NCBI GenBank assembly: GCA_934122275.1
Contig: CAKOWI010000002.1
Location: forward strand, 64,762-128,761
Origin: an uncultured Bacilli bacterium
Lineage (GTDB): Bacteria; Bacillota_I; Bacilli_A; RF39; UBA660
Reading direction: 5' to 3'
DNA length: 64,000 bases
The notes beneath the pieces are model-generated. The model did no database searches and was not told the origin of the DNA. It saw nothing but the letters and a program-made list of their open reading frames with translations. Positions 1 through 64,000 of the stretch are shown here, piece after piece. Position 1 is the first letter of the stretch. The number at the start of each line of letters is the position of its first letter. The position numbers and the translations under genes are program-made.

Positions 1-10
1 GATAGGTAAT

Positions 11-280
11 ATGGAAAGTATATTAGATGATGTTTTTATGGATTCTTATCCTAAATTAGATCTTCATGGTGAAACAAGGCAGTCAGCTAGAATTTTGGTA
101 AATGATTTTATAAGAGATAATCAGTTTTTAAAAAACTATAAATTATTAATCGTTCATGGAATAGGAACTGGTGCGATAAAAGATGAGGTAAATAAAGCAC
201 TTAAATGTAATAAAAGTGTTTTAAGTTATCATTTAAATCACTATAATAGTGGATGCACTATAGTTTATCTTAAGAAATAG
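11..280 (+). CDS. Smr-domain small protein
   Basis: 89-aa ORF. 'LDLHGETRQSA...LLIVHGIGTGAIKDEVNKAL' matches the Smr-domain signature (LDLHG...HGKG-like). Confidence 0.55.
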   Translation: MESILDDVFMDSYPKLDLHGETRQSARILVNDFIRDNQFLKNYKLLIVHGIGTGAIKDEVNKALKCNKSVLSYHLNHYNSGCTIVYLKK

Positions 281-299
281 AATGAATTTGCTTGCTAAA

Positions 300-397
300 T
301 GTATAAATATGTGTTAAAATCTATTTGTTTTAAAGAAGGCAATCCGCCGCATGTATCTTTTGCATGATTGCTGGTTATATAGAAAGGAAGAGTTATA
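300..397 (+). promoter_or_regulatory. Structured 5' leader upstream of rplS (possible L19 autoregulatory leader)
   Basis: Locally GC-richer segment 'ggcaatccgccgcatg...catgattgctgg' with inverted repeat gcaatc/gattgc immediately upstream of the rplS RBS. Confidence 0.25.
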
Positions 398-736
398 ATG
401 AATAAAATTGAAAAAATTACAAGTAAACAATTAAATCCTTCTGTAGCTGAATTTAGAGTAGGTGATACTGTTAAAGTTGGTGTTAGAATAATAGAAGGAA
501 AAAAAGAGAGAGTTCAAGCATTTGAAGGTATAGTAATATCACGTAAAGGAACTGGTGTTTCTGAAACATTTACAGTTCGTAAGATGTCTTCTGGTATAGG
601 TGTTGAAAGAACATTCCCTGTACATTCTCCTAAACTTGATTCAATTGAAGTTACAAGAAAAGGAAAAGCAAGAAGAGCTAAATTGTACTATGCTAGAGAT
701 ATCGTTGGTCAATTTAAACTTAAAGAGAGAAATTAA
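398..736 (+). CDS. rplS: 50S ribosomal protein L19
   Basis: 112 aa; 'RVGDTVKV...FEGIVI...[11 protein letters not shown]' is typical of L19; RBS 'aggaag' upstream. Confidence 0.95.
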
Positions 737-737
737 T

Positions 738-760
738 AAGGCTTTTTGTGCCTTATTTTT
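738..760 (+). terminator. Rho-independent terminator after rplS
   Basis: Hairpin aaggc-tttttgtg-cctt followed by a T-run. Confidence 0.55.
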
Positions 761-774
761 AATTAGGTGAGATT

Positions 775-1287
775 ATGAATAATAAAAAGGTTAAAAAAAT
801 ATTGAAGAATGTATATCCTTATATAATAGTAGTTATAGTAGTTATAATTATTAGAAGCTTTTTTGTAACACCTGCAATAGTTGATGGAAATTCTATGAAT
901 CCAACTTTATATAATAACAATATAATATTACTAAATAAATTAGATTATAAATTAAATGAAATTAAGAGATTTGATGTTGTAGTTGTAAAAGTTAAAAATG
1001 AAAAACTTATAAAAAGGGTAATAGGACTTCCTGGTGAATATGTTGAGTATAAGGACAATAATTTGTATGTAGATGGTTTTTTGATTGATGAAAAATTTAA
1101 ACATGTTACTACATCTGACTTTAAATTAGAAACATTAGGATATTTAAAAATTCCAGGTGATAAATACTTTGTGGTTGGTGATAATAGAAATAATTCAGTA
1201 GACTCAAGGGTAATAGGCCTTATTGATAAAAGTGATATACTAGGCAGTGTATCATATAAAATTATACCTGTAGGTAAAGTAAAATAA
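775..1287 (+). CDS. lepB: Signal peptidase I
   Basis: N-terminal TM segment, 'DGNSMNPTL' (box B Ser) and 'GDNRNNSVDSR' (box E) motifs. Confidence 0.9.
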   Translation: MNNKKVKKILKNVYPYIIVVIVVIIIRSFFVTPAIVDGNSMNPTLYNNNIILLNKLDYKLNEIKRFDVVVVKVKNEKLIKRVIGLPGEYVEYKDNNLYVDGFLIDEKFKHVTTSDFKLETLGYLKIPGDKYFVVGDNRNNSVDSRVIGLIDKSDILGSVSYKIIPVGKVK

Positions 1288-1296
1288 CTAAAATAA

Positions 1297-1322
1297 ATCC
1301 TAGAAAATGTCTAGGATTTTTA
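1297..1322 (+). terminator. Rho-independent terminator after lepB
   Basis: atcctag-aaaatgt-ctaggat hairpin plus T-run. Confidence 0.6.
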
Positions 1323-1373
1323 TATGGACTAAAAAATTTATGTATGATATTATAAAATTAATGGAGGTGTAAA

Positions 1374-1730
1374 ATGAAACACGAAATGAGACTTAATAGT
1401 GAACCTTATAATTGTATAAAAAGTGGCACAAAAACCATAGAATTAAGATTAAATGATGATAAGAGAAAAAAGATAAAAAAGGATGACATAGTTGAATTCA
1501 CCAATAGAGATACAAACGAAAAAATGCTAGTAATAGTAGAAGATTTATTTATGTATCCAAGCTTTGAAGAATTATATAAACATTTTGATAAGGTATCACT
1601 TGGTTATAAAGAAAATGAAGATGCAAATTACAAAGATATGGAAGAGTATTATTCTAAAGAAAATCAGAAAAAATATGGAGTTTTAGGTATAAAAATTAAG
1701 AAAGTTGATGGTATAAATTGTGAAAAATAA
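1374..1730 (+). CDS. ASCH-domain protein
   Basis: 118 aa, RBS 'ggaggtg'. 'MRLNSEPYNCIKSGTKTIELRLNDDKR' resembles the ASCH-domain N-terminus (by memory). Confidence 0.5.
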   Translation: MKHEMRLNSEPYNCIKSGTKTIELRLNDDKRKKIKKDDIVEFTNRDTNEKMLVIVEDLFMYPSFEELYKHFDKVSLGYKENEDANYKDMEEYYSKENQKKYGVLGIKIKKVDGINCEK

Positions 1731-2085
1731 AAAGACAAAAGTGTTAATGGTTATAGTATTAATTTTACTTTTTATAGTGCTAATTTATTTTTTTAATTAT
1801 AAATGTGATTTTAATGGAACTTGGGTTAGAAATTTAAATACAGATGGAGAGACAATATATTTTGGAAAACTAGGTCATTTTTCTTATTATACTTCTGAAG
1901 GTAATGCGGTTGGCGACTATGACTTATGTTCTTTTTATACTTATAATAAAAGAAGAAATTATATCAGATTATGGTGCGATAGCTCATTTGATGGAATAAA
2001 AAAATTAAAGATTTTGGATAAAAACTCTAAAAGGTTAAAAATTAGTTTTGATGGTGATATAAGGGTATTTGAAAAAGATGGATAG
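1720..2085 (+). CDS. Hypothetical membrane-anchored protein
   Basis: 121 aa; N-terminal hydrophobic helix 'VLMVIVLILLFIVLIYFF'; overlaps the previous stop by 11 nt (translational coupling). Confidence 0.5.
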   Translation: MKNKKTKVLMVIVLILLFIVLIYFFNYKCDFNGTWVRNLNTDGETIYFGKLGHFSYYTSEGNAVGDYDLCSFYTYNKRRNYIRLWCDSSFDGIKKLKILDKNSKRLKISFDGDIRVFEKDG

Positions 2086-2114
2086 TATTTTTAAAATTAT
2101 AGGAGATTTTATAT

Positions 2115-2552
2115 ATGGATAAGTATTATTTAGAGTTTTTGGATGAATTAGTTTATAGTTTGAGAAAATATGATGACTCAAAATGGAGTGATTGGATGTA
2201 CAAGAGTAGTTTAGCTTTTCGTCAAAGAGCTGAACTGAATTATTTTTTTAGTGCATTTGGTGGAGCTGGAAGTTTTAATGATAATTATTTTTCGGGTATA
2301 ACAACCGAATTAGCAAACATTGCCTATAAAATAGCTAGTTCATTACGTGATAATAGACAAGATGATATTATGTCTATTATCGCTGCAGAACAGAAAAGAT
2401 GCATTAATGTTTGTAATATGAAATATTCAACAGACAATGATAATGAATGTTTAAATTATATAAATTACCTTATTAATAATTATAATTTAGGGAATTTGCA
2501 TGATATAACAGAAGAATATAGAAATAATAAATGCATAAAATCAATGAAATAG
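2115..2552 (+). CDS. Hypothetical protein (3' end runs into a RhuM gene fragment)
   Basis: 145 aa, RBS 'aggag'. The C-terminal codons overlap a fragment homologous to the RhuM 3' end. Confidence 0.45.
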   Translation: MDKYYLEFLDELVYSLRKYDDSKWSDWMYKSSLAFRQRAELNYFFSAFGGAGSFNDNYFSGITTELANIAYKIASSLRDNRQDDIMSIIAAEQKRCINVCNMKYSTDNDNECLNYINYLINNYNLGNLHDITEEYRNNKCIKSMK

Positions 2553-2643
2553 CGTGTGATAAGGCATTAACAGAATTTGAAAAATATAAAGTCAAACAAT
2601 ATAGATTATATAAATCAGACTTTGATAATTTTTAAATGAAGCA
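2541..2643 (+). pseudogene. 3' fragment of a RhuM-family gene
   Basis: 'HKINEIACDKALTEFEKYKVKQYRLYKSDFDNF*' aligns with 'HKIACDKAITEFEKYRIIQDKLYESDFDKY' at 4966-5060; nucleotide identity is visible by eye. Confidence 0.6.
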
Positions 2644-2654
2644 AGAATGATAGG

Positions 2655-2690
2655 AAATGAAAGTGATTAAAATGGATATGTACCAAAAAA
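2655..2690 (+). repeat. Repeat copy A 'gaaagtgattaaaatggatatgtacc(a/t)aaaaag'
   Basis: A near-identical ~35-nt string recurs at 3788-3822; both copies begin short decayed ORFs 'MDMYQKRG..'/'MDMYLKRK..'. Confidence 0.6.
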
Positions 2691-2841
2691 GAGGAATGAG
2701 AAAGAATAAAAAAATGAATGAAGATATAAAAAGTTTACCATCAACTAGTATATACAGACTTATGGAAAAGTTTTATATGAAGCAATAAATGAGGATGTTA
2801 TAATGAAAAAAATTAAGATATAGAGAAGAATTTAAGATAAT

Positions 2842-3095
2842 ATGAACGAAGATGAATTAGTTGCTAATTTATTTAGAATAAATCAAACTAAGCAAAAACT
2901 GATAAGAGATAATGTAAAGGGTGAAAAAGCCGCTAAAGAAGTCCATTTTGAAGTTGGCAAAAGGTAAGAAAAGCAATTGCTGATATCGGTGGAATGATGC
3001 CTGAGGAAATGTCAACGCCAGAAAAAAAGCTTAAAAGAACTTGAAAGAGAAAAGAAACAAATAGAAAATAAAGAGAAAAGAAACTAGAAGAAATG
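2842..3095 (+). pseudogene. Frameshifted copy of the DinD-C-terminal-like mini-gene
   Basis: About 80% nt identity to 6614-6877 including the same 5' boundary ('ataatatgaaYgaagatgaattagttgctaatttatttagaataaatcaaactaagcaaaaac'); a 1-nt deletion (aaaaagtt→aaaaggt) introduces a stop. Confidence 0.6.
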
Positions 3096-3150
3096 AAATA
3101 AAAAAATTTTTAAATTCAATTATTGTAAAAAATAAAAGGAGGTATTTATT

Positions 3151-3783
3151 ATGAATAATAATAATTTAATAGAAATATTTTATTTAGAAACGCCATCTTT
3201 AGAACGCAAGAAAGAAATAATAGATTATATAAATGAATTTGTAAAATATAAATCAGACATTAATGGAACTGGAGCGTTGGATAAAATATTAGAAGGATAT
3301 ACTTTTGAACAGGCTTTAGAAAGATGTTTGAATATGGAAAATAGGGAATATGCAGAAGAAAATGGAAAATGCCAGGGAAAGACCTTTTTACTTATTAGAA
3401 AAAACGATAACAAAATTGTTGGAACAATCAACGTTAGATGGAATTTGACAGAAAAAATGAAACAATTTGGGGGAAATATTGGTTATGGAATAAGACCTAC
3501 TGAAAGAAGAAAAGGTTATAATAAGATAAATTTATATCTTGGATTGATTGAAGCAAAAAAGCTTGGACTGAATAAAGTAATGTTAGATTGTGACGTGGAA
3601 AATTTAGGTTCAAGTAAAACCATGGAAGCATTGGGTGGAAAGCTAGAAAGAACTGAAATTGATCCATATGATGGAATATTAACTAGTGTATATTGGATTA
3701 ATGTAGATGAATCACTTGAAAAATATAAAGATGAGTATGTTGATTTTATTGATGAAAGTTATGGAAATAAGTTTATAAAATGA
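3151..3783 (+). CDS. GNAT-family N-acetyltransferase (predicted)
   Basis: 210 aa, RBS 'aaaggaggt'. 'IVGTINVRWNL...GNIGYGIRPTERRKGY' is an acetyl-CoA-binding-like core. Confidence 0.7.
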   Translation: MNNNNLIEIFYLETPSLERKKEIIDYINEFVKYKSDINGTGALDKILEGYTFEQALERCLNMENREYAEENGKCQGKTFLLIRKNDNKIVGTINVRWNLTEKMKQFGGNIGYGIRPTERRKGYNKINLYLGLIEAKKLGLNKVMLDCDVENLGSSKTMEALGGKLERTEIDPYDGILTSVYWINVDESLEKYKDEYVDFIDESYGNKFIK

Positions 3784-3787
3784 TAAA

Positions 3788-3822
3788 GAAAGTGATTAAA
3801 ATGGATATGTACCTAAAAAGAA
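3788..3822 (+). repeat. Repeat copy B of the 2655 motif
   Basis: See 2655-2690. Confidence 0.6.
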
Positions 3823-4048
3823 AAGTCAGAGCAGAAAAGAAAAATGATGATAGTCAAAAAAGCTTTTCAAAAGTTTTCATTTCGTGGTAAAGAGCGACTT
3901 ATATAAACTCTCTTTAAAACCCTTATTTTATAAGGCTTTTAATTAAATTTCTTTTTACAATTTTTAATAAAAAATTAACAAAAATTATAAGGAAAGTTGG
4001 GTAAGAACTACTTAAAGAAACATTTATGATAAATAAAGGAGGTCATTT

Positions 4049-5103
4049 TATGAAAAAAATAGTATTACGATTAGATCAAGTGCTGCTGAATATCTGACTT
4101 TTATTGCCGCAACCGGAACTGATAAAGAAACAATTGAAGTAAGATATGAACATGAAAATATTTGGCTTACTCAAAAAATGTTATCAACTCTCTATAATGT
4201 AGAAATAAATACAATAAATTATCATATTAAAAAAATATATAATGATAATGAATTGAAAGAAGAATCAACTATTCGAAAATTTCGAATAGTTCAAAAGGAA
4301 GGAAATAGGAAAGTATCAAGGGATGTAGTTCATTATAATTTGCAAATGATTATAGCAATTGGATTTAAAGTGGATAATGAACGTGCAGTTCAATTTCGAA
4401 AATGGGTTAATGAAATAGTGAAAGAATATACTATTAAAGGTTTTGCAATGGATGATGAAAGACTAAAAAATGGTGGTTCTATTTTAACGGAAAAATATTT
4501 CGATGAATTACTTGAAAGAATTAGGGAAATAAGGCTCTCTGAAAGAAGATTTTACCAAAAAATAACTGATATATATGCTACAAGTATTGATTATGATAAA
4601 AACTCAAAAATAACTTTGGAATTTTTTAAAAAAGTTCAAAATAAAATGCACTATTCTGTAACTGAAAATACTGCAGCAGAAATTATATATAATGGGGCAG
4701 ATTCTAAGAAAGAACATATGGGGCTTACTAATTGGGAGGCATCACCAAATGGTAAAATTATCAAAAGTGATGTTGTTATTGCTAAAAATTATTAACTGAA
4801 GAAGAGTTATATTCATTAAGGAGAATTGTATCTGCTTATCTTGACTTAGCCGAAAGTATGGCAGTAAGACATTTACCTATGACAATGGAAGATTGGACTG
4901 ATAAATTAGATGAATTTTTAAAACTTACTGATAGAGAAATATTACAAGATGCTGGTAAAATATCACATAAAATAGCGTGTGATAAAGCAATAACTGAATT
5001 TGAAAAATATAGAATTATTCAAGATAAATTATATGAATCAGATTTTGATAAATATTTAATTGAGCTTGAAAAAGTTGAAAGAAGTGATGAAAATGAGCGA
5101 TAA
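4049..5103 (+). pseudogene. RhuM-family (virulence protein RhuM / DinD-associated) gene, disrupted by two frameshifts
   Basis: Three consecutive reading frames give 'IRSSAAEYLTFIAATG..IEVRYEHENIWLTQKML', then 4178-4795 (205 aa), then 'TEEELYSLRRIVSAYLDLAESMAVRHL..' (4797-5103). Frame changes occur at 4075-4085 and at a T-run at 4792-4797 ('tatta' where 'tattta' would restore the frame). Confidence 0.7.
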
Positions 5104-5275
5104 TAAAACAAATATCAACTGGTAAGTGGGGAGTTATGAAAAAACACTATTAAAACCTTGAAAATAAAAGAAAAAAATAAAATTTCTTTTTACATTTTAA
5201 ACATATTTTTACTTGAAAAGTGTTGAAAAAATAAATGTGCAGGAGTTATGAAAAACAATAGAAAGGATGTGAATT

Positions 5276-6286
5276 ATGCTAGATAAAAATTTTAAAGATA
5301 TTATTAGTAATATTAAAGAAGAAATTATAAATACGCAAATTAAAACTATGCAAGAAGTTAATAGTAATTTAATTATGTTGTATTTTAAATTAGGAAAAAT
5401 TGTTTCAGAAAACAAACAATATGGAAATAATTTTACGAAGCAAGTGTCAACAGAACTTAAATTAACTTTTCCTAATATGAAAGGTTTTTCTGAAAGAAAT
5501 ATAAGGTCAATGAGATTATTCTATGAAGAATATGCTGATGATAAAAAATGGCAACAACTTGTTGCCAAATTACCTTGGGGACATAATTTGTTACTAATTG
5601 AAAAAATTAAAGATAAGGATATTAGAAAAATATATGCCGAAAATACGATTAAAAATGGATGGAGTAGAAATGTACTAGCTATTCAAATTGAAACAGAATT
5701 TCATAAAAGAGTAGGAAATAGTAACAATAATTTTAATGCAATGTTACCTCCAAAAGATAGTGATTTAGTGAATAATACTATAAAAGATCCGTATATTTTT
5801 GATTTTATTACATTAAAAGAAGAATATAAGGAAAAAGAATTGGAAACAGCTTTAATAAATAAAATAAGAAATGTATTACTAGAATTAGGAAAAGGCTTTA
5901 GTTTTGTCGGAAATCAATACAAAATTTCAGTTGATAATCAAGATTTTTATATTGATTTGCTATTTTATCATTTGGAACTTAGATGTTATGTAGTTGTTGA
6001 ATTAAAAGCAAGTGAATTTAAACCAGAATATATAGGACAATTAGGATTTTATGTAACAGCAGTTAATGAAACAATAAAAAAAGAATGTGATGCACCTACG
6101 ATTGGTTTATTATTATGTAGAGGAAAGAATAGGTTGACGGTAGATTGGTCTTTGAAATCTACCAATGTCCCAATAGGTGTTTCAACTTATAAATTAAAAG
6201 AACAACTACCAAAAGAATTAATGGATAAATTACCAACAGAAGAAGAAATAAACCTATATTTAGATATAGATGAAACAAATGAATAG
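5276..6286 (+). CDS. DUF1016/YhcG-like PD-(D/E)xK nuclease-fold protein
   Basis: 336 aa. The C-terminal 'IDLLFYHLELRCYVVVELKASEFKPEYIGQLGFYV' fits the restriction-endonuclease-like D..E.K core typical of this family (by memory). Confidence 0.65.
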   Translation: MLDKNFKDIISNIKEEIINTQIKTMQEVNSNLIMLYFKLGKIVSENKQYGNNFTKQVSTELKLTFPNMKGFSERNIRSMRLFYEEYADDKKWQQLVAKLPWGHNLLLIEKIKDKDIRKIYAENTIKNGWSRNVLAIQIETEFHKRVGNSNNNFNAMLPPKDSDLVNNTIKDPYIFDFITLKEEYKEKELETALINKIRNVLLELGKGFSFVGNQYKISVDNQDFYIDLLFYHLELRCYVVVELKASEFKPEYIGQLGFYVTAVNETIKKECDAPTIGLLLCRGKNRLTVDWSLKSTNVPIGVSTYKLKEQLPKELMDKLPTEEEINLYLDIDETNE

Positions 6287-6607
6287 TGATTTGTGAGAAA
6301 AAAATAATGGAAAATGAATTTAAAAAATTACTAATAAAAGTTTAAAAATGAAAAATAAAATAATAAATACTTTTTTGATATTTCTATTTGGAGTGATACT
6401 AGGAGTATTCTCGAAATGGCTAGATAATTTAAGTATTGATGATTCTGTGTGGTGGCAACATATATTAGGAATATTGGATCTTCGTAATGTGTTTACTTTG
6501 TTTGGAATATGGCTGAATTTCATAATGCAGGATATAAAGGATAATATAATGGTGAAACCGCTGATGATATATTTAAAAGGAAAAAATTACGTTATAGAGA
6601 AGATATT

Positions 6608-6877
6608 TTGGATAATATGAATGAAGATGAATTAGTTGCTAATTTATTTAGAATAAATCAAACTAAGCAAAAACTTTTAAAAGATAATGTACAAGGTGAG
6701 AAAGAAGCAAAAGATGTACATTATGAGGTGGTAAAAAAAGTTAGAAAAGCAATCGCAGATATTGGCGGAATGATGCCTGAAGAAATGCCAACACCTAAAA
6801 AAAGCTTAAAAGAATTAGAAAGAGAAAAGAAAAAATTAGAAATAAAATTGCAAAAGAAACTTGAAGGAATAAAATAG
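6608..6877 (+). CDS. DinD C-terminal-domain-like small protein
   Basis: 89 aa. 'LFRINQTKQKL...HYEVVKKVRKAIADIGGMMPEEMPTPKKSLKELEREKKK' resembles the C-terminal region of DNA-damage-inducible protein D (by memory). Confidence 0.6.
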   Translation: MDNMNEDELVANLFRINQTKQKLLKDNVQGEKEAKDVHYEVVKKVRKAIADIGGMMPEEMPTPKKSLKELEREKKKLEIKLQKKLEGIK

Positions 6878-6885
6878 GAGGAATA

Positions 6886-7455
6886 ATGTCTTTAAAATAT
6901 ATAAATAACATTGAATATGCAAATGAAATAGAAAAATTATATTTAAATTCGTTTCCTAAAGAAGAAAGATTTCCTTTTTGGATACTAGAAGAGTGCTCTA
7001 AAGAAAATAATTCTGATTTATATGCAATTATTGATAATGGTAAATTTGTTGGAATGTGTTATATTGTTAATTGTGTTAGTGCATATTATCTTATGTATTT
7101 AGCAGTAGAACCGAATTTAAGAAACCAAAATTATGGTTCTAGAATATTAAAGGATTTGAAAGAAAAATATAAAGTATTATTTTTATCAATTGATTCACCT
7201 GTTGATAATATAAGTGTTATACGTAAAAATTTTTATTTAAAAAATGGTTTTTATGATACTAATAAATTTTATCAAGATACTGGTATTAATTATGAAGTAT
7301 TATGTACTGATGATAGATATGAAATAACTGATAATATTATGAAGATGAGATATACTAATATGACAAACAATTCTAAAATATTTAATAAAATATCAAATAC
7401 ATTTAATGTTGGTATAATAAATATAAAAATAAAAAAAGAGTTATCAAAAAAATGA
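6886..7455 (+). CDS. GNAT-family acetyltransferase (predicted)
   Basis: 189 aa, RBS 'aggagg'. 'MCYIVNCVSAYYLMYLAVEPNLRNQNYGSRIL' is a GNAT motif A-like segment. Confidence 0.65.
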   Translation: MSLKYINNIEYANEIEKLYLNSFPKEERFPFWILEECSKENNSDLYAIIDNGKFVGMCYIVNCVSAYYLMYLAVEPNLRNQNYGSRILKDLKEKYKVLFLSIDSPVDNISVIRKNFYLKNGFYDTNKFYQDTGINYEVLCTDDRYEITDNIMKMRYTNMTNNSKIFNKISNTFNVGIINIKIKKELSKK

Positions 7456-7473
7456 GAAGATAAAAAGTAAGAA

Positions 7474-7755
7474 ATGAAAATAAAGAGGAAAATAGAAATG
7501 AAAAATGATGATATAATTGAATTATTAGCCGCTTATGAACATGATAGATGGTCGAGATGGCAAAAATATTTGTTTAATAAATGTATAGTTAATGAGGACG
7601 AGACTTTAACTATACCAAAGGAATTAGTCAATAGATGGACAAGACAAATAAACACTGATTATAAAGATTTATCAGAAAAAGAAAAAGATTCTGATAGAAA
7701 AGAAGCAATTAGAATTATGGAATGTATCAAAGATAAGGTGAATTATAATGAGTAA
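7474..7755 (+). CDS. Hypothetical small protein (first gene of an overlapping pair)
   Basis: 93 aa; its stop overlaps the next start by 8 nt. Confidence 0.5.
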   Translation: MKIKRKIEMKNDDIIELLAAYEHDRWSRWQKYLFNKCIVNEDETLTIPKELVNRWTRQINTDYKDLSEKEKDSDRKEAIRIMECIKDKVNYNE

Positions 7756-8248
7756 AGGAATAATAGTTGCAGGATTTGGAGCAATTGGTAAAACAACTCT
7801 TGGAAATAAATATGATAATATTATTGATTTGGAATCAGGTTATTATCAATGGGATAATAAAGGATTTGAAGATATACCTTATGAACAAAGAAAAGGAAAG
7901 AAAGATAGACCCAAAAATAAAGAGTGGCCAACTAATTATCATCATGCGGTTATAGAAGCACAAAATAAATATGATGTGGTATTAACATCAATGCATTGGC
8001 ACTTATTAGATTTTTTTGAAGAAAATAATATAGAATACTATTTAGCATATCCAACTTTGGATAGTGAAAAAGTATTGGAAGAAAGATGTTATGCTAGAGG
8101 AAATAATAATATATTTACAGATAAATTAAAAATAAATTTATATAATTGGAATGAAATAATAAAAGATTATCATCCAAAAAAATTATTGATTATTCAAAAA
8201 AATGAATATCTCGAAGATGTGTTAAAAAATAATGGAATTATTAATTAA
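7748..8248 (+). CDS. P-loop NTPase/kinase-like protein
   Basis: 166 aa; Walker A 'GFGAIGKTT' at the N-terminus. Confidence 0.6.
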   Translation: MSKGIIVAGFGAIGKTTLGNKYDNIIDLESGYYQWDNKGFEDIPYEQRKGKKDRPKNKEWPTNYHHAVIEAQNKYDVVLTSMHWHLLDFFEENNIEYYLAYPTLDSEKVLEERCYARGNNNIFTDKLKINLYNWNEIIKDYHPKKLLIIQKNEYLEDVLKNNGIIN

Positions 8249-8257
8249 TAAAAGGAA

Positions 8258-9130
8258 GTGAAAATAATGAGTAATGAAAATAAAACAAATATAAATTGGT
8301 ATCCTGGTCACATGGCAAAGACAAGAAGACTTATTAAGGAAAATATAGATAATGTTGATATAATATACGAAGTTGTAGATGCTAGGATACCTTTTTCATC
8401 AAAAATAAAAGATATAGACGATTTAATAAAAAACAAACCAAAAATTATAATCATGACAAAAATTGATTTGTGTGATTTAAGTAAAACAAATCTTTGTGCT
8501 AAAAAATATGAATCTTTAGGATATAAGGTGGTAATGGTAGATTTATTAAATAATAAAGGTTTATCTGATATATTTGATGCAACAGAAAGTATGCTTAAGA
8601 GTTTAAATGAAAAAAGAATAAATAAGGGACTTAAAAAAAGAGCATATAAAGCATTAATAACAGGAATACCAAATGTAGGAAAATCAACACTTATAAATAG
8701 GTTAGTAGGTAAAAAAGCTACTATAACAGGTGATAAACCTGGTGTTACAAAAAAGTTATCGTGGATTAGAATAAATAAAGACATAGAACTTCTTGATTCA
8801 CCAGGAATTTTGTGGCCTAAATTAGACAATGAAGCTCAAGCGTATAATTTGGCTAGTTTTTCTGCAATTAAAGAAGAAATCCTTCCAATAGGAAAAGTTG
8901 CATGTTATATACTTGACACTTTAAATGCAAAATATAAAACTAATTTAGTTGACAGATATGGCATAAATGATTATGATAATTGTGATGTTTTACCAGCATA
9001 TGAAAGAATTGGTAAAAAAAGAGGTTGCATAATCAAGGGTGGAGAAGTAGATTATGACAAGGTCTCTAGTATAATAATAAAGGATTTAAGAGAGGGACGT
9101 TTAGGAAAAGTAACGTTTGATGAGGTGTAG
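8258..9130 (+). CDS. rbgA: Ribosome biogenesis GTPase A (YlqF)
   Basis: 'NWYPGHMAK' start, circularly permuted GTPase motifs 'MTKIDL' (G4) ... 'GIPNVGKST' (G1) ... 'DSPG' (G3). Confidence 0.9.
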   Translation: MKIMSNENKTNINWYPGHMAKTRRLIKENIDNVDIIYEVVDARIPFSSKIKDIDDLIKNKPKIIIMTKIDLCDLSKTNLCAKKYESLGYKVVMVDLLNNKGLSDIFDATESMLKSLNEKRINKGLKKRAYKALITGIPNVGKSTLINRLVGKKATITGDKPGVTKKLSWIRINKDIELLDSPGILWPKLDNEAQAYNLASFSAIKEEILPIGKVACYILDTLNAKYKTNLVDRYGINDYDNCDVLPAYERIGKKRGCIIKGGEVDYDKVSSIIIKDLREGRLGKVTFDEV

Positions 9131-9132
9131 TA

Positions 9133-9750
9133 ATGAATTATGTTGATTTTTTAGAAGGAAAGTATGTTGATAAAAGTACAATTAGTAAAATAATAAATGC
9201 GGTAAATAATGATAAAATAGATGATATTAATGAAAAAATAGTTAAGATATATGAGATATTAAATTATGCAGGTTTAAGCGATGAACAAATAGAGATATTT
9301 TTGTCTAATAATACGTCAAAATTAAAGTGGGATTTTTCTGAGTTTATAAAAATTGCTTACGTTTTGGGAAGTATTGGTTTAGTTGATGAAATGTTTGAAG
9401 TTAAACATGCTGGTCATATACAGAATTTATCAAATTATAAAAGAATTTTTGTTAGAAATATATTAGCTGAAAAATCTGGCAGATATTTTCTGAGAACTAA
9501 TTCTAGAACAACTGCTTGCTCATTTTTAACTACTAGAGAAGCGGAAGCATATGGAGCAAAATATAATTTAAACTCTGATGCCATGATAGCATACAATGTA
9601 TCAATATCATCAGATAAGGAACTTGAGGACTTTTATAATTCCTGTATGGAAGATACTATAGATGATATAATAGATAAAAAAAGCAAAAAATTCTATATTA
9701 AATATTTAGCAAATAAATATAAAAAATCTGCAAATAAAAAGAGTATGTAG
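9133..9750 (+). CDS. Hypothetical protein inserted between rbgA and rnhB
   Basis: 205 aa, RBS 'gaggtg'. No recognisable motif. Confidence 0.55.
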   Translation: MNYVDFLEGKYVDKSTISKIINAVNNDKIDDINEKIVKIYEILNYAGLSDEQIEIFLSNNTSKLKWDFSEFIKIAYVLGSIGLVDEMFEVKHAGHIQNLSNYKRIFVRNILAEKSGRYFLRTNSRTTACSFLTTREAEAYGAKYNLNSDAMIAYNVSISSDKELEDFYNSCMEDTIDDIIDKKSKKFYIKYLANKYKKSANKKSM

Positions 9751-9751
9751 T

Positions 9752-10381
9752 ATGGATCTATATCAATTTGAAAAAGATTTGTGGAATAAGAGATATCAAA
9801 ACATAGCAGGCTGTGATGAAGCAGGTCGTGGCCCGCTATTTGGACCTGTTGTTGCAGCGGCAGTTATTTTACCACATGATTTTGTATTAGAAGGTCTAAC
9901 TGATTCTAAGAAACTTAGTGAGAAAAAAAGAGAAGAATATTATCCAGTTATAATGAAAAACGCACTTTCTGTTGGAATATCAATAGTGTCTGCTAAAGAA
10001 ATAGATGACATAAATATATATGAAGCATCAAGGCAGGCAATGTTAAGAGCGATAGATAAACTAAGTATTAAACCTAATTACATAATAACGGATGCAATGC
10101 CACTTGCGGGTTTTACTGATATACCATATGAAGCAATAATCAAGGGTGATGCTAAAAGTATAACCATCGCAGCAGCATCAGTTATTGCAAAAGTAACACG
10201 TGATAGACTTATGTATGATATAGATAAAAAACATCCTGAATATGAATTTGGTAAACATAAAGGTTATCCGACAAAAAAGCACATTGAACTAATTGAAAAG
10301 TATGGTATAATTGACGGATATAGGTTGACTTATGGACCTGTAAAAGAAGTTATAGAAAAAAATAAAACGATGGAGGAATAA
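9752..10381 (+). CDS. rnhB: Ribonuclease HII
   Basis: 'GCDEAGRGPLFGPVV' catalytic DEAGRG motif; length 209 aa. Confidence 0.93.
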   Translation: MDLYQFEKDLWNKRYQNIAGCDEAGRGPLFGPVVAAAVILPHDFVLEGLTDSKKLSEKKREEYYPVIMKNALSVGISIVSAKEIDDINIYEASRQAMLRAIDKLSIKPNYIITDAMPLAGFTDIPYEAIIKGDAKSITIAAASVIAKVTRDRLMYDIDKKHPEYEFGKHKGYPTKKHIELIEKYGIIDGYRLTYGPVKEVIEKNKTMEE

Positions 10382-10382
10382 T

Positions 10383-12413
10383 ATGTCTAAAAACCTAGTA
10401 ATAGTAGAGTCTCCAACAAAGACTAAAGCAATAGAAAAATATTTAGGATCAGATTATAAAGTAGTTTCTAGTAAAGGTCATATAAGAGATCTTGCTACTT
10501 CTGGAAAATTTGGTTTAGGAGTAGATATAGAAAATCATTTTGAACCTAAATATATAGCAATTAAGGGTAAGAAAAAAGACATAGAAGAACTTACTAAAAA
10601 TGCCAAAAAGGCTAAAAAAGTATATTTAGCAACTGACCCTGATAGAGAAGGTGAAGCAATTAGTTGGCATTTAAAGGATGCATTAAATTTAAAAGATGAG
10701 GATTATGATAGAGTAGTATTTAATGAAATAACTAAAGATGTAGTTGTAAATGCATTTAATAATGCTAGAAAGATAGATTATGATTTAGTTCATAGTCAAG
10801 AAACAAGAAGAATTTTAGATAGAATAATAGGATTTAGATTAAGTAAGTTAATGCAATCTAAAACTGGAGGAAAGTCTGCAGGAAGAGTTCAGTCTGTAGC
10901 ACTTAAATTAATCGTTGATAAAGAAAGAGAAATAGAATCATTTAAAGAAGAAGAGTATTGGACAATTACTTCAAAATTTGACTCATTTGATGCAGAATTA
11001 GATACCATAAATGGAAAAAAAGCAGAATTAAAAAAAGAAGAAGACGCAAATAAAGTATTAGAAGGACTAGGAAATAAGTTTATCGTTGATAGCTATGATA
11101 CTAAGCCTAAAAATAAATCTTCTAAGTATCCATTTATTACTTCAACAATGCAGCAAGAAGCGATATCAAAACTTGGGTTTTCTTCTAAAAAGACGATGCA
11201 AGTTGCACAAAAACTATATGAAGGTATAGATATAGAAGCAGATACAGTAGGTTTAATTACTTATATGAGAACTGATTCTGTTAGATTATCTGATGAATTT
11301 ATAAAAAGTACTTATGCTTTTATTAATGATAATTACGGAAAAGAATATGTGGGTCACGTTAAAGCATCAAAGAAGAAGGAAAATGTTCAGGATGCTCATG
11401 AGGCAATACGACCTTCTAGTATAAGTAGAACACCAGAAAGTATAAAAAAATATTTAACTAAAGATGAATATAGATTGTATGAATTAATATATTATAGGGC
11501 TTTAGCTTCTTTAATGAAAGATGCAAAGGTAAATTCAAGTACTGTATGTTTAAGAAATAATGATGCAATTTTTAAAGCAACTGGTCAAGTATTAGTGTTT
11601 GATGGATATTTAAAAGTGTACAATAAATTTGAATCATCAGAAGATAAAATATTGCCAATTTATAAAGTTGGTGATGAGTTAATATCAAATGAAATCTTAA
11701 AAGAGCAACACTTTACTAAACCACCTGCAAGATTTACTGAAGCTAAGTTAATTAAAACAATGGAAGAATTAGGAATAGGTAGACCATCAACGTATGCATC
11801 AACAATTAGTACGTTAACTACAAGAGGATATGTAAAAATAATTGATAAAAAGCTTAATCCAACTGAAATAGGTATTGAAACGAATGATAAATTACAAGAA
11901 TTCTTTAGTGATTTAATAAACGTTAAATATACTGCAAGCATGGAAAATGATTTGGATAAGATAGCTGAAGGAAAAGAAGTTTGGTATAATCTTTTAGAAA
12001 AGTTTTATAAAGATTTTGAACCAGAAGTAGAAAATGCTTTTGATAAAATGGAGAAAAAAGAAGATGAACAAACTGGTGAAGTATGTCCTAACTGTGGTAA
12101 ACCAATGGTGATAAAAAATGGAAGATATGGAAAGTTTGAGGCATGCTCTGGTTATCCTGAGTGTAAATACATAAAGCAAAAGGAAAAACCACCAGTAGTA
12201 GAAGTTTGTGATTGCCCAAAATGTGGTGGTAAAATAGTAGAAAGAAAAACAAAAAAGGGTAAAATATTCTATGGATGTGGTAATTTTCCTAAGTGTAAAG
12301 TAGCTGTTTGGGATAAACCAACTGGAGAATTATGTCCAGAATGTAATAGTCTTTTAGTTACTGATAAAGATGGAAATATAAAATGTAGTTCATGTGATTA
12401 TAAAAGTGAATAG
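10383..12413 (+). CDS. topA: DNA topoisomerase I
   Basis: 'LVIVESPTKTKAIEKYLG' TOPRIM start, active-site region 'GLITYMRTDS', and three C-terminal C4 zinc ribbons (CPNCG...C..C, CPKCGG..., CPECN...). Confidence 0.96.
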   Translation: MSKNLVIVESPTKTKAIEKYLGSDYKVVSSKGHIRDLATSGKFGLGVDIENHFEPKYIAIKGKKKDIEELTKNAKKAKKVYLATDPDREGEAISWHLKDALNLKDEDYDRVVFNEITKDVVVNAFNNARKIDYDLVHSQETRRILDRIIGFRLSKLMQSKTGGKSAGRVQSVALKLIVDKEREIESFKEEEYWTITSKFDSFDAELDTINGKKAELKKEEDANKVLEGLGNKFIVDSYDTKPKNKSSKYPFITSTMQQEAISKLGFSSKKTMQVAQKLYEGIDIEADTVGLITYMRTDSVRLSDEFIKSTYAFINDNYGKEYVGHVKASKKKENVQDAHEAIRPSSISRTPESIKKYLTKDEYRLYELIYYRALASLMKDAKVNSSTVCLRNNDAIFKATGQVLVFDGYLKVYNKFESSEDKILPIYKVGDELISNEILKEQHFTKPPARFTEAKLIKTMEELGIGRPSTYASTISTLTTRGYVKIIDKKLNPTEIGIETNDKLQEFFSDLINVKYTASMENDLDKIAEGKEVWYNLLEKFYKDFEPEVENAFDKMEKKEDEQTGEVCPNCGKPMVIKNGRYGKFEACSGYPECKYIKQKEKPPVVEVCDCPKCGGKIVERKTKKGKIFYGCGNFPKCKVAVWDKPTGELCPECNSLLVTDKDGNIKCSSCDYKSE

Positions 12414-12425
12414 TATTAAATAAGG

Positions 12426-12451
12426 TAGCTTACATTCGTAAGCTATTTTTA
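12426..12451 (+). terminator. Rho-independent terminator after topA
   Basis: tagcttac-attc-gtaagcta followed by ttttt. Confidence 0.65.
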
Positions 12452-12585
12452 TGTAGCAAAAACCAAACAAATGTATAATTTACTTTTAACTAAATATATG
12501 TTATTCTTTATAAGTCGGTATTATGTTAATTAATTATTTCAAAAAACATTAATGAATATAATATTATATAAAGAGGTTGATTAAT

Positions 12586-13086
12586 TTGAGTTTATTAAAT
12601 AGAATATATAAAAATAAAGAATTTATGGATGTTGCATCACCTATATTAGAAAATGAAGAATTCACTAAAACAAAAGAGATTTTTCATCATGGTGATACAA
12701 GGTATAATCATTCTGTTAGAGTTGCATATGTTTCATATTTATTATCTAAAGGGTTAGGATTTGATACAAAGTCAGTTATAAGAGCTGGAACTTTGCATGA
12801 CTTCTTTTTAGAAAGAGATGATAAAAATATAGCAACATTATCAAAAATGTTTATAAATCATCCTTCAATTGCAAAAGAAAATGCAATGAATTATTTTGAT
12901 TTAAATGAAAAAGAACAAAATATAATAGAGTCACATATGTTTCCAATATCGAGTGTTGCTCCAAAGTATAAAGAAGCTTGGATAGTATCACTATCAGATA
13001 AGATAGTAGCTTTTTTTGAAGGAACTAAAATGGTTAAATCATATGTAAGTGTATGGATATTATTTTTGATTAATTTTATAAGATAG
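12586..13086 (+). CDS. HD-domain phosphohydrolase (paralogue 1)
   Basis: 'HHGDTRYNHSVRVAYVS...GTLHDFF...ESHMFP'. The TTG at 12586 is preferred over 12577 on RBS spacing. Clear paralogue of 22601-23077. Confidence 0.65.
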   Translation: MSLLNRIYKNKEFMDVASPILENEEFTKTKEIFHHGDTRYNHSVRVAYVSYLLSKGLGFDTKSVIRAGTLHDFFLERDDKNIATLSKMFINHPSIAKENAMNYFDLNEKEQNIIESHMFPISSVAPKYKEAWIVSLSDKIVAFFEGTKMVKSYVSVWILFLINFIR

Positions 13087-13186
13087 CTTATGATTTGATA
13101 TAAATTCCGTTTTTTAATCAAGGAATAAAGGTTTGTATCAGTTAGAGCTTTTTTATTTTTTTATTTTATGATAAAATGTCTTTAGT

Positions 13187-13263
13187 GTCCTCGTAGCTCA
13201 GCTGGATAGAGCACTCGCCTCCTAAGCGAGGGGTCATGCGTTCAAATCGCATCGGGGACGCCA
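13187..13263 (+). tRNA. tRNA-Arg (anticodon CCT)
   Basis: Hand-folded cloverleaf: acceptor gtcctcg/cggggac, anticodon stem ctcgc/gcgag with loop ctCCTaa, T-arm atgcg-ttcaaat-cgcat, 3' CCA. Confidence 0.88.
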
Positions 13264-13355
13264 TTTATAATGGATATATGATTGGATAAGTTCCAATCTT
13301 TTTTGTTTGTCACCTATTATTTAGCTTAGAATATAAATACTATAAGGGTGGTAAA

Positions 13356-14237
13356 ATGGATAGATATAACAGTGTTAAGAAAGCTAGTATAGTAGGAATA
13401 ATATCAAATATATTTTTATGTTTTATAAAGGGTATTATTGCATTATTTACTAATAGTATGGCAATGTTTGCTGAAGCATTTAATAGTGTATGTGATTTAT
13501 CAACTACTTTTATAATATGTATAGGAAATAAAATTTCAAATAAATCTAAAGATGAAAAGCATAACTATGGATATGGAAAAGCAGAATACATTTATTCAAT
13601 GATAATAAGTGTTATGATAATTATTTCTACTTTTGTTATAATTAAAAACTCGGTAATAGCACTAATAAAAAATAATAAATATAATTTTTCAATATATTTA
13701 ATTATAATATGTATAATTAGTATAATAATTAAAGCTTTTTTATTTGCTTACATAAATAAATTATCTAAAAAGTATAATAATTTGATGCTAAAGGCTAATG
13801 CTATTGAATATAGAAATGATTGTATAATGACAACGATTAACTTAATATCATGTATTTTATCTATGTATAACATATATTTTATAGATAGTTTGGTGGGTAT
13901 TTTAATAGCACTTTTTACGTGTTTTAGTTCGTATAAAATATTTAGAGAAAGTTATGATATTCTTCTTGACAAATCACTTTCTAAGGATACAAAAAACAGT
14001 GTTATGAAGATAATTAGCAAGTATAGTGATATCCAAAAAATAATTCATTTTAATTCTTGTTTTATTGGACATAAGTATCAAATATCGTTTACTATATGTT
14101 TAGATGGAAATATGACTACTTATGAAAGCCATAATATTGCTGATAGCTTGGAAAAGGAAATAGATGAAAAAATAGATGATATATATTTAACTATAATACA
14201 TGTTAATCCAGTTAAAATAGAAGATAAAAGTAAATAA
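13356..14237 (+). CDS. Cation diffusion facilitator (CDF) family transporter
   Basis: 293 aa; six TM segments, 'HNYGYGKAEY' loop, C-terminal cytoplasmic domain. The TM2 site reads 'NSVCD' (Asn where His/Asp is usual). Confidence 0.65.
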   Translation: MDRYNSVKKASIVGIISNIFLCFIKGIIALFTNSMAMFAEAFNSVCDLSTTFIICIGNKISNKSKDEKHNYGYGKAEYIYSMIISVMIIISTFVIIKNSVIALIKNNKYNFSIYLIIICIISIIIKAFLFAYINKLSKKYNNLMLKANAIEYRNDCIMTTINLISCILSMYNIYFIDSLVGILIALFTCFSSYKIFRESYDILLDKSLSKDTKNSVMKIISKYSDIQKIIHFNSCFIGHKYQISFTICLDGNMTTYESHNIADSLEKEIDEKIDDIYLTIIHVNPVKIEDKSK

Positions 14238-14261
14238 ATATGATATAATGTCTTTGGTGAT

Positions 14262-15473
14262 TTGATGAAAAGAGCTATTGTATTATCTGGTGGTGGTGCT
14301 AAGGGTGCCTATCAAATGGGATTTTGGAAAGCAATTAGACAATTAAATATATCATATGACATTGTAACTGGAACTAGTATAGGAGCTTTAAATGGAGCTT
14401 TAATGGTACAAAAAAGTTACTTTACTGCATATAGATTATGGTATTTTATGAATTATAATAGGGTATATGATAGAAAGACTAGTAGTGAGTTTTCTTCTGA
14501 TAATCATGATATAATGATGAAGTATGCAAAAAAAGCAATTAAAGGTGGATTAGACGTAGAAAACTTAGAAAAAACAATAAGAAATAGTATTAAACCTAGA
14601 TTATTTTATAATTCAAATATAGATTATGGACTTATTACGGTTAAGTTTCCTTCATTAAAACCAGTTATTTTAACTAAAGATAAGATAGAAAAAGACTTAT
14701 TGTGTGATTACTTAGTAGCATCAGCATCTTGTTTTCCTGCATTTAAAATGAAAAACATAAATAATAAGAAATATATAGATGGTGGATATTATGATAATTT
14801 ACCCATTAATTTAGCAATTAGCATGGGAGCAGATGAAGTAATTGCAGTTAATTTAAAAGAAGTAGGAAACGTAAAGAAAGTAAAAAATAAAAATATAAAA
14901 GTTAAAATGATTGAACCAAATAATGATATTGGAAACTTTTTAATAATGGATAAAAATCAATCTAGAAGAGCAATTAAATTTGGATATAATGATACTATGA
15001 AGGCTTTTGGTAAATTAGAGGGTACTAAATATACTTTTAAACCAGGTTCTATAGAAGATAACTTTAATTATTATTATGATTATTTTTGTGATATATGTAA
15101 AAAACATCTTAATAAAGAAAAGTATAGCAAAGTATCTAAATTTAATGCCACTAAATTTAATGATATATTAGAACGTTTAGCACTTTCTTTTAATATAGAT
15201 GAAACTGAAATTTATACAATGGATAAAATGAATTATTTAATATCTAAATATTATGATAAATATATAGATATTTCATTAAATGATGTATTAAAGAAGATAA
15301 AAGAAAGAAAATTAAGTAAAAGGTTTCTAAGTAAAGAAATAATAATATTAATTTATAGAGAATTAAATAAAAAAAGAAGTAAAATATTAAAAAGCATTAT
15401 AGATTTATTGCCAGATAGTGTATATTGTGCAATTTATTTAAAGACTGTAATTGATAAAGAAAAGGAATTATAA
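14262..15473 (+). CDS. Patatin-like phospholipase
   Basis: 'LSGGGAKGAYQMG' oxyanion motif and 'GTSIG' GxSxG nucleophile elbow. Confidence 0.8.
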   Translation: MMKRAIVLSGGGAKGAYQMGFWKAIRQLNISYDIVTGTSIGALNGALMVQKSYFTAYRLWYFMNYNRVYDRKTSSEFSSDNHDIMMKYAKKAIKGGLDVENLEKTIRNSIKPRLFYNSNIDYGLITVKFPSLKPVILTKDKIEKDLLCDYLVASASCFPAFKMKNINNKKYIDGGYYDNLPINLAISMGADEVIAVNLKEVGNVKKVKNKNIKVKMIEPNNDIGNFLIMDKNQSRRAIKFGYNDTMKAFGKLEGTKYTFKPGSIEDNFNYYYDYFCDICKKHLNKEKYSKVSKFNATKFNDILERLALSFNIDETEIYTMDKMNYLISKYYDKYIDISLNDVLKKIKERKLSKRFLSKEIIILIYRELNKKRSKILKSIIDLLPDSVYCAIYLKTVIDKEKEL

Positions 15474-15475
15474 AT

Positions 15476-16069
15476 ATGGAAATTAGTAATTATAAAGTAA
15501 AAGTTTTTGAAAAAGAAATTGGATATGTAAATAATCCAAGATATAAAGTTAGTATTGAGAAGTTAATTGAATTATTACCAGATTATTTTTTTGAGGTTCC
15601 AGCATCTTCTACTGGAAAATATCATCCTTCATTTGCACTTGGAAATAGAGGACTTGTTAGACATACGAAAGTTGCTGTTAGAGTTGCAAAAGAATTATTT
15701 AATGATGATAGTATTAGTGGGGGATACACTCATAATGAAAAGGATCTTATGATAATGGCTTTAATTATGCATGACGGGTTAAAATCAGGATTAATAAAAA
15801 GTGAATATACTAGTTTTGATCATCCACTATTAGTAAGTAAATACATAAGAGAAAATAGGGATAAGACAGAACTTAAAGATAATGAATTAGAGTTTTTATG
15901 TAAAGTAATAGAAAGTCATATGGGACCATGGAATACTAATTCTTATAGTAATGTTACTCTTCCTGTTCCAGAAACTAGATATCAAAGATTTGTTCATATG
16001 TGTGATTATTTAGCAAGTCGTAAATTTTTAGATGTTAAATTTGATAAAGATGACAATATCATAGATTAA
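15476..16069 (+). CDS. HD-domain phosphohydrolase (different subfamily)
   Basis: 'KYHPSFALGNRGLVRHTKVAV...IMHDGLKSG...ESHMGPW'. Confidence 0.65.
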   Translation: MEISNYKVKVFEKEIGYVNNPRYKVSIEKLIELLPDYFFEVPASSTGKYHPSFALGNRGLVRHTKVAVRVAKELFNDDSISGGYTHNEKDLMIMALIMHDGLKSGLIKSEYTSFDHPLLVSKYIRENRDKTELKDNELEFLCKVIESHMGPWNTNSYSNVTLPVPETRYQRFVHMCDYLASRKFLDVKFDKDDNIID

Positions 16070-16089
16070 AAATATGATCTAATTAAAAT

Positions 16090-16112
16090 TTCACGTTAAG
16101 TGAATTTTTTTT
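16090..16112 (+). terminator. Terminator hairpin ttcac-gttaa-gtgaa plus T8
   Basis: Follows the stop of the 15476-16069 gene. Confidence 0.5.
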
Positions 16113-16123
16113 ATGAATGGTTG

Positions 16124-16152
16124 TTGACAATATGAACATATACTCATATAAT
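16124..16152 (+). promoter_or_regulatory. SigA-type promoter (TTGACA-17-TATAAT) with embedded inverted repeat atatga-N8-tcatat (putative ArsR/CadC operator)
   Basis: Perfect -35/-10 hexamers 17 nt apart. The inverted repeat spans the spacer, as is typical of ArsR/SmtB operators. Confidence 0.5.
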
Positions 16153-16182
16153 ATATTTGTAAATAGTAGAAAGAAGGTAATT

Positions 16183-16476
16183 ATGAAGTTATTAGATGAT
16201 GATGAGATAATAGACTTATCAGAATTATTTAAAATGTTTGGTGATTCTACAAGAGTTAAAATAATGAATGTACTTATTAATGGAGAATTGTGTGTAAGTG
16301 ATATTTCAGAAAAAATAGGTGTTAGTCAATCAGCTGTCTCACATCAACTTAGGATACTTAAGGATTCAAAGCTAGTTAAGTATAGAAAAGATGGTAATTT
16401 AACATACTATTTTTTAGCAGATGATCATGTTGAGAAAATATTTAAGATGGGATGTGAACACATAAATGAAATATAA
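16183..16476 (+). CDS. ArsR/SmtB-family metalloregulator (CadC-like)
   Basis: 'ELCVSDISEKIGVSQSAVSHQLRILKD' winged HTH with a Cys in the alpha3 position. The ATG at 16183 has RBS 'aagaaggt'; the track's 16117 start lies inside the promoter. Confidence 0.8.
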   Translation: MKLLDDDEIIDLSELFKMFGDSTRVKIMNVLINGELCVSDISEKIGVSQSAVSHQLRILKDSKLVKYRKDGNLTYYFLADDHVEKIFKMGCEHINEI

Positions 16477-18502
16477 ATTTAAGTTAAATGAACTTGACTG
16501 TGCAGGTTGTGCTTTAGAAATAGAAAAGAAGTTAAATGAAAATGATGAGATAAAGGAAGCTAGTGTTAACTTTTCTAAATTAATGATAACGGTTATAACT
16601 GATAATAAAGATGCAAAAAAGTTAGTTTCTAGTATTGTTAAAAAAGTAGAACCTGATAGTAAAGTTTTAGATTTAAACGAAAATATAGAAAATAAAAATA
16701 AGTTTAAATTTCATATAATAAGACTTATATCGGGTGTACTATTTGCACTACTTGGTATGTTCTTGTTTAAAGGTATTATATCTAAAGTATTTATAATATT
16801 AAGTTATGTAATACTTTTATATAGAACTTTTACAAGTGCTTTAAAGTTATTATTTAAATCAAAGACAATAAATGAGAATATGTTAGTTACAATATCTTGT
16901 ATTGGAGCCTATTTAACTGGTAATTCTCATGAAGGTTTAATGGTTATAGTTCTTTATGAGATAGGTAAAATATTAGAGGAAATAGCAGTTAATAACTCAA
17001 GACGTTCAATTAGTAATTTGATGGATATAAAGCCAGCTTATGCTAATTTAAAGGTAGATGAGGAAATATATGAAGTAGAGCCTGAAAAAGTTTCTATAGG
17101 AGATATAATAGTTATTAAAAGTGGTGAAAAAATACCTTTAGATGGTGTTATCATAGAAGGAAAGGCACGTCTTAATACTTCTGCTTTAACTGGTGAATCT
17201 AAGCTAAGGGATGTAACTATTAATGATGAGGTTTTATCAGGATGTATAAATGAGTCAGGGCTTATACTTATAAAGGTTTCTAGTGAATATGAAGATAGTA
17301 CAGTTTCTAAAATTCTTGAATTAACTGAAAATGCAAGTGATAGAAAGGCAAAAACTGAAACCTTTGTATCAAAAGCTGCTAAAATATATACACCAATAAT
17401 AATGGTACTTGCATTTTTAATAGCAGTATTACTTCCTATTTTTGGAGTAAGTTTTAAAGTATCAATATATAGAGCACTTGTATTTTTAGTAGTATCATGT
17501 CCTTGTGCCATTGCAATAAGTGTACCACTTGGATATTTTTCCGGAATAGGAAAGGCTTCTAAATGTGGAATTCTTGTAAAGGGAAGTGATTATCTAGAAC
17601 ACTTAAGTATGGTAAATAAAATAGTTTTTGATAAAACTGGTACTATAACAACTGGTAAGGCATCAAGCTATAAACTTGAAATACTAGATAAAAACTATAA
17701 AGAAAAGGATATAATAAATTACTATATAAAGGGTGAGGCTTTATCAAATCATCCGCTTGCAAAATCTATTGTTAGTATATTTAATAAGAAAGTAAGTACA
17801 AATGATGTTACTAATTATAAAGAGCATTCAGGTAAAGGAATATCTTATGAACTTGACGGCAAGAAAATAAAGATAGGGTCATCTTCTTTTGTAAAAGCTA
17901 AAGATAAATCATCTTCTGTTTATTTATCCATTAATGATAAAATTATATCAAAATTAGAATTAATGGACGGTGTTAAAAAAGATTCTAAAGATGCAATTAG
18001 TATGCTAAAGAATGAAAATATTATTACATATATGTTTACAGGTGATGATAAGGAAGTTGCTCTTGATATAGCAAATAAAGTCGGAGTAGATGAAGCAAAA
18101 TATGAGATGCTTCCAGAAGATAAGTATGAAGAACTTGAAAAGATAATAAAATCAAATGATAAAAAAACTGCTTTCGTTGGTGATGGTATAAATGATGCTC
18201 CATCTTTAGCACTTGCTGATATAGGTATTTCAATGGGAATGAATGGATCATCTTCAGCAATTGAAGCATCTGATGTTGTAATTATGAATGATTCACTAAC
18301 TAAAATACCAGAAGCAATTAAAATATCGAGATTTACAAAAAAAATAATAGTTCAAAACCTAGTATTTGCTCTAGGAGTAAAATTAATAGTACTTATACTA
18401 AGTGCTTTTGGAATTGCTAATATGTGGCAAGCTGTATTTGCGGATACAGGTGTTACTTTACTTACTATTTTAAATACTACAAGGATACTAAAAAGAAAAT
18501 AA
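16466..18502 (+). CDS. Heavy-metal (Cd/Zn/Co-type) P1B-type ATPase
   Basis: N-terminal HMA 'DCAGCALE', TM6 'CPC', 'DKTGTIT', 'GDGINDAP'. Overlaps the regulator stop by 11 nt. Confidence 0.9.
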   Translation: MKYKFKLNELDCAGCALEIEKKLNENDEIKEASVNFSKLMITVITDNKDAKKLVSSIVKKVEPDSKVLDLNENIENKNKFKFHIIRLISGVLFALLGMFLFKGIISKVFIILSYVILLYRTFTSALKLLFKSKTINENMLVTISCIGAYLTGNSHEGLMVIVLYEIGKILEEIAVNNSRRSISNLMDIKPAYANLKVDEEIYEVEPEKVSIGDIIVIKSGEKIPLDGVIIEGKARLNTSALTGESKLRDVTINDEVLSGCINESGLILIKVSSEYEDSTVSKILELTENASDRKAKTETFVSKAAKIYTPIIMVLAFLIAVLLPIFGVSFKVSIYRALVFLVVSCPCAIAISVPLGYFSGIGKASKCGILVKGSDYLEHLSMVNKIVFDKTGTITTGKASSYKLEILDKNYKEKDIINYYIKGEALSNHPLAKSIVSIFNKKVSTNDVTNYKEHSGKGISYELDGKKIKIGSSSFVKAKDKSSSVYLSINDKIISKLELMDGVKKDSKDAISMLKNENIITYMFTGDDKEVALDIANKVGVDEAKYEMLPEDKYEELEKIIKSNDKKTAFVGDGINDAPSLALADIGISMGMNGSSSAIEASDVVIMNDSLTKIPEAIKISRFTKKIIVQNLVFALGVKLIVLILSAFGIANMWQAVFADTGVTLLTILNTTRILKRK

Positions 18503-18560
18503 TTTCAAAAATACATTCTATTGTGTTACAAGATGTAATATGATAAAATGTATTTGTTAA

Positions 18561-18634
18561 GCCTCCTTAGTTAAGTGGTATAACGCAGCCATGGTAAGGC
18601 TGAATTGTAGGTCCGATTCCTACAGGAGGCACCA
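18561..18634 (+). tRNA. tRNA-Thr (anticodon GGT)
   Basis: Acceptor gcctcct/aggaggc, anticodon stem cagcc/ggctg with loop atGGTaa, T-arm gtagg-tccgatt-cctac, CCA end. Confidence 0.88.
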
Positions 18635-18659
18635 GATTAATTGATAACTCAAACTTTTT
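18625..18659 (+). repeat. attL-like copy: tRNA-Thr 3' end plus flank 'ggcaccagattaattgataactcaaactttt'
   Basis: Imperfect direct repeat with 20064-20094 'gggcaccagattgatagttactcgaactttt'. Confidence 0.45.
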
Positions 18660-18816
18660 AAGATAAGTATAAAAACTACTTTCAAATTTAATTGGAAGTA
18701 GTTTTATTTTGATAATTTAGAAACACACTTGCATATTGACATATCGATTAGCGTGTGGAATTCATTTAGTAATTCAATTTTAAATAAGTTGTGTTATAAT
18801 AATAAACTAAAAGGAG

Positions 18817-19749
18817 ATGATAGTTATCAAAACAGAAGAATTAAATAGATATATTAATGCACTACTAAATAAATCAGAGGAAGCATATTTAATGTCAATT
18901 GAGATAATAAATAAACCTACTATTAATTATAGAACTGAAGGATTTTGTTTTTTTATCTGTAATGCTTGGGAATTATTATTAAAAGCATATCTTATTAATA
19001 AAGCAAAAGATATCAATGTAATAAATTATAAAGATGGTACTAATAGAACAATTGGACTAGATGAATGTGTAGAGAAAGTTTTTACAAGTACAACAGATAA
19101 AACAAAGAACAATATTTCTTTTGTTAGAAATATTAGAAATAAAGCAACACATCTAATATTACCAGAATATGATTTTATATTATCTTCTGCTTTTCAAAGA
19201 TGTTTAACAAACTATAATAAATTTTTCAAAAAACAATTTCCAGAATATAATTTAAATGAAAAAGTAACACCATATATTGCGTTAGTTAATCCTGGAGATG
19301 ATAAAGATGTTTCATCTTTAATATTAAATCCTAGTAATTTGCTAATGCTTAAAAAAATAAAAAAAGAATTAGATTCAGATGAAAATTTAACTCAAACATT
19401 AAGATTAGTATCTACTAAAAAAGAATCAGAAGCGGATATTAAATACACAGTTGTTAAAGATGGTGGAGAAAAAGCTACAGTAATTAATGTTCCAAAAGAT
19501 ATTGATAAAACTCATCCTTATACTGCTACAGAAGTAATTAAAAAGATAAAAGAAACATTGGAGCTATCTCTAGGTCCAAATCATAAATTTACATCAAATA
19601 AATTTCAAGATATATGCAAAAGAAAGGGAATAAAGAATAATCAAGATTATTGTTATCAGTTTCCTTATTCTAAAACCAAAATTTATAAATATAGTGATAT
19701 AACAATTGAATATATTAGTCAAGTTTACATCGAAGAATTCAAGAAATAA
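18817..19749 (+). CDS. Orphan protein with Rx4H (HEPN-like) motif, possible Abi-type
   Basis: 310 aa. 'ISFVRNIRNKATHL' carries R-N-x3-H. The N-terminal 'IEIINKPTINYRTEGFCFFICNAWELLLKAYLI' resembles an uncharacterised DUF family (DUF3644-like, by memory and unverified). Confidence 0.55.
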   Translation: MIVIKTEELNRYINALLNKSEEAYLMSIEIINKPTINYRTEGFCFFICNAWELLLKAYLINKAKDINVINYKDGTNRTIGLDECVEKVFTSTTDKTKNNISFVRNIRNKATHLILPEYDFILSSAFQRCLTNYNKFFKKQFPEYNLNEKVTPYIALVNPGDDKDVSSLILNPSNLLMLKKIKKELDSDENLTQTLRLVSTKKESEADIKYTVVKDGGEKATVINVPKDIDKTHPYTATEVIKKIKETLELSLGPNHKFTSNKFQDICKRKGIKNNQDYCYQFPYSKTKIYKYSDITIEYISQVYIEEFKK

Positions 19750-20063
19750 AAAAATTGTGAATAATTAATAATTATGTGTTATAATATATATGTAGATGGG
19801 ATACTTGTGAAGGAATAACGATGTGTTGGCAATGCCAGTAAGCATACTTTGTATGTGAGCATTCATCTCGCCTGGGGTACCCATCATTTTTTATGAAATT
19901 TTTTGTAGAAATTGTGTACAATATTACACTAACAAATTGACTAGATACTAATTAAAAAACTAAAAATATATATATAAATGAATTTAATGTTATAATATAG
20001 TTGATTAATAGTTATTACTAACTATGTCTTTTGCCATAGAAGTTATTCTACTTCTTTCCTTAG

Positions 20064-20094
20064 GGCACCAGATTGATAGTTACTCGAACTTTTC
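20064..20094 (+). repeat. attR-like copy of the tRNA-Thr 3' end
   Basis: See 18625-18659. Confidence 0.45.
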
Positions 20095-20275
20095 GAATTT
20101 ATATACTAAAATGCACTATAACTGTGCAAAAATTGTCTAAAAAACGCAAAAATGCACAATATTTTTGATATATTGTGCATTTTTATTTGTTTTTTTAAAT
20201 ATTATATTATTTTAAAGGTAAAAGGTGCATTTATGCAGTATTGTATATTAGAAGGATATTTATGAAAGGAATTTT

Positions 20276-22531
20276 ATGTTAGAACTTATTGGTATAAAAA
20301 AGGTTTATAAAAATAAGAATTATGTACAAACTGCATTAAATAATGTTAATCTTAAGTTTAGAAAAAAAGAATTTGTATCAATACTTGGTGAATCGGGTAG
20401 TGGTAAAACAACACTATTAAATATAATAGGTGGTCTTGATAAATATACAGATGGTGACTTTATAATAAATGGTATAAGCACTAAAGACTATGATGAAAAG
20501 TCGTGGGATATATATAGAAACAAAAACGTTGGATTTATATTCCAAAATTATAATTTGATAAACAATCAATCTATACTGTTTAACGTTGAGCTGGCATTAT
20601 CACTTAATGCATTGTCAAAGAAAAAAAGAAGAAAATTAGCGATTAATGCTTTAAGAAAAGTTGGATTAGTTAAATATATGAATAAAAAGCCTAATGAATT
20701 ATCAGGTGGGCAGATGCAAAGAGTTGCAATTGCAAGAAGTATCGTTAATAATCCTGATATAATTTTAGCAGATGAACCTACCGGTGCTTTAGATTTGAAA
20801 AATAGTTATGAAGTTATGAACATACTAAAAGAAATATCAAAAGAAAAGTTAGTTATAGTAGTTACTCATAATTCAAAACTAGCTTTAAAATATTCAACTA
20901 GAACGTTAAAAATAAGGGACGGGAAAATAATTTATGATTCTAATAAGTATCTTAATTCAAATAGCTGTCCTAAAATGAGTAATATAAAAAGGCGAAAACT
21001 TCCAATTTTTATGGCAATAAAACTATCTTTTAATAATTTATTAGCCAAAAAAGGTAGAACAATACTAACTACGTTAGCTAATTCTATTGGAATAATAGGA
21101 ATTACGGTAATTTTATCATTTTGTAATGGAATAGATAAATATATTAATAACCTAGAAGAAAAAATGGTTAACATATATCCAATTGTTATACAAAGAAAAA
21201 GCGTTATTAATCAAAATAAAATTAGTGAAAAAAAGAAATATAACAAAAATAAAATATATGCAGTTAAGGATGATAGTATCAAAATTCAAGATACAAAAAA
21301 GTTTAAAAAATACTTAAATGAAAAAAGTAAAGATATAGAAAAATATTCAAGTAATTTGAACTATGGATATGATATATCCATGAATCTTTATAAAAATAAT
21401 GGTAATATTTTATCTAAAGTGTCAGTGCCAGATGAAAATTTATTTTTTATACTTTCTGAAGATAATGCTAAATCTTTTAAGATAATAGATGGAACATTTC
21501 CAAAAAATTATAATGATATAGTTTTAATTATTGATGAAAATAATGAGATATCAAAAGAAACACTTCGTAACTTAGGCATAATAGATACTAATACAAATGA
21601 TGAAAAAACAATATATAAACCTAGTGATTTTATCGGATTAACATATAAATTAGCTTTGAATGTAGATTATTATAAAAAAGAAAATAATGTATGGATTAAT
21701 ATGATTGAAAATGAGTCGTATCTAGATGGTATAAGTAATAAATTAGATGAATTAAAAATAGTTGGTGTTGTTAAGAAAAAGAATGGTGATGATCTTAATA
21801 ATTATGGAAAAATAGGATACAGTCCTTTATTGGTTAATCACATGATTAATAAGATAAATAATTCTTTAATAGTAAATGAGCAGATAAATAATAAAAATAT
21901 AAATGTATTTACTAACATGGAGTTTACTAATTCTAGATATTTAGATAATTTAAATATACTTAATGTAGTTAATGAAGATATTCCTGATGTTATTTATATT
22001 TATCCTAAGGACTTTAACTCTAAAAAAGAAATCATTAATTTAATAGATAATTATAATTTAAATGAAGAAAAAATTGATTATATTGATAGTATAGGTTCTT
22101 TACTAAATAGTATTTCTTTATTTACTAATATAATAAGTAAAGTACTAATTATGTTTGTTTTTGTAAGCTTGGTTGTATCTTCAATAATGATGTCTGTAAT
22201 AACGTATATATCGGTGATAGAAAGAACAAGAGAAATTGGTATTTTAAGGTCTCTTGGTATGAGTAAAGGTGATATATCAAAAATCTTTAACGTTGAAACT
22301 ATTTTAGAGGGATTATTTTCTGGAATTTTTGGAGTATCATTTGCTAGTATAATTAATCTGTTATTAAATCTAATTATTAAAAATGAGTTTAAAGTATCGC
22401 TAGTTGTTTCTGCTAAAATATCTAATATCTTATCATTAATTATGTTAAGTATTTTTCTTGCTTTACTTTCAGGATATATCCCATCTAAAATGGCTGGTAA
22501 AAAAGAAATAGTATTATCTCTTAAATCTTAA
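20276..22531 (+). CDS. Fused ABC transporter (ATP-binding domain + FtsX/MacB-type permease)
   Basis: Walker A 'GESGSGKTT', signature 'LSGGQMQR', Walker B 'ILADEPT'; C-terminal four-TM FtsX-like domain; 751 aa. Confidence 0.85.
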   Translation: MLELIGIKKVYKNKNYVQTALNNVNLKFRKKEFVSILGESGSGKTTLLNIIGGLDKYTDGDFIINGISTKDYDEKSWDIYRNKNVGFIFQNYNLINNQSILFNVELALSLNALSKKKRRKLAINALRKVGLVKYMNKKPNELSGGQMQRVAIARSIVNNPDIILADEPTGALDLKNSYEVMNILKEISKEKLVIVVTHNSKLALKYSTRTLKIRDGKIIYDSNKYLNSNSCPKMSNIKRRKLPIFMAIKLSFNNLLAKKGRTILTTLANSIGIIGITVILSFCNGIDKYINNLEEKMVNIYPIVIQRKSVINQNKISEKKKYNKNKIYAVKDDSIKIQDTKKFKKYLNEKSKDIEKYSSNLNYGYDISMNLYKNNGNILSKVSVPDENLFFILSEDNAKSFKIIDGTFPKNYNDIVLIIDENNEISKETLRNLGIIDTNTNDEKTIYKPSDFIGLTYKLALNVDYYKKENNVWINMIENESYLDGISNKLDELKIVGVVKKKNGDDLNNYGKIGYSPLLVNHMINKINNSLIVNEQINNKNINVFTNMEFTNSRYLDNLNILNVVNEDIPDVIYIYPKDFNSKKEIINLIDNYNLNEEKIDYIDSIGSLLNSISLFTNIISKVLIMFVFVSLVVSSIMMSVITYISVIERTREIGILRSLGMSKGDISKIFNVETILEGLFSGIFGVSFASIINLLLNLIIKNEFKVSLVVSAKISNILSLIMLSIFLALLSGYIPSKMAGKKEIVLSLKS

Positions 22532-22600
22532 TAAAACCTAAACTTTTAATTTATATATTACTAATTATGTGATATGATAGTAAGGAAAAAGGGTGATAAG

Positions 22601-23077
22601 ATGGATGAGTATTATGAAATAGTTAAAGATATATTAAATAATGAAGAGTTTATTAAACGAAAAACGTATAGACATCATGGAAATATAACGGTTTATGATC
22701 ATTGTCTTAGAGTGTCCATAATGGCATATAAAATATCTAAAAGACTTAAACTTGGTGATTATAAAGAAGCTGCTATAGGCGGTCTTTTACATGATTTTTA
22801 TTATAAACCATGGCAAGAAAATAAAGAAAAAAAGCCATTTTTTAAAAAACATGGCTTTGTTCATGCAAGTGAAGCATTAGAAAACTCTAAAATATATTTT
22901 CCAGATTATATTGATGAAAAAACAGAAAATATAATTTTAAGACATATGTTTCCACTTAATATAATACCACCAAAATATAAAGAATCTTGGATAGTATCAA
23001 TATCGGATAAAATAGTATCTTTAGAAACGATAAAAGAACCTGTTTTTTTTCTGGCTCTTTTTGGAATAAAAAAATAA
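22601..23077 (+). CDS. HD-domain phosphohydrolase (paralogue 2)
   Basis: 'HHGNITVYDHCLRVSIMAY...GGLLHDFYY...LRHMFP...KYKESWIVSISDKIVS'. The ATG at 22601 has RBS 'aagggtga'. Confidence 0.65.
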   Translation: MDEYYEIVKDILNNEEFIKRKTYRHHGNITVYDHCLRVSIMAYKISKRLKLGDYKEAAIGGLLHDFYYKPWQENKEKKPFFKKHGFVHASEALENSKIYFPDYIDEKTENIILRHMFPLNIIPPKYKESWIVSISDKIVSLETIKEPVFFLALFGIKK

Positions 23078-23132
23078 TTTACAAAAACAATTGTTCGTGT
23101 TAAAATTATATATGTTAGAAGAAGGTGATTAT

Positions 23133-23684
23133 GTGTTTTCATACATAAATGGAGTTATTAAAGAAATAGAAAGTAACTACATAGTAGTAGAGTGTAGTGG
23201 GATAGGTTACATGGTTTTTGTTTCAAATCCTTATTCATTTAAAATAGAGGAAACAAAAAAAGTATATGTATATCAAGTTATTAGAGAAGATGAAAATACC
23301 TTATATGGATTTAAGACTAAAGAAGATAGAGATTTATTTTTAAAACTAATTAGTGTTAAAGGACTAGGACCAAAAATGGCAATAGTAATGGTAACTGGTG
23401 ATAATAAAGATAACATATATGAAGCTATTGAAAAAGGAGATATTAATTATCTTAAAAAGTTTCCTAAAATAGGTGATAAAGTAGCAAGACAAATTATTCT
23501 CGATTTAAAGGGGAAGTTAACTAGTGATTCTAATACTTCTAAAGAAGACTTTAAAGAGCTTACTGAAACATTAAAATCATTAGGATATAAACCTTTGGAT
23601 ATTAAAAGAATACTACCTAATATTGATGGAAGTAAAAAACTTGAATTACAAATTAAAGATGCACTGAAATTATTATTAAAATAG
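23133..23684 (+). CDS. ruvA: Holliday junction DNA helicase RuvA
   Basis: 'FSYINGVIKEIESNYIVVECSGIGYMV' OB-fold start and HhH 'LISVKGLGPKMA'. GTG start at 23133 (RBS 'gaaggtga') is preferred over the track's 23091. Confidence 0.85.
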   Translation: MFSYINGVIKEIESNYIVVECSGIGYMVFVSNPYSFKIEETKKVYVYQVIREDENTLYGFKTKEDRDLFLKLISVKGLGPKMAIVMVTGDNKDNIYEAIEKGDINYLKKFPKIGDKVARQIILDLKGKLTSDSNTSKEDFKELTETLKSLGYKPLDIKRILPNIDGSKKLELQIKDALKLLLK

Positions 23685-23708
23685 TTTTGTTATAAAGGAA
23701 GGGATATT

Positions 23709-24707
23709 ATGGATAACAGATTAGTTACTGGAGATAAACTAAAAGAAGATAATTTTGAATCTACTATAAGACCCAGGACTATTGATGAGTATATAGGACA
23801 AAAAGACATAAAAGAAAACATTAAAATTTTTATGGCTGCTGCTAAAATGAGAGGAGAGTCGTTAGATCATGTTTTATTATACGGACCTCCTGGTCTTGGT
23901 AAAACAACCCTTTCTTATGTAATAGCAAATGAAATGGGAGCTAACATTAAAACAGCATCTGGTCCAACTATAGAAAAATCTGGAGATCTTGCATCTATAT
24001 TATCATCACTTGAAGAAGGAGATGTTCTATTTATAGATGAAATACATAGAATTCCTAGATTTGTTGAAGAAATATTATATTCAGCAATGGAAGATTTTAC
24101 TCTTGATATAATGGTTGGAAGTGAAGGTTCAACTAGAAACTTAAGAATAGACTTACCTCATTTTACTTTAGTTGGAGCAACAACTAGAGTTGGTGATTTA
24201 TCCGCACCACTTAGAGATAGATTTGGAATTGTGTCTAAACTTAATTATTATACTGAAGAAGAAATAACCGAAATCATTAAGAGAAGTTCTAGGGTACTTA
24301 ATTTAAATATAGAAGATGATGCAGCTAAAGAGCTTGCAAATAGATGTCGTAGAACTCCTAGAATAGCCAATAGACTATTAAAAAGAGTTAGTGATTTTGC
24401 ACTCGTAAAAGGGGATGGAACTATCACATTAGATATAACTAAGTTTGCTTTAAACTCTTTAAAGGTAGATAAATTAGGATTAGATGAGGTTGATTACGAG
24501 TTATTAAAAACCATTATATATAAGTTTAATGGTGGACCTGTTGGAATAGAAGCAGTAGCGGCATCTATTGGAGAAGAAGTATCTACAATTGAGGATGTAT
24601 GTGAACCTTATTTATTACAAATAGGTTATTTAAAAAGAACACCAAGAGGAAGAGTAGTAACTGATTTAGCATATAAACATTTAAATATTGAAAGGAATAC
24701 AAAATGA
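23709..24707 (+). CDS. ruvB: Holliday junction DNA helicase RuvB
   Basis: '[11 protein letters not shown]', Walker A 'GPPGLGKTT', 'LFIDEIHR'. Confidence 0.96.
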
Positions 24708-25675
24708 ATGTAATTAATTTTAATGATGCTCTTGAAAATGGAAATAAAAATAAAAAAATAATTGATGATATAACTAAAAAATATCAAGAATTATTAGCTA
24801 CTGAAGAGGCTAGTGATTATTATGATGGTAATTTAGAATTTCTTATTAATAATTATGAAAAAATAAATGAGCAATTTAAAAGTGGTATAAGATCTAATAA
24901 AAGTTTGCTTTTGTTTATTGATAGACTAAATACTATATTTAAGAATGTAAGAAGTTATGAAACACCTATTTTTTTACTTGTGTACTATAACTTATATAGA
25001 ATATATGAAGATGAGTTATTTAAATTATCTAATGATGATATTCTTTTAGCTATAAACGTATGCTTTGAATATGCTAAAGATAACAGTATAGCAAAAAGTG
25101 ATGATTTAATTGATTCCTTTTTTAAGTATAAAGATAGAATTGAGAAACTAGTTGATATTGCTAGCAAACAAGAATATGAGTACAGTCGTACTAATGATTT
25201 TATGAATAATTATTTGGATGCTTATGATTTATATGTTTCTACTTCAAGAAATGTATCGATGAGATATTATTTAGATGACATTATATTAGAACGTACTGAA
25301 ATGGAAGATACACATGAGGATGAAAAATTGACCTTTCAATCAGTTTATGATAACCTATATGGTTGGTATTGTTTTTGTTCATCGTCTGTAAGAAAAAATA
25401 TAGAAAATAGTAAGATTAAAAATAAACTTATAGATCTTAATGAAATAAAGTCGGTTGAAAAAGAATTAAACTCACTTGATGAAAAGATGAGTAAATTTGG
25501 TATGAAACTTGATACAATAAGTCATAATGAAGAATATAGTGAAAAAACACTTGATACAATACAACTGATTTTAAGTAACAAAAATGATAATATGATAGAA
25601 AAATTAAAAAAGGTACTTAATTTGGTTGATACAGTATTTAATATGGTTAAAGAAAAGGGAGGTATGAAAAAATGA
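24704..25675 (+). CDS. Hypothetical protein translationally coupled between ruvB and queA
   Basis: 323 aa; start overlaps the ruvB stop (ATGA) and stop overlaps the queA start (ATGA); no recognisable motif. Confidence 0.6.
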
Positions 25676-26694
25676 GAACAGAAGATTTTGATTATTATTT
25701 ACCGCAAGAGTTAATAGCACAAACTCCGCTTGAAAAAAGGGATACGTCAAGAATGATGGTATTAGATAAAATAAGTGGTAATTATGAAGATAAACATTTT
25801 ACTGATTTAATTGATTATTTAAATGAGGGAGATACTATAGTTTTAAATGATACAAAGGTGCTTCCTGCAAGATTAATTGGAAATAAATCTGATACTAATG
25901 CTGTTATAGAACTTTTATTATTAAAAGAGTTAGATAATAATAACTGGGAATGTTTGACAAGACCTGCTAAAAGAGTAAAAAAAGGAACCATAGTAAATTT
26001 TTCTGATAAATTAAAGGCTTTATGTATTGAAGAAGGAAATGATGGGTTAAGGGTTTTTAAGCTTATATATTCTGGTATATTACTTGAAATATTAGATGAA
26101 TTAGGTGAAATGCCTTTACCTCCTTATATAAAAGAAAAATTGTCTGATAAAAATAGATATCAGACGGTATATGCAAGACAAGTAGGAAGTGCTGCTGCTC
26201 CAACAGCTGGTCTTCACTTTACAAAAGAATATATAGAAAAAATTAAAGCAAAGGGAGTTAATGTTGCATTTGTTACTTTGCATGTTGGACTTGGAACATT
26301 TAGACCTGTTGTTGAAAGTGATATTTCAAAACATGAAATGCACGAGGAATATTATGAATTATCAGAGAAAGTAGCTAATCTTTTAAACAAAACAAGAAAA
26401 AATGGTAAGAAGATTATTGCAGTTGGTACAACATCTACTAGAACACTAGAGTCAGTAGCTAATGATGAGGGATTTTTTGAAGCTAAGAAAGGCCTAACTA
26501 AAATATTTATATATCCAGGATATAAATTTAAGGCAATAGATGCATTACTTACTAACTTTCATTTGCCAAAATCCACTCTTATTATGTTAATTAGTGCATT
26601 AGCTGGGAAGGAAAATGTTTTAAAAGCATACAAACATGCTGTAGAAGAAAGATATAGATTTTTCTCATTTGGTGATTGTATGTTTATAAAATAA
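25672..26694 (+). CDS. queA: S-adenosylmethionine:tRNA ribosyltransferase-isomerase
   Basis: '[14 protein letters not shown]...RDTSRMMVL' QueA N-terminus; 340 aa. Confidence 0.93.
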
Positions 26695-26700
26695 ACTTGA

Positions 26701-28202
<1,502 letters not shown>

Positions 28203-28267
28203 CTCTAATTAAATATATTATTTGTATATAAAATTATGATTGTGAACATAACATTAATGGTGATTAT

Positions 28268-28918
28268 ATGGAATATATGATTTTAATTATAAAAACTTTC
28301 TTTTTGTATTTATTAGTTGCATTCATATTTAGGATAATGGGTAAAAGAGAGGTAGGACAATTAGGAACATTTGATTTAGTGGTTTTTATATTAATAGCAG
28401 AGTTAGTAGCAATGGGAATTGAACATAAGAGTAATCTAATTTATTTTTTAACACCAATAGTTATCTTGGTTTTATTGCAATTACTAATAGCAAGATTTTC
28501 TCTTAAGAGTTCAAAATTCAGAAATTTTATAGATGGAAAGCCTACAGTAATAATAAAAAATGGAATCTTGAATTTTAAAGAAATGGTAAATCAAAGGTAT
28601 ACATTAGATGATCTATTATTACAACTTAGAGAAAAAGACGTTAAAAGAATAGATGAAGTAGACTATGCCATTTTAGAAACAAATGGAAAATTATCAGTTT
28701 TCAAAAAGAAAGATAGTGATAATTCATATCCATTACCTATAATACTTGATGGGGAAGTTCAATTTGATAATTTATACATGATAAAAAAAGGAAAAAAGTG
28801 GTTACTTAATGTGTTAATTGAAAAAGATGTAAAGGTAGATGACGTTTTTTATGCTTTTTATAAACAAAAGGAACTATACATAATAAAGAAAAATGATGTT
28901 ACTAATAATGAATTCTAA
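28268..28918 (+). CDS. DUF421 (YetF-like) membrane protein
   Basis: N-terminal two TM segments followed by a soluble domain; 'GKREVGQLGTFDLVVFILIAE' is typical of the family (by memory). Confidence 0.65.
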   Translation: MEYMILIIKTFFLYLLVAFIFRIMGKREVGQLGTFDLVVFILIAELVAMGIEHKSNLIYFLTPIVILVLLQLLIARFSLKSSKFRNFIDGKPTVIIKNGILNFKEMVNQRYTLDDLLLQLREKDVKRIDEVDYAILETNGKLSVFKKKDSDNSYPLPIILDGEVQFDNLYMIKKGKKWLLNVLIEKDVKVDDVFYAFYKQKELYIIKKNDVTNNEF

Positions 28919-29015
28919 TTTGTCATATGTTTGACAAATTATGACAAAATTAATTGAAAATTTATATCTATCATGTTATACTATCGTTAGTGTAGTATGA
29001 TAGGAGGAAATATAA

Positions 29016-29956
29016 TGAAGTTATTTAAAAACAATGTAGGAAGACCATCAAATGAAACCAAGAAAAAAAGAAGGCTGTTTGTATTTGGTACAATTACGTT
29101 ATCAGTAGCAGCAGGATTATTAGTTGCTATGTTAATAAGCAGCATAAGTATAAATAATTTAAGTGGTAAAGCGCTTGGAAATTATTCTGGTGATATTGAT
29201 GGAGATGGATTAGTTACTCAAAAAGATGTAAAAACTATTAGTGATTTTGCTTCAAATCTAAAAAAATATAGTAATGCTCAAAAGAAAATTGCTGATATGA
29301 ATAAGGATGGCAAAATAACAATTATAGATGCTAAATTAGCTCTAAATATAGCAAAACAAAACTATACAATAGTATTTAATAATAGTAGAGCAGATAATGG
29401 CAGTGGAAAGATGGAATCTGTCGAAGTTGGAAAAAATGGCATAAAACTTCCAAAATGTGAATTTACCGAAAAAGGTAAAGTATTTAGAGGTTGGATAATG
29501 CAAAGAAATCAAGATGGAAAATATTACGGAAAAATAGATAATAAATCTGATTGGTATACTAGTAACGAGTTATTTGGTGGCAAAAAAAATGGTGTTTATT
29601 TATTACTTAAAGACGAATCTGCTCTTAATCCTTTAACTAAAAAGGTAAAAGCTGGAACTAAAATTACATTATATGCTACTTGGGAAGATGCGAAAAATGG
29701 ATCAAAATCAAATTCAAAAAGTTCTTCTAAATCAAATAGTAAAAACAGTTCTAATACAAAAAAAGTTAATAAAAACTCTTCGAATAATGGTGGTAGCCAA
29801 AGAAGATGTGAAAACTCTGGGAAATATTGGTATAAGGGTAAGTGTTATTCTAAGAAACCAAAAGTTTCAACAAACTGTCCAGCTATAAAAGATCAAAAAA
29901 GCTGTGATGGTTACATAAATTGTAAATGGGGATTTGGAAACTGTAAAACAGTATAA
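29016..29956 (+). CDS. Membrane-anchored protein with dockerin-like duplicated Ca-binding loops and Cys-rich C-terminus
   Basis: 'GDIDGDGLVTQKDV' and 'DMNKDGKITIIDAKLAL' are paired DxDxDG loops; 8 Cys fall in the last 50 aa. The ATG at 29016 has RBS 'ggagg'. Confidence 0.6.
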
Positions 29957-29957
29957 C

Positions 29958-29985
29958 AAAAGATGCTACGGGTAGCATCTTTTTA
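29958..29985 (+). terminator. Rho-independent terminator
   Basis: aaagatgctac-ggg-tagcatcttttt. Confidence 0.65.
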
Positions 29986-30048
29986 AGTTAATTTCTTTGT
30001 TTATTATTGTTAATTGTGGTATAATTCTTATTGTAAGGAAGGGGTTCT

Positions 30049-30906
30049 ATGACGGATAAAGAAAAAAGTATAAATGATGCTTTAAATGATATATTTGGTG
30101 ATGACTTTTTAGAATTTGAAACTAATGATAAAAGTGAAGATGATAATAAAGATCTCGGTTTTAATATTAATACTAATGACATTGAATCAAATAATGATAA
30201 AAATATAGTATTTGAAGATTACGATATTAGTGATACAGATATTACTAGTAATGAGATTAAAAATGATGAAGTTGCTTACGAAACTAATTCTATTAATAAT
30301 GAAGAAAATGTAGATATAAATAATACTACTTATAATAATAGAAAGGATTTAATCGATATTAAGTCTAATGATACTATGATAGATGTAAGTAATAATTCTA
30401 ATAAGAAGAGTAAAAAGTATATAATGTACATAATTATTGCAATGGTATTTATAGTTTTGATTGCACTTTCTATAATTAAACTTAATACGAGTTTTGAGAA
30501 AAAAGAATATTGTTATTACGAAACTAAAGATGAAGGATATAGTTTAACTGATGAATACACCATTTCATATAAAGGAAATAAACTATTATACATTGAAGGA
30601 ACATATGTATATAATGCACTAAATGATGAGTATAAAAATCAAATAGAATATATAAAAGATGAAAAGTTACCAGTAATCGTTAATTCAAATGGTATGTCTG
30701 GATTTACACATATTTATGAGATAGGTGAAGATACTTTAAAAATAAATAGTTATTATGATATTTTGTCAATTGATTTTAGTTTGGTTAATAAAAATGATAA
30801 TAAATCTAATCCAATAAGTTATGTTAATTTAAAGTCTAATACAACTTATAAAGATTTAAAAGAAGATTTGGAAAAAAATGGTTATAAATGTACACCAAGT
30901 AAATAA
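30049..30906 (+). CDS. Hypothetical single-pass membrane protein with acidic, low-complexity N-terminus
   Basis: 285 aa; TM helix 'YIMYIIIAMVFIVLIALSII'. Confidence 0.5.
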   Translation: MTDKEKSINDALNDIFGDDFLEFETNDKSEDDNKDLGFNINTNDIESNNDKNIVFEDYDISDTDITSNEIKNDEVAYETNSINNEENVDINNTTYNNRKDLIDIKSNDTMIDVSNNSNKKSKKYIMYIIIAMVFIVLIALSIIKLNTSFEKKEYCYYETKDEGYSLTDEYTISYKGNKLLYIEGTYVYNALNDEYKNQIEYIKDEKLPVIVNSNGMSGFTHIYEIGEDTLKINSYYDILSIDFSLVNKNDNKSNPISYVNLKSNTTYKDLKEDLEKNGYKCTPSK

Positions 30907-30954
30907 AAAATACTTTAATATTGAATTTTTATGATATAATACACTTTAAAGGAG

Positions 30955-32469
30955 TTGATTAACTTGAGAGAGTTTACAGAGCAAGAATTAGTAAGAAGAC
31001 AAAAAGCAGAAAAAATAAGAGAGTTAGGTATTGATCCTTTTGGACAAAGATTTGATAGAACTGCCTTTGCTTCTGAAATTAAAGATAAGTATAAAGATGT
31101 TGCTCATGATGATTTTGAGAATATAAATGATGAGGTTATAGTAGCAGGTAGAATAATGTTTATTAGAAAAATGGGTAAAGCTTCATTTTTCTCATTAAAA
31201 GATAAGACTGGGCCAATTCAAATATATATATCAATAAATGATATAGGTGAAGATAGTTATAACTTATTTAAGACAGCAGATTTAGGTGATATAGTTGGCG
31301 TTAGAGGACGTGTTATGAAAACTAAAACTGGTGAATTAACCATAAAATGTTTAGAATATACACCTTTAGTAAAAGCGTTAAGACCGCTTCCTGAAAAATT
31401 TCACGGATTAACTGATAAGGAAGAAAGATATAGAAGACGTTATGTTGACTTAATTATGAATGATGATGCAAGACGTGTTGCATTTATGAGACCAAAGATA
31501 ATTAGATGTATACAAAATTTCTTAGATAATAGAGGCTTTGTTGAAGTTGAAACACCAATTCTTACAACCCTTTTAACCGGTGCTGCTGCAAGACCATTTG
31601 TTACACATCATAATGCTCAAGACTTAGATATGTATTTAAGAATTGCTTTGGAGCTTAACTTAAAGAGATTATTAGTAGGTGGTATGGAGTCTGTTTATGA
31701 AATAGGTCGTACATTTAGAAATGAAGGAATGGATATGCAACATAATCCTGAATTTACTATGATGGAAGTATATCAAGCATATTCTAATTTAGAGGGTATG
31801 ATGGATTTAACAGAAGAAATGTATCAAACTATTGCAAATGAAATATGTGGTAAGACTACGTTTAATTATTTAGGGTGTGAAATAGACTTATCTGGTAAAT
31901 GGAAAAGACTTAGTATGGCTGATGCAATATTAGAAAAAACAGGAATAGATTTTAGAAAAATAACTGGCGCTAATGAAGCTTTAAAATTAGCCGAAGAACA
32001 TGAAATAGAAGTTCAAGAACATGAGAAAACAGTAGGACACATTATGAATCTATTCTTTGAAAAATACGTTGAAGAAACACTTATACAACCAACTTTCTTA
32101 TATGGTCATCCAATTGAAATATCTCCGCTTACTAAAAAGAATCCTGAAGATCCAAGATTTGTTGATCGTTTTGAGTTATTTATAGCAGGACATGAATGTG
32201 CGAATGCATATACTGAATTAAATGATCCTATTGATCAGTTAGAAAGATTTAAAGAACAATTAAAAGAAAAAGATCTAGGTAATGATGAAGCTAACGATAT
32301 TGATATGGACTTTATAGAAGCATTAGAATATGGTATGCCTCCAGCAGGTGGTATAGGGTATGGAATAGATAGATTAATAATGTTATTTACAGAACAACAA
32401 TCTATACGTGATGTATTATTGTTTCCACTTATGAAACCAGAACAATCTAAATTGAAGGAAGAAGAATAA
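30955..32469 (+). CDS. lysS: Lysine--tRNA ligase (class II)
   Basis: Anticodon-binding OB fold, class II motifs 'FRNEG', 'GGIGYGIDRL'; TTG start with RBS 'aaaggag'. Confidence 0.95.
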   Translation: MINLREFTEQELVRRQKAEKIRELGIDPFGQRFDRTAFASEIKDKYKDVAHDDFENINDEVIVAGRIMFIRKMGKASFFSLKDKTGPIQIYISINDIGEDSYNLFKTADLGDIVGVRGRVMKTKTGELTIKCLEYTPLVKALRPLPEKFHGLTDKEERYRRRYVDLIMNDDARRVAFMRPKIIRCIQNFLDNRGFVEVETPILTTLLTGAAARPFVTHHNAQDLDMYLRIALELNLKRLLVGGMESVYEIGRTFRNEGMDMQHNPEFTMMEVYQAYSNLEGMMDLTEEMYQTIANEICGKTTFNYLGCEIDLSGKWKRLSMADAILEKTGIDFRKITGANEALKLAEEHEIEVQEHEKTVGHIMNLFFEKYVEETLIQPTFLYGHPIEISPLTKKNPEDPRFVDRFELFIAGHECANAYTELNDPIDQLERFKEQLKEKDLGNDEANDIDMDFIEALEYGMPPAGGIGYGIDRLIMLFTEQQSIRDVLLFPLMKPEQSKLKEEE

Positions 32470-32545
32470 TTTCTTCTTTTTTTCTGTTTTAAAGATAAAA
32501 AATATGATATAATTATATACATAATGAATTGTGAAGGAGTATTTT

Positions 32546-33178
32546 ATGTTAATAGGTTTTTATGGAGCATCAGTTATTTTAACTTATGTTGGTTTAAGTT
32601 TTTCTATAGTTGGTATGGCTTTTGCTTTTAGTGGGCATATTCCAACAGCTATAATGTGTCTTATAATAGCAGGTGTTTGTGATATGTTTGATGGTACGAT
32701 AGCAAGAGCTTGTAAAAGAACTGATAAGGAAAAGAAATTTGGTATACAATTAGATTCACTAGTAGATGTCGTATCATTTGGTGTATTTCCTATAGTTATT
32801 GGAATATGCATGAATTTTACTAGTAAATTGTGTATTTTTTGCTATGTTGTATATGCTTTAGCAGCAGTAATTAGACTTGCATATTTTAATGTTGTTGCAG
32901 AAGAAAGAAGTTTTTTAATAAAGAAAAATAAAGAAAAGGTGTCATTTTATTATGGACTTCCAGTTACTAGTATTGCAATTATTTTACCATTTGTTTATAA
33001 TCTAAACATTTTTCTAAATCCAATTGTTTTTGAAAGAGCATATCCACTTATGATGCTTATGACTGCATTATTATTTGTTCTTAATATAAGAATTAAAAAG
33101 CCAACTGGAATATGGTATGTTGTATGTTCAATTTTAGCAGTAATTGAAATTGCAATTATATCAGCTGCAATGAGATAA
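32546..33178 (+). CDS. pssA: CDP-diacylglycerol--serine O-phosphatidyltransferase
   Basis: CDP-alcohol phosphatidyltransferase motif 'DMFDGTIARA...GIQLDSLVDVVSFG'. Confidence 0.85.
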   Translation: MLIGFYGASVILTYVGLSFSIVGMAFAFSGHIPTAIMCLIIAGVCDMFDGTIARACKRTDKEKKFGIQLDSLVDVVSFGVFPIVIGICMNFTSKLCIFCYVVYALAAVIRLAYFNVVAEERSFLIKKNKEKVSFYYGLPVTSIAIILPFVYNLNIFLNPIVFERAYPLMMLMTALLFVLNIRIKKPTGIWYVVCSILAVIEIAIISAAMR

Positions 33179-34005
33179 TGAAAAATCAGTATAGGATATT
33201 AAATTTTTTATATGATACTAAAATAGGAAGAATAATTTTAAAACCAATGGTATCAAGTAAAAGGTTTTCTAATTTTGTTGCATACTTTATTGATAGAAAA
33301 ATATCAAAATTATTTATAAAACCGTTTATAAAAAAGAATGGAATTAATATGGATGATTTCAAGGATGAAAAGTATGATAGTTTTAATGATTTTTTCACTA
33401 GAAAAATAAAAAAGAATAGAAGACCAATTTCAAAGGATAACAACACTTTTCTAGCACCATGTGATTCTAAATTAACTTGCTATAAGATAGATGATAAATT
33501 ATTGTTTAAAGTAAAAAATAGCACTTACAGTGTAGAATCATTGATTAATAATAAAACTATAGCAAAAGAGTTTAACGGTGGCTATGCACTTGTTTTTAGG
33601 CTATCTCCAGATGATTATCATAGATATATGTATATTGACGATGGAGTAATTAATGATAATTACAAGATTGATGGAATCTTTAATACGGTTAATCCTATAG
33701 TATATGATAAGCATATGGTATTTAAAGAAAATCAAAGAGAGTGTACTTATGTTAATACTAAAAACTTTGGTAAAATAATGTATATAGAAGTTGGAGCATT
33801 ATTAGTTGGTAAGATAGTAAATGCTAAGAATAGTGGTTCTTTTAAAAGGTCAGAAGAAAAGGGATACTTTATGTATGGAGGATCAACTGTTATTTTGCTT
33901 ATAGAAAAAAATAAAGTTAAAATAAATAATAATATTCTAACGATGTCTAAAGAAGGAAAAGAGATGATTGTTAAATACGGGGAGACTATTGGTTATAAAA
34001 TCTAA
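33178..34005 (+). CDS. psd: Phosphatidylserine decarboxylase proenzyme
   Basis: Self-cleavage site 'YGGST' near the C-terminus; start overlaps the pssA stop. Confidence 0.85.
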   Translation: MKNQYRILNFLYDTKIGRIILKPMVSSKRFSNFVAYFIDRKISKLFIKPFIKKNGINMDDFKDEKYDSFNDFFTRKIKKNRRPISKDNNTFLAPCDSKLTCYKIDDKLLFKVKNSTYSVESLINNKTIAKEFNGGYALVFRLSPDDYHRYMYIDDGVINDNYKIDGIFNTVNPIVYDKHMVFKENQRECTYVNTKNFGKIMYIEVGALLVGKIVNAKNSGSFKRSEEKGYFMYGGSTVILLIEKNKVKINNNILTMSKEGKEMIVKYGETIGYKI

Positions 34006-34022
34006 TTAATAAGGAGCGTTAT

Positions 34023-34775
34023 ATGGAAGATAAAAATAATGACATAAAACAAGAAGAGTTAGATAGTGAAAAGGAAATAATGGAACCTGAAAATGTTACT
34101 AGAGAGATTAATTTAGATGAATTATATGATGGTGCAATAAATAATACGGTAGTAATTGATCCTATCACTAAAGATGAAATATTAGTTGAAACTAAAAAGT
34201 CTAATCGAAAAATAATTGGTATTTTATTTGCTGTGTTTATATTACTTATTTTATATTTTGTAAATAATAAGCTTGATGTTAATAAAAAGAATGCTACTGT
34301 TGAACCTAATACGTCTACAACGCCTGTTATTACTACCAAAAAAGAAGTATCTAAAGGAGTGTTAAAATGTAATTATACATCTACAAGTTCTTCTGAAACT
34401 CAAAATGCTACTTTTGAAGCAAATTATGAAGATGAAACTTTAATTGATAGCACATTTAATTACACTTTAATGTTAATTGGTGATGTTTCCTCTGATATAT
34501 CAGAAAGTCTAAAAAAAGAATATGAAGATTTATATATAAATAATGTTTCGGTAGAGGGAATATCAACAACGTTTGAAAAGGTTGATAAAGGTTTTGCCTT
34601 TAGTTCAAAAGTAACATATAAAGGAACTGCTCTTGATAAGATAACCACACAAGATGGTAAGACTATGTTATACGTTAAACCAAATAGTGATGATACATTA
34701 AAAGGTATTCAAGAGTCATATACAAATAAAGGATATAGCTGTAGTTTATTATCTAGTACTAAGGATGGTGAGTAA
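34023..34775 (+). CDS. Hypothetical secreted/membrane-anchored protein
   Basis: 250 aa; acidic N-terminus, one TM helix, Ser/Thr-rich extracellular part. Confidence 0.5.
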   Translation: MEDKNNDIKQEELDSEKEIMEPENVTREINLDELYDGAINNTVVIDPITKDEILVETKKSNRKIIGILFAVFILLILYFVNNKLDVNKKNATVEPNTSTTPVITTKKEVSKGVLKCNYTSTSSSETQNATFEANYEDETLIDSTFNYTLMLIGDVSSDISESLKKEYEDLYINNVSVEGISTTFEKVDKGFAFSSKVTYKGTALDKITTQDGKTMLYVKPNSDDTLKGIQESYTNKGYSCSLLSSTKDGE

Positions 34776-34980
34776 TATTATGAAAAATGAGGATAAGAAA
34801 AAACTAGAAGAAAGTTATAAAAGAATAAAAGTTGCTAAAAAAATTCTAATTGGTATAGACGTTTTGGCACTTATACTTCTTATTATTCAAATAGTTATGA
34901 AAGAGGTGTCAATACCATCTTACATAGTACTTATAGTGTGTAATATTTTAGTATTTTTAGTAAAACAAAAAGAAGAATAA
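34765..34980 (+). CDS. Small membrane protein
   Basis: 71 aa with two hydrophobic helices; start overlaps the preceding stop. Confidence 0.4.
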   Translation: MVSNIMKNEDKKKLEESYKRIKVAKKILIGIDVLALILLIIQIVMKEVSIPSYIVLIVCNILVFLVKQKEE

Positions 34981-34989
34981 TTAAATTCT

Positions 34990-35305
34990 TTTTTTAGAAT
35001 GAAGGCAAAAATGTTTTTTCTTAAAATGAATAAAAAAAACTAAGGAAAAGGTAATCGGAAGGATCATAAGATTTGATGTAGAAAATAATAAACATTAACC
35101 AGTATTCGAATTTGAAACTTTAAATGGACAAAAAATGATATTGAGATATAAACCAAAAGAAGCAGATATTGAAGAACCAAGTTTAGAAGATGTTTACATA
35201 GGATCATTTGTAAATGAAAAATTAAAAGAACCATTACCTATTGAAAATATTAAAATTAAATATGTTGTAGAAGATCCATCAGATTTTCTTCCTAGACGGG
35301 TTTAA
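34990..35305 (+). pseudogene. Possible decayed small gene (three consecutive frames)
   Basis: 'MFFLKMNKKN' / 'KEKVIGRIIRFDVENNKH' / 'PVFEFETLNGQKMILRYKPKEADIEEPSLEDVYIGSFVNEKLKEPLPIENIKIKYVVEDPSDFLPRRV' are joined by frame changes at A-runs. Confidence 0.3.
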
Positions 35306-35363
35306 AAAACAATTAAGCAATCAAAAAAGATTGCTTTTAATTTATCATAAAAAATAAAAATAT

Positions 35364-35406
35364 TTAGCACTCTGGTATTGACATTGCTAATGATACATAT
35401 TATAAT
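35364..35406 (+). promoter_or_regulatory. hrcA promoter (TTGACA-17-TATAAT) overlapping a CIRCE-like inverted repeat
   Basis: TTAGCACTC-tggtattga-CATTGCTAA against the consensus TTAGCACTC-N9-GAGTGCTAA (right arm 7/9); -35 at 35378-35383, -10 at 35401-35406. Confidence 0.55.
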
Positions 35407-35436
35407 GTATGTAGGCTTAAGAAAGAAAGGTGATGT

Positions 35437-36429
35437 ATGATAACAGATAGACAAAAGAGGCTTCTTAAACTTATTGTTGAAGAATATATTAAAACAGCAG
35501 TACCCGTCGGATCAAAGGGTCTGTGTGAAAAGCTTAAATGTTCATCAGCAACAATAAGAAATGAGATGGCTACGTTAGAAGATCTCGGTTTTTTAGAGAA
35601 AACTCATACATCATCAGGTAGAGTTCCAAGCGAATCCGGATATAGATTTTATGTAGATAATTTAATGGAACCTAAAAAAATGTCTGGTCAAGATGTACTT
35701 AATCTTCAAAAAATATTTAATAATAAACAGCTAGCATTATCAGATGTAATTACAAGGAGTCTAGAAATAATCTCTGAAATTACTAATTGCACTTCTGTTG
35801 TATTAGGACGTGACAGTTCTAATAATAATTTAAAACAAGTAGAAGTTGTACCACTTAGTAGTGAAAGGGTAATTGCAATAGTAATTACTGATAAAGGACA
35901 TATAGAACATAAAGAAATTAATATAGGTAAAAACGTAGAGCCTAATGATCTTAAGAAGATTATTGATCTAATAAACAAATTATTAGTTGGTACACCAATT
36001 AATGAAATAAGTGCAAAGCTTGAGTTTGAAATTAAACCTATAATTGGTAATTATGTTAAGTCTCATGAGGCGTTGTACCAAGCATTTTATAATGCATTTA
36101 ATGAATTTTCGTTTAAGAGTCATATGCAAATGCAAGGTAGAACTAAACTTCTTGATTATAGAGAGTTTGATGATGTTAATAAAGCTAAAGTGTTATTAAA
36201 GAAATTTGAAGATAATGATATGATAAAAAACATTAAAGCCGAAAATAATGATATAAAAGTTTATATTGGTCATGAAAATAATTTTGATGATGATGTATCA
36301 ATTATTAAAACTAAGTACATAACTAATTCTGAAGAGGGTACTATTGCAATAGTAGGTCCTAAAAGAATGAATTATGAAAAAGTAGTTTCACTACTTGAAT
36401 ACATCAAAGAAAACATAGAAAGGCAATAG
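35437..36429 (+). CDS. hrcA: Heat-inducible transcription repressor HrcA
   Basis: 'TDRQKRLLKLIVEEYIKTAVPVGSK' winged-helix start; 330 aa; heads the grpE-dnaK operon. Confidence 0.92.
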   Translation: MITDRQKRLLKLIVEEYIKTAVPVGSKGLCEKLKCSSATIRNEMATLEDLGFLEKTHTSSGRVPSESGYRFYVDNLMEPKKMSGQDVLNLQKIFNNKQLALSDVITRSLEIISEITNCTSVVLGRDSSNNNLKQVEVVPLSSERVIAIVITDKGHIEHKEINIGKNVEPNDLKKIIDLINKLLVGTPINEISAKLEFEIKPIIGNYVKSHEALYQAFYNAFNEFSFKSHMQMQGRTKLLDYREFDDVNKAKVLLKKFEDNDMIKNIKAENNDIKVYIGHENNFDDDVSIIKTKYITNSEEGTIAIVGPKRMNYEKVVSLLEYIKENIERQ

Positions 36430-36430
36430 T

Positions 36431-36991
36431 ATGAGTAAAGAAAAAACTAAAGAAGAAACTATTACTAAAGAATGTAAGAAATGTAAAGATAAAAAGGAAA
36501 ATAAAGAGCCTAAAGAAGAATTCATAAAGCTTACTAAAGAAGAAGTAGAAGCTATGAATAAAAAAATTAATGATTCTGAAGAAAAAGCTTTAAGAGCTAG
36601 TGCAGAACTTATTAATTATAGAAAAAGGAAAGATGAAGAAACAGAAAAAATACTTAAGTATTGTAATGAAGATTTAGTTTTGGAAATCTTGCCTGTACTT
36701 GATAATTTTGATAGAGCTATGAATATAGGAAATAAAGAAATATCTGATGAATTAAATCAGTATTTAAATGGTATGAAAATGATACAAAAAGGTCTTATCG
36801 CAGCTCTTTTAAAGTTTGAAGTAAAAGAAATAGATTCTTTAGATAAAAAGTTTGATCCTAAATATCATCAAGCTGTTATGAAAGAATCTGATCCTAATAA
36901 GGAAAAAGAAATTATCTTAGAGGTATATCAGAAAGGATATATGCTTAAAGATAAAGTAATTAGACCAGCAATGGTAAAAGTAAATGATTAA
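36431..36991 (+). CDS. grpE: Nucleotide exchange factor GrpE
   Basis: Coiled-coil N-terminus, 'ELINYRKR', C-terminal beta domain 'VIRPAMVKV'. Confidence 0.9.
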   Translation: MSKEKTKEETITKECKKCKDKKENKEPKEEFIKLTKEEVEAMNKKINDSEEKALRASAELINYRKRKDEETEKILKYCNEDLVLEILPVLDNFDRAMNIGNKEISDELNQYLNGMKMIQKGLIAALLKFEVKEIDSLDKKFDPKYHQAVMKESDPNKEKEIILEVYQKGYMLKDKVIRPAMVKVND

Positions 36992-36994
36992 TGA

Positions 36995-38833
<1,839 letters not shown>

Positions 38834-38898
38834 TAAAAGAATAAAAGTAGTAAAGTTCTAGTTAATCTAGAACTTTATGCTTAATTAAAGGAGAAAAT

Positions 38899-40701
38899 AT
38901 GCCAGAACAAGAAAAACTAAGAAGTGAAATAGATGATAAATATAAGTGGGATTTAACGAGAATGTATTCTTGTGAAAAAGAATTTGATGATGATTATAAT
39001 AGTTTCATTAAATTTATAGAGGAGTTAAAATCATTTAAAGGGATCATAGCAAAAGATTCTGAAACTTTACTAAAATATTTGAAGTTAGATGAGAATGCAA
39101 ATACTATTCTTATGAATATGTATGTTTATGCACTTTGCAAAAATGATGAAGATTTATCAAATAAAGAATCACAAAAAAGGTATAATAAAGTGCTAGATAT
39201 ACTTTCTAAGTATGATGAAGCTACATCTTTTGTAATGCCAGAGCTTTTAAAAACAGATTATGAAGTTATTAAAAAATATATTAAAGAGAATAAGGAACTA
39301 GAAGAGTACTCATTTGACCTAGAAGAAATATATAGATATCAGCCTTATGTGTTAACTGAAAGTGAGGAAAAACTGGTATCTAATATATCCGATTTATCAA
39401 ATAAAATAGAAGGAAACTTTAGTATTATAAATAATACTTTGGTAGATTTTGGATACATAAAAGATGAGAATAATAATGATGTTAAATTAACAATTGGCAA
39501 TTATTCTAAATATATTAGATCATATGATAGAAATGTAAGAAAACAAGCATATGAAGCAAGAGGAAAAGCTTATAAAAAGTTTTCTAACTTAATTTCAAAT
39601 GATTATGAATCATATATAAGAGCATGTAGTATGATTGCAAAGGCAAAAAAATACGAATCTAGTATGGATATGTTTTTATTCCCAGATGGTGTTACTAGAA
39701 AAGTGTATGACACACTTATTGAAGTTGCTAAAAGCAATTTAAATATATTACATAAATATTTCAACTTAAAAAAAGAAATATTAAATTTAGATAAGTTGGA
39801 AACTTATGATTTATCTGTTTCACTTGCCAAAGATTACAAAAGAGTTTACAAACCAGAAGATGCTAAAGAAATAATAATTAAGGCACTTAGTGTATATGGT
39901 GATGAATATAAAAACGAGCTAAAAAAATTATTTGATGAAAGAAATATTGATTTTTATCCTAATAATGGTAAGAGAAGTGGATATTATGAAAATTCTTCAA
40001 GCAAAGATATCATTATTCTTGGTAATTATAATGATAATTTTGACTCTATATCATCCATTGCTCATGAATTAGGACATGCACTTCATAGTTATTATTCTAC
40101 AAAAAATAATAAACCACATTTATCTGGATATAGTATATTAATTGCAGAAGTAGCTTCTTTAACGAATGAAGTATTACTAGCTAATTATGTTATTAATAAT
40201 ACGGATGATAAGAAATTAAAATTATATGTACTAGATAATTTAATAGACGTGCTTAGTAACAACTTTTTTGATACTTTATCTTTAGGCAGTATATTTGAAG
40301 AGCAAGTGCATGATAAGGTATTTAATGGTGAGACACTTGGTGAAGAAGATTTTAATAAAATATATGAAAACATAACTAATGAACATAATGGTGATTTAGT
40401 AAATCCTTCTGAATATTCGAAGTATGGTTGGTGCAGAATTCCACACTTTTATTCTCCGTTTTATTACTATAAGTATTCGATAGGAGCGATTGGTGCTTGC
40501 TATGTTTCAAGTAAGATTTTATCTGGTGATAAAGAATTTTTAAATAAATATATTGATTTTCTTAAATTAGGTGGTAGTATGATGCCATTAGACGAATTGA
40601 AAACAATTGGTCTTGATTTAAATGATCCAAAAATAGTTAAGGGGGCTATTGAATATATCAATAAACTTATTGATCAATTTAAAGAAATATATAATAGTTA
40701 G
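38899..40701 (+). CDS. pepF: Oligoendopeptidase F (M3 family)
   Basis: 600 aa; HEXXH zinc motif 'AHELGHALH' plus downstream 'E' region. Confidence 0.88.
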   Translation: MPEQEKLRSEIDDKYKWDLTRMYSCEKEFDDDYNSFIKFIEELKSFKGIIAKDSETLLKYLKLDENANTILMNMYVYALCKNDEDLSNKESQKRYNKVLDILSKYDEATSFVMPELLKTDYEVIKKYIKENKELEEYSFDLEEIYRYQPYVLTESEEKLVSNISDLSNKIEGNFSIINNTLVDFGYIKDENNNDVKLTIGNYSKYIRSYDRNVRKQAYEARGKAYKKFSNLISNDYESYIRACSMIAKAKKYESSMDMFLFPDGVTRKVYDTLIEVAKSNLNILHKYFNLKKEILNLDKLETYDLSVSLAKDYKRVYKPEDAKEIIIKALSVYGDEYKNELKKLFDERNIDFYPNNGKRSGYYENSSSKDIIILGNYNDNFDSISSIAHELGHALHSYYSTKNNKPHLSGYSILIAEVASLTNEVLLANYVINNTDDKKLKLYVLDNLIDVLSNNFFDTLSLGSIFEEQVHDKVFNGETLGEEDFNKIYENITNEHNGDLVNPSEYSKYGWCRIPHFYSPFYYYKYSIGAIGACYVSSKILSGDKEFLNKYIDFLKLGGSMMPLDELKTIGLDLNDPKIVKGAIEYINKLIDQFKEIYNS

Positions 40702-40711
40702 GAGGTAAAGC

Positions 40712-41842
40712 ATGAAGAAAGACTATTATGAAGTACTTGGTGTTTCTAAAAATGCTACGGAAGCTGAAATAAAAAGTGCATTTAGAAAATTAGCTAAGAA
40801 ATATCATCCTGATGTTTCAAAAGAAGAAAATGCAGCTGAAAAATTTAAAGAAGTCCAAGAAGCATACTCAGTATTATCTGATAAAGATAAAAGAAATAAA
40901 TATGACACATATGGCCATGCAGCATTTGACCAAAATGGTGGTTATGGTGGTGGATTCTCTGGATTTTCGGGATTCGAAGATTTTGATGCATCAGATATAT
41001 TAAAAGATATATTTGGTGGTGGTTTTGGATTTTCAGGTTCTTCATTTTTTGGAGGAGATAGAAAAACAACAAGAGCAACAAAAGGTCCAGATGTAAGTGT
41101 AATATTTGATATGGACTTTGAAGAAGCAGCTTTTGGAACAGAAACAACGTTAGAATTAAATATAGATGATAAGTGTCCAGATTGTAATGGACTAGGAGGA
41201 ACAGGAGCTAAAACTTGTCCGGATTGTCACGGAAGTGGTTATATAAAAGAACAGCAAAGAAGTATTTTAGGTTCTTTTATATCACAAAGACCATGTCCTA
41301 CGTGTTCTGCAACTGGTGAAGTTTATACTAATAAATGTTCTACATGCCGTGGTACTGGTAAGAAAAAAGTTAAAAAAAGTATTGTAGTTAAAGTACCTGC
41401 AGGTGTTGATACAGGTGATCATTTAAGAGTAACTGGAAAAGGTCCAGCTGGTGAAAACGGTGGTCCTAATGGTGATGTTTATATTGAAATAAGGGTAAAA
41501 GATCATCCATTATTTAAAAGAGATAGTGAAAACCTATATTTAACATTACCACTAACTATTACTGAAGCATCTTTAGGATGTAAAAAAGAAGTTCCAACAC
41601 TTGACGGAAATGTTTTATTAACTATTCCAGCTGGTAGTCAGTCTGGTGATAAGTTAAGGATTAAGGGTAAGGGACTAAAAAGTCCAAGTAAAAGAAGTAC
41701 TGGCGATTTATACGTAGTATTAAAAGTTATTACACCTACTAAATTAGATAGAAAGCAAAAGAAAATGTTAGAAGAGTTAGCAGAAACTAATTTAAAAACA
41801 AGTGATTTTGATTTATACGAAAAATACGTTAAGAAAGGATAG
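40712..41842 (+). CDS. dnaJ: Chaperone DnaJ
   Basis: J-domain 'KKYHPD', G/F-rich linker, four CxxCxGxG zinc-finger repeats. Confidence 0.95.
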
Positions 41843-41859
41843 CATTGCTATCTTTTTTT
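41838..41859 (+). terminator. Rho-independent terminator overlapping the dnaJ stop
   Basis: gatagc-att-gctatc followed by T7. Confidence 0.7.
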
Positions 41860-41942
41860 GTTCTAATGTCAATATTGACAAAATACTATATATTATGTTA
41901 TTATTTTTGTCCTGCCCTTAAAAAAAGAAAGAAGGAATATAT

Positions 41943-42588
41943 AATGAATAATATAGTATTAAATGATAAATTAGCAGTTATATACATAAATGATGTTATA
42001 AATGAAGTTATATGTGGTACAGTAACAGTAAATAATGCTAATTACCATCATAATAGTAATTATAAATTTGCAAGTTCAATAATAAAACATGGTATTTTAA
42101 CTATAGATGATATGCAAACTAAAGGAATTGTTAATTATTCTGATGATGAATTAACGATTAAAAGAGATAACACATCACATATAAATGGTACTGATGCTGT
42201 TTCTTTATCGGTAGTTGGATTAACTGATTTATATAGATATGAAGATGAGTATTTTCCATTTTCTAACTATGAAATAGACTTTTTAGTTGATGATGAAGTT
42301 AAAACAGATAGAGTAGCGATTAATTATGGAAATGAGTTCTTATCTTATAAGTCTATTCCAAATAATATGATAAGATCAGTTGATTTAAGATTACTTGAGT
42401 ACGTTAATGGTAAAAATTGTACTATAAAAGATGCAGTTGATAAGTTTAATTATTTAGTTACAGCAGCAAAAACCCTTAAAAATTCTAAGCTAAATATACC
42501 ACTTAGGGAAACTTCTTATGATAAAAATAACATGTTAGATATAAATAAAATCAGTAGTATTCCTAAATTGGTATTAAAAAAGCAATAA
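41943..42588 (+). CDS. Hypothetical protein
   Basis: 215 aa from the ATG with RBS 'aagaaggaa'; the track's 41845 start lies inside the dnaJ terminator. Confidence 0.55.
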
Positions 42589-42675
42589 TATAGCTTGAAA
42601 AAACAAATAAAAATGATAATATAATTATATAGTAATTATTTAAGCAGTATTAGTTAGTTCAAAGGGAGATTGGTT

Positions 42676-44334
42676 ATGCATAATTATGAAAAAAATATTG
42701 TTAAGTATTTTAAGGAAAGAGATTATCTGTGCTTTTTTGATAGTGAAGAAGATGTGCTAAAAGTATTAAATAAAGATTTGACTGATTATGATTTAATGAC
42801 TTTATTTAGATATTACATAGACAATTTAGAAGATGATGAATTAAAAAGAAAAATACATTTATATTTAAATATAATTTGTAATAATCCTAGCTATAGTTAT
42901 GATAATATAACAAATAAAATTAGTGAAATTTTAAAAACATATGATAATGATATTAATTATAGAATAATGGATATGGTTTTTAATGACGAAATATTTATTA
43001 AGAAAGTAAAAAATAAGAAAAATGATGAAGATTTAGGTAAAAAATATTACTACACTGATTCTGTAAAACAGTACATAAGAGAAATCTCTAAATATGAATT
43101 GTTAAGCAAAGAAGAAGAATATGTTCTTGCAGTAAAATGTAAAAACGGAGATAAAAAAGCTAGGGAAAAACTTATAAATTCTAATTTGAAATTAGTAGTA
43201 AACATTGTAAGCAAGAAAAAATATATTCAAGAAGGTGACTTTTTGGATGCAGTGCAAATTGGGAACTTAGGTTTAATTAAAGCAGTTAGTAAATATGATC
43301 CAGAACTTGGACTTAGGTTTTCTACGTATGCAACGTATTGTATTAATACTAATTTATATAATGATATGATATATGATAAAAATTTACTAGAACGTAGTGA
43401 TATTAGTAAATTAAAGTTAATTAATAAAGCTAAAGAAGCCTTATCAAAAGAGTTTCTAAGAAATCCTACTTATGGAGAAATAGCAGATTACACTAAGATT
43501 AAATTAAGCGAGGTTATTCTAATTGTAAATAAATCAAATTATATTTTAAGCTTAGATCAAAAAGTAAAAGAAAATGGTGATGAGGATACTTGTGAATTAG
43601 GAAACTTTCTTAAAGATGATAATGTAAACGTTGAGGATACCGTTTTAAATGATATGGTATATGATGATTTATTATCATTCATAAATATTATACTTGGTGA
43701 AAGAGCAAAAGAAATATTACTTTTAAAATTAGGACTTGGAGGGAGATATCAGCACCGTATTACTGAAATATCTAAGATGTATAATGTAAGTAAACAGTGC
43801 ATATCTAGCACTTATTTAAAGAGTCTTGAGAAAATCAAAGAATTATATCCGATGATGGATAAAATTATCCAGTTTGCTAATGAAAAGAGTCTAGAAAAAT
43901 ATGATTTAAGAAGTAATTTAAGATTTAAAAATGGTGAAAATATGTCGGCATGGTTTCAATTAAATAAAAATAAATTGATTAGTAAATGTAAGTGTATTTC
44001 TAAAGAATATAGTAGGTATAAACAAGGTATGGAAGTATTAAAGTTAAGGCTAATATATTATGAATTATTGAAGATAGAAGAGTTTGAAAAACTAGGAATC
44101 TCTTGTGATGAATTTTTAATTATAATGTTAAATAGAAAAAATAAATCATTAATGTATGAAGATATTTCTGAGTTGTTAAATATGAATATAGAAAAGATAA
44201 AAAATATTTTAAGCAATGATAATGAAGATATGATATTTAAGATAAAAAAGTGTATTAGTGGTGATATTAAATATACAGAACTTGATGAAAAACTAAAAGA
44301 AAAGATAATGAGTAATTCTATTAGTAGCAACTAA
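42676..44334 (+). CDS. Sigma-70-family protein with long N- and C-terminal extensions
   Basis: Region 2 'LVVNIVSKKKY..EGDFLDAVQIGNLGLIKAVSKYDPELGLRFSTYATYCI', region 3-like 'RNPTYGEIADYTKIKLSEV', region 4 'LGLGGRYQHRITEISKMYNVSKQCISSTYLKSLEKI'. Flanked by about 130 aa N-terminal and 165 aa C-terminal sequence of unknown type. Confidence 0.7.
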   Translation: MHNYEKNIVKYFKERDYLCFFDSEEDVLKVLNKDLTDYDLMTLFRYYIDNLEDDELKRKIHLYLNIICNNPSYSYDNITNKISEILKTYDNDINYRIMDMVFNDEIFIKKVKNKKNDEDLGKKYYYTDSVKQYIREISKYELLSKEEEYVLAVKCKNGDKKAREKLINSNLKLVVNIVSKKKYIQEGDFLDAVQIGNLGLIKAVSKYDPELGLRFSTYATYCINTNLYNDMIYDKNLLERSDISKLKLINKAKEALSKEFLRNPTYGEIADYTKIKLSEVILIVNKSNYILSLDQKVKENGDEDTCELGNFLKDDNVNVEDTVLNDMVYDDLLSFINIILGERAKEILLLKLGLGGRYQHRITEISKMYNVSKQCISSTYLKSLEKIKELYPMMDKIIQFANEKSLEKYDLRSNLRFKNGENMSAWFQLNKNKLISKCKCISKEYSRYKQGMEVLKLRLIYYELLKIEEFEKLGISCDEFLIIMLNRKNKSLMYEDISELLNMNIEKIKNILSNDNEDMIFKIKKCISGDIKYTELDEKLKEKIMSNSISSN

Positions 44335-44418
44335 TGGAATTACTTTTTTTGTATTTTAACTAGGCTCTCTTAGTAAAAGATGTTATAATATAATTATTAT
44401 GTATTGTAGGAGGCACTT

Positions 44419-46752
44419 ATGAAAAATATGACTGGATTATCAAAAGCAGAAGTAGAAAAAAGATACAGAGAAAATAAAGTGAATTATGATACAACAACCC
44501 CAAGTAAAAGTATAAAACAGATATTAATAGAAAATATATTTACTTTATTTAATTTTATAAACATGGTGCTTGCTATTGCGGTTATATTAGTTGGGTCTTA
44601 TAAAAATTTACTTTTTCTAGGAGTAGTAATTAGTAATACTTTAATTAGTACATTACAAGAAATAAGAGCTAAAAAAACGGTAGATAAGTTATCAGTAATT
44701 TCTTCTAGTAAAGCTAAAGTTATAAGAGATAGTAAAGAAAAAGAAATTAGTATTAATGAAGTTGTTCTTGATGATATTATTATATATGAATTAGGTAATC
44801 AAGTAATTGCAGATTCAAAAGTAGTAGATGGTACTTGTGAGGTTGATGAGTCATTTATAACTGGTGAATCTAAAACAATTACTAAAAAGGTAGGGGATGA
44901 ATTATTATCTGGTAGCTTTATAGTTAGTGGTAGTGTGGTTGCAAAAGTTATTCATGTTGGTCTTGATAATTATACTTCTGTTATATCAAAAGATGCTAAA
45001 ACTATGACCAAAGAAATTAATTCACAAATAATGAGATCACTAAATAAAATTGTTAAGTATGTATCGATTGCACTTATACCAATTGGTATCTTACTTTTAT
45101 TAAAAGAGTTTAGTATTCCAAATAATACTACACAAAATGCTGTAGTTAAAGTAGCAGCAGCGGTAATTGGAATGATACCAGAAGGACTTATATTGCTTGT
45201 ATCTACGGTTTTAGCAATTAGTGTTGTTAAACTATCTAAATATAATGTTTTAGTTCAGGATTTATATTGTATTGAAACGTTAGCAAGAGTTGATACATTA
45301 TGTTTAGATAAAACAGGGACAATTACTGAAGGAAAGATGGAAGTAGTTGATGTTGTTCCTATTGGGAAACACAAAATAAATGAGATAGATGTAGCTTTAG
45401 AATCGATATCGAATAATTTAAATGATAAAAATCCAACGTTTAATGCTTTACATGATAAGTATAAAAATAGTGATTATATTAAGGCTAAAGATATAATTTC
45501 ATTTTCTTCTGATAGAAAATATTCAGGAGTTATATTAAGTGATGTTTCTTATATTTTAGGAGCTCCTGAAATTGTATTAAAAAATGAATATAAAAAATAT
45601 GAAAATAAAATAAATGATTTATCGATGGAAAATAGAGTACTTGCATTAGTTAGATCTAAAAATAAAACTATAAAAAATGGTATTAGTGATGATATTGAAG
45701 CACTTGGTTTAGTTATAATTAGAGATAAAATAAGAAAAGAAGTAATTAATACTTTAAGATATTTTATGGATAATGATATAGAGATAAAAGTTATATCTGG
45801 CGATAATACTAAAACAGTATCTTCTATAGCTAGAAGTGTTGGAATAGATATAAAGGGTGTTTGTGATGCAAGATGTATTAATGATGACACTAATATTAAT
45901 GAAGTAGTAGAGAATAATAATATATTTGGTAGGGTAAAACCAGAACAAAAAAGAATGCTTGTTAAAGCATTAAAGGAAAATGGTCATATAGTTGGTATGA
46001 CTGGTGATGGTGTAAATGATGTTTTAGCTCTTAAAGAATCAGATTGTGGTATTGCGATGAATTCTGGATCTGATGCAGCTAGAAATGTTGCAGAATTAGT
46101 ACTTCTTGATTCAAATTTTAACTCTATGCCAGAGGTTGTGAAGGAAGGTAGAAAAACAATTAATAATGTTCAAAGATCAGCAACACTATTTTTATCAAAA
46201 ACTATATATGCATCCTTTTTAGCTATATTATTCTTATTCATTAATTATTCATATCCTTTTATACCAATACAAATGTCTTTAATAAGTAGTCTAACTATTG
46301 GTATGCCTGCCTTTATTTTAGCATTAGAACCAAATCATGATAGAGTAAGTGGTAAGTTTTTAATAAACGTAGTTAGTAAGGCTATTCCAAGTGGTATAAC
46401 AACTGTAATAAATATTTTAATATTAGTATTATTAGGTAGTTTATTTAAAATAAGTAGTATTCAAACATCTACAATAGCAGTTGTTATTACGTGGTATACA
46501 GCAGTTTTACTTATATATAGAATAAGTAAACCACTTAATTTACTAAGAAAAAGTTTACTAGTTTTTATAATTATTTTATTTTCATTAGCAATTTTTGTTC
46601 CATTTTTAAGAAGCTTGTATTCATTAGAATTTCTAGATGCAAACTCACTTTTAATTTTGTCATTTTTAATGATTATATCAACTAGAATATTTGTTTTCTT
46701 TAGTAAGCTACTAAATATTGTAATAGAAAAGAAAGGTAATTGGTTTATATAA
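44419..46752 (+). CDS. Cation-transporting P-type ATPase (P2/P3-like, Ca2+/Mg2+ type)
   Basis: 'DKTGTITEGKM', 'TGDGVNDVLALKESDCGIAM', 10 TM helices; 777 aa. Confidence 0.88.
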   Translation: MKNMTGLSKAEVEKRYRENKVNYDTTTPSKSIKQILIENIFTLFNFINMVLAIAVILVGSYKNLLFLGVVISNTLISTLQEIRAKKTVDKLSVISSSKAKVIRDSKEKEISINEVVLDDIIIYELGNQVIADSKVVDGTCEVDESFITGESKTITKKVGDELLSGSFIVSGSVVAKVIHVGLDNYTSVISKDAKTMTKEINSQIMRSLNKIVKYVSIALIPIGILLLLKEFSIPNNTTQNAVVKVAAAVIGMIPEGLILLVSTVLAISVVKLSKYNVLVQDLYCIETLARVDTLCLDKTGTITEGKMEVVDVVPIGKHKINEIDVALESISNNLNDKNPTFNALHDKYKNSDYIKAKDIISFSSDRKYSGVILSDVSYILGAPEIVLKNEYKKYENKINDLSMENRVLALVRSKNKTIKNGISDDIEALGLVIIRDKIRKEVINTLRYFMDNDIEIKVISGDNTKTVSSIARSVGIDIKGVCDARCINDDTNINEVVENNNIFGRVKPEQKRMLVKALKENGHIVGMTGDGVNDVLALKESDCGIAMNSGSDAARNVAELVLLDSNFNSMPEVVKEGRKTINNVQRSATLFLSKTIYASFLAILFLFINYSYPFIPIQMSLISSLTIGMPAFILALEPNHDRVSGKFLINVVSKAIPSGITTVINILILVLLGSLFKISSIQTSTIAVVITWYTAVLLIYRISKPLNLLRKSLLVFIIILFSLAIFVPFLRSLYSLEFLDANSLLILSFLMIISTRIFVFFSKLLNIVIEKKGNWFI

Positions 46753-46753
46753 A

Positions 46754-47560
46754 ATGATAAAAATAATTTTTTCTGATTTAGATGGAACACTTAGGAAAGA
46801 AAAAACTATATCAAAGAATAATTTAGATGCTATAAAGAAGTATAGTAATTTAGGAAATTTATTTGTAGTTACAACAGGAAGAAGTGTTTCATATATAAGA
46901 AAGCTTTTTAATGATACGGAAGAAATTAGATACATTATTTCTAATAATGGTTCAATAATATATGATAATAAAAATAAGGGTGTAATATATCACAATAAAA
47001 TTAAATACGAAGATATATATATAATTGATAAGTTATGTAAGTTATATGGTGCAAAGTTATTAATTTGTGGATTAGATTATGATTATGTAAATAAAAATCC
47101 AATATATAATCAAAAATTATATAAAAACATTGATGAAAAATTATATGAAAAAAATTGTATAACACAGCTTATTATTGTATCAGAAGAAAAAGATGTAATG
47201 AAAAATATAATAAAGAAAATAGATGATTTTAATCTTAAAGTAGTTAATAGAAGTAAATCGTTATACGATAATTCTATAGGAAATAGTTATTGGATTAATG
47301 TTTGTAATAATAGTGATAGTAAGGGAAATGCTGTAAAGTATTTATGTAATTATCTAAATATTAAATTATCTGATACTTTAAGAGTTGGTGATGAGCTAAA
47401 TGATATTTCAATGTTTTTTAATGAAGGTATAAATGTATCAGTATTAAATGGTACTAAAGAATTAAAAGATAAAGCTGATTTTATAGCAACATCATGTGAT
47501 AAAGATGCTATTTCCTATATTATAGATAAGATAATTTATAGTGCAAACAGCACTAAATAA
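46754..47560 (+). CDS. HAD-IIB (Cof-type) hydrolase
   Basis: 'IIFSDLDGTL' motif I and 'GDELNDISMF' motif IV. Confidence 0.8.
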   Translation: MIKIIFSDLDGTLRKEKTISKNNLDAIKKYSNLGNLFVVTTGRSVSYIRKLFNDTEEIRYIISNNGSIIYDNKNKGVIYHNKIKYEDIYIIDKLCKLYGAKLLICGLDYDYVNKNPIYNQKLYKNIDEKLYEKNCITQLIIVSEEKDVMKNIIKKIDDFNLKVVNRSKSLYDNSIGNSYWINVCNNSDSKGNAVKYLCNYLNIKLSDTLRVGDELNDISMFFNEGINVSVLNGTKELKDKADFIATSCDKDAISYIIDKIIYSANSTK

Positions 47561-47624
47561 ATTGACTTTTATGTATAATTATTGTTTAATTAATATGTAG
47601 AATAAAGCGAAGGATGATGAGTAA

Positions 47625-49874
47625 ATGAAAAAAAGTAAAGCTCTTAGAACACTATTAGTTATATTAACTATTTTTATAAGTTTTATTATGTTTCAAGATA
47701 AAGCTTTAGCGAAGGTTAGGATGTCTAAATTTATGGCATGGGGTTGTTATAAATACAATGGTACTGCACTTGTTTATAAGGCATTAGATGGTGGGAATGA
47801 GATAATCGAGAAAACAATGGATCAAGCAGTTTTTGGCTTGTATGATGAAAGTAGTGGAAAAACGCTTCATGCATATTGTATTCAGCCTGGTGTATCAATA
47901 AATAGTGGCGATAAAGATATGTATAACTATGGTGACATAATGGGAGCTGGAGAGTATAAGGGAACTAGTACTCCTGGTTTTGGTTATGGTACATGGTATA
48001 AAGATACAAATGAATTATCAAAAAGAAAACAAATGATTTTACAGGTATTAAACTATGCTTATGAAATAACTGATATTCCTAGTGGAACTTTTCCATCTAA
48101 TTTTCGTGGAAGAGTAAAAAAGATGAATCGTGAGGAATATCAAAAGATACTTGCAGCTCAGTCAATAATATGGGAAATTGTTTGGGGTGAAAGAACAAAC
48201 TTTAATTATGTAGAAAATCAAAGTGATGATTGGGGTTATAGGCCTGATAATATGGTTACCGACGGGTTATTTCATACATTTTATAAGCATTCTAAGCAAC
48301 CTAGTAATCCAAATGAAAACTTTTATAATGTAGCAATTACACAGTACAAACACATAATTAATAAAGTATATAATACTTACTATAGAATGCCAGGAAGTAA
48401 TTATGCTTTTAAAACAACGAAAGAGTCCGCAAATAAATATGAAATAAAAGTTAATAATTCAGTAGATATTAAAGATAGTAGTGGTGCATTTCAGTATTTT
48501 GAAGTAGCAAGTAATACAGCTGGTCTTGATGTAAAATTAGTAAATAATGATACTATAAGAGTTACTGCAACAAAAGCATTTACACAAGATAATCCAGCAG
48601 AATTAACATTAGTTACTAAAAGTAGTAAGAAAAATGGACCAACCGCTATAATAACTAATTTTTATGTATCAGAAAATTCACAAGATTTTGCATATGGAAG
48701 TCCAACAGCAAGACATATACATATAAAATTCTATACACCAAAGTACAAGTTAGAAATAATAAAACTAGATGAGGATAAAAAGGGATTAGCAGGAGCAAAA
48801 TTTAACTTATGTAGTGATAATAAATGTAATGATATAATTGCAGAACTAAAAAGTGGAGAAGATGGAAAAGTTACATATGAAGTTGAAAAAACAGGAACAT
48901 ATTATGTAAAAGAAATAGAGGCGCCAGAAGGATATGTATTAGATAGTAAAATACGCAGTATAACCGTTTCAGATAGTAATTCCAATCCAAAACCAATAGA
49001 GTTTGAAAATAAAGCAAGAAGTATGAATCTAACAAAAAGAACAGTAGATGAAAATGGGAATGTAACAATATTAGAAGACGGATGTGGAACAGATACATAT
49101 ACAGGTCCAAAGTTTGAAATAAAAAATAAAGATGGTAAAACATTATACTTTGAAGAAATAGAAGAAGGATTATATAAACCATCAGATGAAGAAAATGGCA
49201 AAATAGAAATAAAAACATGTAATGGAGCATTTTCGGTAAAATATATGACAGAGTGCGAATATGAAATAGTTGAAAGAGAAGCACCAGAAGGACTTATGTT
49301 GCCGGATAATCCAGCACTAAAGGTAAATATATGTAAGTCTGATGGAAATATATCATTTACAAATGGATTTACCGGATTAGAGTTTCAAAAAAAAGATGAA
49401 AGTGGAAATCTAATATCAGGAGGAAAGTTTGCACTTCAGAAAAAAGAAAATGGAGCATATAAAGATGTTTTACTAAAGAAAGTAAAAGAAGGATATTACA
49501 CATATGATTCAAAGTTAACAGAAGATGATGAAGATGTAAGCTATATAATGGAAACAGATGGTGGAATTTCATTTATAGATAAAATATCAGCAGGAGAATA
49601 TAGAGTAGTAGAAAAAGAAGCACCAGAAGGATATGAACCAATAAAAGATAAAGATTCAACAGCAAAGATAGTTATAAAAGATGATTCATCTAATTCATAT
49701 AATAGAGTTGAATTAATAAACAAAAAGATAAGTGTTGGCGGAGATGATGCTAGTGCAGAATTAATAGTTACTATAACAACAGGAAGAAAAGTATTAAATT
49801 ATGTATTAATATTTGGAGGATTAGCATCTATATTAATAGTGCTTATAATACTAAGAAAGAAGTTTAAAAAATAA
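47625..49874 (+). CDS. Cell-surface adhesin: signal peptide, candidate thioester (TED) domain, Cna-B-type repeats, C-terminal membrane anchor
   Basis: Signal peptide '...QDKALA'. 'HAYCIQPG' fits [YFL]C-hydrophobic-[DNEQ] and 'AAQSIIWEIVW' fits the hydrophobic-Q-x3-W Gln motif of internal-thioester domains. Three 'EAPEGY/EAPEGL' repeats are typical of Cna-B folds. Ends with a hydrophobic helix plus 'RKKFKK'. Confidence 0.75.
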   Translation: MKKSKALRTLLVILTIFISFIMFQDKALAKVRMSKFMAWGCYKYNGTALVYKALDGGNEIIEKTMDQAVFGLYDESSGKTLHAYCIQPGVSINSGDKDMYNYGDIMGAGEYKGTSTPGFGYGTWYKDTNELSKRKQMILQVLNYAYEITDIPSGTFPSNFRGRVKKMNREEYQKILAAQSIIWEIVWGERTNFNYVENQSDDWGYRPDNMVTDGLFHTFYKHSKQPSNPNENFYNVAITQYKHIINKVYNTYYRMPGSNYAFKTTKESANKYEIKVNNSVDIKDSSGAFQYFEVASNTAGLDVKLVNNDTIRVTATKAFTQDNPAELTLVTKSSKKNGPTAIITNFYVSENSQDFAYGSPTARHIHIKFYTPKYKLEIIKLDEDKKGLAGAKFNLCSDNKCNDIIAELKSGEDGKVTYEVEKTGTYYVKEIEAPEGYVLDSKIRSITVSDSNSNPKPIEFENKARSMNLTKRTVDENGNVTILEDGCGTDTYTGPKFEIKNKDGKTLYFEEIEEGLYKPSDEENGKIEIKTCNGAFSVKYMTECEYEIVEREAPEGLMLPDNPALKVNICKSDGNISFTNGFTGLEFQKKDESGNLISGGKFALQKKENGAYKDVLLKKVKEGYYTYDSKLTEDDEDVSYIMETDGGISFIDKISAGEYRVVEKEAPEGYEPIKDKDSTAKIVIKDDSSNSYNRVELINKKISVGGDDASAELIVTITTGRKVLNYVLIFGGLASILIVLIILRKKFKK

Positions 49875-49934
49875 TAATTGATATATAATAAATACTGTGT
49901 TATAATTTAGTTGTTTTAAAGGCAATGAAGGAAA

Positions 49935-50155
49935 GAAAAAGGTAAAACTACTAATAAGAGAGCGTACAAATGGTGAAAGTACGTAGTAGATAATAACTAT
50001 ATAAATGGTTCTGGAGCTTTTTAATTGAATAATTAGATTAAAACGGTGGTAACGTTATAACTTTAAAGAGTATACTGTTATTAGTATAAATTAAGGTGGT
50101 ACCGTGGACATATAAGTTCATCCTTTATATAGGATGGGCTTTTTATTTTGAAAGG
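49935..50155 (+). promoter_or_regulatory. T-box riboswitch leader (Met specifier) upstream of metG
   Basis: 'agagag' AG-box region, specifier-loop candidate 'caaATGgtgaaa' closed by cgtac/gtacg, T-box 'aattaaggtggtaccgtgg' (AAnnnGGGTGGnACCGCG-like), terminator catcc-tttatata-ggatg plus T-run. Confidence 0.7.
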
Positions 50156-50164
50156 AGAATTATT

Positions 50165-51718
50165 ATGGAAAGAAAAAAATATTATATTACAACAGCAATA
50201 GCATATACATCAGGTAAACCTCATATAGGAAATACATATGAAATAGTTTTAGCAGATGCTATAGCAAGATATAAAAGACAAAAAGGTTTTGATGTGTATT
50301 TTCAAACAGGTACAGATGAACATGGTGAAAAAATAGAACTAAAAGCTAAAGATAAAGGTGTTACACCAAAAGAATTTGTGGATTCTGTAGCAGGTGAAAT
50401 AAAAAGAATATGGGATATTATGAATACATCTTATGATAAATTTGTTAGAACAACAGATCCAAATCATGAAAGAATAGTTCAAAAGATATTTGATAAAATG
50501 TATGATAAAGGTGATATTTATAAGGGAGAATATTCTGGCCTTTACTGTACACCATGTGAATCGTTTTGGACAGAAAGCCAGTTAGTTGATGGCAAATGTC
50601 CTGATTGCGGAAGAGAAGTAGAAGAAAAGAAAGAAGAAGCATACTTTTTTAAACTTTCTAAATATCAAGAAAAGTTAGTAGACTATATTGAATCTCATCC
50701 AGATTTTATACAACCTGAATCAAGAAAAAATGAAATGCTTAACAACTTTATTAAACCAGGATTACAGGATTTATGTGTATCTAGAACTTCATTTGATTGG
50801 GGAATTAAAGTTGATATAGATCCTAAACACATAGTATATGTATGGCTTGATGCACTTACCAACTATATAACAAATATTGGTTATGATCCTGATGGTTCAT
50901 CAGAAGAATTTAATAAATGGTGGCCAGCTGATTTACATTTAATTGGAAAAGATATAATAAGATTTCATACAATTTACTGGCCTTGCTTTTTATGGAGCTT
51001 GGATTTAGAGATTCCAAAACAAGTATTTGGACATCCTTGGCTTTTAACTAATAATGATAAAATTGGTAAATCAAGGGGAAATGCAATATATGCTGATGAT
51101 TTAGTAGAATTATTTGGGGTAGATGCTGTAAGATATTATGTACTTCATGAAATACCTTTTGCAAATGATGGTAATTTAACTTATGAATTATTAATTGAAA
51201 GAACTAATACTGATCTAGCTAATACATTAGGTAATTTAGTTAATAGAACAATATCAATGGCTAATAAATACTTTAATGGAAAAGTTACTAATAAAAATGT
51301 AATAGAAGAAACAGATAAAGAATTAATAGATATGATTAATGATTTAGATAGTAAAGTAGAAAAGAAGATGGATAAATTAGAAATAGGTTTTGCATTAGAC
51401 GAAATATTTGAAGTTTTAAGAAGAAGTAATAAATACATTGATGAAACAAGTCCTTGGACACTTGCTAAAGACGAAACTAAAAAAGATAGACTAGAAACAG
51501 TTTTATATAACTTGCTTGAATCTATTAGAGTATGTGCTTATAATTTAAGACCATTTTTAACTAGTACGTCTGAAAAAATATATAATCAATTAAATACAAA
51601 AGATGAAACAAATAAGTTTAATTGTGATAATTCATATAGTGATATGGTTCCAGAAGTATTATTTGCAAGAATAGATAAAGAAAAGAAATTAGAAGAAATA
51701 AAAGAAAAGCAAGTATAA
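50165..51718 (+). CDS. metG: Methionine--tRNA ligase (short form, no C-terminal tRNA-binding domain)
   Basis: 'KPHIGNTYE' HIGH motif, zinc knuckle 'CTPCE...CPDCG', KMSKS-like 'KIGKSRGN'. Start at ATG 50165; the track's 50096 start lies inside the T-box. Confidence 0.95.
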   Translation: MERKKYYITTAIAYTSGKPHIGNTYEIVLADAIARYKRQKGFDVYFQTGTDEHGEKIELKAKDKGVTPKEFVDSVAGEIKRIWDIMNTSYDKFVRTTDPNHERIVQKIFDKMYDKGDIYKGEYSGLYCTPCESFWTESQLVDGKCPDCGREVEEKKEEAYFFKLSKYQEKLVDYIESHPDFIQPESRKNEMLNNFIKPGLQDLCVSRTSFDWGIKVDIDPKHIVYVWLDALTNYITNIGYDPDGSSEEFNKWWPADLHLIGKDIIRFHTIYWPCFLWSLDLEIPKQVFGHPWLLTNNDKIGKSRGNAIYADDLVELFGVDAVRYYVLHEIPFANDGNLTYELLIERTNTDLANTLGNLVNRTISMANKYFNGKVTNKNVIEETDKELIDMINDLDSKVEKKMDKLEIGFALDEIFEVLRRSNKYIDETSPWTLAKDETKKDRLETVLYNLLESIRVCAYNLRPFLTSTSEKIYNQLNTKDETNKFNCDNSYSDMVPEVLFARIDKEKKLEEIKEKQV

Positions 51719-51803
51719 ATTTATATATGTAAACGAAATGTAAAATTGTAAAGTTATGTTAAATGAAAGTAAATATATTTGTTATAATATAGTTGGTGAT
51801 GTT

Positions 51804-52943
51804 ATGAATTATTTGATATTGAAAAAAAGTGAAAATGATATAAAGTTTAGGATATATGAAGAAACAAGACACGGAAAGATAGAAAGAAATGTTAGTTATG
51901 AAGAACTAAATAGGTTTATTAATTCTATTAATAGAAATCCTGAAAGTATATCTATGTTTAGTATTAATAAAAATAATCTATCATTTACGGTAAATGATAC
52001 ATCTATAACTTTAGTTAACTATAGTGATTTTTCGAATGATAAAAGATTTTCTTCTATATTTAGAAAAGTTAGAAATAAAAACTTTAAACTAGTAAGTAAA
52101 ACCATATTAACAGGTACCTTGGTAGCAACATCATTGTTAGGATTAATTAAAGGCATTGACTTTGCCAAGAAAATTGATGTTCAAGCTTATGGTGGCATGG
52201 ATTACAGTACGATTTTCGAAGATAATAGTTATGTAGAAGAAAATACTTTAGGTGAAAATGTAGAAATAACACCTAATACTGAGTATGCTGGTACTAAGTA
52301 TGTTGATGATGAACCAGTAATAGAAAAAACTACTAAAGAAAAAGAAACTGAAAACGAAAATATCAAGATCGAATTAGGTAATTTAGACTCTGCTAATATT
52401 GAAAAGGCAGCTAAAACAAGAGAATTATATTATGATATAATTGAAAAGTATGCAAAGACGTATGGATTAGACCCTGATGTTATATGTGCAATTGCAACAC
52501 AAGAAAGAGGAGTGCATTCTGATACTGTTGATCCTGGCGGAGCAATTGGTCTTATGCAAATACAAGTTGAAGTGTGGGATAATAAAGATATAAATGCATA
52601 TAATTATGATACTAATACTAATGAAAAAGTACATATTACATTGAATAATTTAAGAGATGTCAGCTTTAACATTAAAGTGGGTTGCATGATATTCCAAAAC
52701 TATTTAAATGAAATGAATGGAAACTTAACAGCAGCTATTCAGTGCTATAACATGGGACCGGGTAGTGTTAATTCTATGATTAATAAATATTGTAAAGATA
52801 ATAATATAACTCGTTCTGAATTATTAAATTCTAATGATAACGGATGGCTTAATTATAGAAATTCATCATATCCAGGCGATCCCAAGTATGCTGAACACGT
52901 TTCAAGATATATTCCAGAAGAAAAACAGACTATTAAAATGTAA
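51804..52943 (+). CDS. Membrane-anchored lytic transglycosylase (SLT domain) with about 100-aa cytoplasmic N-domain
   Basis: TM 'ILTGTLVATSLLGLI'. SLT motifs 'ATQERGVHS' (catalytic Glu), 'GAIGLMQIQ', 'CYNMGPG'. Confidence 0.75.
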   Translation: MNYLILKKSENDIKFRIYEETRHGKIERNVSYEELNRFINSINRNPESISMFSINKNNLSFTVNDTSITLVNYSDFSNDKRFSSIFRKVRNKNFKLVSKTILTGTLVATSLLGLIKGIDFAKKIDVQAYGGMDYSTIFEDNSYVEENTLGENVEITPNTEYAGTKYVDDEPVIEKTTKEKETENENIKIELGNLDSANIEKAAKTRELYYDIIEKYAKTYGLDPDVICAIATQERGVHSDTVDPGGAIGLMQIQVEVWDNKDINAYNYDTNTNEKVHITLNNLRDVSFNIKVGCMIFQNYLNEMNGNLTAAIQCYNMGPGSVNSMINKYCKDNNITRSELLNSNDNGWLNYRNSSYPGDPKYAEHVSRYIPEEKQTIKM

Positions 52944-53001
52944 TTTATTATTTGTATTAATAACATGTATATGTTATACTTAAGTTGTAAGGGTGGTAAA
53001 T

Positions 53002-53499
53002 ATGAAAAAAAGTAATAAAAAAGTATTAGCGGGATTACTAGCAGGAGGATTAATATTTTCTTTTGCAGGATGTAATATGGCTAAAGAAGAAAAAAGTGGT
53101 GAAATTGCTGTTGATGTAATACCATTTGTAAGTGAAAATGAAGAATTATCTATAATAGGCTTTGTTGATAAGAAAACACGTCAAAAAATATGGGATGAAA
53201 GATACGGTTTCTTTAGTCAAGATAAAAGTGAATTTTATGATGCTTTAACTGGAGAAACAATAAATGTTGAAGAACTAAGCAATTTTTGTGATGTTTACTT
53301 TAAGAGTTATTATAATTCTTTATCTACGGATGATAAAGAACATTTTAATAACAGAGGATGCGTATATTATGATGAATTACAAAAATATAGTGATTCATTT
53401 AAACTTGATTCAAAAGATGGCTATAGTTGGCAATTATCTCCAGTAAAGAAATTAGAAAGATATGACGGAAATACAAATCTTGAAAAACTAGATAAATAA
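53002..53499 (+). CDS. Lipoprotein
   Basis: Lipobox 'LIFSFAGC'; RBS 'aagggtgg'; 165 aa. Confidence 0.65.
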   Translation: MKKSNKKVLAGLLAGGLIFSFAGCNMAKEEKSGEIAVDVIPFVSENEELSIIGFVDKKTRQKIWDERYGFFSQDKSEFYDALTGETINVEELSNFCDVYFKSYYNSLSTDDKEHFNNRGCVYYDELQKYSDSFKLDSKDGYSWQLSPVKKLERYDGNTNLEKLDK

Positions 53500-53551
53500 G
53501 TACCTAAAATAGGTACTTTTTGTGTTATAATTTTTTAGGATGGTGAGAAGT

Positions 53552-54895
53552 ATGGAAATTAAGTTAGACGAAATGCAAGGATATTTAACTAGTGATAGAA
53601 AGTTTGATCAAAAATGTGCTTTAAAAAGCACAGGAGTTAAAGCTGCTATCTGTTACAAGGAAGAAAAAGATGGTAAGCCAGTAAATCAAGATATGATAAG
53701 GGATGAAGAATCTTTATCAACTTTAGTTATTAGAGGATTAAATACAATTTTTCAAGATCACACTACACCTAGTGAACATCAAATGGTAACTCTTGAAATG
53801 ACGGATATTCCAAAAGCATTATGTATGGTTTTAAACAATGAAAAACAGTATACAGCAGATGAAAGATCACTTAGATATACTGAAGTTAAAAAAAATGAAT
53901 ATATTTCTGATAGAGAAGTTGAATTATATAATAAATGGTTAAATATTTTATATGATGTAATTGATAAAAAGCATGGGGATTTTTATAGAAAATACAGTAA
54001 GAATGAAAGTGGTGCTAAAAAAACAATGATAAAGTTAGCACAAGAAAATGCAAGATTTATGGTAAGTGTATTTATGCCTACCTCTATAACATATACTGTT
54101 CCTTGGATTCAAATTAATAAGATAATTACTTACATGCAAAAGGTAATAGATAATCCAATGAATGACTTTGAAAAAAAATTAATACCTTATTTTAAGGAAT
54201 TTATTGATAAGTGTATTAATTTGGATGTTGCTATTACAAAAGATAGCTTGTATAGAAACTTAATTAGTGATGAAAATTTAGAATTAAAGGAAAATGTATT
54301 AAAAAAGTTTCCAGAATTTAAAAACTATAAGGGAGATAAATCGTTAGTATATAAAAATAATAAAAACGTAGACTTAAGTTTATTTGCAAATAGAAATCCT
54401 TTTTCTGGTATAAATGGTAATAATGAATATGGATATAATATTTCTTATAATAATTTAGAGTCTTTTGTTTGTTTAGCACAAGAACAAAGACATAGAACTT
54501 GTAATTGTGAAATGCTTATTCCAGATGAATTTTCGTCTTATATACCACCAATTATTTTGGATGATGATAAATTAATTAGTATGTGGGTTAATGACATTAC
54601 TTCTGTTAAAGAAGTTTATCCTAACGGGCAATTAGTTAAAGTTAATAGGTGTGCAGCTTTAAAAGATATACTAAAGTTTATTGCACAAGAAAGAGCTTGT
54701 GATAGGGCACAATTAGAAATAGAGAAGGTATACGTTGATGATATGATACCAGATATATATGAAAATTTAAAAAAGCAAGGTAATGATGCTCTTGCAGATA
54801 ATGTTTATCCTTATGTTAAAAAGTTAAGATGTTCATTTCCAGGATATCATTGTCCAGGTACTTGTGGTCATCCTAGAATTAATAGAGACTTATAA
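53552..54895 (+). CDS. Divergent, apparently tandem ThyX-like (flavin-dependent thymidylate synthase fold) protein with Cys/His-rich C-terminus
   Basis: Numbering from the 53540 ORF start. aa 74-113 'HTTPSEHQMVTLEMTDIPKALCMVLNNEKQYTADERSLRY' aligns to the ThyX 'H.SV.EH...RHR.......S.RY' block with NEK in place of RHR. aa 166-200 is 'ARFMVSVFMPTSITYTVPWIQINKI'. A second core at aa 311-319 is 'CLAQEQRHR'. aa 368-397 'VNRCAALKDILKFIAQERACDRAQLEIEK' resembles the ThyX C-terminal 'VNxR.L..F...R....AQxEI'. Tail is 'CSFPGYHCPGTCGHP'. Confidence 0.55.
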   Translation: MEIKLDEMQGYLTSDRKFDQKCALKSTGVKAAICYKEEKDGKPVNQDMIRDEESLSTLVIRGLNTIFQDHTTPSEHQMVTLEMTDIPKALCMVLNNEKQYTADERSLRYTEVKKNEYISDREVELYNKWLNILYDVIDKKHGDFYRKYSKNESGAKKTMIKLAQENARFMVSVFMPTSITYTVPWIQINKIITYMQKVIDNPMNDFEKKLIPYFKEFIDKCINLDVAITKDSLYRNLISDENLELKENVLKKFPEFKNYKGDKSLVYKNNKNVDLSLFANRNPFSGINGNNEYGYNISYNNLESFVCLAQEQRHRTCNCEMLIPDEFSSYIPPIILDDDKLISMWVNDITSVKEVYPNGQLVKVNRCAALKDILKFIAQERACDRAQLEIEKVYVDDMIPDIYENLKKQGNDALADNVYPYVKKLRCSFPGYHCPGTCGHPRINRDL

Positions 54896-54926
54896 AAAAG
54901 AAACACGCTTGTGTTTCTTTTTTTAA
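54894..54926. terminator. Bidirectional terminator between convergent genes
   Basis: A-run, then agaaacac-gctt-gtgtttct, then T-run. Confidence 0.7.
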
Positions 54927-55936
54927 TAATCATTTAAATCAACATTTTCCTTATCTAAGTATTCTTTAAATTCAACTTTAAATTTTTCTGCTTCTTTTTT
55001 TATAACATCAGAATATACACTTTGACAATTCATAATTGCTTTATATATGTGCTTAAATGTTACAACTTCACTATTATCAAATTTAGCATAGCTAAATGCC
55101 TTCGATAATAAAGCTAAAGCATTATCAGGATATCTTGAACCTAGTTCGTAAATTCTTTTATATTCACTAGTCATATCAACTATAAATTTCATAATATTTT
55201 CTATTGTAAAAGTAGAGTATTGTAATTTAACACCCGTTTTCTTTTCTATTCTTGGATAAGAACCCATTAGAATTTTAACGGTAGTTTCTGCATCCGGTTC
55301 TTCAACATCTATTTTTTCAAAACGTCTTAGAAATGCTTTATCTCTTATTAAATACTGATTATATTCATCAAGTGTTGTTGCACCTATTACTTTTATATCT
55401 CCTCTTGAAAGAGCTGGTTTCATAGCATTTAAAAAATCAGTTCCACTTTTTCTTGATTCTATTACAAGAGTATGTATCTCATCTATAAATAGTATTGTAT
55501 TGCTCGCATTTTCAAGTTCATTAAGTAAAATATTAATTCTTAATTCTTCAGTTCCATCATCGCTTGTATATGTTCCTAATAATTGTGATGTATTAACTTT
55601 TATAATATCATAATTACTAATTGCTTTAGGTACAGTATTATTTTGAATTTTATACGCAATACCTTCTACAATAGCAGTTTTACCAATACCAGCTTTACCA
55701 ACTAATATTGCAGATTTATCTGGAGTAAGTAAAGTTAATATTGTTTTTTCAATTTCACTATCTCTAGCTATAGCAGGATTAGTAACATAGGTTTTAGTAC
55801 TTAAATTTTCTCCATATTTTTCAAGAACACTTTTTCTTTTCTTATCTTCTTTTTTTTCATCTGTATTTTTATCATTATTACTAACGTCATCAAAAGTTAA
55901 AGTTTCATCTTCTACAATATCAAACATATCATCCAT
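54923..55936 (-). CDS. Clp/Hsp100 D1-module-only AAA+ ATPase (no N-domain, no D2)
   Basis: Collinear with the ClpB/ClpC D1 module: 'LEKYG.NL', Walker A 'ILVGKAGIGKTAIVEGIA', 'ILFIDEIHTLV', 'PALSRGDIKVIGATTLDEY', 'RRFEKI', then an alpha-helical lid; 337 aa. Confidence 0.8.
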   Translation of the reverse strand: MDDMFDIVEDETLTFDDVSNNDKNTDEKKEDKKRKSVLEKYGENLSTKTYVTNPAIARDSEIEKTILTLLTPDKSAILVGKAGIGKTAIVEGIAYKIQNNTVPKAISNYDIIKVNTSQLLGTYTSDDGTEELRINILLNELENASNTILFIDEIHTLVIESRKSGTDFLNAMKPALSRGDIKVIGATTLDEYNQYLIRDKAFLRRFEKIDVEEPDAETTVKILMGSYPRIEKKTGVKLQYSTFTIENIMKFIVDMTSEYKRIYELGSRYPDNALALLSKAFSYAKFDNSEVVTFKHIYKAIMNCQSVYSDVIKKEAEKFKVEFKEYLDKENVDLNDY

Positions 55937-56112
55937 ACTTATACCTTCTTTCTAGATAATTATAACATGATTTTTAATTATTTTATTTGTAAATATACAC
56001 TTAAAATAAAAAAATTAATTAATTAATAAAAAATACTTTAAAAAATGTATAATTGTGTTACAATATTACTTGTAATGTTACTAGATAAATAATTATATAA
56101 GAGGTGTGTAGT

Positions 56113-56730
56113 ATGAAAGATTTATTAGCATCAGTATCTTATTCTTTTAATAATTTTTATGATACTTTAAATGATCAAGGTAAGGCTGTTTTTTCTATAA
56201 TTTTATTTTTAATAGTTATTTTATGTATTATACTTTTGATATCTTACATTATAAATATAATAAAAAGTAAAGTAAGACTAGAAAAAATTAAAAAAGCTCC
56301 AAGCCACGAGATAAAAAAAGAAGATAATAGTTTAAAACAGGAAAATAAAAATAGTGTTAAAGAAGAAACGATAGAATACGAAGAAAAAACAGAAATCATG
56401 AATATCAGAGATAGTATTGAAAAGGCATTAAAGGAAGATGCACCAATAACACTTACTAATTTTGAAGAAGATCAAGAAAAAACTGCCATTATATCAATAG
56501 ATGAACTTATGGCAAAAGCAAAAGAACTTCAAATAATTTCTGATGAAGAGAATACGGGAGTTAATTATTTAGAAAAATATAATATTAAACCTAGTGATGT
56601 AGAAGAAATGGTTAGTAATACTACTTCAAATTCTAAAAAACAACAAGAAGGAGAAGTAAAAGCATTTAGAGTCTCACAAGTTATATCACCAATATATGGT
56701 GTAAAAAAAGAAGTAATAAATAATAAGTAG
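56113..56730 (+). CDS. Hypothetical bitopic membrane protein (acidic cytoplasmic/extracellular tail)
   Basis: TM 'VFSIILFLIVILCIILLISYIINII'; RBS 'gaggtg'; followed by the terminator agagctt-aa-agctct-T7. Confidence 0.55.
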   Translation: MKDLLASVSYSFNNFYDTLNDQGKAVFSIILFLIVILCIILLISYIINIIKSKVRLEKIKKAPSHEIKKEDNSLKQENKNSVKEETIEYEEKTEIMNIRDSIEKALKEDAPITLTNFEEDQEKTAIISIDELMAKAKELQIISDEENTGVNYLEKYNIKPSDVEEMVSNTTSNSKKQQEGEVKAFRVSQVISPIYGVKKEVINNK

Positions 56731-56759
56731 AGCTTAAAGCTCTTTTTTTGGAGGTAGTT

Positions 56760-58049
56760 ATGAAAGTTGCAATTTATACTTTAGGTTGTAAAGTTAATAC
56801 ATATGAAAGTGAATACGTAGCAAATGAATTTATCAAAAGAGGTTATGAATTAACTTCTTTTGATAATTTGGATTCTGATATATACGTAATTAATACTTGT
56901 ACTGTTACTAATACGAGTGATCAAAAATCAAGGAAAATGATAAGACAAGCTAGAGCTAAAAATAAAAATGCTGTTGTAGTAGCAATGGGATGTTTTACTC
57001 AAATAAGAAGTAATGATAATGCTATAATAGATTATATTGATATAGTAATTGGTAATAATAAGAAAAGTAAAATAGTAGATTTAGTTGAAGAATATATTAA
57101 TAATAAACAGAAAATAGTAAACATAAAAGATATTAAAGATGAACAATTTGATGATATGGAAATTAAGCATTTTAATACTAGAACAAGAGCTTTAGTTAAG
57201 ATTGAAGATGGGTGCGAGAATTATTGTTCATACTGTATTATACCTTATGTAAGAGGAAAAGTAAGAAGTAAGGATCCTAAAAAGGTAATAGATGAGGTTA
57301 ATAGATTAGTTTCTAATGGATATAAAGAGATAGTTTTAACTGGTATTCATACTGGACATTATGGTTCAGATTTGCATGATTATGATTTTAGTGATTTATT
57401 GTTAGAACTTGAAAAAATAAATGGACTAGATAGAATAAGAATATCTTCAATAGAAATAACGGAATTAAATGATAAGTTTTTAAATGTGTTAAAAAAATCT
57501 AAAAAAATAGTAGATCATATTCATATTCCACTTCAAGCTGGAAGTAATCATATATTAAAGCTTATGAATAGAAAGTATGATAAAGATTATTATATAAATA
57601 AAATAAGTAAGATTAGAACAATAAGACCAGATATAGCTATTACTACAGATGTTATTGTTGGATTTCCTGGTGAAAGTGATTCTGATTTTAATGAAACTTT
57701 AGACTTTGTTAAGGAAGTTAATTTTGCTGGAGGACATGTATTTCCTTTTTCAAAGAGAAATGGTACTTTAGCTGCTAAAATGAATGGTCAATTAACTAAA
57801 GAAGAAAAACATATTAGATGTAAGAAATTAATTAGTTTATTTGATACTTTAGAAGATGATTATTATAAGAAACACATAAATTCGGTTGTAACTGTAATTG
57901 TAGAAACATATGATAATGGATATTTAACTGGACATAGTAGTAATTATTTAAAAGTTAAATTTAAAGGCTGTGAAAACCTATTAAGTAAAGAAGTAAACGT
58001 TAAAATACAAAGTATGGAAACAAAGCTTTTAATTGGAGAAATGCTATAA
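56760..58049 (+). CDS. mtaB: Radical-SAM methylthiotransferase (MtaB/YqeV-like)
   Basis: N-terminal MTTase domain 'YTLGCKVN..E', radical SAM 'CENYCSYC', TRAM-like C-terminus; lies downstream of the dnaK locus as yqeV does in Bacillus. Confidence 0.8.
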   Translation: MKVAIYTLGCKVNTYESEYVANEFIKRGYELTSFDNLDSDIYVINTCTVTNTSDQKSRKMIRQARAKNKNAVVVAMGCFTQIRSNDNAIIDYIDIVIGNNKKSKIVDLVEEYINNKQKIVNIKDIKDEQFDDMEIKHFNTRTRALVKIEDGCENYCSYCIIPYVRGKVRSKDPKKVIDEVNRLVSNGYKEIVLTGIHTGHYGSDLHDYDFSDLLLELEKINGLDRIRISSIEITELNDKFLNVLKKSKKIVDHIHIPLQAGSNHILKLMNRKYDKDYYINKISKIRTIRPDIAITTDVIVGFPGESDSDFNETLDFVKEVNFAGGHVFPFSKRNGTLAAKMNGQLTKEEKHIRCKKLISLFDTLEDDYYKKHINSVVTVIVETYDNGYLTGHSSNYLKVKFKGCENLLSKEVNVKIQSMETKLLIGEML

Positions 58050-58213
58050 AAGACAAATTAAGACAAAATATTTAATAATAGTTTGTATAATAGTTTTTCT
58101 AAGAAGAAAACTATGTACGAACTATTTTTAACTAATAAACTAAACATCTTAAATGTGTAGTTAAAAAGTAAAAAATGTGGTAAAATCATGTTGAAATGTT
58201 AGGAGGAAAAAAG

Positions 58214-60403
58214 ATGGATACTTATATAAAGGGAACTTATAAAAAAAATATTTTTTCCTCTAAGGATGGATTTACGGTTGGACTTATTAAGATAAAAGAT
58301 ACTGATTATGTAGATTTAGAAGATTATAAAGACAAATTATTTACGTTTACTGGTTTGTTTGCAAACATTAATATAGATGAAGACTATATTTTTTATGGAA
58401 ATATAATTGATAATCCAAAGTATGGTATTCAGTATAGTGTTAATAAGTATGAGAAAATTATGCCTGAAGATAAAGATGAATTGATTGTGTTTTTATCTAG
58501 TGATATTTTTAGCGGAGTAGGAGAAAAAACAGCTACTCAAATAGTTGAGTATTTAGGTGAAGATTGTTTAAGATTAATATCAGATAATTATGAAAATTTA
58601 CTTGTAGTACCTAAAATGACTTCTAAAAGAGCTTTAGATATTCATAATAAGTTAATAAAATATAATGAAAGTTTTGAAACAGTTGTTTATCTAACTAATT
58701 TAGGTTTTAACATGAAAGATGCACTAAAAATATATAATCATTATTTAGAAGATACGATAAGAGTATTAGAAAATAATCCTTATGAATTAATTGATACGAT
58801 AGATGGAATTAGTTTTTCAAAGATTGATTCTTTAAGAGAAAAGATAAATATTGATATAAATGATGAAAGAAGAATACTTGCATTAATCGTAAACATAATA
58901 AAAACTTTATGTTTTAATTTAGGAGATACTTATTTAGATATAGAAAGTATTTATAATTCTATAAACTCTTATTATGAGCTTAATTTAAGCAAAGAAAAAA
59001 TAGATTATTATTTAATGGAATTAAATAGTTTGGGTAAAATAGTTATTGAAAATAATAAATATATGTTATCTGATTATTATGAATATGAAAACTATGTTGG
59101 TGATACAATATATTATATTGCTAATAAAAAAGATTATAAAATAGATGATATAGATGTAAAAATAGAAAAATTAGAGAGTTTTTTTGATATATCATATAAT
59201 GATGAACAAAAAAGAGCAATTAAACAAGCTTTAATTAAAAATTTTTCAATTATAACTGGTGGTCCTGGTACTGGTAAAACAACTATAGTAAAAGGTATTG
59301 TTCAGTTATTTAAAATGATATCTGGATATTCATTTAATAAATTAAGTGAAAGATTAATTCTTTTAGCACCAACAGGTAGAGCGGCAAAAAGGTTATCTGA
59401 AGCTTGTTTATTTCCAGCATCAACCATTCATAGATACCTAAAGTGGAATAAAGAAACTGGAGAGTTTCAGTATAATGAAAGAAACAAAGTTAAAGCAGAA
59501 TTTATTATAATAGATGAAACTAGTATGATAGATTTAGAATTATTATATAATTTGCTAAAAGCACTACCATCAAGTATAAGATTAGTATTTATAGGAGATT
59601 ATAATCAATTAGAAAGTGTAGGGCCTGGTAAAATACTTAAGGATTTAATTGATTCAGAAGTAGTTAATACTATATTTTTAAAGGAAATATATAGGCAAGG
59701 TCAAAATTCGTTTATTACAGAAATTGCATATGAAGTTAATAGTGGGGAGTTATCTGAAAACTTTTTGGATAAAAAAGATGACTATAATTTCATTAAGTGT
59801 GAAGATTATGACGTTGCAAAAATAACTTGTATGTTAGCATATAAAGCAAAAGAAAAGGGCTATAATTTAAAAAACATACAAGTTTTAGCACCTATGTATA
59901 AGGGCGAATATGGTATTGATAATTTAAATAAAATACTTCAAAATATCTTTAATCCAGCATCTATAGATAAAGATGAAATATATGATGGTAATATAGTATA
60001 TAGAGTTGGTGATAAAGTACTTCAATTAGAAAATATGCCAGATGATAATGTGTTTAATGGTGATATAGGTTTTATTGAAAGTATTAAGGGTAATGAAGTT
60101 ACTATTGATTTTGATGGTAATAAAGTAAAATATGCAAAAAAAGATTTAAAAGCAATAAAACATGGATATGCAATTAGTATTCATAAAGCACAAGGTAGTG
60201 AATTTGAAATAGTAATTATGCCAGTAGTTAGTTCATATAGAATAATGTTATATAAAAAGCTAATATATACTGGAATTACAAGAGCTAAAAAATCTCTTAC
60301 TTTAGTTGGTGATCCTAAAGCTTTTTATAAGGCAGTATATAACATAGGAAATAAAGAGAGAAAAACACTTTTAAAAGATATGATAGTTAAAAATATTTTA
60401 TAG
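58214..60403 (+). CDS. recD2: RecD2-type ATP-dependent DNA helicase
   Basis: N-terminal HhH region, Walker A 'GGPGTGKTT', 'IIIDETSM', C-terminal 'YAISIHKAQGSEF'. Confidence 0.9.
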   Translation: MDTYIKGTYKKNIFSSKDGFTVGLIKIKDTDYVDLEDYKDKLFTFTGLFANINIDEDYIFYGNIIDNPKYGIQYSVNKYEKIMPEDKDELIVFLSSDIFSGVGEKTATQIVEYLGEDCLRLISDNYENLLVVPKMTSKRALDIHNKLIKYNESFETVVYLTNLGFNMKDALKIYNHYLEDTIRVLENNPYELIDTIDGISFSKIDSLREKINIDINDERRILALIVNIIKTLCFNLGDTYLDIESIYNSINSYYELNLSKEKIDYYLMELNSLGKIVIENNKYMLSDYYEYENYVGDTIYYIANKKDYKIDDIDVKIEKLESFFDISYNDEQKRAIKQALIKNFSIITGGPGTGKTTIVKGIVQLFKMISGYSFNKLSERLILLAPTGRAAKRLSEACLFPASTIHRYLKWNKETGEFQYNERNKVKAEFIIIDETSMIDLELLYNLLKALPSSIRLVFIGDYNQLESVGPGKILKDLIDSEVVNTIFLKEIYRQGQNSFITEIAYEVNSGELSENFLDKKDDYNFIKCEDYDVAKITCMLAYKAKEKGYNLKNIQVLAPMYKGEYGIDNLNKILQNIFNPASIDKDEIYDGNIVYRVGDKVLQLENMPDDNVFNGDIGFIESIKGNEVTIDFDGNKVKYAKKDLKAIKHGYAISIHKAQGSEFEIVIMPVVSSYRIMLYKKLIYTGITRAKKSLTLVGDPKAFYKAVYNIGNKERKTLLKDMIVKNIL

Positions 60404-60434
60404 TATATTATTAAAATTTTCATGCATAATACTA

Positions 60435-60466
60435 ATGGCACTAATTTTGTGCCATATTCATATTTT
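60435..60466 (+). terminator. Rho-independent terminator after recD2
   Basis: atggcac-taatttt-gtgccat followed by a T-rich tail. Confidence 0.65.
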
Positions 60467-60484
60467 TGGTAAGAGGTGATTTTT

Positions 60485-60649
60485 TTGAAAACATTAAATA
60501 ACCTTGGTTGGATGCTTTTAGGTGTTGCAGTAGGTTCAGGAGCTTTATATTGCTATAATGAATGTTCATGCAACGGTGGTATTAAAAAGACAATAAATAA
60601 GGTTAAGAAAACAGCAGAAGATAAAATAGAAAATATGATGGGAAAATAG
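60485..60649 (+). CDS. Small (54 aa) membrane protein, YtxH-like, not in the ORF track
   Basis: TTG start 6 nt after RBS 'agaggtg'. Sequence 'MKTLNNLGWMLLGVAVGSGALYCYNECSCNGGIKKTINKVKKTAEDKIENMMGK'. Followed by its own terminator aatagcaaa-ttta-tttgctatt. Confidence 0.45.
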   Translation: MKTLNNLGWMLLGVAVGSGALYCYNECSCNGGIKKTINKVKKTAEDKIENMMGK

Positions 60650-60707
60650 CAAATTTATTTTGCTATTTTCTTTTATTCATACTATAATTGATAGTAGGTG
60701 GTATGGT

Positions 60708-61439
60708 ATGAAGTTATTGGAGTATATAGAGTATTTGAAAAGTGAGATAGATAAGTTAAAAAAAGAAATACTATCTATTGAAATTAAAAAAGCAAAATTA
60801 GAAATGAATTTAAAAAAGAAAAATAATCAAATTACATTTGAGGATTTAACTAACTTAAATGGTGTTCAAGATTTACAAAGGTTAGACATGTCATTAGATA
60901 TAAAGAAAAGATATTTAGCTTATTATGAGGAACTATTTAAAGATTATAGTAGTAAAATTTTATACAGAAGTTCATTTAACGTTGATGAAATAGGTTTAGT
61001 ATTAGAAGAACTATTAAATGAAGTAACTAATAAAAAATATAAATATAATAAAATAATTAATAGGACTACTACTTATAGCACTAATAGATATGGAGAAAAT
61101 AATTCATATAATGATAATGTAGTAGCATATATAGGTTTAGATGATAGAAATTATGATATTAACTTATTATATAATGATCCTGATGTAATTATTCTAAGCA
61201 ATAATTGTTTAAACGATAGTATTTGCTTTTATGATGATGAATGTAATAAAACAATTAACGTTAAGAAAAATGATGTTATATATGATTTTATTGATTATTT
61301 AATAGCATATCGTATAGAAAATGATGTGATTTATATAAGCAAAGAAAAATTACAAGATTTATTAAGTAAATATAATCCTAATTGTAGTAAGAATAAAGAA
61401 AATATATTTATAAAAAAATATAATACATGTTATAATTAG
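60708..61439 (+). CDS. Hypothetical protein (coiled-coil N-terminus, Cys-containing C-terminal half)
   Basis: ATG at 60708 with RBS 'aggtgg'; 243 aa. Confidence 0.5.
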   Translation: MKLLEYIEYLKSEIDKLKKEILSIEIKKAKLEMNLKKKNNQITFEDLTNLNGVQDLQRLDMSLDIKKRYLAYYEELFKDYSSKILYRSSFNVDEIGLVLEELLNEVTNKKYKYNKIINRTTTYSTNRYGENNSYNDNVVAYIGLDDRNYDINLLYNDPDVIILSNNCLNDSICFYDDECNKTINVKKNDVIYDFIDYLIAYRIENDVIYISKEKLQDLLSKYNPNCSKNKENIFIKKYNTCYN

Positions 61440-61455
61440 TAATAGGAGGTACAGT

Positions 61456-62022
61456 ATGGACGTAGGAAAGAAACTAACAAAAAGATTTAATACATCATTA
61501 ATTATTTCAATAATATTTATAATTATAGGTTTATTTTTATTTATTAAACCAGATACAACTATTACCGTAATTTCATATACTTTTGGAGGTATATTAATAA
61601 TAAGTGGTATATTTTCAATGTATAAGTATTTTACTAGTGATGGAATAATGGGAGCATTTAGTTTTGATTTAGTATATGGAGTATTACTTTTAATAGCAGG
61701 TATATTTTTAATAGCAAAACCTACTGTTTTAGAATCATTTTTTCCAATTATACTTGGTATTTGGATTATAATTAATAGTGTGACTAAATTTCAATATTCG
61801 CTTGTTTTAAAAAAAGCAGCAAATGGTGACTGGCCATATACATGTATTATATCTATACTAACATTTATTTGGGGAATAATATTACTTTTTAATCCTCTTA
61901 AAACAGCTTTAATGATTACACAAATAATTGGAATATTTATAATTGTCTATGCATTTTTAGACATAGTAGATAACTTTATAATAAGAAAAAACATTAAAGA
62001 TATTTTAGAACTTTTTAAATAA
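61456..62022 (+). CDS. DUF308/HdeD-like multi-pass membrane protein
   Basis: Six short TM helices with a repeated 'GILLII.GIF' pattern; RBS 'ggaggt'. Confidence 0.6.
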   Translation: MDVGKKLTKRFNTSLIISIIFIIIGLFLFIKPDTTITVISYTFGGILIISGIFSMYKYFTSDGIMGAFSFDLVYGVLLLIAGIFLIAKPTVLESFFPIILGIWIIINSVTKFQYSLVLKKAANGDWPYTCIISILTFIWGIILLFNPLKTALMITQIIGIFIIVYAFLDIVDNFIIRKNIKDILELFK

Positions 62023-62048
62023 TCACAAAATGTGATTATTTTTTCTTG
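62018..62048 (+). terminator. Rho-independent terminator
   Basis: aatcaca-aaa-tgtgatt followed by T6. Confidence 0.65.
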
Positions 62049-62103
62049 AGAAAATTGTGAATTTATGATACTATTTAGTTAATAATAAAATAGAGGTGTT
62101 GAC

Positions 62104-64000
62104 ATGAAAAAGAAAAGTAATAAGTATGGTTTTACGTTAGTTGAACTATTAGTAACTATAGCGATAATGCTTTCTATAACGGTACTTGCAATAGTTAATA
62201 TAGTTGGAGTATCAAATAGAAAGAAAAAGGAAGCTTGGGTAAGTGTTAAAGAAGAAATAGAAACAGCAGCTTCTGATTACTTCAAATATAATGAGTATTT
62301 ATTTGAAGGATTAGATGACGGTGATAATCTTAATGGTTATATTACTGTTGGATCACTTGTTAGTGATGATTATATAAGTAAAGTAACAGATCCAAGAACA
62401 GGTAAGGCAGTATCTTATTGTACTAAAGTAAAGGTAACTAAAAATGCTAGAGGAATGACGTCGGAAGTAGTTGAAGATACTATATCTAATGATAATAAGG
62501 CTGAAAGTTGTAGTAATTCATATTCTGTAACTGTATCAAATGCTAAAAATGCACCAGAAATATTAACTAGCTATGACTGTCAAGAAAACGAAGATACCAA
62601 AGTTGAAGATGGTTGGTGTACTAATAAATCTGATAAGGTACCGATAAAAGCAATTGCTAAACCTGTAAATGGTTCTAGTATTAAAAGTTTTGCGGCTGAA
62701 TCACTAAAATCCATTAGTATTGATGAAAGTAAAAAAACAACTACAGAAATTCACTGTTACATAAAAGAAGAAACTTCTAGTAGTTATGTTAAGTTTGTTG
62801 CAGAAAGTGTGGATGGTGGTAGAACAGAAACAATTATCGATAAGTTAAAGTGGGATAAAACAGGTCCTTATGGTACTCTAGAAATAAAAAGTAGTAAAAA
62901 TGGTTATAAATCTAATAATGTTCACTTTAGCTTAGATGCAAAAGATAGTCTTAGTGGATTTAATGAAAAAAGTATAACACTATCAATATTAAATGGTAAT
63001 AAAATTAGTAATATAAGTAATGATGTTGGATTTGTTCCAGTAGGAAGCTCATCTTATCAAACAGGGGAATATACTATAGCTAAAACATTGGATGGAAAAA
63101 AGAAAAGTGCTAGCGTAGAAGTTTATGATAAAGCTGGAAATTCTTCTACTATAGACAGTGATGCTTATGTAGTTTATCAAGAGTGCACTAATAAAGTAGC
63201 TGATGGTACTTCAACTTCAACTAGTGATTGTTCAAAATCTTGTGGTGGCGGAACACAAACGAAAAAAACAGTTTACAAGTATAAAGATGCTAATACTGGC
63301 AAAAGTTGTACTTCTGAAGAAAGTTCAGAAACATTAGCTTGTAATACACAATCATGTCAAGAATTATCGTGTCCAACAGTTACAGTTAAAGGAGCTGTTA
63401 AGGGAAATGGTAATTGGTATAAGAAAGGTGACAGCGAAACTCAAATTGAAATAACACCTACTTCTGGTACATCATATTGGTCATGGGCAACTGATGGTTC
63501 AGACGGAAAATTAAAAGTTTGGACAAATAACAATAAAGGAAAACAATTGAAATCTTTAGGAGATGGAAAAAGAAAGTATCAAATAGTTGTATATGATTCA
63601 AATGGTAATAGTAAAAAATGTGATGGAGATTTATGGATTGATACTACAAAACCTAGTGTAAAAATAGATTATATTAAAGTATATCAAGTAAATGGAAATC
63701 TTGCTAATCTTAGAAGTGATAATGTAAAAAATAGAAATGATGGTGGAAATAGTGTGCCTAAATTATTAGATAAATCAGGTGGCGTGGCTTCTTGTTTGAA
63801 GAAAGGTCAACAATATGAAAATGGTTCATACACTTGTAAAGAAGGTAGTAGCTATAACGTTAGTGATAATCTTACTTCATCTAGTAATTTATATTTAAAA
63901 TATTATGTAAATGTAATTAGTGGTGATTATTGTACTCACGTAAATAACTATGGCTGTAATAAAGTAAATACACCTTATCCATTCCCTACAAAATATAAGC
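62104..64000 (+). CDS. Large prepilin-type (type IV pilin-like) protein, 3'-truncated by the window edge
   Basis: Class III signal 'KYG|FTLVELLVTIAIMLSITVLAIV' (G-F-T-x-x-E). ORF is open for more than 630 codons to the window end. Cys-rich blocks 'CSKSCGGGTQT...CTSEESSETLACNTQSCQELSCP'. RBS 'gaggtg'. Confidence 0.75.
   Translation, partial: MKKKSNKYGFTLVELLVTIAIMLSITVLAIVNIVGVSNRKKKEAWVSVKEEIETAASDYFKYNEYLFEGLDDGDNLNGYITVGSLVSDDYISKVTDPRTGKAVSYCTKVKVTKNARGMTSEVVEDTISNDNKAESCSNSYSVTVSNAKNAPEILTSYDCQENEDTKVEDGWCTNKSDKVPIKAIAKPVNGSSIKSFAAESLKSISIDESKKTTTEIHCYIKEETSSSYVKFVAESVDGGRTETIIDKLKWDKTGPYGTLEIKSSKNGYKSNNVHFSLDAKDSLSGFNEKSITLSILNGNKISNISNDVGFVPVGSSSYQTGEYTIAKTLDGKKKSASVEVYDKAGNSSTIDSDAYVVYQECTNKVADGTSTSTSDCSKSCGGGTQTKKTVYKYKDANTGKSCTSEESSETLACNTQSCQELSCPTVTVKGAVKGNGNWYKKGDSETQIEITPTSGTSYWSWATDGSDGKLKVWTNNNKGKQLKSLGDGKRKYQIVVYDSNGNSKKCDGDLWIDTTKPSVKIDYIKVYQVNGNLANLRSDNVKNRNDGGNSVPKLLDKSGGVASCLKKGQQYENGSYTCKEGSSYNVSDNLTSSSNLYLKYYVNVISGDYCTHVNNYGCNKVNTPYPFPTKYK

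Follow-up and report, generated by a model that had tools for sequence, protein, structure and literature searches.

A tRNA-linked mobile-element remnant in an uncultured Bacilli genome carries a DUF3644 HEPN-type gene beside a conserved structured RNA

The locus described here lies in a 64-kb stretch of DNA (the window) and starts with a tRNA-Thr(GGT) gene on the forward strand (18561-18634), on whose limits ARAGORN and Rfam (tRNA, 64.6 bits) agree. This gene is the target of an integration, and its CCA end forms the left junction. An 11-mer core, GGCACCAGATT, has two exact copies in the window and no more (18628 and 20064), and an imperfect flank follows each of them. At the left attachment site, attL (18628-18658, forward strand), the core is followed by an element-derived flank, AATTGATAACTCAAACTTTT, as judged from alignment to the second copy and from the logic of the junctions in three related loci (L042, L052, and L069). 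At the right site, attR (20064-20093, forward strand), it is followed by the host-side flank GATAGTTACTCGAACTTTT; the homology of locus L012 to the window and contig L013 both start there. An earlier, sequence-only reading of this DNA had noticed a repeat of the tRNA 3' end about 1.43 kb downstream. The repeat exists, but its extent differs from the 18625-18659 and 20064-20094 then given. The same reading had placed the integration in the tRNA gene. Integration is site-specific at the tRNA 3' end, but the site consists of the CCA end and the trailer, outside the tRNA body.

Between the two sites, only a 310-aa gene had been recognized. That gene (18817-19749, forward strand) follows an extended -10 promoter, TGTGTTATAATA (18790-18801, forward strand), and the segment also contains a terminator, an sRNA gene, and an element end. 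The intrinsic terminator (18672-18705, forward strand), found by a terminator scan, is element-borne, and the tRNA transcript now stops at it. Its identity to the terminator that follows tRNA-Thr in loci L022 and L036 is 83-88%, and it is unlike the host terminator at 20148-20184. The latter, also found by a terminator scan, is bidirectional, lies outside the islet, is common to L012 and L013, and is likely the one that originally stood downstream of the tRNA. The gene of a structured sRNA of about 95 nt (19795-19891, forward strand) follows the protein gene. Its own extended -10 promoter (19775-19786, forward strand), seen in the sequence, is the same 12-mer as the ORF promoter, so that TGTGTTATAATA forms a direct repeat. 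Finally, a stretch of about 170 nt (19892-20063, forward strand) makes up the right end of the element. It closes with a degenerate tRNA-like 3' tail (...ttccttagg) and is 85-92% identical to the IME right ends of L056, L031, L041, and L069.

A formal gapped local alignment of the repeat copies, a check that the sequence-only reading had proposed, gives a score of 35, as compared with 24.2 ± 2.7 for other 2.3-kb stretches of the window (maximum 31; none of 114 reaches 35). In a shuffle control, 5 of 500 sequences reach this score. Taken alone, the repeat is modestly significant; the comparative data are decisive. A chance match or a local duplication within 1.4 kb of vertically inherited DNA would fit a repeat that is short, imperfect, and equalled by some shuffles, as well as an islet with the same base composition as its flanks (no contrast in GC or skew was found between the two). 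However, the repeat is the exact break point of a strain polymorphism, other tRNAs have the same ends and core along with a demonstrable empty site, and the distribution of the cargo is far wider than that of the host genes. Such an origin is scarcely credible, and vertical inheritance is already contradicted by the L012/L013 break point and by a pair of empty and occupied sites.

The break point is provided by the sister strain L012, whose ABC gene is 97% identical to that flanking the islet. This strain carries a different island, and its homology to the window begins exactly at GCACCAGATT, the base at which contig L013 also starts. An empty-site comparison had also been proposed. For the window species it yields the alternative occupant of L012 only; the empty site that was found (L042) belongs to another species, where comparison with the occupied site (L052 and L069) defines attB, attL, and attR, with a core CA-CCAGATTGATA. 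Site-specific integration is thus upheld both by L012, which breaks exactly at the right repeat, and by the empty and occupied sites of the element family in this other species. The true empty site of the window species is expected to consist of tRNA-Thr(GGT) directly joined to GATTGATAGTTACTCGAAC. Relatives of the flanking ABC gene are found at 100 and 97% identity and then at 46%, whereas more than 120 clusters resemble the cargo protein at 79-99% identity. Scanning the genome collection with the flanking ABC protein gave no relative closer than 40%.

The element from which the islet derives can be recognized elsewhere. Positions 18707-19936 of the window are 98% identical to L056, where the module lies behind a Resolvase+Recombinase+Zn-ribbon protein and a Mob_Pre relaxase, and the ends of the islet are also those of the elements in L056, L052, and L069. 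Because neither a recombinase nor a relaxase gene is encoded within 18635-20071 and both are present in L056, the islet is regarded as a CIME-like remnant and not as an autonomous IME. Very likely, therefore, window 18635-20071 is a 1.4-kb integrase-less remnant of an IME family that resides in AT-rich human-gut Bacilli. This agrees with the integrase-less relic of the sequence-only reading: the islet has no recombinase, and its 98%-identical relatives retain a serine recombinase and a MobV relaxase. That the family uses a recombinase of the large serine type is a point absent from that reading. Full-length IMEs insert at the tRNA CCA end via crossover in a short core (CCAGATT...), leaving this core duplicated. 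In L036, a relative without the ORF, the sequence is joined at the 12-mer promoter repeat. IMEs and CIME derivatives at tRNA genes are known from streptococci. Like them, the present family is flanked by att sites at a tRNA 3' end, has full versions equipped with a recombinase and a relaxase and deleted versions retaining only att sites and cargo, and shows tandem accretion (in L056). Unlike them, it comes from uncultured gut Bacilli, relies on a recombinase of the large serine type, has a core that lies at the CCA end or after it, and includes an sRNA. The islet itself is ordinary in kind, a decayed tRNA-linked mobile element with defence cargo, and is well documented by its junctions, an intact parent element, and an empty site.

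The 310-aa protein belongs to the DUF3644/EC042_2821 family, which has been placed among the HEPN families (Anantharaman et al., 2013, PMC3710099). In Pfam, it matches PF12358 (DUF3644) with an E-value of 4.7e-42 (144.1 bits for a gathering score of 27.6) and, in its C-terminal domain, PF18740 with an E-value of 2.8e-12 (47.5 bits for a cut-off of 24.9). The PADLOC PDC-S19 model PDLC04952 (E-value 1.1e-67) aligns residues 12-302 with positions 4-308 of 328. The segment VRNIRNKATH, noted from the sequence, corresponds to residues 103-112 and contains the HEPN motif R107-N-K-A-T-H112. Across 39 diverse homologs, conservation of R107, N108, and H112 reaches 90% or more, and in a set of 65 these residues do not vary. 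In an AlphaFold2 model, the block-mean pLDDT of residues 1-140 lies mostly between 78 and 97 but falls to 70 and 59 in two blocks, and confidence is low for residues 155-226, in the middle of the protein. In the PDB, each of the 13 best Foldseek matches is a HEPN domain (3o10, 8xdj, 7bxo, and others), with probabilities up to 0.99, TM-scores of 0.4-0.57, and weak E-values, at 0.06 or above. A PDB sequence search found no relatives of the protein, an exact-protein look-up found no record identical to the window ORF, and Pfam gave no match to the Abi_2 domain. HEPN membership, suspected from the motif, is thus borne out by the DUF3644 match, the near-invariant R-N-x3-H, and the HEPN-only top fold matches. 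On the other hand, the gene is no orphan: its family, which corresponds to PADLOC PDC-S19, has about 1000 clusters at 50% identity and occurs frequently in prophages and satellites. The protein is of the HEPN ribonuclease type with its catalytic R107-x4-H112 intact, and RNase activity, toxicity, and a defence function are predicted.

The sRNA is matched by a covariance model (R1, 122 bits) and has the shape of a three-way junction whose P1 stem, with a U-run, serves as the terminator. A -10-like hexamer stands at the equivalent position in 14 of 16 RNA copies. Seven pairs covary, as compared with 2.1 ± 1.1 in shuffles (0 of 500), and a broad alignment gives covariation support to 21 of the 29 pairs. 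About 60 nucleotides are invariant, including long unpaired stretches. Since the fold energy of the single sequence is not significant (z = -0.69), the structure is drawn from comparative data only. The sRNA is real, with its own promoter and terminator and a covariation-supported structure, and is apparently undescribed. A coding origin of the region was rejected: indels in the variable hairpin are not multiples of three, and the stems covary. Rfam searches assign no family to any RNA copy, and the abiF motif gives no match at the sRNA with E-values up to 10. The closest candidate, DUF3800-VII, aligns over its full length with the window copy (19.1 bits) and with that of L100 (15.0 bits). The sRNA was not filed under this family, because these scores are well below the gathering score of 36.2 and four other copies give no match. 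No tandem repeats occur within 18400-20400, and the sRNA is single-copy.

The islet had been described as carrying a single cargo gene, but the structured sRNA is the constant companion of the protein. It adjoins a DUF3644 homolog in all 13 independent contexts retrieved by means of the protein, at a distance of -37 to +62 nt. The two genes are co-directional in 3 of these contexts and convergent in 10; in 9 of the latter, the U-run of the sRNA overlaps the last codons of the gene. The 13 contexts comprise IMEs, prophages, phage satellites, and chromosomes of Listeria, Staphylococcus, Streptococcus, Clostridium, Flavonifractor, and Corynebacterium. At three loci, no element surrounds the pair, which stands as a bare two-part insert between housekeeping genes (L014, MutS...RNase H; L105, PrfA...HisKA; L108, ...DnaG). 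A gene without the sRNA was not met in the 13 checked contexts. The exception is a set of plasmid homologs with 21-23% identity, beside which a covariance model search did not find the sRNA (four actinobacterial/alphaproteobacterial plasmids). The sRNA occurs without the gene at about 50 of 72 metagenome loci and at 29 of 80 viral loci, and many RNA-only loci retain the truncated 3' tail of a DUF3644 gene beside it. In about 35 contigs of one species, an intact, promoter-bearing sRNA persists between TopA and GpmI, the gene being deleted. A first viral scan with the window-type RNA motif gave no match, and Pfam scans of 15 neighbouring proteins showed neither DUF3800 nor any other recurrent partner gene.

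As a counterpoint, the sRNA is also found beside unrelated cargo, integrases, repressors, and other defence-like cargo, and could be a feature of the element backbone instead of a dedicated partner. In that case, the HEPN protein would itself be a single-gene abortive-infection system (PADLOC files PDC-S19 as single-gene), and the RNA would belong to temperate mobile elements in general, possibly as a regulator near the att/int end, or simply to insulate the cargo slot or terminate transcription there in both directions. The P1 stem and U-run do act as a terminator for the convergent gene. But a mere terminator needs neither some 60 invariant nucleotides, nor a three-way junction, nor a promoter of its own, and a backbone feature accounts poorly for the bare pairs at L014, L105, and L108 or for a complete linkage from protein to RNA. 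We consider this explanation quite unlikely. Still more improbable is a host housekeeping RNA, for instance a divergent SRP-like one, alongside which the DUF3644 gene would simply insert. High sequence conservation, a strong promoter, and a loose synteny with TopA in three lineages would suit such an RNA. An SRP-like identity was nevertheless ruled out by the carriage of the sRNA in phages, satellites, and IMEs, by the presence of two copies on one contig, and by an sRNA identity of 99% between genomes whose TopA proteins are 68% identical. In addition, a stretch of 3.5 kb upstream of the ABC gene in the sister strain L012 gave no match to the sRNA, and no Rfam housekeeping family was matched.

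The genomic associations thus point to a functional pairing of protein and RNA, which we hold to be probable. The defence gene catalogued as acting alone is therefore probably one half of a protein-RNA pair, since the sRNA accompanies the family wherever this was checked. For the module as a whole, we lean toward an IME-remnant islet bearing a HEPN toxin or defence nuclease together with an RNA partner that holds the nuclease in check. The protein would be a toxic or abortive-infection RNase, the sRNA would bind it and restrain its activity, and the nuclease would be set free by infection or when the element is lost. We infer an inhibitory role of the sRNA from the many loci that have the RNA alone, as against none with the gene alone. 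This antitoxin-like role is plausible and still tentative; segments GUGAAGGAUUAA and CCUGGGGU and the pairing of P1 would then matter for rescue by the sRNA. The HEPN nuclease might instead need the sRNA as a cofactor, scaffold, sensor, or guide, to be activated or directed by it, with no inhibition. A linkage seen in 13 of 13 contexts, like unpaired stretches that are long and invariant, suits any specific RNA-protein complex, and other terminator-ended RNAs tied to a single protein domain may have complex roles (PMC5737381). A cofactor is, however, useless alone, yet intact promoter-bearing sRNAs persist after deletion of the gene, in the TopA-GpmI contigs as in the loci with only a 3' tail, and we regard this possibility as unlikely. 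Returning to the inhibitory partner, a generalization can be put forward, with some reserve: the DUF3644/EC042_2821 nucleases (PDC-S19) of Bacillota and of some Actinomycetota may be obligate protein-RNA modules, in which an uncatalogued sRNA is the antitoxin-like keeper and, after loss of the toxin, an orphan "anti-addiction" gene. Survival in this form would explain the spread of the sRNA in phages, satellites, IMEs, and chromosomes of gut bacteria.

The proposed mechanism resembles that of AbiF(Cd), an Abi_2/AbiD/F HEPN-type toxin of a Clostridioides difficile prophage, which the structured non-coding RNA RCd22 neutralises by direct binding, in cis and in trans (PLoS Genet 2025, PMC12373285). 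In both cases, a HEPN-type protein borne by a prophage or element adjoins a conserved structured RNA. In contrast, the window protein is of the DUF3644/EC042_2821 type without Abi_2, the RNA lacks the abiF motif and is located downstream or convergent whereas RCd22 is in the 5' region, and neutralisation is a prediction for the present module. The resemblance to PDC-S19/EC042_2821 (PMC3710099) is that of family and architecture, with full-length HMM matches, but the PADLOC entry is a single-gene candidate with no RNA component. In the literature searched for DUF3644, EC042_2821, and PDC-S19, no paper reports an RNA partner and none names PDC-S19. Two defence proteins share the N-terminal DUF3644 HEPN domain. 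In HEC-08, the histidine of the Rx4-6H motif is needed for defence (bioRxiv 10.1101/2024.01.29.577857), and Ishtar, found on satellites and integrons, is an active DUF3644-HEPN protein with a C-terminal alpha/beta domain (10.64898/2026.07.06.735840). HEC-08 differs by its zinc-finger C-terminal domains, whereas Ishtar can be likened to the window protein by its domain description; both are reported as active, and neither report mentions an RNA. In type III toxin-antitoxin systems (ToxIN, CptIN, TenpIN), which are mobile and act in abortive infection, an RNA antitoxin gene likewise adjoins the gene of an endoribonuclease toxin, the latter being predicted in the present case. Their antitoxin, however, is made of short tandem repeats processed by a toxin of the ToxN fold, as opposed to a single-copy three-way junction with a HEPN protein. 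Finally, the DUF3800-I to -XI, drum, and skipping-rope RNAs are terminator-ended, tied to one protein domain, on either strand, and of unknown roles (Weinberg et al., 2017, PMC5737381). The present sRNA resembles the DUF3800 type in being small, highly conserved, ended by an intrinsic terminator, and linked on either strand or side to one nuclease-like family, and DUF3800-VII is the best Rfam match, sub-threshold, of two divergent copies. The partner is nonetheless DUF3644.

The added value of the locus lies in the sRNA, a conserved structured RNA missed by current annotation. The protein family that it accompanies figures among the single-gene defence candidates, and many temperate phages and satellites of Listeria, Staphylococcus, Streptococcus, and Clostridia encode it. 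If the sRNA controls the nuclease, it would provide, next to AbiF-RCd22, a second independent case in which structured RNAs govern HEPN toxins. It would also account for failures or toxicity on cloning such genes alone and give Rfam and the defence-finder tools an additional RNA family. The asymmetry between RNA-present and protein-absent loci offers a simple genomic test for RNA antitoxins. In one phage, the sRNA is annotated as a small CDS.

The islet (window 18635-20071) follows a tRNA-Thr(GGT) gene, found by ARAGORN and Rfam at 18561-18634, in the very AT-rich DNA (about 25% GC) of a human-gut bacterium. The sequence-only reading proposed that the tRNA 3' end is directly repeated downstream. 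Indeed, GGCACCAGATT, 11 nt long, is present exactly twice in the 64 kb, at 18628, as the final 7 nt of tRNA-Thr plus 4 nt, and at 20064, the earlier coordinates being at most 3 nt off. The repeat runs on imperfectly as far as ...ACTTTT (18628-18658 versus 20064-20093). Formally aligned, the two copies score 35, above all 114 other window stretches (24.2 ± 2.7). This score is attained in 5/500 shuffles, so that the repeat by itself is weak evidence.

Comparison with other contigs nevertheless excludes a chance match, and the islet is a real insertion. In L012, from a sister strain, the flanking ABC protein, encoded beyond the right junction (attR), is 97% identical and the upstream DNA is wholly different. 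Homology with the window begins exactly at GCACCAGATTGATAGTTACTCGAAC, the base at which L013, a second contig of that strain, also starts. In another species, the element family (integrative mobilizable elements, IMEs, at tRNA CCA ends) provides an empty site in L042 (tRNA-Arg(CCT)...GGGACA/CCAGATTGATA/ATAACTCGAATTTTTT), a left junction in L052 (GGGACA/CCAGATTGATA/GGAAACTCGAACTTTT) and, on the same contig as L052, a right junction in L069 (...cttagGGCA/CCAGATTGATA/ATAACTCGAATTTTTT), whose right end is homologous to that of the islet (...ttctttccttagGGCA/CCAGATT). L056 matches window 18707-19936 at 98% identity; in it, an element located 3' of tRNA-Thr(CGT) has the same ORF and RNA downstream of a Mob_Pre (MobV) relaxase and of a 640-aa protein combining Resolvase, Recombinase and Zn_ribbon_recom domains. 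Related loci follow tRNA-Thr(GGT), Thr(CGT), Leu(GAG), Leu(CAA), Met, Gly and Arg genes. Finally, relatives of the flanking ABC gene are found at 100 and 97% with the next best only at 46%, whereas over 120 clusters lie within 79-99% identity of the cargo protein; the cargo is thus far more mobile than the host.

Hence, the islet is a deletion derivative from which the recombinase and the relaxase are gone. The left (attL) and right (attR) junctions remain, and with them a terminator brought by the element (18672-18705), the cargo and the right end. Site-specific integration at tRNA-Thr, leaving an integrase-less relic, had been proposed from the sequence and is borne out by these contigs. The empty-site comparison succeeded in the other species (L042 versus L052/L069); the window's own species yielded no tRNA-Thr site that is truly empty, and a scan of a genome collection gave no close relative. 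In the vocabulary of streptococcal elements, we take the islet to be a CIME-like (cis-mobilizable element) remnant. Its kind is already known, and it is one more example of a tRNA-linked IME remnant.

Other features of these junctions can be mentioned. L012 carries at the same junction a different island (1-3320). Its products are a 516-aa protein without Pfam matches, one resembling SUKH/SMI1 immunity proteins and a zinc-ribbon protein of 72 aa; the island terminates in its own degenerate tRNA-like hairpin ahead of GCACCAGATT, and the islet's small RNA is absent from it. GATTGATAnnnACTCGAAnTTTT follows CCA at window 20072-20093 and in L042, L056, L052, L055, L074 and L095, both the tRNA (Thr-GGT, Thr-CGT, Arg-CCT or Gly-TCC) and the genome varying; it is either a conserved attB of the recombinase family or a set of left-end scars from older elements. 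The element right end (19985-20063; fold z-score -1.96) shows a further TATAAT-like box (gttataat), then two hairpins, then a tail, TTCCTTAGGGCACCA, resembling the tRNA-Thr acceptor end TTCCTACAGGAGGCACCA; this right end may provide recombinase-binding arms.

The 310-aa ORF (18817-19749) contains VRNIRNKATH with R107 and H112, as first read. It had been described as an HEPN-like orphan. The second term does not hold, the protein belonging to the known DUF3644/EC042_2821 and PDC-S19 families, with about 1000 clusters at 50% identity. Pfam identifies DUF3644 (residues 16-161, E 4.7e-42) and PF18740, an EC042_2821-like REase-like domain (residues 228-302, E 2.8e-12); PADLOC gives a full-length match to the candidate defence system PDC-S19 (E 1.1e-67), and PHROGs a match to phrog_9605. 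Anantharaman et al. (2013, PMC3710099) count DUF3644 among the HEPN proteins. Homologs conserve R107, N108 and H112 almost or wholly without exception. The AlphaFold2 model (mean pLDDT 75.9) is mostly well predicted in its N- and C-terminal domains and poorly at residues 155-226. Its top 13 PDB fold matches are HEPN domains only, including that of sacsin and HepT/SO_3166 toxins, with probabilities up to 0.99, TM 0.45-0.57 and weak E-values (>=0.06). Two DUF3644 proteins are active experimentally: HEC-08 requires its motif histidine (bioRxiv 10.1101/2024.01.29.577857) and Ishtar removes a conjugative plasmid (10.64898/2026.07.06.735840). Taken together, these data support a HEPN-family member with an intact motif. 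Homologs travel as cargo. In prophages of C. butyricum and Listeria (LP-HM00113468) they sit at the lysis or attachment end, in phages of Staphylococcus and Corynebacterium they adjoin the integrase, and Streptococcus phage satellites carry them too. The exact protein has no record in the public collection. The locus recurs in L010, a contig from a Hadza gut metagenome (4542-5474 for the ORF), where both flanks are 100% identical (317 and 526 nt) and the ORF differs at 5 nt (3 aa).

The islet does not hold a single cargo gene, as had been thought. An extended -10 element, the 12-mer TGTGTTATAATA, precedes the ORF (18790-18801), and a second copy directly after it (19775-19786) precedes a relatively GC-rich segment terminated by a U-run. 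The 143-nt stretch containing this segment is 84-89% identical between relatives, versus 80-83% for the ORF, and a 23-nt motif from it retrieved 72 metagenome loci. Thirty-one distinct variants align as a three-way junction with 98.6% of base-pair cells paired and compensatory changes at 7 pairs (2.1 ± 1.1 in shuffles; 0/500 shuffles). Coding sequence is ruled out, since the lengths of insertions and deletions within the variable hairpin are not divisible by three. A covariance model (CM) places the small RNA (sRNA) at 19795-19891, as a single copy within the window. In a broad alignment, compensatory changes affect 21/29 pairs; 14/16 copies are preceded by a -10-like element, and 14/16 are followed by a U-run. 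By these sequence criteria, the sRNA is a transcription-unit-like structured RNA. No Rfam 15 family reaches threshold for any copy; DUF3800-VII alone recurs, as a weak match scoring 19 and 15 bits where the gathering score is 36.2. In Flavonifractor phage Chenonceau (L115), a 30-aa "hypothetical protein" CDS (1998-2090) overlies the sRNA (CM match 1959-2052, minus strand) and is probably a mis-annotation.

The CM was then applied to homolog neighbourhoods with speed filters off. The same RNA is found, on the opposite strand, beside homologs 28-35% identical to the window protein (tblastn; about 35% by MAFFT), its U-run overlapping the gene's final codons. The first six linked contexts lie in Streptococcus satellite Javan125, a C. 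butyricum prophage, Sarcina, Lachnospiraceae and Oscillospiraceae; a broadened CM added five (48-76 bits), in Listeria, Flavonifractor, Staphylococcus and Corynebacterium phages and a second satellite. Among contexts retrieved through the protein, the RNA is a constant neighbour of this HEPN-family protein, at -37 to +62 nt of the gene in 13/13. Given this constancy, protein and RNA are probably functionally paired, a rival reading being that of an unrelated backbone RNA or terminator. The searched literature on DUF3644, EC042_2821 or PDC-S19 mentions no RNA.

With the RNA as starting point, the gene is present at about 22/72 metagenome loci and in 45/80 viral contigs. The CM was run again on 34 of the 35 viral loci that lack it, and in 29 a full RNA is still present. 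Copies without the gene are placed between housekeeping genes, as in the TopA-RNA-GpmI order of about 35 contigs from one species, or adjoin integrases or different cargo (AAA_21 and RloB by Pfam; SIR2-, MazF- and RhuM-like by eye). That the RNA is itself a housekeeping RNA is unlikely. In the TopA-GpmI species the RNA marks a variable cargo slot: an AAA_21 ATPase and RloB-like pair is inserted upstream, 59 nt from the RNA, in L039 (6816-8778), and a Fic-domain gene lies just downstream in some contigs and is absent in others.

Many RNA-only loci retain a remnant of the lost gene touching the RNA. The last ~25 nt of the ORF persist in L044, L055 and L062, and viral loci keep DUF3644-protein C-terminal tails in the correct frame and position (L185, 30 aa, 83% identity, E 6e-10; also L198, L176, L155 and L120), with no comparable match in upstream control segments. 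In L036 (4417-4675), the ORF is missing and its flanks are joined precisely at TGTGTTATAATA, which suggests that the gene is gained or lost through recombination between the two promoter 12-mers. The L052/L069 contig (ERZ857629 NODE-2491) has two sRNA copies, an intact one inside the IME and a slightly damaged one, with a 3-nt deletion within a conserved stretch, just outside attR; in the empty-site relative, L042, the outer copy alone is present and is intact. Thus, the RNA often outlives the gene, and the gene without the RNA was never seen, with the exception of very distant (21-23% identical) homologs, beside which the RNA was not detected.

This asymmetry is what is expected of a toxin-antitoxin pair, in which loss of the toxin is harmless and loss of the antitoxin is not. 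An orphan antitoxin can give protection when related elements come in. By analogy, the protein would be a toxic or abortive-infection RNase, a role general among HEPN defence proteins (PMC3710099), and the RNA would bind it and keep it inactive, as RCd22 does with the HEPN-type AbiF of C. difficile (PMC12373285). On this wholly computational evidence, we rate the antitoxin-like role at slightly under even chances; the RNA could instead be an activating cofactor or sensor, which would equally fit its constant place beside the gene. The module would work much as type III toxin-antitoxin systems do, but has neither repeat array nor ToxN domain, and much as AbiF-RCd22 does, but has neither Abi_2 domain nor abiF motif. 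In style the sRNA is like the DUF3800-, drum- and skipping-rope-type RNAs (Weinberg et al. 2017), terminator-ended and found beside one protein on either strand, but it belongs to none of them.

Elsewhere in the window, tRNA-Arg(CCT), the target of the element family in another species, lies at 13187-13263, 5 kb upstream of tRNA-Thr. The DNA between the two, with 16117-18502, encodes patatin-like and HD-domain proteins and an ArsR/P-type-ATPase (metal resistance-like) pair, all of which may be accessory themselves. A T-box leader is found at 49916-50128 (102 bits, exceeding the Rfam gathering score).

Follow-up and report, generated by a model that had tools for sequence, protein, structure and literature searches.

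Can a protein in which the ThyX signature is divided between two halves of one chain be a working flavin-dependent thymidylate synthase, and if so, how would its active sites be put together? The gene that raises this question lies in a 64,000-nucleotide stretch of DNA (the window) from an uncultured Bacilli bacterium. Its features are collected in Table 1 and its residues are compared with those of Thermotoga maritima (Tm) ThyX in Table 2. Residue numbers refer to the 447-aa form of the protein throughout; adding 4 converts them to the 451-aa form.

Gene model and local signals

The initial annotation described positions 53552-54895 as encoding 451 aa. The coordinates are correct for the 447-aa form, whose ATG at 53552 (MEIKL) is the start used by the gene callers and by all homologues, whereas the residue numbers fit the 451-aa open reading frame that begins at 53540. 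Every sequence string quoted there (HTTPSEH, NEK, SLRY, RHR, RACDRAQLE and CSFPGYHCPGTC) was present at the expected place. The terminator-like hairpin behind the upstream lipoprotein gene implies that the ThyX-like gene has its own transcription; hairpin terminators were observed three times in the region, compared with 0.7 expected from shuffled sequences. A candidate extended -10 element, TGTTATAAT, precedes the start codon by 21 nt; the promoter scan held no entry for it because a -35 hexamer is absent. The AlphaFold2 model of the 447-aa protein, calculated from an alignment of 89 sequences, reached a pLDDT of 93.1 and a pTM of 0.91.

Table 1. Coordinates of the fused ThyX-like gene, its domains, motifs and upstream signals in the window.
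Feature	Position	Strand	Remark
Terminator-like hairpin and T-run, ends the upstream lipoprotein gene	53498-53518	+	9-bp stem
Extended -10-like element TGTTATAAT (TGnTATAAT)	53523-53531	+	read from sequence, predicted
ORF, 451 aa	53540-54895	+	upstream ATG
Shine-Dalgarno-like GGTGAG, likely ribosome-binding site	53542-53547	+	4 nt upstream of ATG 53552
CDS of the fused two-domain ThyX-like protein, 447 aa plus stop	53552-54895	+	gene callers and homologues
N-terminal domain, aa 1-228, complete ThyX domain	53552-54235	+	
HTTPSEH, equivalent to Tm H53-H59, flavin/folate-side His motif	53759-53779	+	hhalign
NEK at the ThyX RHR position (Tm 78-80), within a conserved LNN(E) motif	53837-53845	+	hhalign
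SLRY, counterpart of Tm S88-G-R90-Y91 (loop that binds dUMP, with the Tyr lid)	53867-53878	+	hhalign
QENAR, counterpart of Tm E144..R147; R168 is the Arg for the dUMP phosphate	54041-54055	+	hhalign
IQINK; I186 under Tm R165, the FAD-phosphate Arg from subunit B	54107-54121	+	hhalign
Variable helical linker/insertion, aa 229-265	54236-54346	+	
C-terminal domain, aa 266-421, truncated ThyX fold	54347-54814	+	
RHR (R313-H314-R315), sole RHR of the protein	54488-54496	+	Q310 ahead of RHR corresponds to Tm Q75
RACDRAQLE; R381 equivalent to Tm R174 (uracil/FAD Arg), E389 to Tm E182	54692-54718	+	hhalign
C427-x6-C434-x3-C438 in the C-terminal tail (CSFPGYHCPGTC)	54830-54865	+	with C383, putative four-Cys metal site

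Two ThyX domains in one chain

The N-half matched Pfam Thy1 (PF02511) with 37.4 bits against a gathering threshold of 24.8 (E 2.8e-9; aa 33-187 in the numbering of the 451-aa ORF), and the thyX equivalog model TIGR02170 gave 30.9 bits, below its cut-off of 87.9. When aa 1-228 were compared by hhalign with an alignment of Thermotogae ThyX, the match extended over Tm 1-214 with Prob 98.2 and E 3.4e-14; the T. maritima sequence used (TM0449) is 100% identical to the PDB chain. NEK was set exactly under RHR78-80 and SLRY under SGRY88-91, as expected from the initial proposal that NEK replaces RHR. The residue-for-residue agreement in length claimed alongside it stood for the NEK/SLRY register but not for the spacing between the His motif and the RHR position, which is one residue off T. 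maritima. The N-half thus reads NEK-x7-S-L-R-Y, so that the contiguous RHRx7-8S(x)RY signature is absent, and the N-domain is devoid of RHR in all 158 members of the conservation set, which reaches down to about 33% identity. The QENAR motif, with the retained Arg of E..AR, had been missed initially. The conserved Arg of 'NAR' had been sought in the Lys of INKII; this assignment was not borne out, since Tm R165 aligns with I186 and the Lys (K190) follows four residues later, one helical turn further on.

The C-half (aa 262-447) was aligned by hhalign colinearly with Tm 32-211 (E 7.8e-4), with RHR, VN and (L/E)R...AQxEI in register. This agrees with the second core, containing RHR and 'VNR...AQLEIEK', that had been recognized in the initial annotation, and on the strength of the colinear alignment and the motifs in register the C-half is a second ThyX domain, truncated at its N-terminus. 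Scoring the Thy1 profile on each half, as the initial annotation suggested, gave a split outcome: the N-half scored as stated above, whereas Pfam returned no match for the C-half alone at E values up to 10, a result that is overridden by its ThyX fold. The RHR of the C-half is followed by TCNCEMLIP, without the Ser, Arg and Tyr of the ThyX signature. Most of the relatives with about 400 aa lack the linker that joins the two domains.

Comparison of the N-half with the C-half by hhalign, using either close or diverse alignments, revealed no similarity (Prob below 1%). The architecture could be the product of an internal duplication or of a fusion of two divergent genes; the lack of detectable similarity between the halves means that the event was ancient or that the genes were already divergent when they were fused, and a duplication is not demonstrable from a half-against-half hhalign comparison of the sequences.

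Table 2. Residues of T. maritima ThyX and their equivalents in the two halves of the window protein.
T. maritima	N-half	C-half
H53	H70	lost
E58	E75	-
Q75	-	Q310
R78-H79-R80 (RHR)	N96-E97-K98 (lost)	R313-H314-R315
E86	E104	-
S88	S106	lost
R90	R108	lost
Y91	Y109	lost
E144	E165	-
R147	R168	lost
N163	-	N365
R165	I186 (Arg in 104/158 relatives)	-
R174	no equivalent	R381
H178	-	R385
E182	-	E389

Complementary residue sets and predicted assembly

Each ThyX active site receives contributions from three subunits (PMC6514825). Subunit A provides RHR and Mtb Arg199 (Tm R174) for FAD and uracil, subunit B provides Mtb Ser71 and Arg190 (Tm His-motif region and R165) for the FAD phosphates, and subunit C provides Mtb Arg87, Ser105, Arg107 and Tyr108 (Tm S88, R90 and Y91), with the S.RY loop and the phosphate-binding arginines, for dUMP (PMC6514825). 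Under this assignment of roles (PMC6514825), the alignment showed that only the A set remains in the C-half, while the N-half has retained only the B and C sets. Across both halves the full set of FAD and dUMP contacts is present by alignment, with Ile in place of the B-role Arg, and all dUMP-contact residues of ThyX are retained. H70, S106, R108, Y109, E165, R168, R313-H314-R315, R381 and E389 are invariant or nearly so among the 158 diverse members, and H70, S106, R108, Y109, E165 and R168 are classed as invariant; the motifs did not arise by chance. The residues kept by each half therefore suit composite sites as defined by these roles (PMC6514825), in line with the earlier suggestion of a fused pseudo-dimer with half-dead sites.

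We predict, with a probability of about 0.7, that the protein functions as a flavin-dependent thymidylate synthase of the ThyX type built from two specialized ThyX-fold domains in one chain. With the A role open only to the C-half, and roles B and C only to the N-half, a homodimer would form a pseudo-tetramer with two complete and two dead sites. In a D2 tetramer the C-halves would occupy positions A and D and the N-halves positions B and C, the A-D two-fold axis being the true homodimer axis. The complete sites would then be (A,B,C) and (D,C,B), and those that need an RHR from an N-half would be dead. Each complete site would combine RHR and R381 of one C-half with H70, S106, R108, Y109 and R168 drawn from two N-halves, and one FAD per chain is predicted. 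The chemistry would be that of ThyX, in which the methylene group of CH2-THF is passed to N5 of reduced FAD and on to C5 of dUMP to give dTMP. With I186 in place of the B-role Arg, FAD binding of the window protein may differ, judging from the alignment.

A putative four-cysteine metal site

Four cysteines, C383, C427, C434 and C438, are each shared by 154-158 of the 158 members, whereas the alignment of Thermotoga ThyX lacks any equivalent of them. C383 belongs to RACDRAQLE, two residues past R381, and the other three lie in the C-terminal tail. This tail was modelled as coil with pLDDT values of 81-95 in the full-length protein, compared with 53-75 when the C-half was modelled alone; the drop upon removal of the N-half suggests that the tail packs over the domain boundary in the model. 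The histidines of the tail are not conserved in distant members. A fifth invariant cysteine, C34, falls on a serine of T. maritima (Ser30, 'ARVS' motif) and is for this reason probably not part of the metal site.

The conservation of the four cysteines suggests a putative Zn or Fe-S site. The C-x6-C-x3-C spacing in the tail is unlike that of classical CxxC zinc knuckles. The metal could be a structural Zn that pins the tail, or it could be an Fe-S cluster that gives electrons to FAD; it is a matter of speculation that the position of the cysteines by the flavin-side helix would suit electron transfer. The more specific proposal of an Fe-S cluster beside the flavin, with ferredoxin, flavodoxin or another low-potential donor replacing NADPH as reductant, is put forward tentatively, and we consider it rather improbable. 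An Fe-S enzyme, a MiaB-like radical SAM protein, is encoded in the same organism at 56748-58049. A gene for a ZIP zinc transporter was seen near the fused gene in 10 of the 81 related loci; all ten belong to one clade and form a single synteny block, so that this is a weak indication. We know of no characterized ThyX with a conserved four-Cys site.

Size and distribution of the family

A word-seeded search returned 1274 clusters, the best 120 of which were full-length (425-466 aa, 40-98% identity). In addition, 1.84 billion representatives were searched exhaustively with a profile, which yielded 646 clusters, formed at 50% identity, at E <= 1e-3 and 273 at E <= 1e-30. Most relatives found in this way comprise 380-420 aa and were matched as two stretches, 1-227 and about 265-440, which indicates that the two-part architecture is conserved and that the middle segment is variable. 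When distant members were used as seeds, at least 4417 further clusters at 90% identity were recovered in the 400-aa branch. The names attached to relatives are all automatic ('MAG: FAD-dependent thymidylate synthase [Bacilli / Tenericutes bacterium]', 'thymidylate synthase ThyX' or 'hypothetical protein').

Among GTDB contigs with one genome per species, relatives were found in at least 517 species genomes. The 80 loci listed out of the 517 belong to MAGs of gut or rumen origin, for which the usual labels are Bacilli, Mycoplasmatota, Mollicutes, Tenericutes or Erysipelotrichaceae; a few of these 80 carry the labels Muribaculaceae, Clostridium or Paratractidigestivibacter, and one is 'Mycoplasma sp. 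CAG:956'. Five distant relatives (26-32% identity) were encountered on IMG/VR contigs, one of 4 kb and four of 118-268 kb, including a 495-aa protein (L093, 4839-6326) with the same architecture down to the four cysteines. A search of PHROGs with the window protein gave noise only, tblastn against isolated phages and plasmids failed to match either the window protein or its homologue on a viral contig, and sequence searches of the PDB with the single protein and with the profile gave no ThyX match.

Genomic neighbourhood and linkage to thymidylate kinase

The window has a GC content of 26% and nearly all of its genes lie on one strand. They include TopA, RNase HII, RuvAB, QueA/Tgt, a class-II aminoacyl-tRNA synthetase, HrcA-GrpE-DnaK-DnaJ and RpoD, and the closer neighbours of the fused gene encode MetRS, an SLT-domain protein, an AAA ATPase, the MiaB-like protein and RecD2. 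A phage or conjugative element, for which the low GC content, the single-strand gene order and the SLT-domain neighbour could be taken as signs, was rejected given that the window holds housekeeping genes (TopA, RuvAB, DnaK, RpoD, MetRS).

In related loci elsewhere the neighbours are tmk, ClpC or Mur ligases. Clustering of the ORFs from 81 related loci identified a single widely recurrent neighbour, a thymidylate kinase of ~224 aa (PF02223, E 1.1e-24). The tmk gene lies -34 to +89 bp from the fused gene in 25 of the 81 loci and 567 bp upstream of it in one more, on the same strand in 26/26. Sorted by identity to the query, adjacency was seen in 12/29 loci at 40-56% and in 14/39 below 40%; it was seen in 0/13 loci of the clade to which the window belongs (at least 57% identity), and the window itself is without tmk. 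This linkage suggests that the family is tied to dTMP. The window and the ~1.1 Mb of sequence from related loci contain neither thyA nor folA nor a canonical thyX; they cover about 1% of each genome, too little to speak for whole genomes.

Alternative readings

The initial annotation had raised, next to the pseudo-dimer, a non-catalytic derivative, and a flavin- or nucleotide-binding sensor or regulator descended from ThyX would indeed accommodate a protein in which neither half has the full motif set, the contiguous RHRx7-8S is absent and the window copy has lost the B-role Arg to I186. The losses are, however, exactly complementary, and the full catalytic set, conserved in trans, consists of residues that are invariant or nearly so in the 158 members, a pattern that would make little sense in a protein without catalysis; tmk lies beside the gene in 26 of the 81 loci, and Pfam detected no DNA-binding or signalling domain. 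We therefore regard a non-catalytic protein as very improbable. The protein might also be an ordinary ThyX orthologue whose C-terminal extension is long but uninformative. Such an orthologue would agree with the pipeline names 'FAD-dependent thymidylate synthase' and 'thymidylate synthase ThyX' and with the single Thy1 that Pfam finds, but the supposed extension contains the sole RHR and the Arg174 equivalent and folds as a second ThyX domain, and the N-domain is without RHR in 158/158 members, so that a homo-oligomer of N-domains could not bind FAD canonically. There is thus hardly any room for this interpretation.

A catalytic protein with an altered substrate is a less remote proposition, though still an unlikely one: a ThyX-derived methylase or hydroxymethylase could act on UMP, dCMP, CMP or nucleic acid, with the four cysteines forming a substrate-binding zinc finger. 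PolB, the UMP/dUMP C5-methylase of Streptomyces cacaoi (4P5A), is a ThyX paralogue of polyoxin biosynthesis; it is a single-domain homo-oligomer from a nucleoside-antibiotic cluster, whereas the present gene encodes two domains in a housekeeping/tmk context. Retention of all dUMP contacts, the operon-like linkage to tmk in 26/81 loci, which points to dTMP, and the location on a housekeeping chromosome rather than in a nucleoside-antibiotic or DNA-modification cluster argue against a changed substrate and for the ThyX-type thymidylate synthase.

Relation to described ThyX proteins

Canonical ThyX (PF02511, TIGR02170, EC 2.1.1.148; TM0449, 2AF6) has the fold that occurs twice in this protein, and its residues H53, Q75, RHR, E86, S88, R90, Y91, E144, R147, R174 and E182 all have equivalents here. 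It consists of one domain of about 220-250 aa, assembles into a homotetramer whose four sites are identical, and has a contiguous RHRx7-8S. In the present protein, by contrast, RHR and the R174 equivalent are confined to the C-half and the His motif, S.RY and E..AR to the N-half, four extra invariant cysteines are present, and a dimer with two live sites is predicted. C. trachomatis CT632 ThyX, which is ~529 aa long and thus roughly double the canonical size, may be a two-domain form too. Chlamydial ThyX (C. trachomatis CT632) is reported to be too divergent for ThyX phylogenies, from which it was omitted (PMC6171736), and to be active in NADPH-oxidase assays (PMC3498832).

Foldseek against BFVD returned full-length matches to 'thymidylate synthases' of the phages Ma-LMM01 (491 aa) and SP-15 (413 aa). 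The long SP-15 'thymidylate synthetase' was not found in the first 50 kb, where only a 278-aa Thy1 is encoded. The Ma-LMM01 match is the uncharacterized ORF20, a 'putative thymidylate synthase', of this Microcystis phage (BAF36111.1, AB231700 15717-17192; Foldseek E 1.5e-8, TM 0.52, identity about 10%). In its N-half FNTM stands where RHR would be, and ERSTRY is kept; its C-half contains NRHRS (by eye and hhalign), and Pfam Thy1 is found in the N-half only, as in the window protein. Unlike the window gene it is a phage gene, and its product, for which the kinship of the C-half was judged by eye, has neither the Cys-rich tail nor an equivalent of C383. The occurrence of the split-motif fusion in Ma-LMM01 without the Cys tail means that the fusion is older and wider than the gut family and that the gut family itself added the Cys site.

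The literature searched turned up neither a fused, duplicated or degenerate ThyX nor a metal centre in ThyX, with ThyX of RF39/Tenericutes and the architecture of chlamydial ThyX among the topics covered. The initial impression of an undescribed family is upheld to this extent, but annotation pipelines do name the proteins ThyX and the cyanophage has the same fusion; what apparently has not been described yet is the fused two-domain architecture together with the four-Cys site.

Implications

ThyX is an antibacterial target, and both the requirement for three subunits at each site and the reduction of its flavin in vivo are debated. The family constitutes a natural experiment in which the subunit roles have been sorted onto two domains, showing which residues each partner supplies, and half the usual number of flavin sites is predicted for it. 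If true, an Fe-S cluster beside the flavin would be an answer to the question of ThyX flavin reduction in vivo, found in a natural 'heterodimerized' ThyX with two live sites. The fused ThyX probably makes the dTMP of a large and very abundant uncultured gut group (RF39-like Bacilli/Mycoplasmatota), and a correct reading of this gene is needed for work on inhibitors, for metabolic models and for the rules by which RF39-like genomes are annotated.

Relatives of the fused ThyX in viral contigs and phages

The N-half of the fused ThyX carries a fifth invariant cysteine, C34, which aligned to Ser30 in the 'ARVS' motif of T. maritima ThyX. Distant relatives of the fused protein were found on viral-classified contigs (L090-L094), one of which is 4 kb long and four of which span 118-268 kb, and a tblastn search of the isolated phages in INPHARED detected a fused-ThyX copy in none of them. 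ORF20 of the cyanophage Ma-LMM01 shares the two-domain layout with split motifs, i.e. FNTM...ERSTRY in the N-half and NRHRS in the C-half, but lacks the Cys tail of the fused ThyX. A 413-aa 'thymidylate synthetase' of Bacillus phage SP-15 was matched over its full length to the fused ThyX by Foldseek; this phage also encodes a separate Thy1 protein (see table).

Genomic context of the fused ThyX

GC content was 23-30% across the whole window (1-64000). The genes are co-oriented almost throughout, a pattern of the kind seen on a leading strand well away from both origin and terminus, and GC skew was strongly positive in all 2-kb bins except 54001-56000, the bin with one minus-strand gene. This sole sizeable minus-strand gene of the window encodes the AAA ATPase, which is convergent with the ThyX-like gene at a spacing of 27 bp. 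The same convergent pair was seen in 6 related loci, and in another clade (6 loci) a full-size ClpC-like gene (~715 aa) precedes the ThyX-like gene at a distance of 46-91 bp. The recurrence of a ClpC-type gene beside the ThyX-like gene may reflect old synteny or a functional link. On its upstream side the ThyX-like gene adjoins a predicted lipoprotein gene, for whose product no Pfam family was found. Small island-like genes lie amid the housekeeping genes of the window and may be defence or mobile remnants.

In the subclade of 459-466-aa proteins, the fused ThyX belongs to a conserved block made up of a ZIP zinc transporter, a membrane thioredoxin-like protein, the fused ThyX itself, thymidylate kinase and a YqeG-like HAD phosphatase. 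The presence of the ZIP transporter, in this one synteny block only, could hint at the metal bound by the putative Cys4 site.

Features of the window, related loci and phages
Feature	Location	Strand	Remarks
RhuM-family, DUF1016/YhcG nuclease-like and DUF3644/EC042_2821 proteins	window about 4858-6286 and 18817-19749		small genes, island-like
tRNA-Arg(CCT)	window 13187-13263		isolated, between housekeeping genes
tRNA-Thr(GGT)	window 18561-18634		isolated, between housekeeping genes
Predicted lipoprotein	window 52993-53499	+	168 aa; signal peptide ends ...FAGC
Hairpin terminator	window 53498-53518		3' of lipoprotein gene
C34 of fused ThyX	window 53651-53653		kept in 157/158 members
AAA ATPase	window 54923-55936	-	337 aa, single-domain; resembles ClpC N-terminal module
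Block examples, related loci	L035 319-1143; L039 9380-9919; L036 12034-12522		459-466-aa subclade
Fused-ThyX relative	L093 4839-6326		495 aa; four cysteines present; IMG/VR contig, 268 kb
Microcystis phage Ma-LMM01 ORF20	L096 15717-17192	-	491 aa; 'putative thymidylate synthase'
Bacillus phage SP-15 Thy1	KT624200 5512-6348		278 aa

Follow-up and report, generated by a model that had tools for sequence, protein, structure and literature searches.

The 64,000-nucleotide stretch of DNA that we analyzed (the window) encodes a 337-residue protein that belongs to a large and uncharacterized family of D1-only Clp/Hsp100 paralogues in Firmicutes. Clp/Hsp100 proteins are well-known motors of protein remodeling, and in their accepted classification a protein has either two modules (ClpA, ClpB, and ClpC) or a single one, which is then of the D2 type (ClpX and HslU). 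The window protein is an AAA+ protein of the Clp/Hsp100 D1 clade that lacks the two-module (D1 + D2) architecture of class I, and our full-text searches of the literature turned up no publication about a D1-only Clp family. We propose, at a probability of roughly 0.6, that this D1-only Clp paralogue is a ClpP-independent single-ring ATPase that is recruited through its tails.

The gene is intact, independently transcribed, and selectively maintained. The coding sequence and its expression signals are:

54923..55936, minus strand: complete coding sequence of the stand-alone Clp/Hsp100 D1-type AAA+ ATPase (337 amino acids plus TAA stop, ATG start).
55944..55967, minus strand: extended -10 promoter TGTTATAAT (55959-55967) and ribosome-binding site AAGAAGG (55944-55950), read from the sequence.
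54894..54923, no strand assigned: bidirectional intrinsic terminator, a hairpin with a 13-bp stem flanked by an A-tract and a T-tract, which lies between the stop codons of two convergent genes.

An earlier note on this DNA had placed a stand-alone D1 AAA+ module at exactly these coordinates. The call rests on the list of open reading frames, on homology to Clp D1 modules, on orthologues of equal length, and on dN/dS values of 0.09-0.17 against orthologues. A consensus scan did not list the promoter because it has no -35 hexamer; when the upstream regions of orthologues were aligned, TGnTATAAT and GAAAGAAGG were found there too, at unchanged spacing, and nothing was shared beyond the extended -10 element and the ribosome-binding site. 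The terminator hairpin was likewise missed by a simple consensus scan and was revealed by RNA folding (-14.7 kcal/mol, z = -5.4, with 0 of 200 shuffled sequences equally stable). Across this hairpin, 3' of the ATPase stop codon, lies a convergent ThyX-like gene.

The catalytic core of the protein consists of the following elements, in which the invariance of the Walker A, Walker B, sensor-1, and arginine-finger residues was scored over 60-119 aligned relatives:

55301..55831, minus strand: D1 N-linker and large (alpha/beta) AAA+ subdomain, residues 36-212, from HMMER, AlphaFold2 (AF2), and Foldseek.
55676..55699, minus strand: Walker A, G80-KAGIGK-T87 (G80, K81, G83, G85, K86, and T87 invariant in family alignments).
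55472..55495, minus strand: Walker B, I148-LFIDEI-H155, with catalytic D152 and E153 (I148, L149, F150, D152, E153, and H155 invariant).
55373..55384, minus strand: sensor-1 region, G185-A-T-T188 (invariant in subfamily A, defined below).
55322..55327, minus strand: arginine fingers R204-R205 (RRF), invariant in subfamily A, almost invariant in subfamily B.
54926..55300, minus strand: D1 small (lid) domain and C-terminal helices, residues 213-337, from family-specific invariant residues and AF2.

The motifs quoted in the earlier note (GKAGIGKT, ILFIDEIH, GATT, and RRF) are thus all present, and the sequence shows a complete site for ATP binding and hydrolysis, with trans-acting arginine fingers. 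A Pfam scan of the protein, proposed in the earlier note as a check on domain boundaries, gave PF00004 (AAA) as the sole match, over its cutoff at residues 77-206 (E 1.6e-13); the Pfam D1-lid model found no match at E<=1. The NCBIfam models for ClpA, ClpB, and TssH aligned via their D1 portions only (positions 147-376 of 734 in the ClpA model), with a score of 189 bits against a whole-protein cutoff of 993 and scores 5-7 fold under such cutoffs in general. In the HMMER alignment, the region of residues 36-212 corresponds to residues 146-365 of E. coli ClpB and 158-391 of ClpA. A sequence search of the PDB returned the D1 modules of ClpB, ClpA, ClpC, and Hsp104 at E-values from 7.5e-39 to 1e-27, with VAT/CDC48 as the next AAA+ family (E 2e-7), and the best Foldseek matches of the AF2 model (mean pLDDT 81) were the D1 modules of ClpC1, ClpC, ClpA, ClpB, and Hsp104 (E ~1e-16). 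Clp D1 modules are therefore by far the nearest relatives, and no curated short AAA family among the Pfam, NCBIfam, PHROGs, and PADLOC models claims the protein, which answers the possibility of a known short family unrelated to Clp.

What surrounds the D1 core in other Clp proteins is missing here. Clp_N has no Pfam match in the protein, and residues 1-32 are predicted at pLDDT <50, which leaves the protein without a folded N-domain. The lid is a complete, ClpA-like small domain with the family-specific motifs TSEYKRxY, SRYPD, and [IV]YxDVIKKE; its helices in the AF2 model are all short, spanning residues 216-329 with no long coiled-coil, and therefore there is no M-domain; the alignment to ClpB likewise stops once D1 is covered. 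The protein ends at this lid, and because it has no D2 it also has no ClpP loop; direct reading of its sequence found no [ILV]-G-[FL] tripeptide of the IGF/LGF type. These results bear out the description of a D1 module with its small domain and with neither N-domain, D2, nor ClpP-docking loop. Some database records call homologues 'ATP-dependent Clp protease ATP-binding subunit', a name that is probably wrong because all requirements for ClpP binding are absent.

The statement in the earlier note that all catalytic signatures are intact is correct for the ATPase site, and needs refining for the substrate-gripping pore loop 1, which is not canonical:

55541..55582, minus strand: pore-loop-1 region, residues 119-132 (LLGTYTSDDGTEEL), non-canonical and acidic, from HMMER against ClpB and MAFFT L-INS-i.

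Here the canonical K-Y-R-G, which is the Clp D1 form of the aromatic-hydrophobic-Gly loop of substrate-threading AAA+ unfoldases, is replaced by T-Y-T-S-D-D-G, such that Asp126 occupies the column of the canonical pore tyrosine and Tyr123 sits three alignment positions upstream. The variants of the window clade follow LLG[KT]Yxx[ED]DGxEEL, with K-Y at this site in most close relatives of the window protein, and sister clades carry LLGT[ML]PxGE, which is free of aromatic residues in 25 of 26 representatives. A full loss of the pore-loop tyrosine, which we considered, is thus true for most of the family and does not hold cleanly for the window clade, where [KT]-Y is kept. The acidic, altered loop argues for a specialized client over general protein unfolding, while the tyrosine near the loop in the window clade leaves room for ordinary threading.

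The family is encoded in at least 570 reference species genomes, all from RF39-type Bacilli of the gut that have not been cultured. The 120 closest protein clusters, at 81-100% identity to the window protein, are without exception 333-342 amino acids long, and the D1-only architecture is carried by thousands of protein clusters. A search at E<=1e-30 yielded 1753 representatives (50% identity), and the best 150 of these are mostly proteins that share the end point of the window protein. The architecture is therefore unusual, as the earlier note had remarked, and its occurrence is not. We define subfamily A (RF39-type) as D1 with the lid motifs, no D2, and one or more disordered linkers with terminal acidic-hydrophobic motifs; the window protein has all of these lid motifs and both tip motifs, and it is 50-61% identical to diverse members. 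Its sister, subfamily B, is a larger Firmicute group in which an N-domain of ~170-200 amino acids precedes D1 (about 430-600 amino acids in total; e.g. HIW59215.1 from Candidatus Anaerobutyricum avicola, labeled merely 'AAA family ATPase'). The two share an uncharacterized status, a D1 module that is 35-45% identical, the same end point, and the lack of D2, and their genes are alike in being solitary, on the strand opposite to their neighbors, and without a Clp neighbor. They differ in that subfamily B has a folded, helical N-domain (AF2 pLDDT 90), whose best structural matches are Clp N-domains, although weak, and in that the canonical aromatic pore loop is present in 85 of 92 subfamily B representatives. 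In the RF39-type branch, disordered linkers of variable length stand in place of the N-domain of the sister branch.

In the window protein, one tip motif is found at each end:

55886..55936, minus strand: residues 1-17 (MDDMFDIVEDETLTFDD), the N-terminal tip, which forms a short linear motif that is acidic-hydrophobic and conserved.
55832..55885, minus strand: variable disordered linker, residues 18-35, with the basic end KKEDKKRK (pLDDT <50 to residue 32).
54926..54943, minus strand: C-terminal tip motif, residues 332-337 (VDLNDY-COOH), near-invariant.

The N-terminal tip, with a pLDDT of about 33 and therefore disordered, keeps the pattern MD[DE]xF[DE]I[VI]EDETLx[FL]D[DE] throughout the clade at 81-100% identity; the linker residues that follow differ in sequence and length even between close orthologues. 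The 'short charged tail' of the earlier note is thus correct in that no Clp N-domain is present, and too plain in that these 17 residues form a conserved motif. At the extreme C-terminus, EKENVDLNDY is essentially invariant (~117 of the 120 closest clusters), and VDLNDY resembles the tail pattern [IV]DL[ND]L...[DE][YF] seen in relatives whose linker is C-terminal. Across the family, linkers of 5 to ~730 amino acids occur on either terminus, with acidic-hydrophobic motifs at their ends. Since an AT-rich composition favors sequence rich in D, E, F, I, and Y, we used the interior segments of linkers for comparison: one of three motifs ends 70 of 87 C-terminal linkers, compared to 7 of 590 interior segments. 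One such motif, FFDDFY, occurs inside N-terminal linkers and also at extreme C-termini, and the N-terminal motifs share the character of the C-terminal ones, although only a few proteins have N-terminal motifs that fit those regular expressions. Judging from these sequences, the disordered linkers with terminal motifs and the altered pore loop appear to be new, and the tail motifs probably attach family members to a partner.

Comparison with known systems places the protein apart from each of them. The D1 modules of class I (ClpA, ClpC/ClpC1, ClpB/Hsp104, ClpE, ClpL, and ClpV) are homologous over residues 24-330 at ~30-33% identity and share with it the PxIxRDxEI N-linker, Walker A and B, sensor-1, RRF, and the second loop D-[FA]-x-N-x-x-K-P. 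Unlike them, it has no Clp_N, M-domain, D2, or IGF/LGF loop, its lid is too divergent for the Pfam D1-lid model, its disordered tails bear terminal motifs, and K-Y-R-G is replaced. The class II single-module ATPases ClpX and HslU/ClpY, and human CLPB/Skd3, resemble it as Hsp100 proteins with a single AAA+ ring, which is predicted here for the window protein. The single module of those proteins is of the D2 type, joined in Skd3 by ankyrin repeats, and ClpX and HslU dock on a peptidase (PMC7343390, PMC9934407), whereas the module of the window protein is of the D1 type, with D1 modules as its only best sequence matches. ClpI of Actinomycetota is likewise a Clp paralogue class known from sequence analysis alone, recently defined by bioinformatics and variable in its N-terminal region (PMC10149685); in contrast to the single-module window protein, it has a double ring and an M-domain, and one of its subclasses carries LGF loops. 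For the tails, the closest counterparts would be analogies. Tethered docking motifs are found in the C-terminal acidic DDLYG tail of p97/VCP, the C-terminal DDDIPF tip of SSB, and the C-terminal peptide of FtsZ. These tails appear to follow the same logic of a globular oligomer, a variable linker, and a short acidic-hydrophobic tip; they have no sequence homology to those of the window family, whose motif occurs at either terminus.

The genomic context is chromosomal housekeeping. Members of the window clade have the gene at the tail end of an extended dnaK cluster (hrcA-grpE-dnaK-pepF-dnaJ ... rsmE-x-mtaB), on the opposite strand, with rsmE, mtaB, and recD2 as neighbors. When all ORFs of 80 loci were clustered, the neighborhood of rsmE, a TM protein, and mtaB was confined to this clade and to the loci L019 and L044. 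Other clades have unrelated neighbors, and since no neighboring gene is common to the whole family, the context points to no partner. Defense, phage, and mobile-element origins were each considered and rejected: PADLOC gave generic AAA matches only (E>=1e-5), PHROG 4871 (a two-module Clp profile of 764 positions) matched over its D1 part only, and phage and plasmid records align at <=40% identity, to ordinary Clp genes.

The same context bears on whether the protein is instead a 'mini-ClpB', a minimal unfoldase or disaggregase with one ring that threads misfolded proteins together with the DnaK system in the heat-shock response. To this we assign a low probability. The complete ATPase site, Tyr123 beside the pore loop, the K-Y of close relatives, and the canonical loop of subfamily B would suit such a role, as would the position at the tail of the dnaK cluster and the dnaJ/dnaK genes within about 6 kb of the gene in L019 and L044. 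However, DnaK docks on ClpB by the M-domain, which is absent from the AF2 model, and neither a CIRCE element nor any other heat-shock operator was found upstream of the ATPase gene, the single CIRCE of the 64 kb lying upstream of hrcA. Moreover, the gene is on the opposite strand with its own promoter and is away from dnaK outside the window clade, and in the pore the canonical tyrosine column is Asp, the loop tip is acidic, and most of the family has no aromatic residue. Another reading, which we regard as improbable, pairs the protein with a full-length Clp ATPase (ClpC, ClpE, ClpB, or ClpX) from another place in the genome, of which it would be a regulator or accessory subunit, joining it via D1 interfaces or influencing it, like an adaptor or anti-adaptor, via acidic tails bound by the N-domain of the partner. 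There is precedent for this, given that the stand-alone Clp pieces ClpT and ClpC2 (PDB 8ad9 for the latter) regulate full Clp machines, and both the conserved D1 interface residues (arginine fingers and sensor-1) and the tethered peptide motifs, which fit recognition by a domain of another protein, are consistent with it. Yet none of 83 loci has an adjacent Clp gene, an identity of ~30-33% to every Clp class shows that the protein was not recently copied from a Clp D1 of the host, and a passive regulator would have no need of the fully conserved catalytic site.

The RNA-modification and DNA-repair genes next to the window gene (rsmE, mtaB, and recD2) raise a further reading, which we consider very improbable, namely a loader or remodeler of nucleic acids or ribonucleoproteins that is tied to these neighbors. 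The basic cluster KKEDKKRK ahead of the core and matches to TniB, Orc1/Cdc6, and IstB models point in this direction, but these matches are weak, generic P-loop/AAA similarities that lie 25-30 orders of magnitude below those to Clp, the neighborhood is conserved in one clade only, and no nucleic-acid-binding domain was found in the protein. Finally, the collinearity with D1 alone and the Clp protease subunit names on some homologue records would be expected of a remnant of a broken clpB, clpC, or clpA gene, or if a frameshift or an artefact of the assembly masked a D2. We give this reading next to no weight: the protein keeps its length in 120 clusters from independent assemblies and across 80 species loci, dN/dS is low, the C-terminal tip is invariant, and the terminator and the convergent gene follow directly after the stop codon. 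A search for a D2 in any frame, by tblastn of the whole window with six long multi-module relatives, returned only the D1 region (54950-55828) and RuvB at 23.7 kb, in agreement with the earlier view that the gene is not a fragment.

Under the reading that we prefer, a ClpP-independent D1 ATPase recruited through its tails, the conserved D1 interfaces would assemble a single hexameric ring that hydrolyzes ATP and that would neither feed ClpP nor couple to DnaK in the manner of ClpB. The tethered terminal motifs may serve as docking peptides that bring this ring to a partner or client, which the ring would then remodel. A D1-only family that is widespread and under purifying selection means that D1 can persist as an independent protein, which makes the family a minimal natural system in which to study a D1 ring by itself, and its terminal motifs can be used as peptide baits for finding partners. 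Its hosts, the RF39-type Bacilli, are abundant, uncultured bacteria with reduced genomes in the human and animal gut, whose proteostasis is essentially unstudied. More tentatively, and with considerable doubt, we suggest that D1-only Clp proteins might form a third Hsp100 class, in addition to class I with two rings and class II with a single ring of the D2 type; in this third class, tethered peptides would replace recognition by a folded N-domain. If so, recognition peptides would sit at either terminus on linkers of 5 to >700 residues, and the ring would be an assembly hub or a partner-recruited remodeler instead of a general unfoldase or protease component, and maybe a principal Hsp100-type machine in these genome-reduced gut Bacilli.

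We found that the protein is a stand-alone first AAA+ module (D1) of the Clp/Hsp100 type, which confirms in full what an earlier note had proposed from the sequence. The Pfam match is a generic AAA domain alone (residues 77-206). The ClpA, ClpB, and TssH/ClpV equivalog models of NCBIfam give strong matches, which are limited to first-module positions (147-376 of 734 in the ClpA model and 135-431 of 853 in the ClpB model), with scores five- to seven-fold under the whole-protein cutoffs. Among all PDB sequences, the top matches are D1 of ClpB, ClpA, PfHSP101, ClpC, Hsp104, and ClpC1 (E 7.5e-39 to 1e-27), and the next AAA+ family, VAT/CDC48, follows at merely E 2e-7. An AlphaFold2 model calculated from a 60-sequence alignment (mean pLDDT 81, pTM 0.76; residues 1-32 below pLDDT 50) contains the canonical alpha/beta subdomain together with a helical lid, lacks a long coiled-coil, and retrieves D1 of ClpC1, ClpC, ClpA, ClpB, and Hsp104 from the PDB with Foldseek (E ~1e-16). 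The second module (D2), M-domain, Clp_N, and ClpP loop are all absent from the protein. The motifs that the earlier note had quoted are present, and they are also invariant in alignments of 11, 60, and 119 relatives:

Conserved motifs of the window protein
G80-T87, Walker A
I148-H155, Walker B
G185-T188, sensor-1
R204-R205, Arg fingers

Nothing is missing from the nucleotide site or from the set of trans-acting arginines. The protein descends from, and would work like, a Clp D1 module. The overall interpretation of the earlier note is supported.

Features of the window that bear on the gene and its surroundings
54923-55936, minus strand: ATPase open reading frame, 337 aa, ATG start (ORF listing)
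54894-54923: A-tract/13-bp stem/T-tract hairpin directly after the ATPase stop codon (-14.7 kcal/mol, z = -5.4)
53540-54895, plus strand: convergent neighbour, 451 aa, partial ThyX (Thy1) match at residues 33-187 (E 2.8e-9)
56104-56730, plus strand: single-pass membrane protein, 208 aa, no family match
35.4-41.8 kb: hrcA-grpE-dnaK-pepF-dnaJ
35364-35390, plus strand: CIRCE-like inverted repeat (TTAGCACTC-N9-...TGCTAA, 2 mismatches), just upstream of hrcA (35437)
27825-28202, minus strand: DUF3792 protein gene

The possibility that the gene is a fragment of a longer Clp gene is refuted. The hairpin adjoins the stop of the convergent ThyX-like gene, and a tblastn search with six long multi-module relatives detected no D2 in any frame of the window; AAA+ similarity was confined to 54950-55828, plus a weak RuvB match (23709-24707). 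Length is constant: all of the 120 best database clusters (81-100% identity, from many independent assemblies) measure 333-342 aa, and the gene has a single module in 80/80 species-level loci. Twelve orthologues at 73-87% identity gave a dN/dS of 0.09-0.17 at a dS of ~1. The gene also has its own extended -10 promoter (TGTTATAAT) and ribosome-binding site, both of which recur 5' of orthologues. The earlier assessment that this is not an obvious gene fragment is thus borne out by cluster lengths, dN/dS, terminal hairpin, and promoter, and the family is maintained by selection.

The family is also common, contrary to the earlier impression that such a protein is unusual. An exhaustive HMMER scan over 1.84 billion 50%-identity representatives returned 1753 proteins at E<=1e-30, the best 150 of which split into two groups. 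Those of subfamily A, which includes the window protein, share at least 50% identity with it; in them, the D1-plus-lid module is extended at its N- or C-terminal side by unstructured, low-complexity sequence that has no Pfam match (total protein length 317-1022 aa). Those of subfamily B (35-45% identity, mostly 430-600 aa) carry a folded N-domain of ~170-200 aa followed by the same D1-plus-lid module, and in 88/92 representatives they end within 25 residues of the window protein's end. The best structural matches of the modelled N-domain (pLDDT 90) are Clp N-domains, but they are weak. Some distant relatives of 750-1335 aa (P0155, P0156, P0161, P0263, and P0254; also P0216, P0223, P0224, and P0250) have two or three D1-like modules in tandem, not D1 plus D2, and every copy separately matches the window protein.

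When one genome for each GTDB species was scanned with patterns from the family-specific lid alone, at least 570 genomes proved to encode a relative. The 80 loci kept are all from uncultured gut MAGs, which carry the labels Bacilli, Tenericutes, Mollicutes, Erysipelotrichaceae, Candidatus Aphodocola, Ventrenecus, Coprovivens, or Coprobacillus CAG:605; the GTDB order RF39 includes Aphodocola and Coprovivens (PMC8035907). Eleven loci (L001, L004, L006, L010, L016, L017, L020, L033, L049, L051, and L080) belong to the same low-GC Bacilli lineage by their ATPase (55-90% identity) and, where flanks exist, their synteny, and were deposited under conflicting labels ('uncultured Muribaculaceae', 'uncultured Clostridium sp.', or 'Paratractidigestivibacter sp.'); mislabelling, or mis-binning of the contigs, is the probable cause. 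Databases name the relatives 'AAA family ATPase' or 'ATP-dependent Clp protease ATP-binding subunit'. We found no curated family, defence-system model, or phage family claiming these proteins, nothing in phage and plasmid records beyond ordinary Clp genes (<=40% identity), and no paper on a D1-only Clp family in full-text literature searches.

In the window clade, the ATPase gene diverges from the tail of an extended dnaK cluster (...rsmE, a small membrane protein, mtaB, recD2), with rsmE missing from that position in the window itself. The gene on the convergent side is variable (ThyX-like, thyA-folA, or others), distant clades have unrelated neighbours (a YitT-family membrane protein, an NAD-binding protein, ABC transporters), and no neighbour is conserved family-wide. 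Candidatus Anaerobutyricum avicola has a subfamily B gene that also stands alone, on the strand opposite to its neighbours and without a Clp neighbour. The CIRCE-like repeat is the sole one in the window, and dnaK is separated from dnaJ by an oligoendopeptidase F gene.

Several further observations concern these surroundings. The 451-aa convergent neighbour has an RHR motif and a Cys-rich C-terminus (CSFPGYHCPGTCGHP) and matches no NCBIfam or PHROG family. A thyA-folA pair occupies its position in many orthologous loci, so thymidylate-synthase types alternate between close lineages (the window, L003, L020, and L021 compared with L002, L008, L011-L013, L015, L022, L023, and L074). The 208-aa membrane protein, whose gene lies between rsmE and mtaB in relatives, carries conserved motifs on its cytoplasmic side, namely FEEDQEKTAIISIDEL..AKEL and, at the C-terminus, VSQVISP[IV]YGVKK; its 'IISIDEL' stretch resembles the N-terminal tip motifs (I[IV]NIDE[LI]L) of certain subfamily A ATPases, a likeness that could be coincidental. 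Many orthologues (L003, L012, L013, L015, L016, L021-L024, and L074) carry a direct repeat, T[TA]AGTAAA(C)-N5-7-TAGTAAA, ~35-60 nt upstream of the -10 element. It is variable in spacing, matches neither the CtsR nor the CIRCE consensus, is absent from the window, where the divergent neighbour differs, and could be an operator or part of the divergent rsmE/ndk promoter. Coding-strand bias in the window is extreme, with essentially all genes on the plus strand; the ATPase and DUF3792 genes are the only two credible minus-strand genes, and GC skew, ~+0.3 throughout, falls to ~0 solely in the 54-56 kb bin. In L044 (6387-7857; 61% identity), a spoIIGA-like and sigE-like pair lies between the ATPase gene and dnaJ and is convergent with the former. 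This pair, identified by reading the sequences alone, would fit the predicted retention of sporulation genes in RF39 lineages (PMC10868615).

The earlier note had described the N-terminus as a short charged tail; the tails are not featureless, and conserved tip motifs are present at both ends. In the window clade, residues 1-17 are conserved (MD[DE]xF[DE]I[VI]EDETLx[FL]D[DE]), residues 18-35 vary in length and sequence, and the extreme C-terminus EKENVDLNDY is essentially invariant (~117/120 clusters) and better conserved than the preceding helix. Across subfamily A, linkers of ~5 to ~730 residues carry acidic-hydrophobic motifs at their distal tips: C-terminal linkers end in ...DDDIEIL, ...DDDFFFE, ...FDDFYDK, or ...KEDYLYEE, in many cases after [IV]DLNLD, and N-terminal linkers start with M..NRFIFSDDFYDxL, MDEKIEILDLE, or REIINIDELLE. 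One of three strict motifs occurs in the last 15 residues of 70/87 non-redundant C-terminal linkers, and the same three occur in merely 7/590 interior 30-residue linker segments; a looser composition test gave 76% of C-terminal tips, 54% of N-terminal tips, and 14% of interior segments. FFDDFY occurs at extreme C-termini (P0133, P0141) as well as within N-terminal linkers (P0364, P0391). Such a pairing of conserved tip and variable linker, at one protein end or the other, would be expected of a tethered docking peptide.

Since conserved Arg fingers imply that subunits act on one another's ATP, we propose that the protein forms a single hexameric ring with ATPase activity, which would be independent of ClpP and of ClpB-style DnaK coupling. 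The tail motifs may recruit this ring to a specific partner or client, which it would then remodel. A general mini-unfoldase is a possible alternative, to which the pore loop is relevant. In HMMER and MAFFT L-INS-i alignments, the canonical Clp D1 pore-1 motif K-Y-R-G aligns with S-D-D-G of the window protein, placing Asp126 in the canonical tyrosine column. The window clade loop, LLG[KT]Yxx[ED]DGxEEL, has Tyr123 three alignment positions upstream, and its K-Y could be the ancestral one, with a short acidic insertion after it; for the window protein itself, it is not safe to say that the tyrosine was lost. Elsewhere in subfamily A, the loop has three residues fewer (LLGT[ML]PxGE), with no aromatic residue in 25/26 representatives, and subfamily B keeps an aromatic residue in 85/92. 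It is Tyr123 and the canonical loop of subfamily B that make the mini-unfoldase a possible reading; what can safely be said is that the loop is non-canonical and acidic in the window protein and non-aromatic in most of the family. A rival proposal is that the protein may regulate a full-length Clp.

The known single-module Hsp100 proteins (ClpX, HslU, and human CLPB/Skd3) are of the D2 type. Of the features that define the named Clp classes (two-module layout, N-domain, M-domain, and ClpP loop), the window protein has none, and it should therefore not be classed under ClpA, ClpB, ClpC, or the ClpP partners; subfamily B is nearest to it and is equally uncharacterised. The D1-only architecture is new, as are the relocatable tail motifs, and both can be tested.
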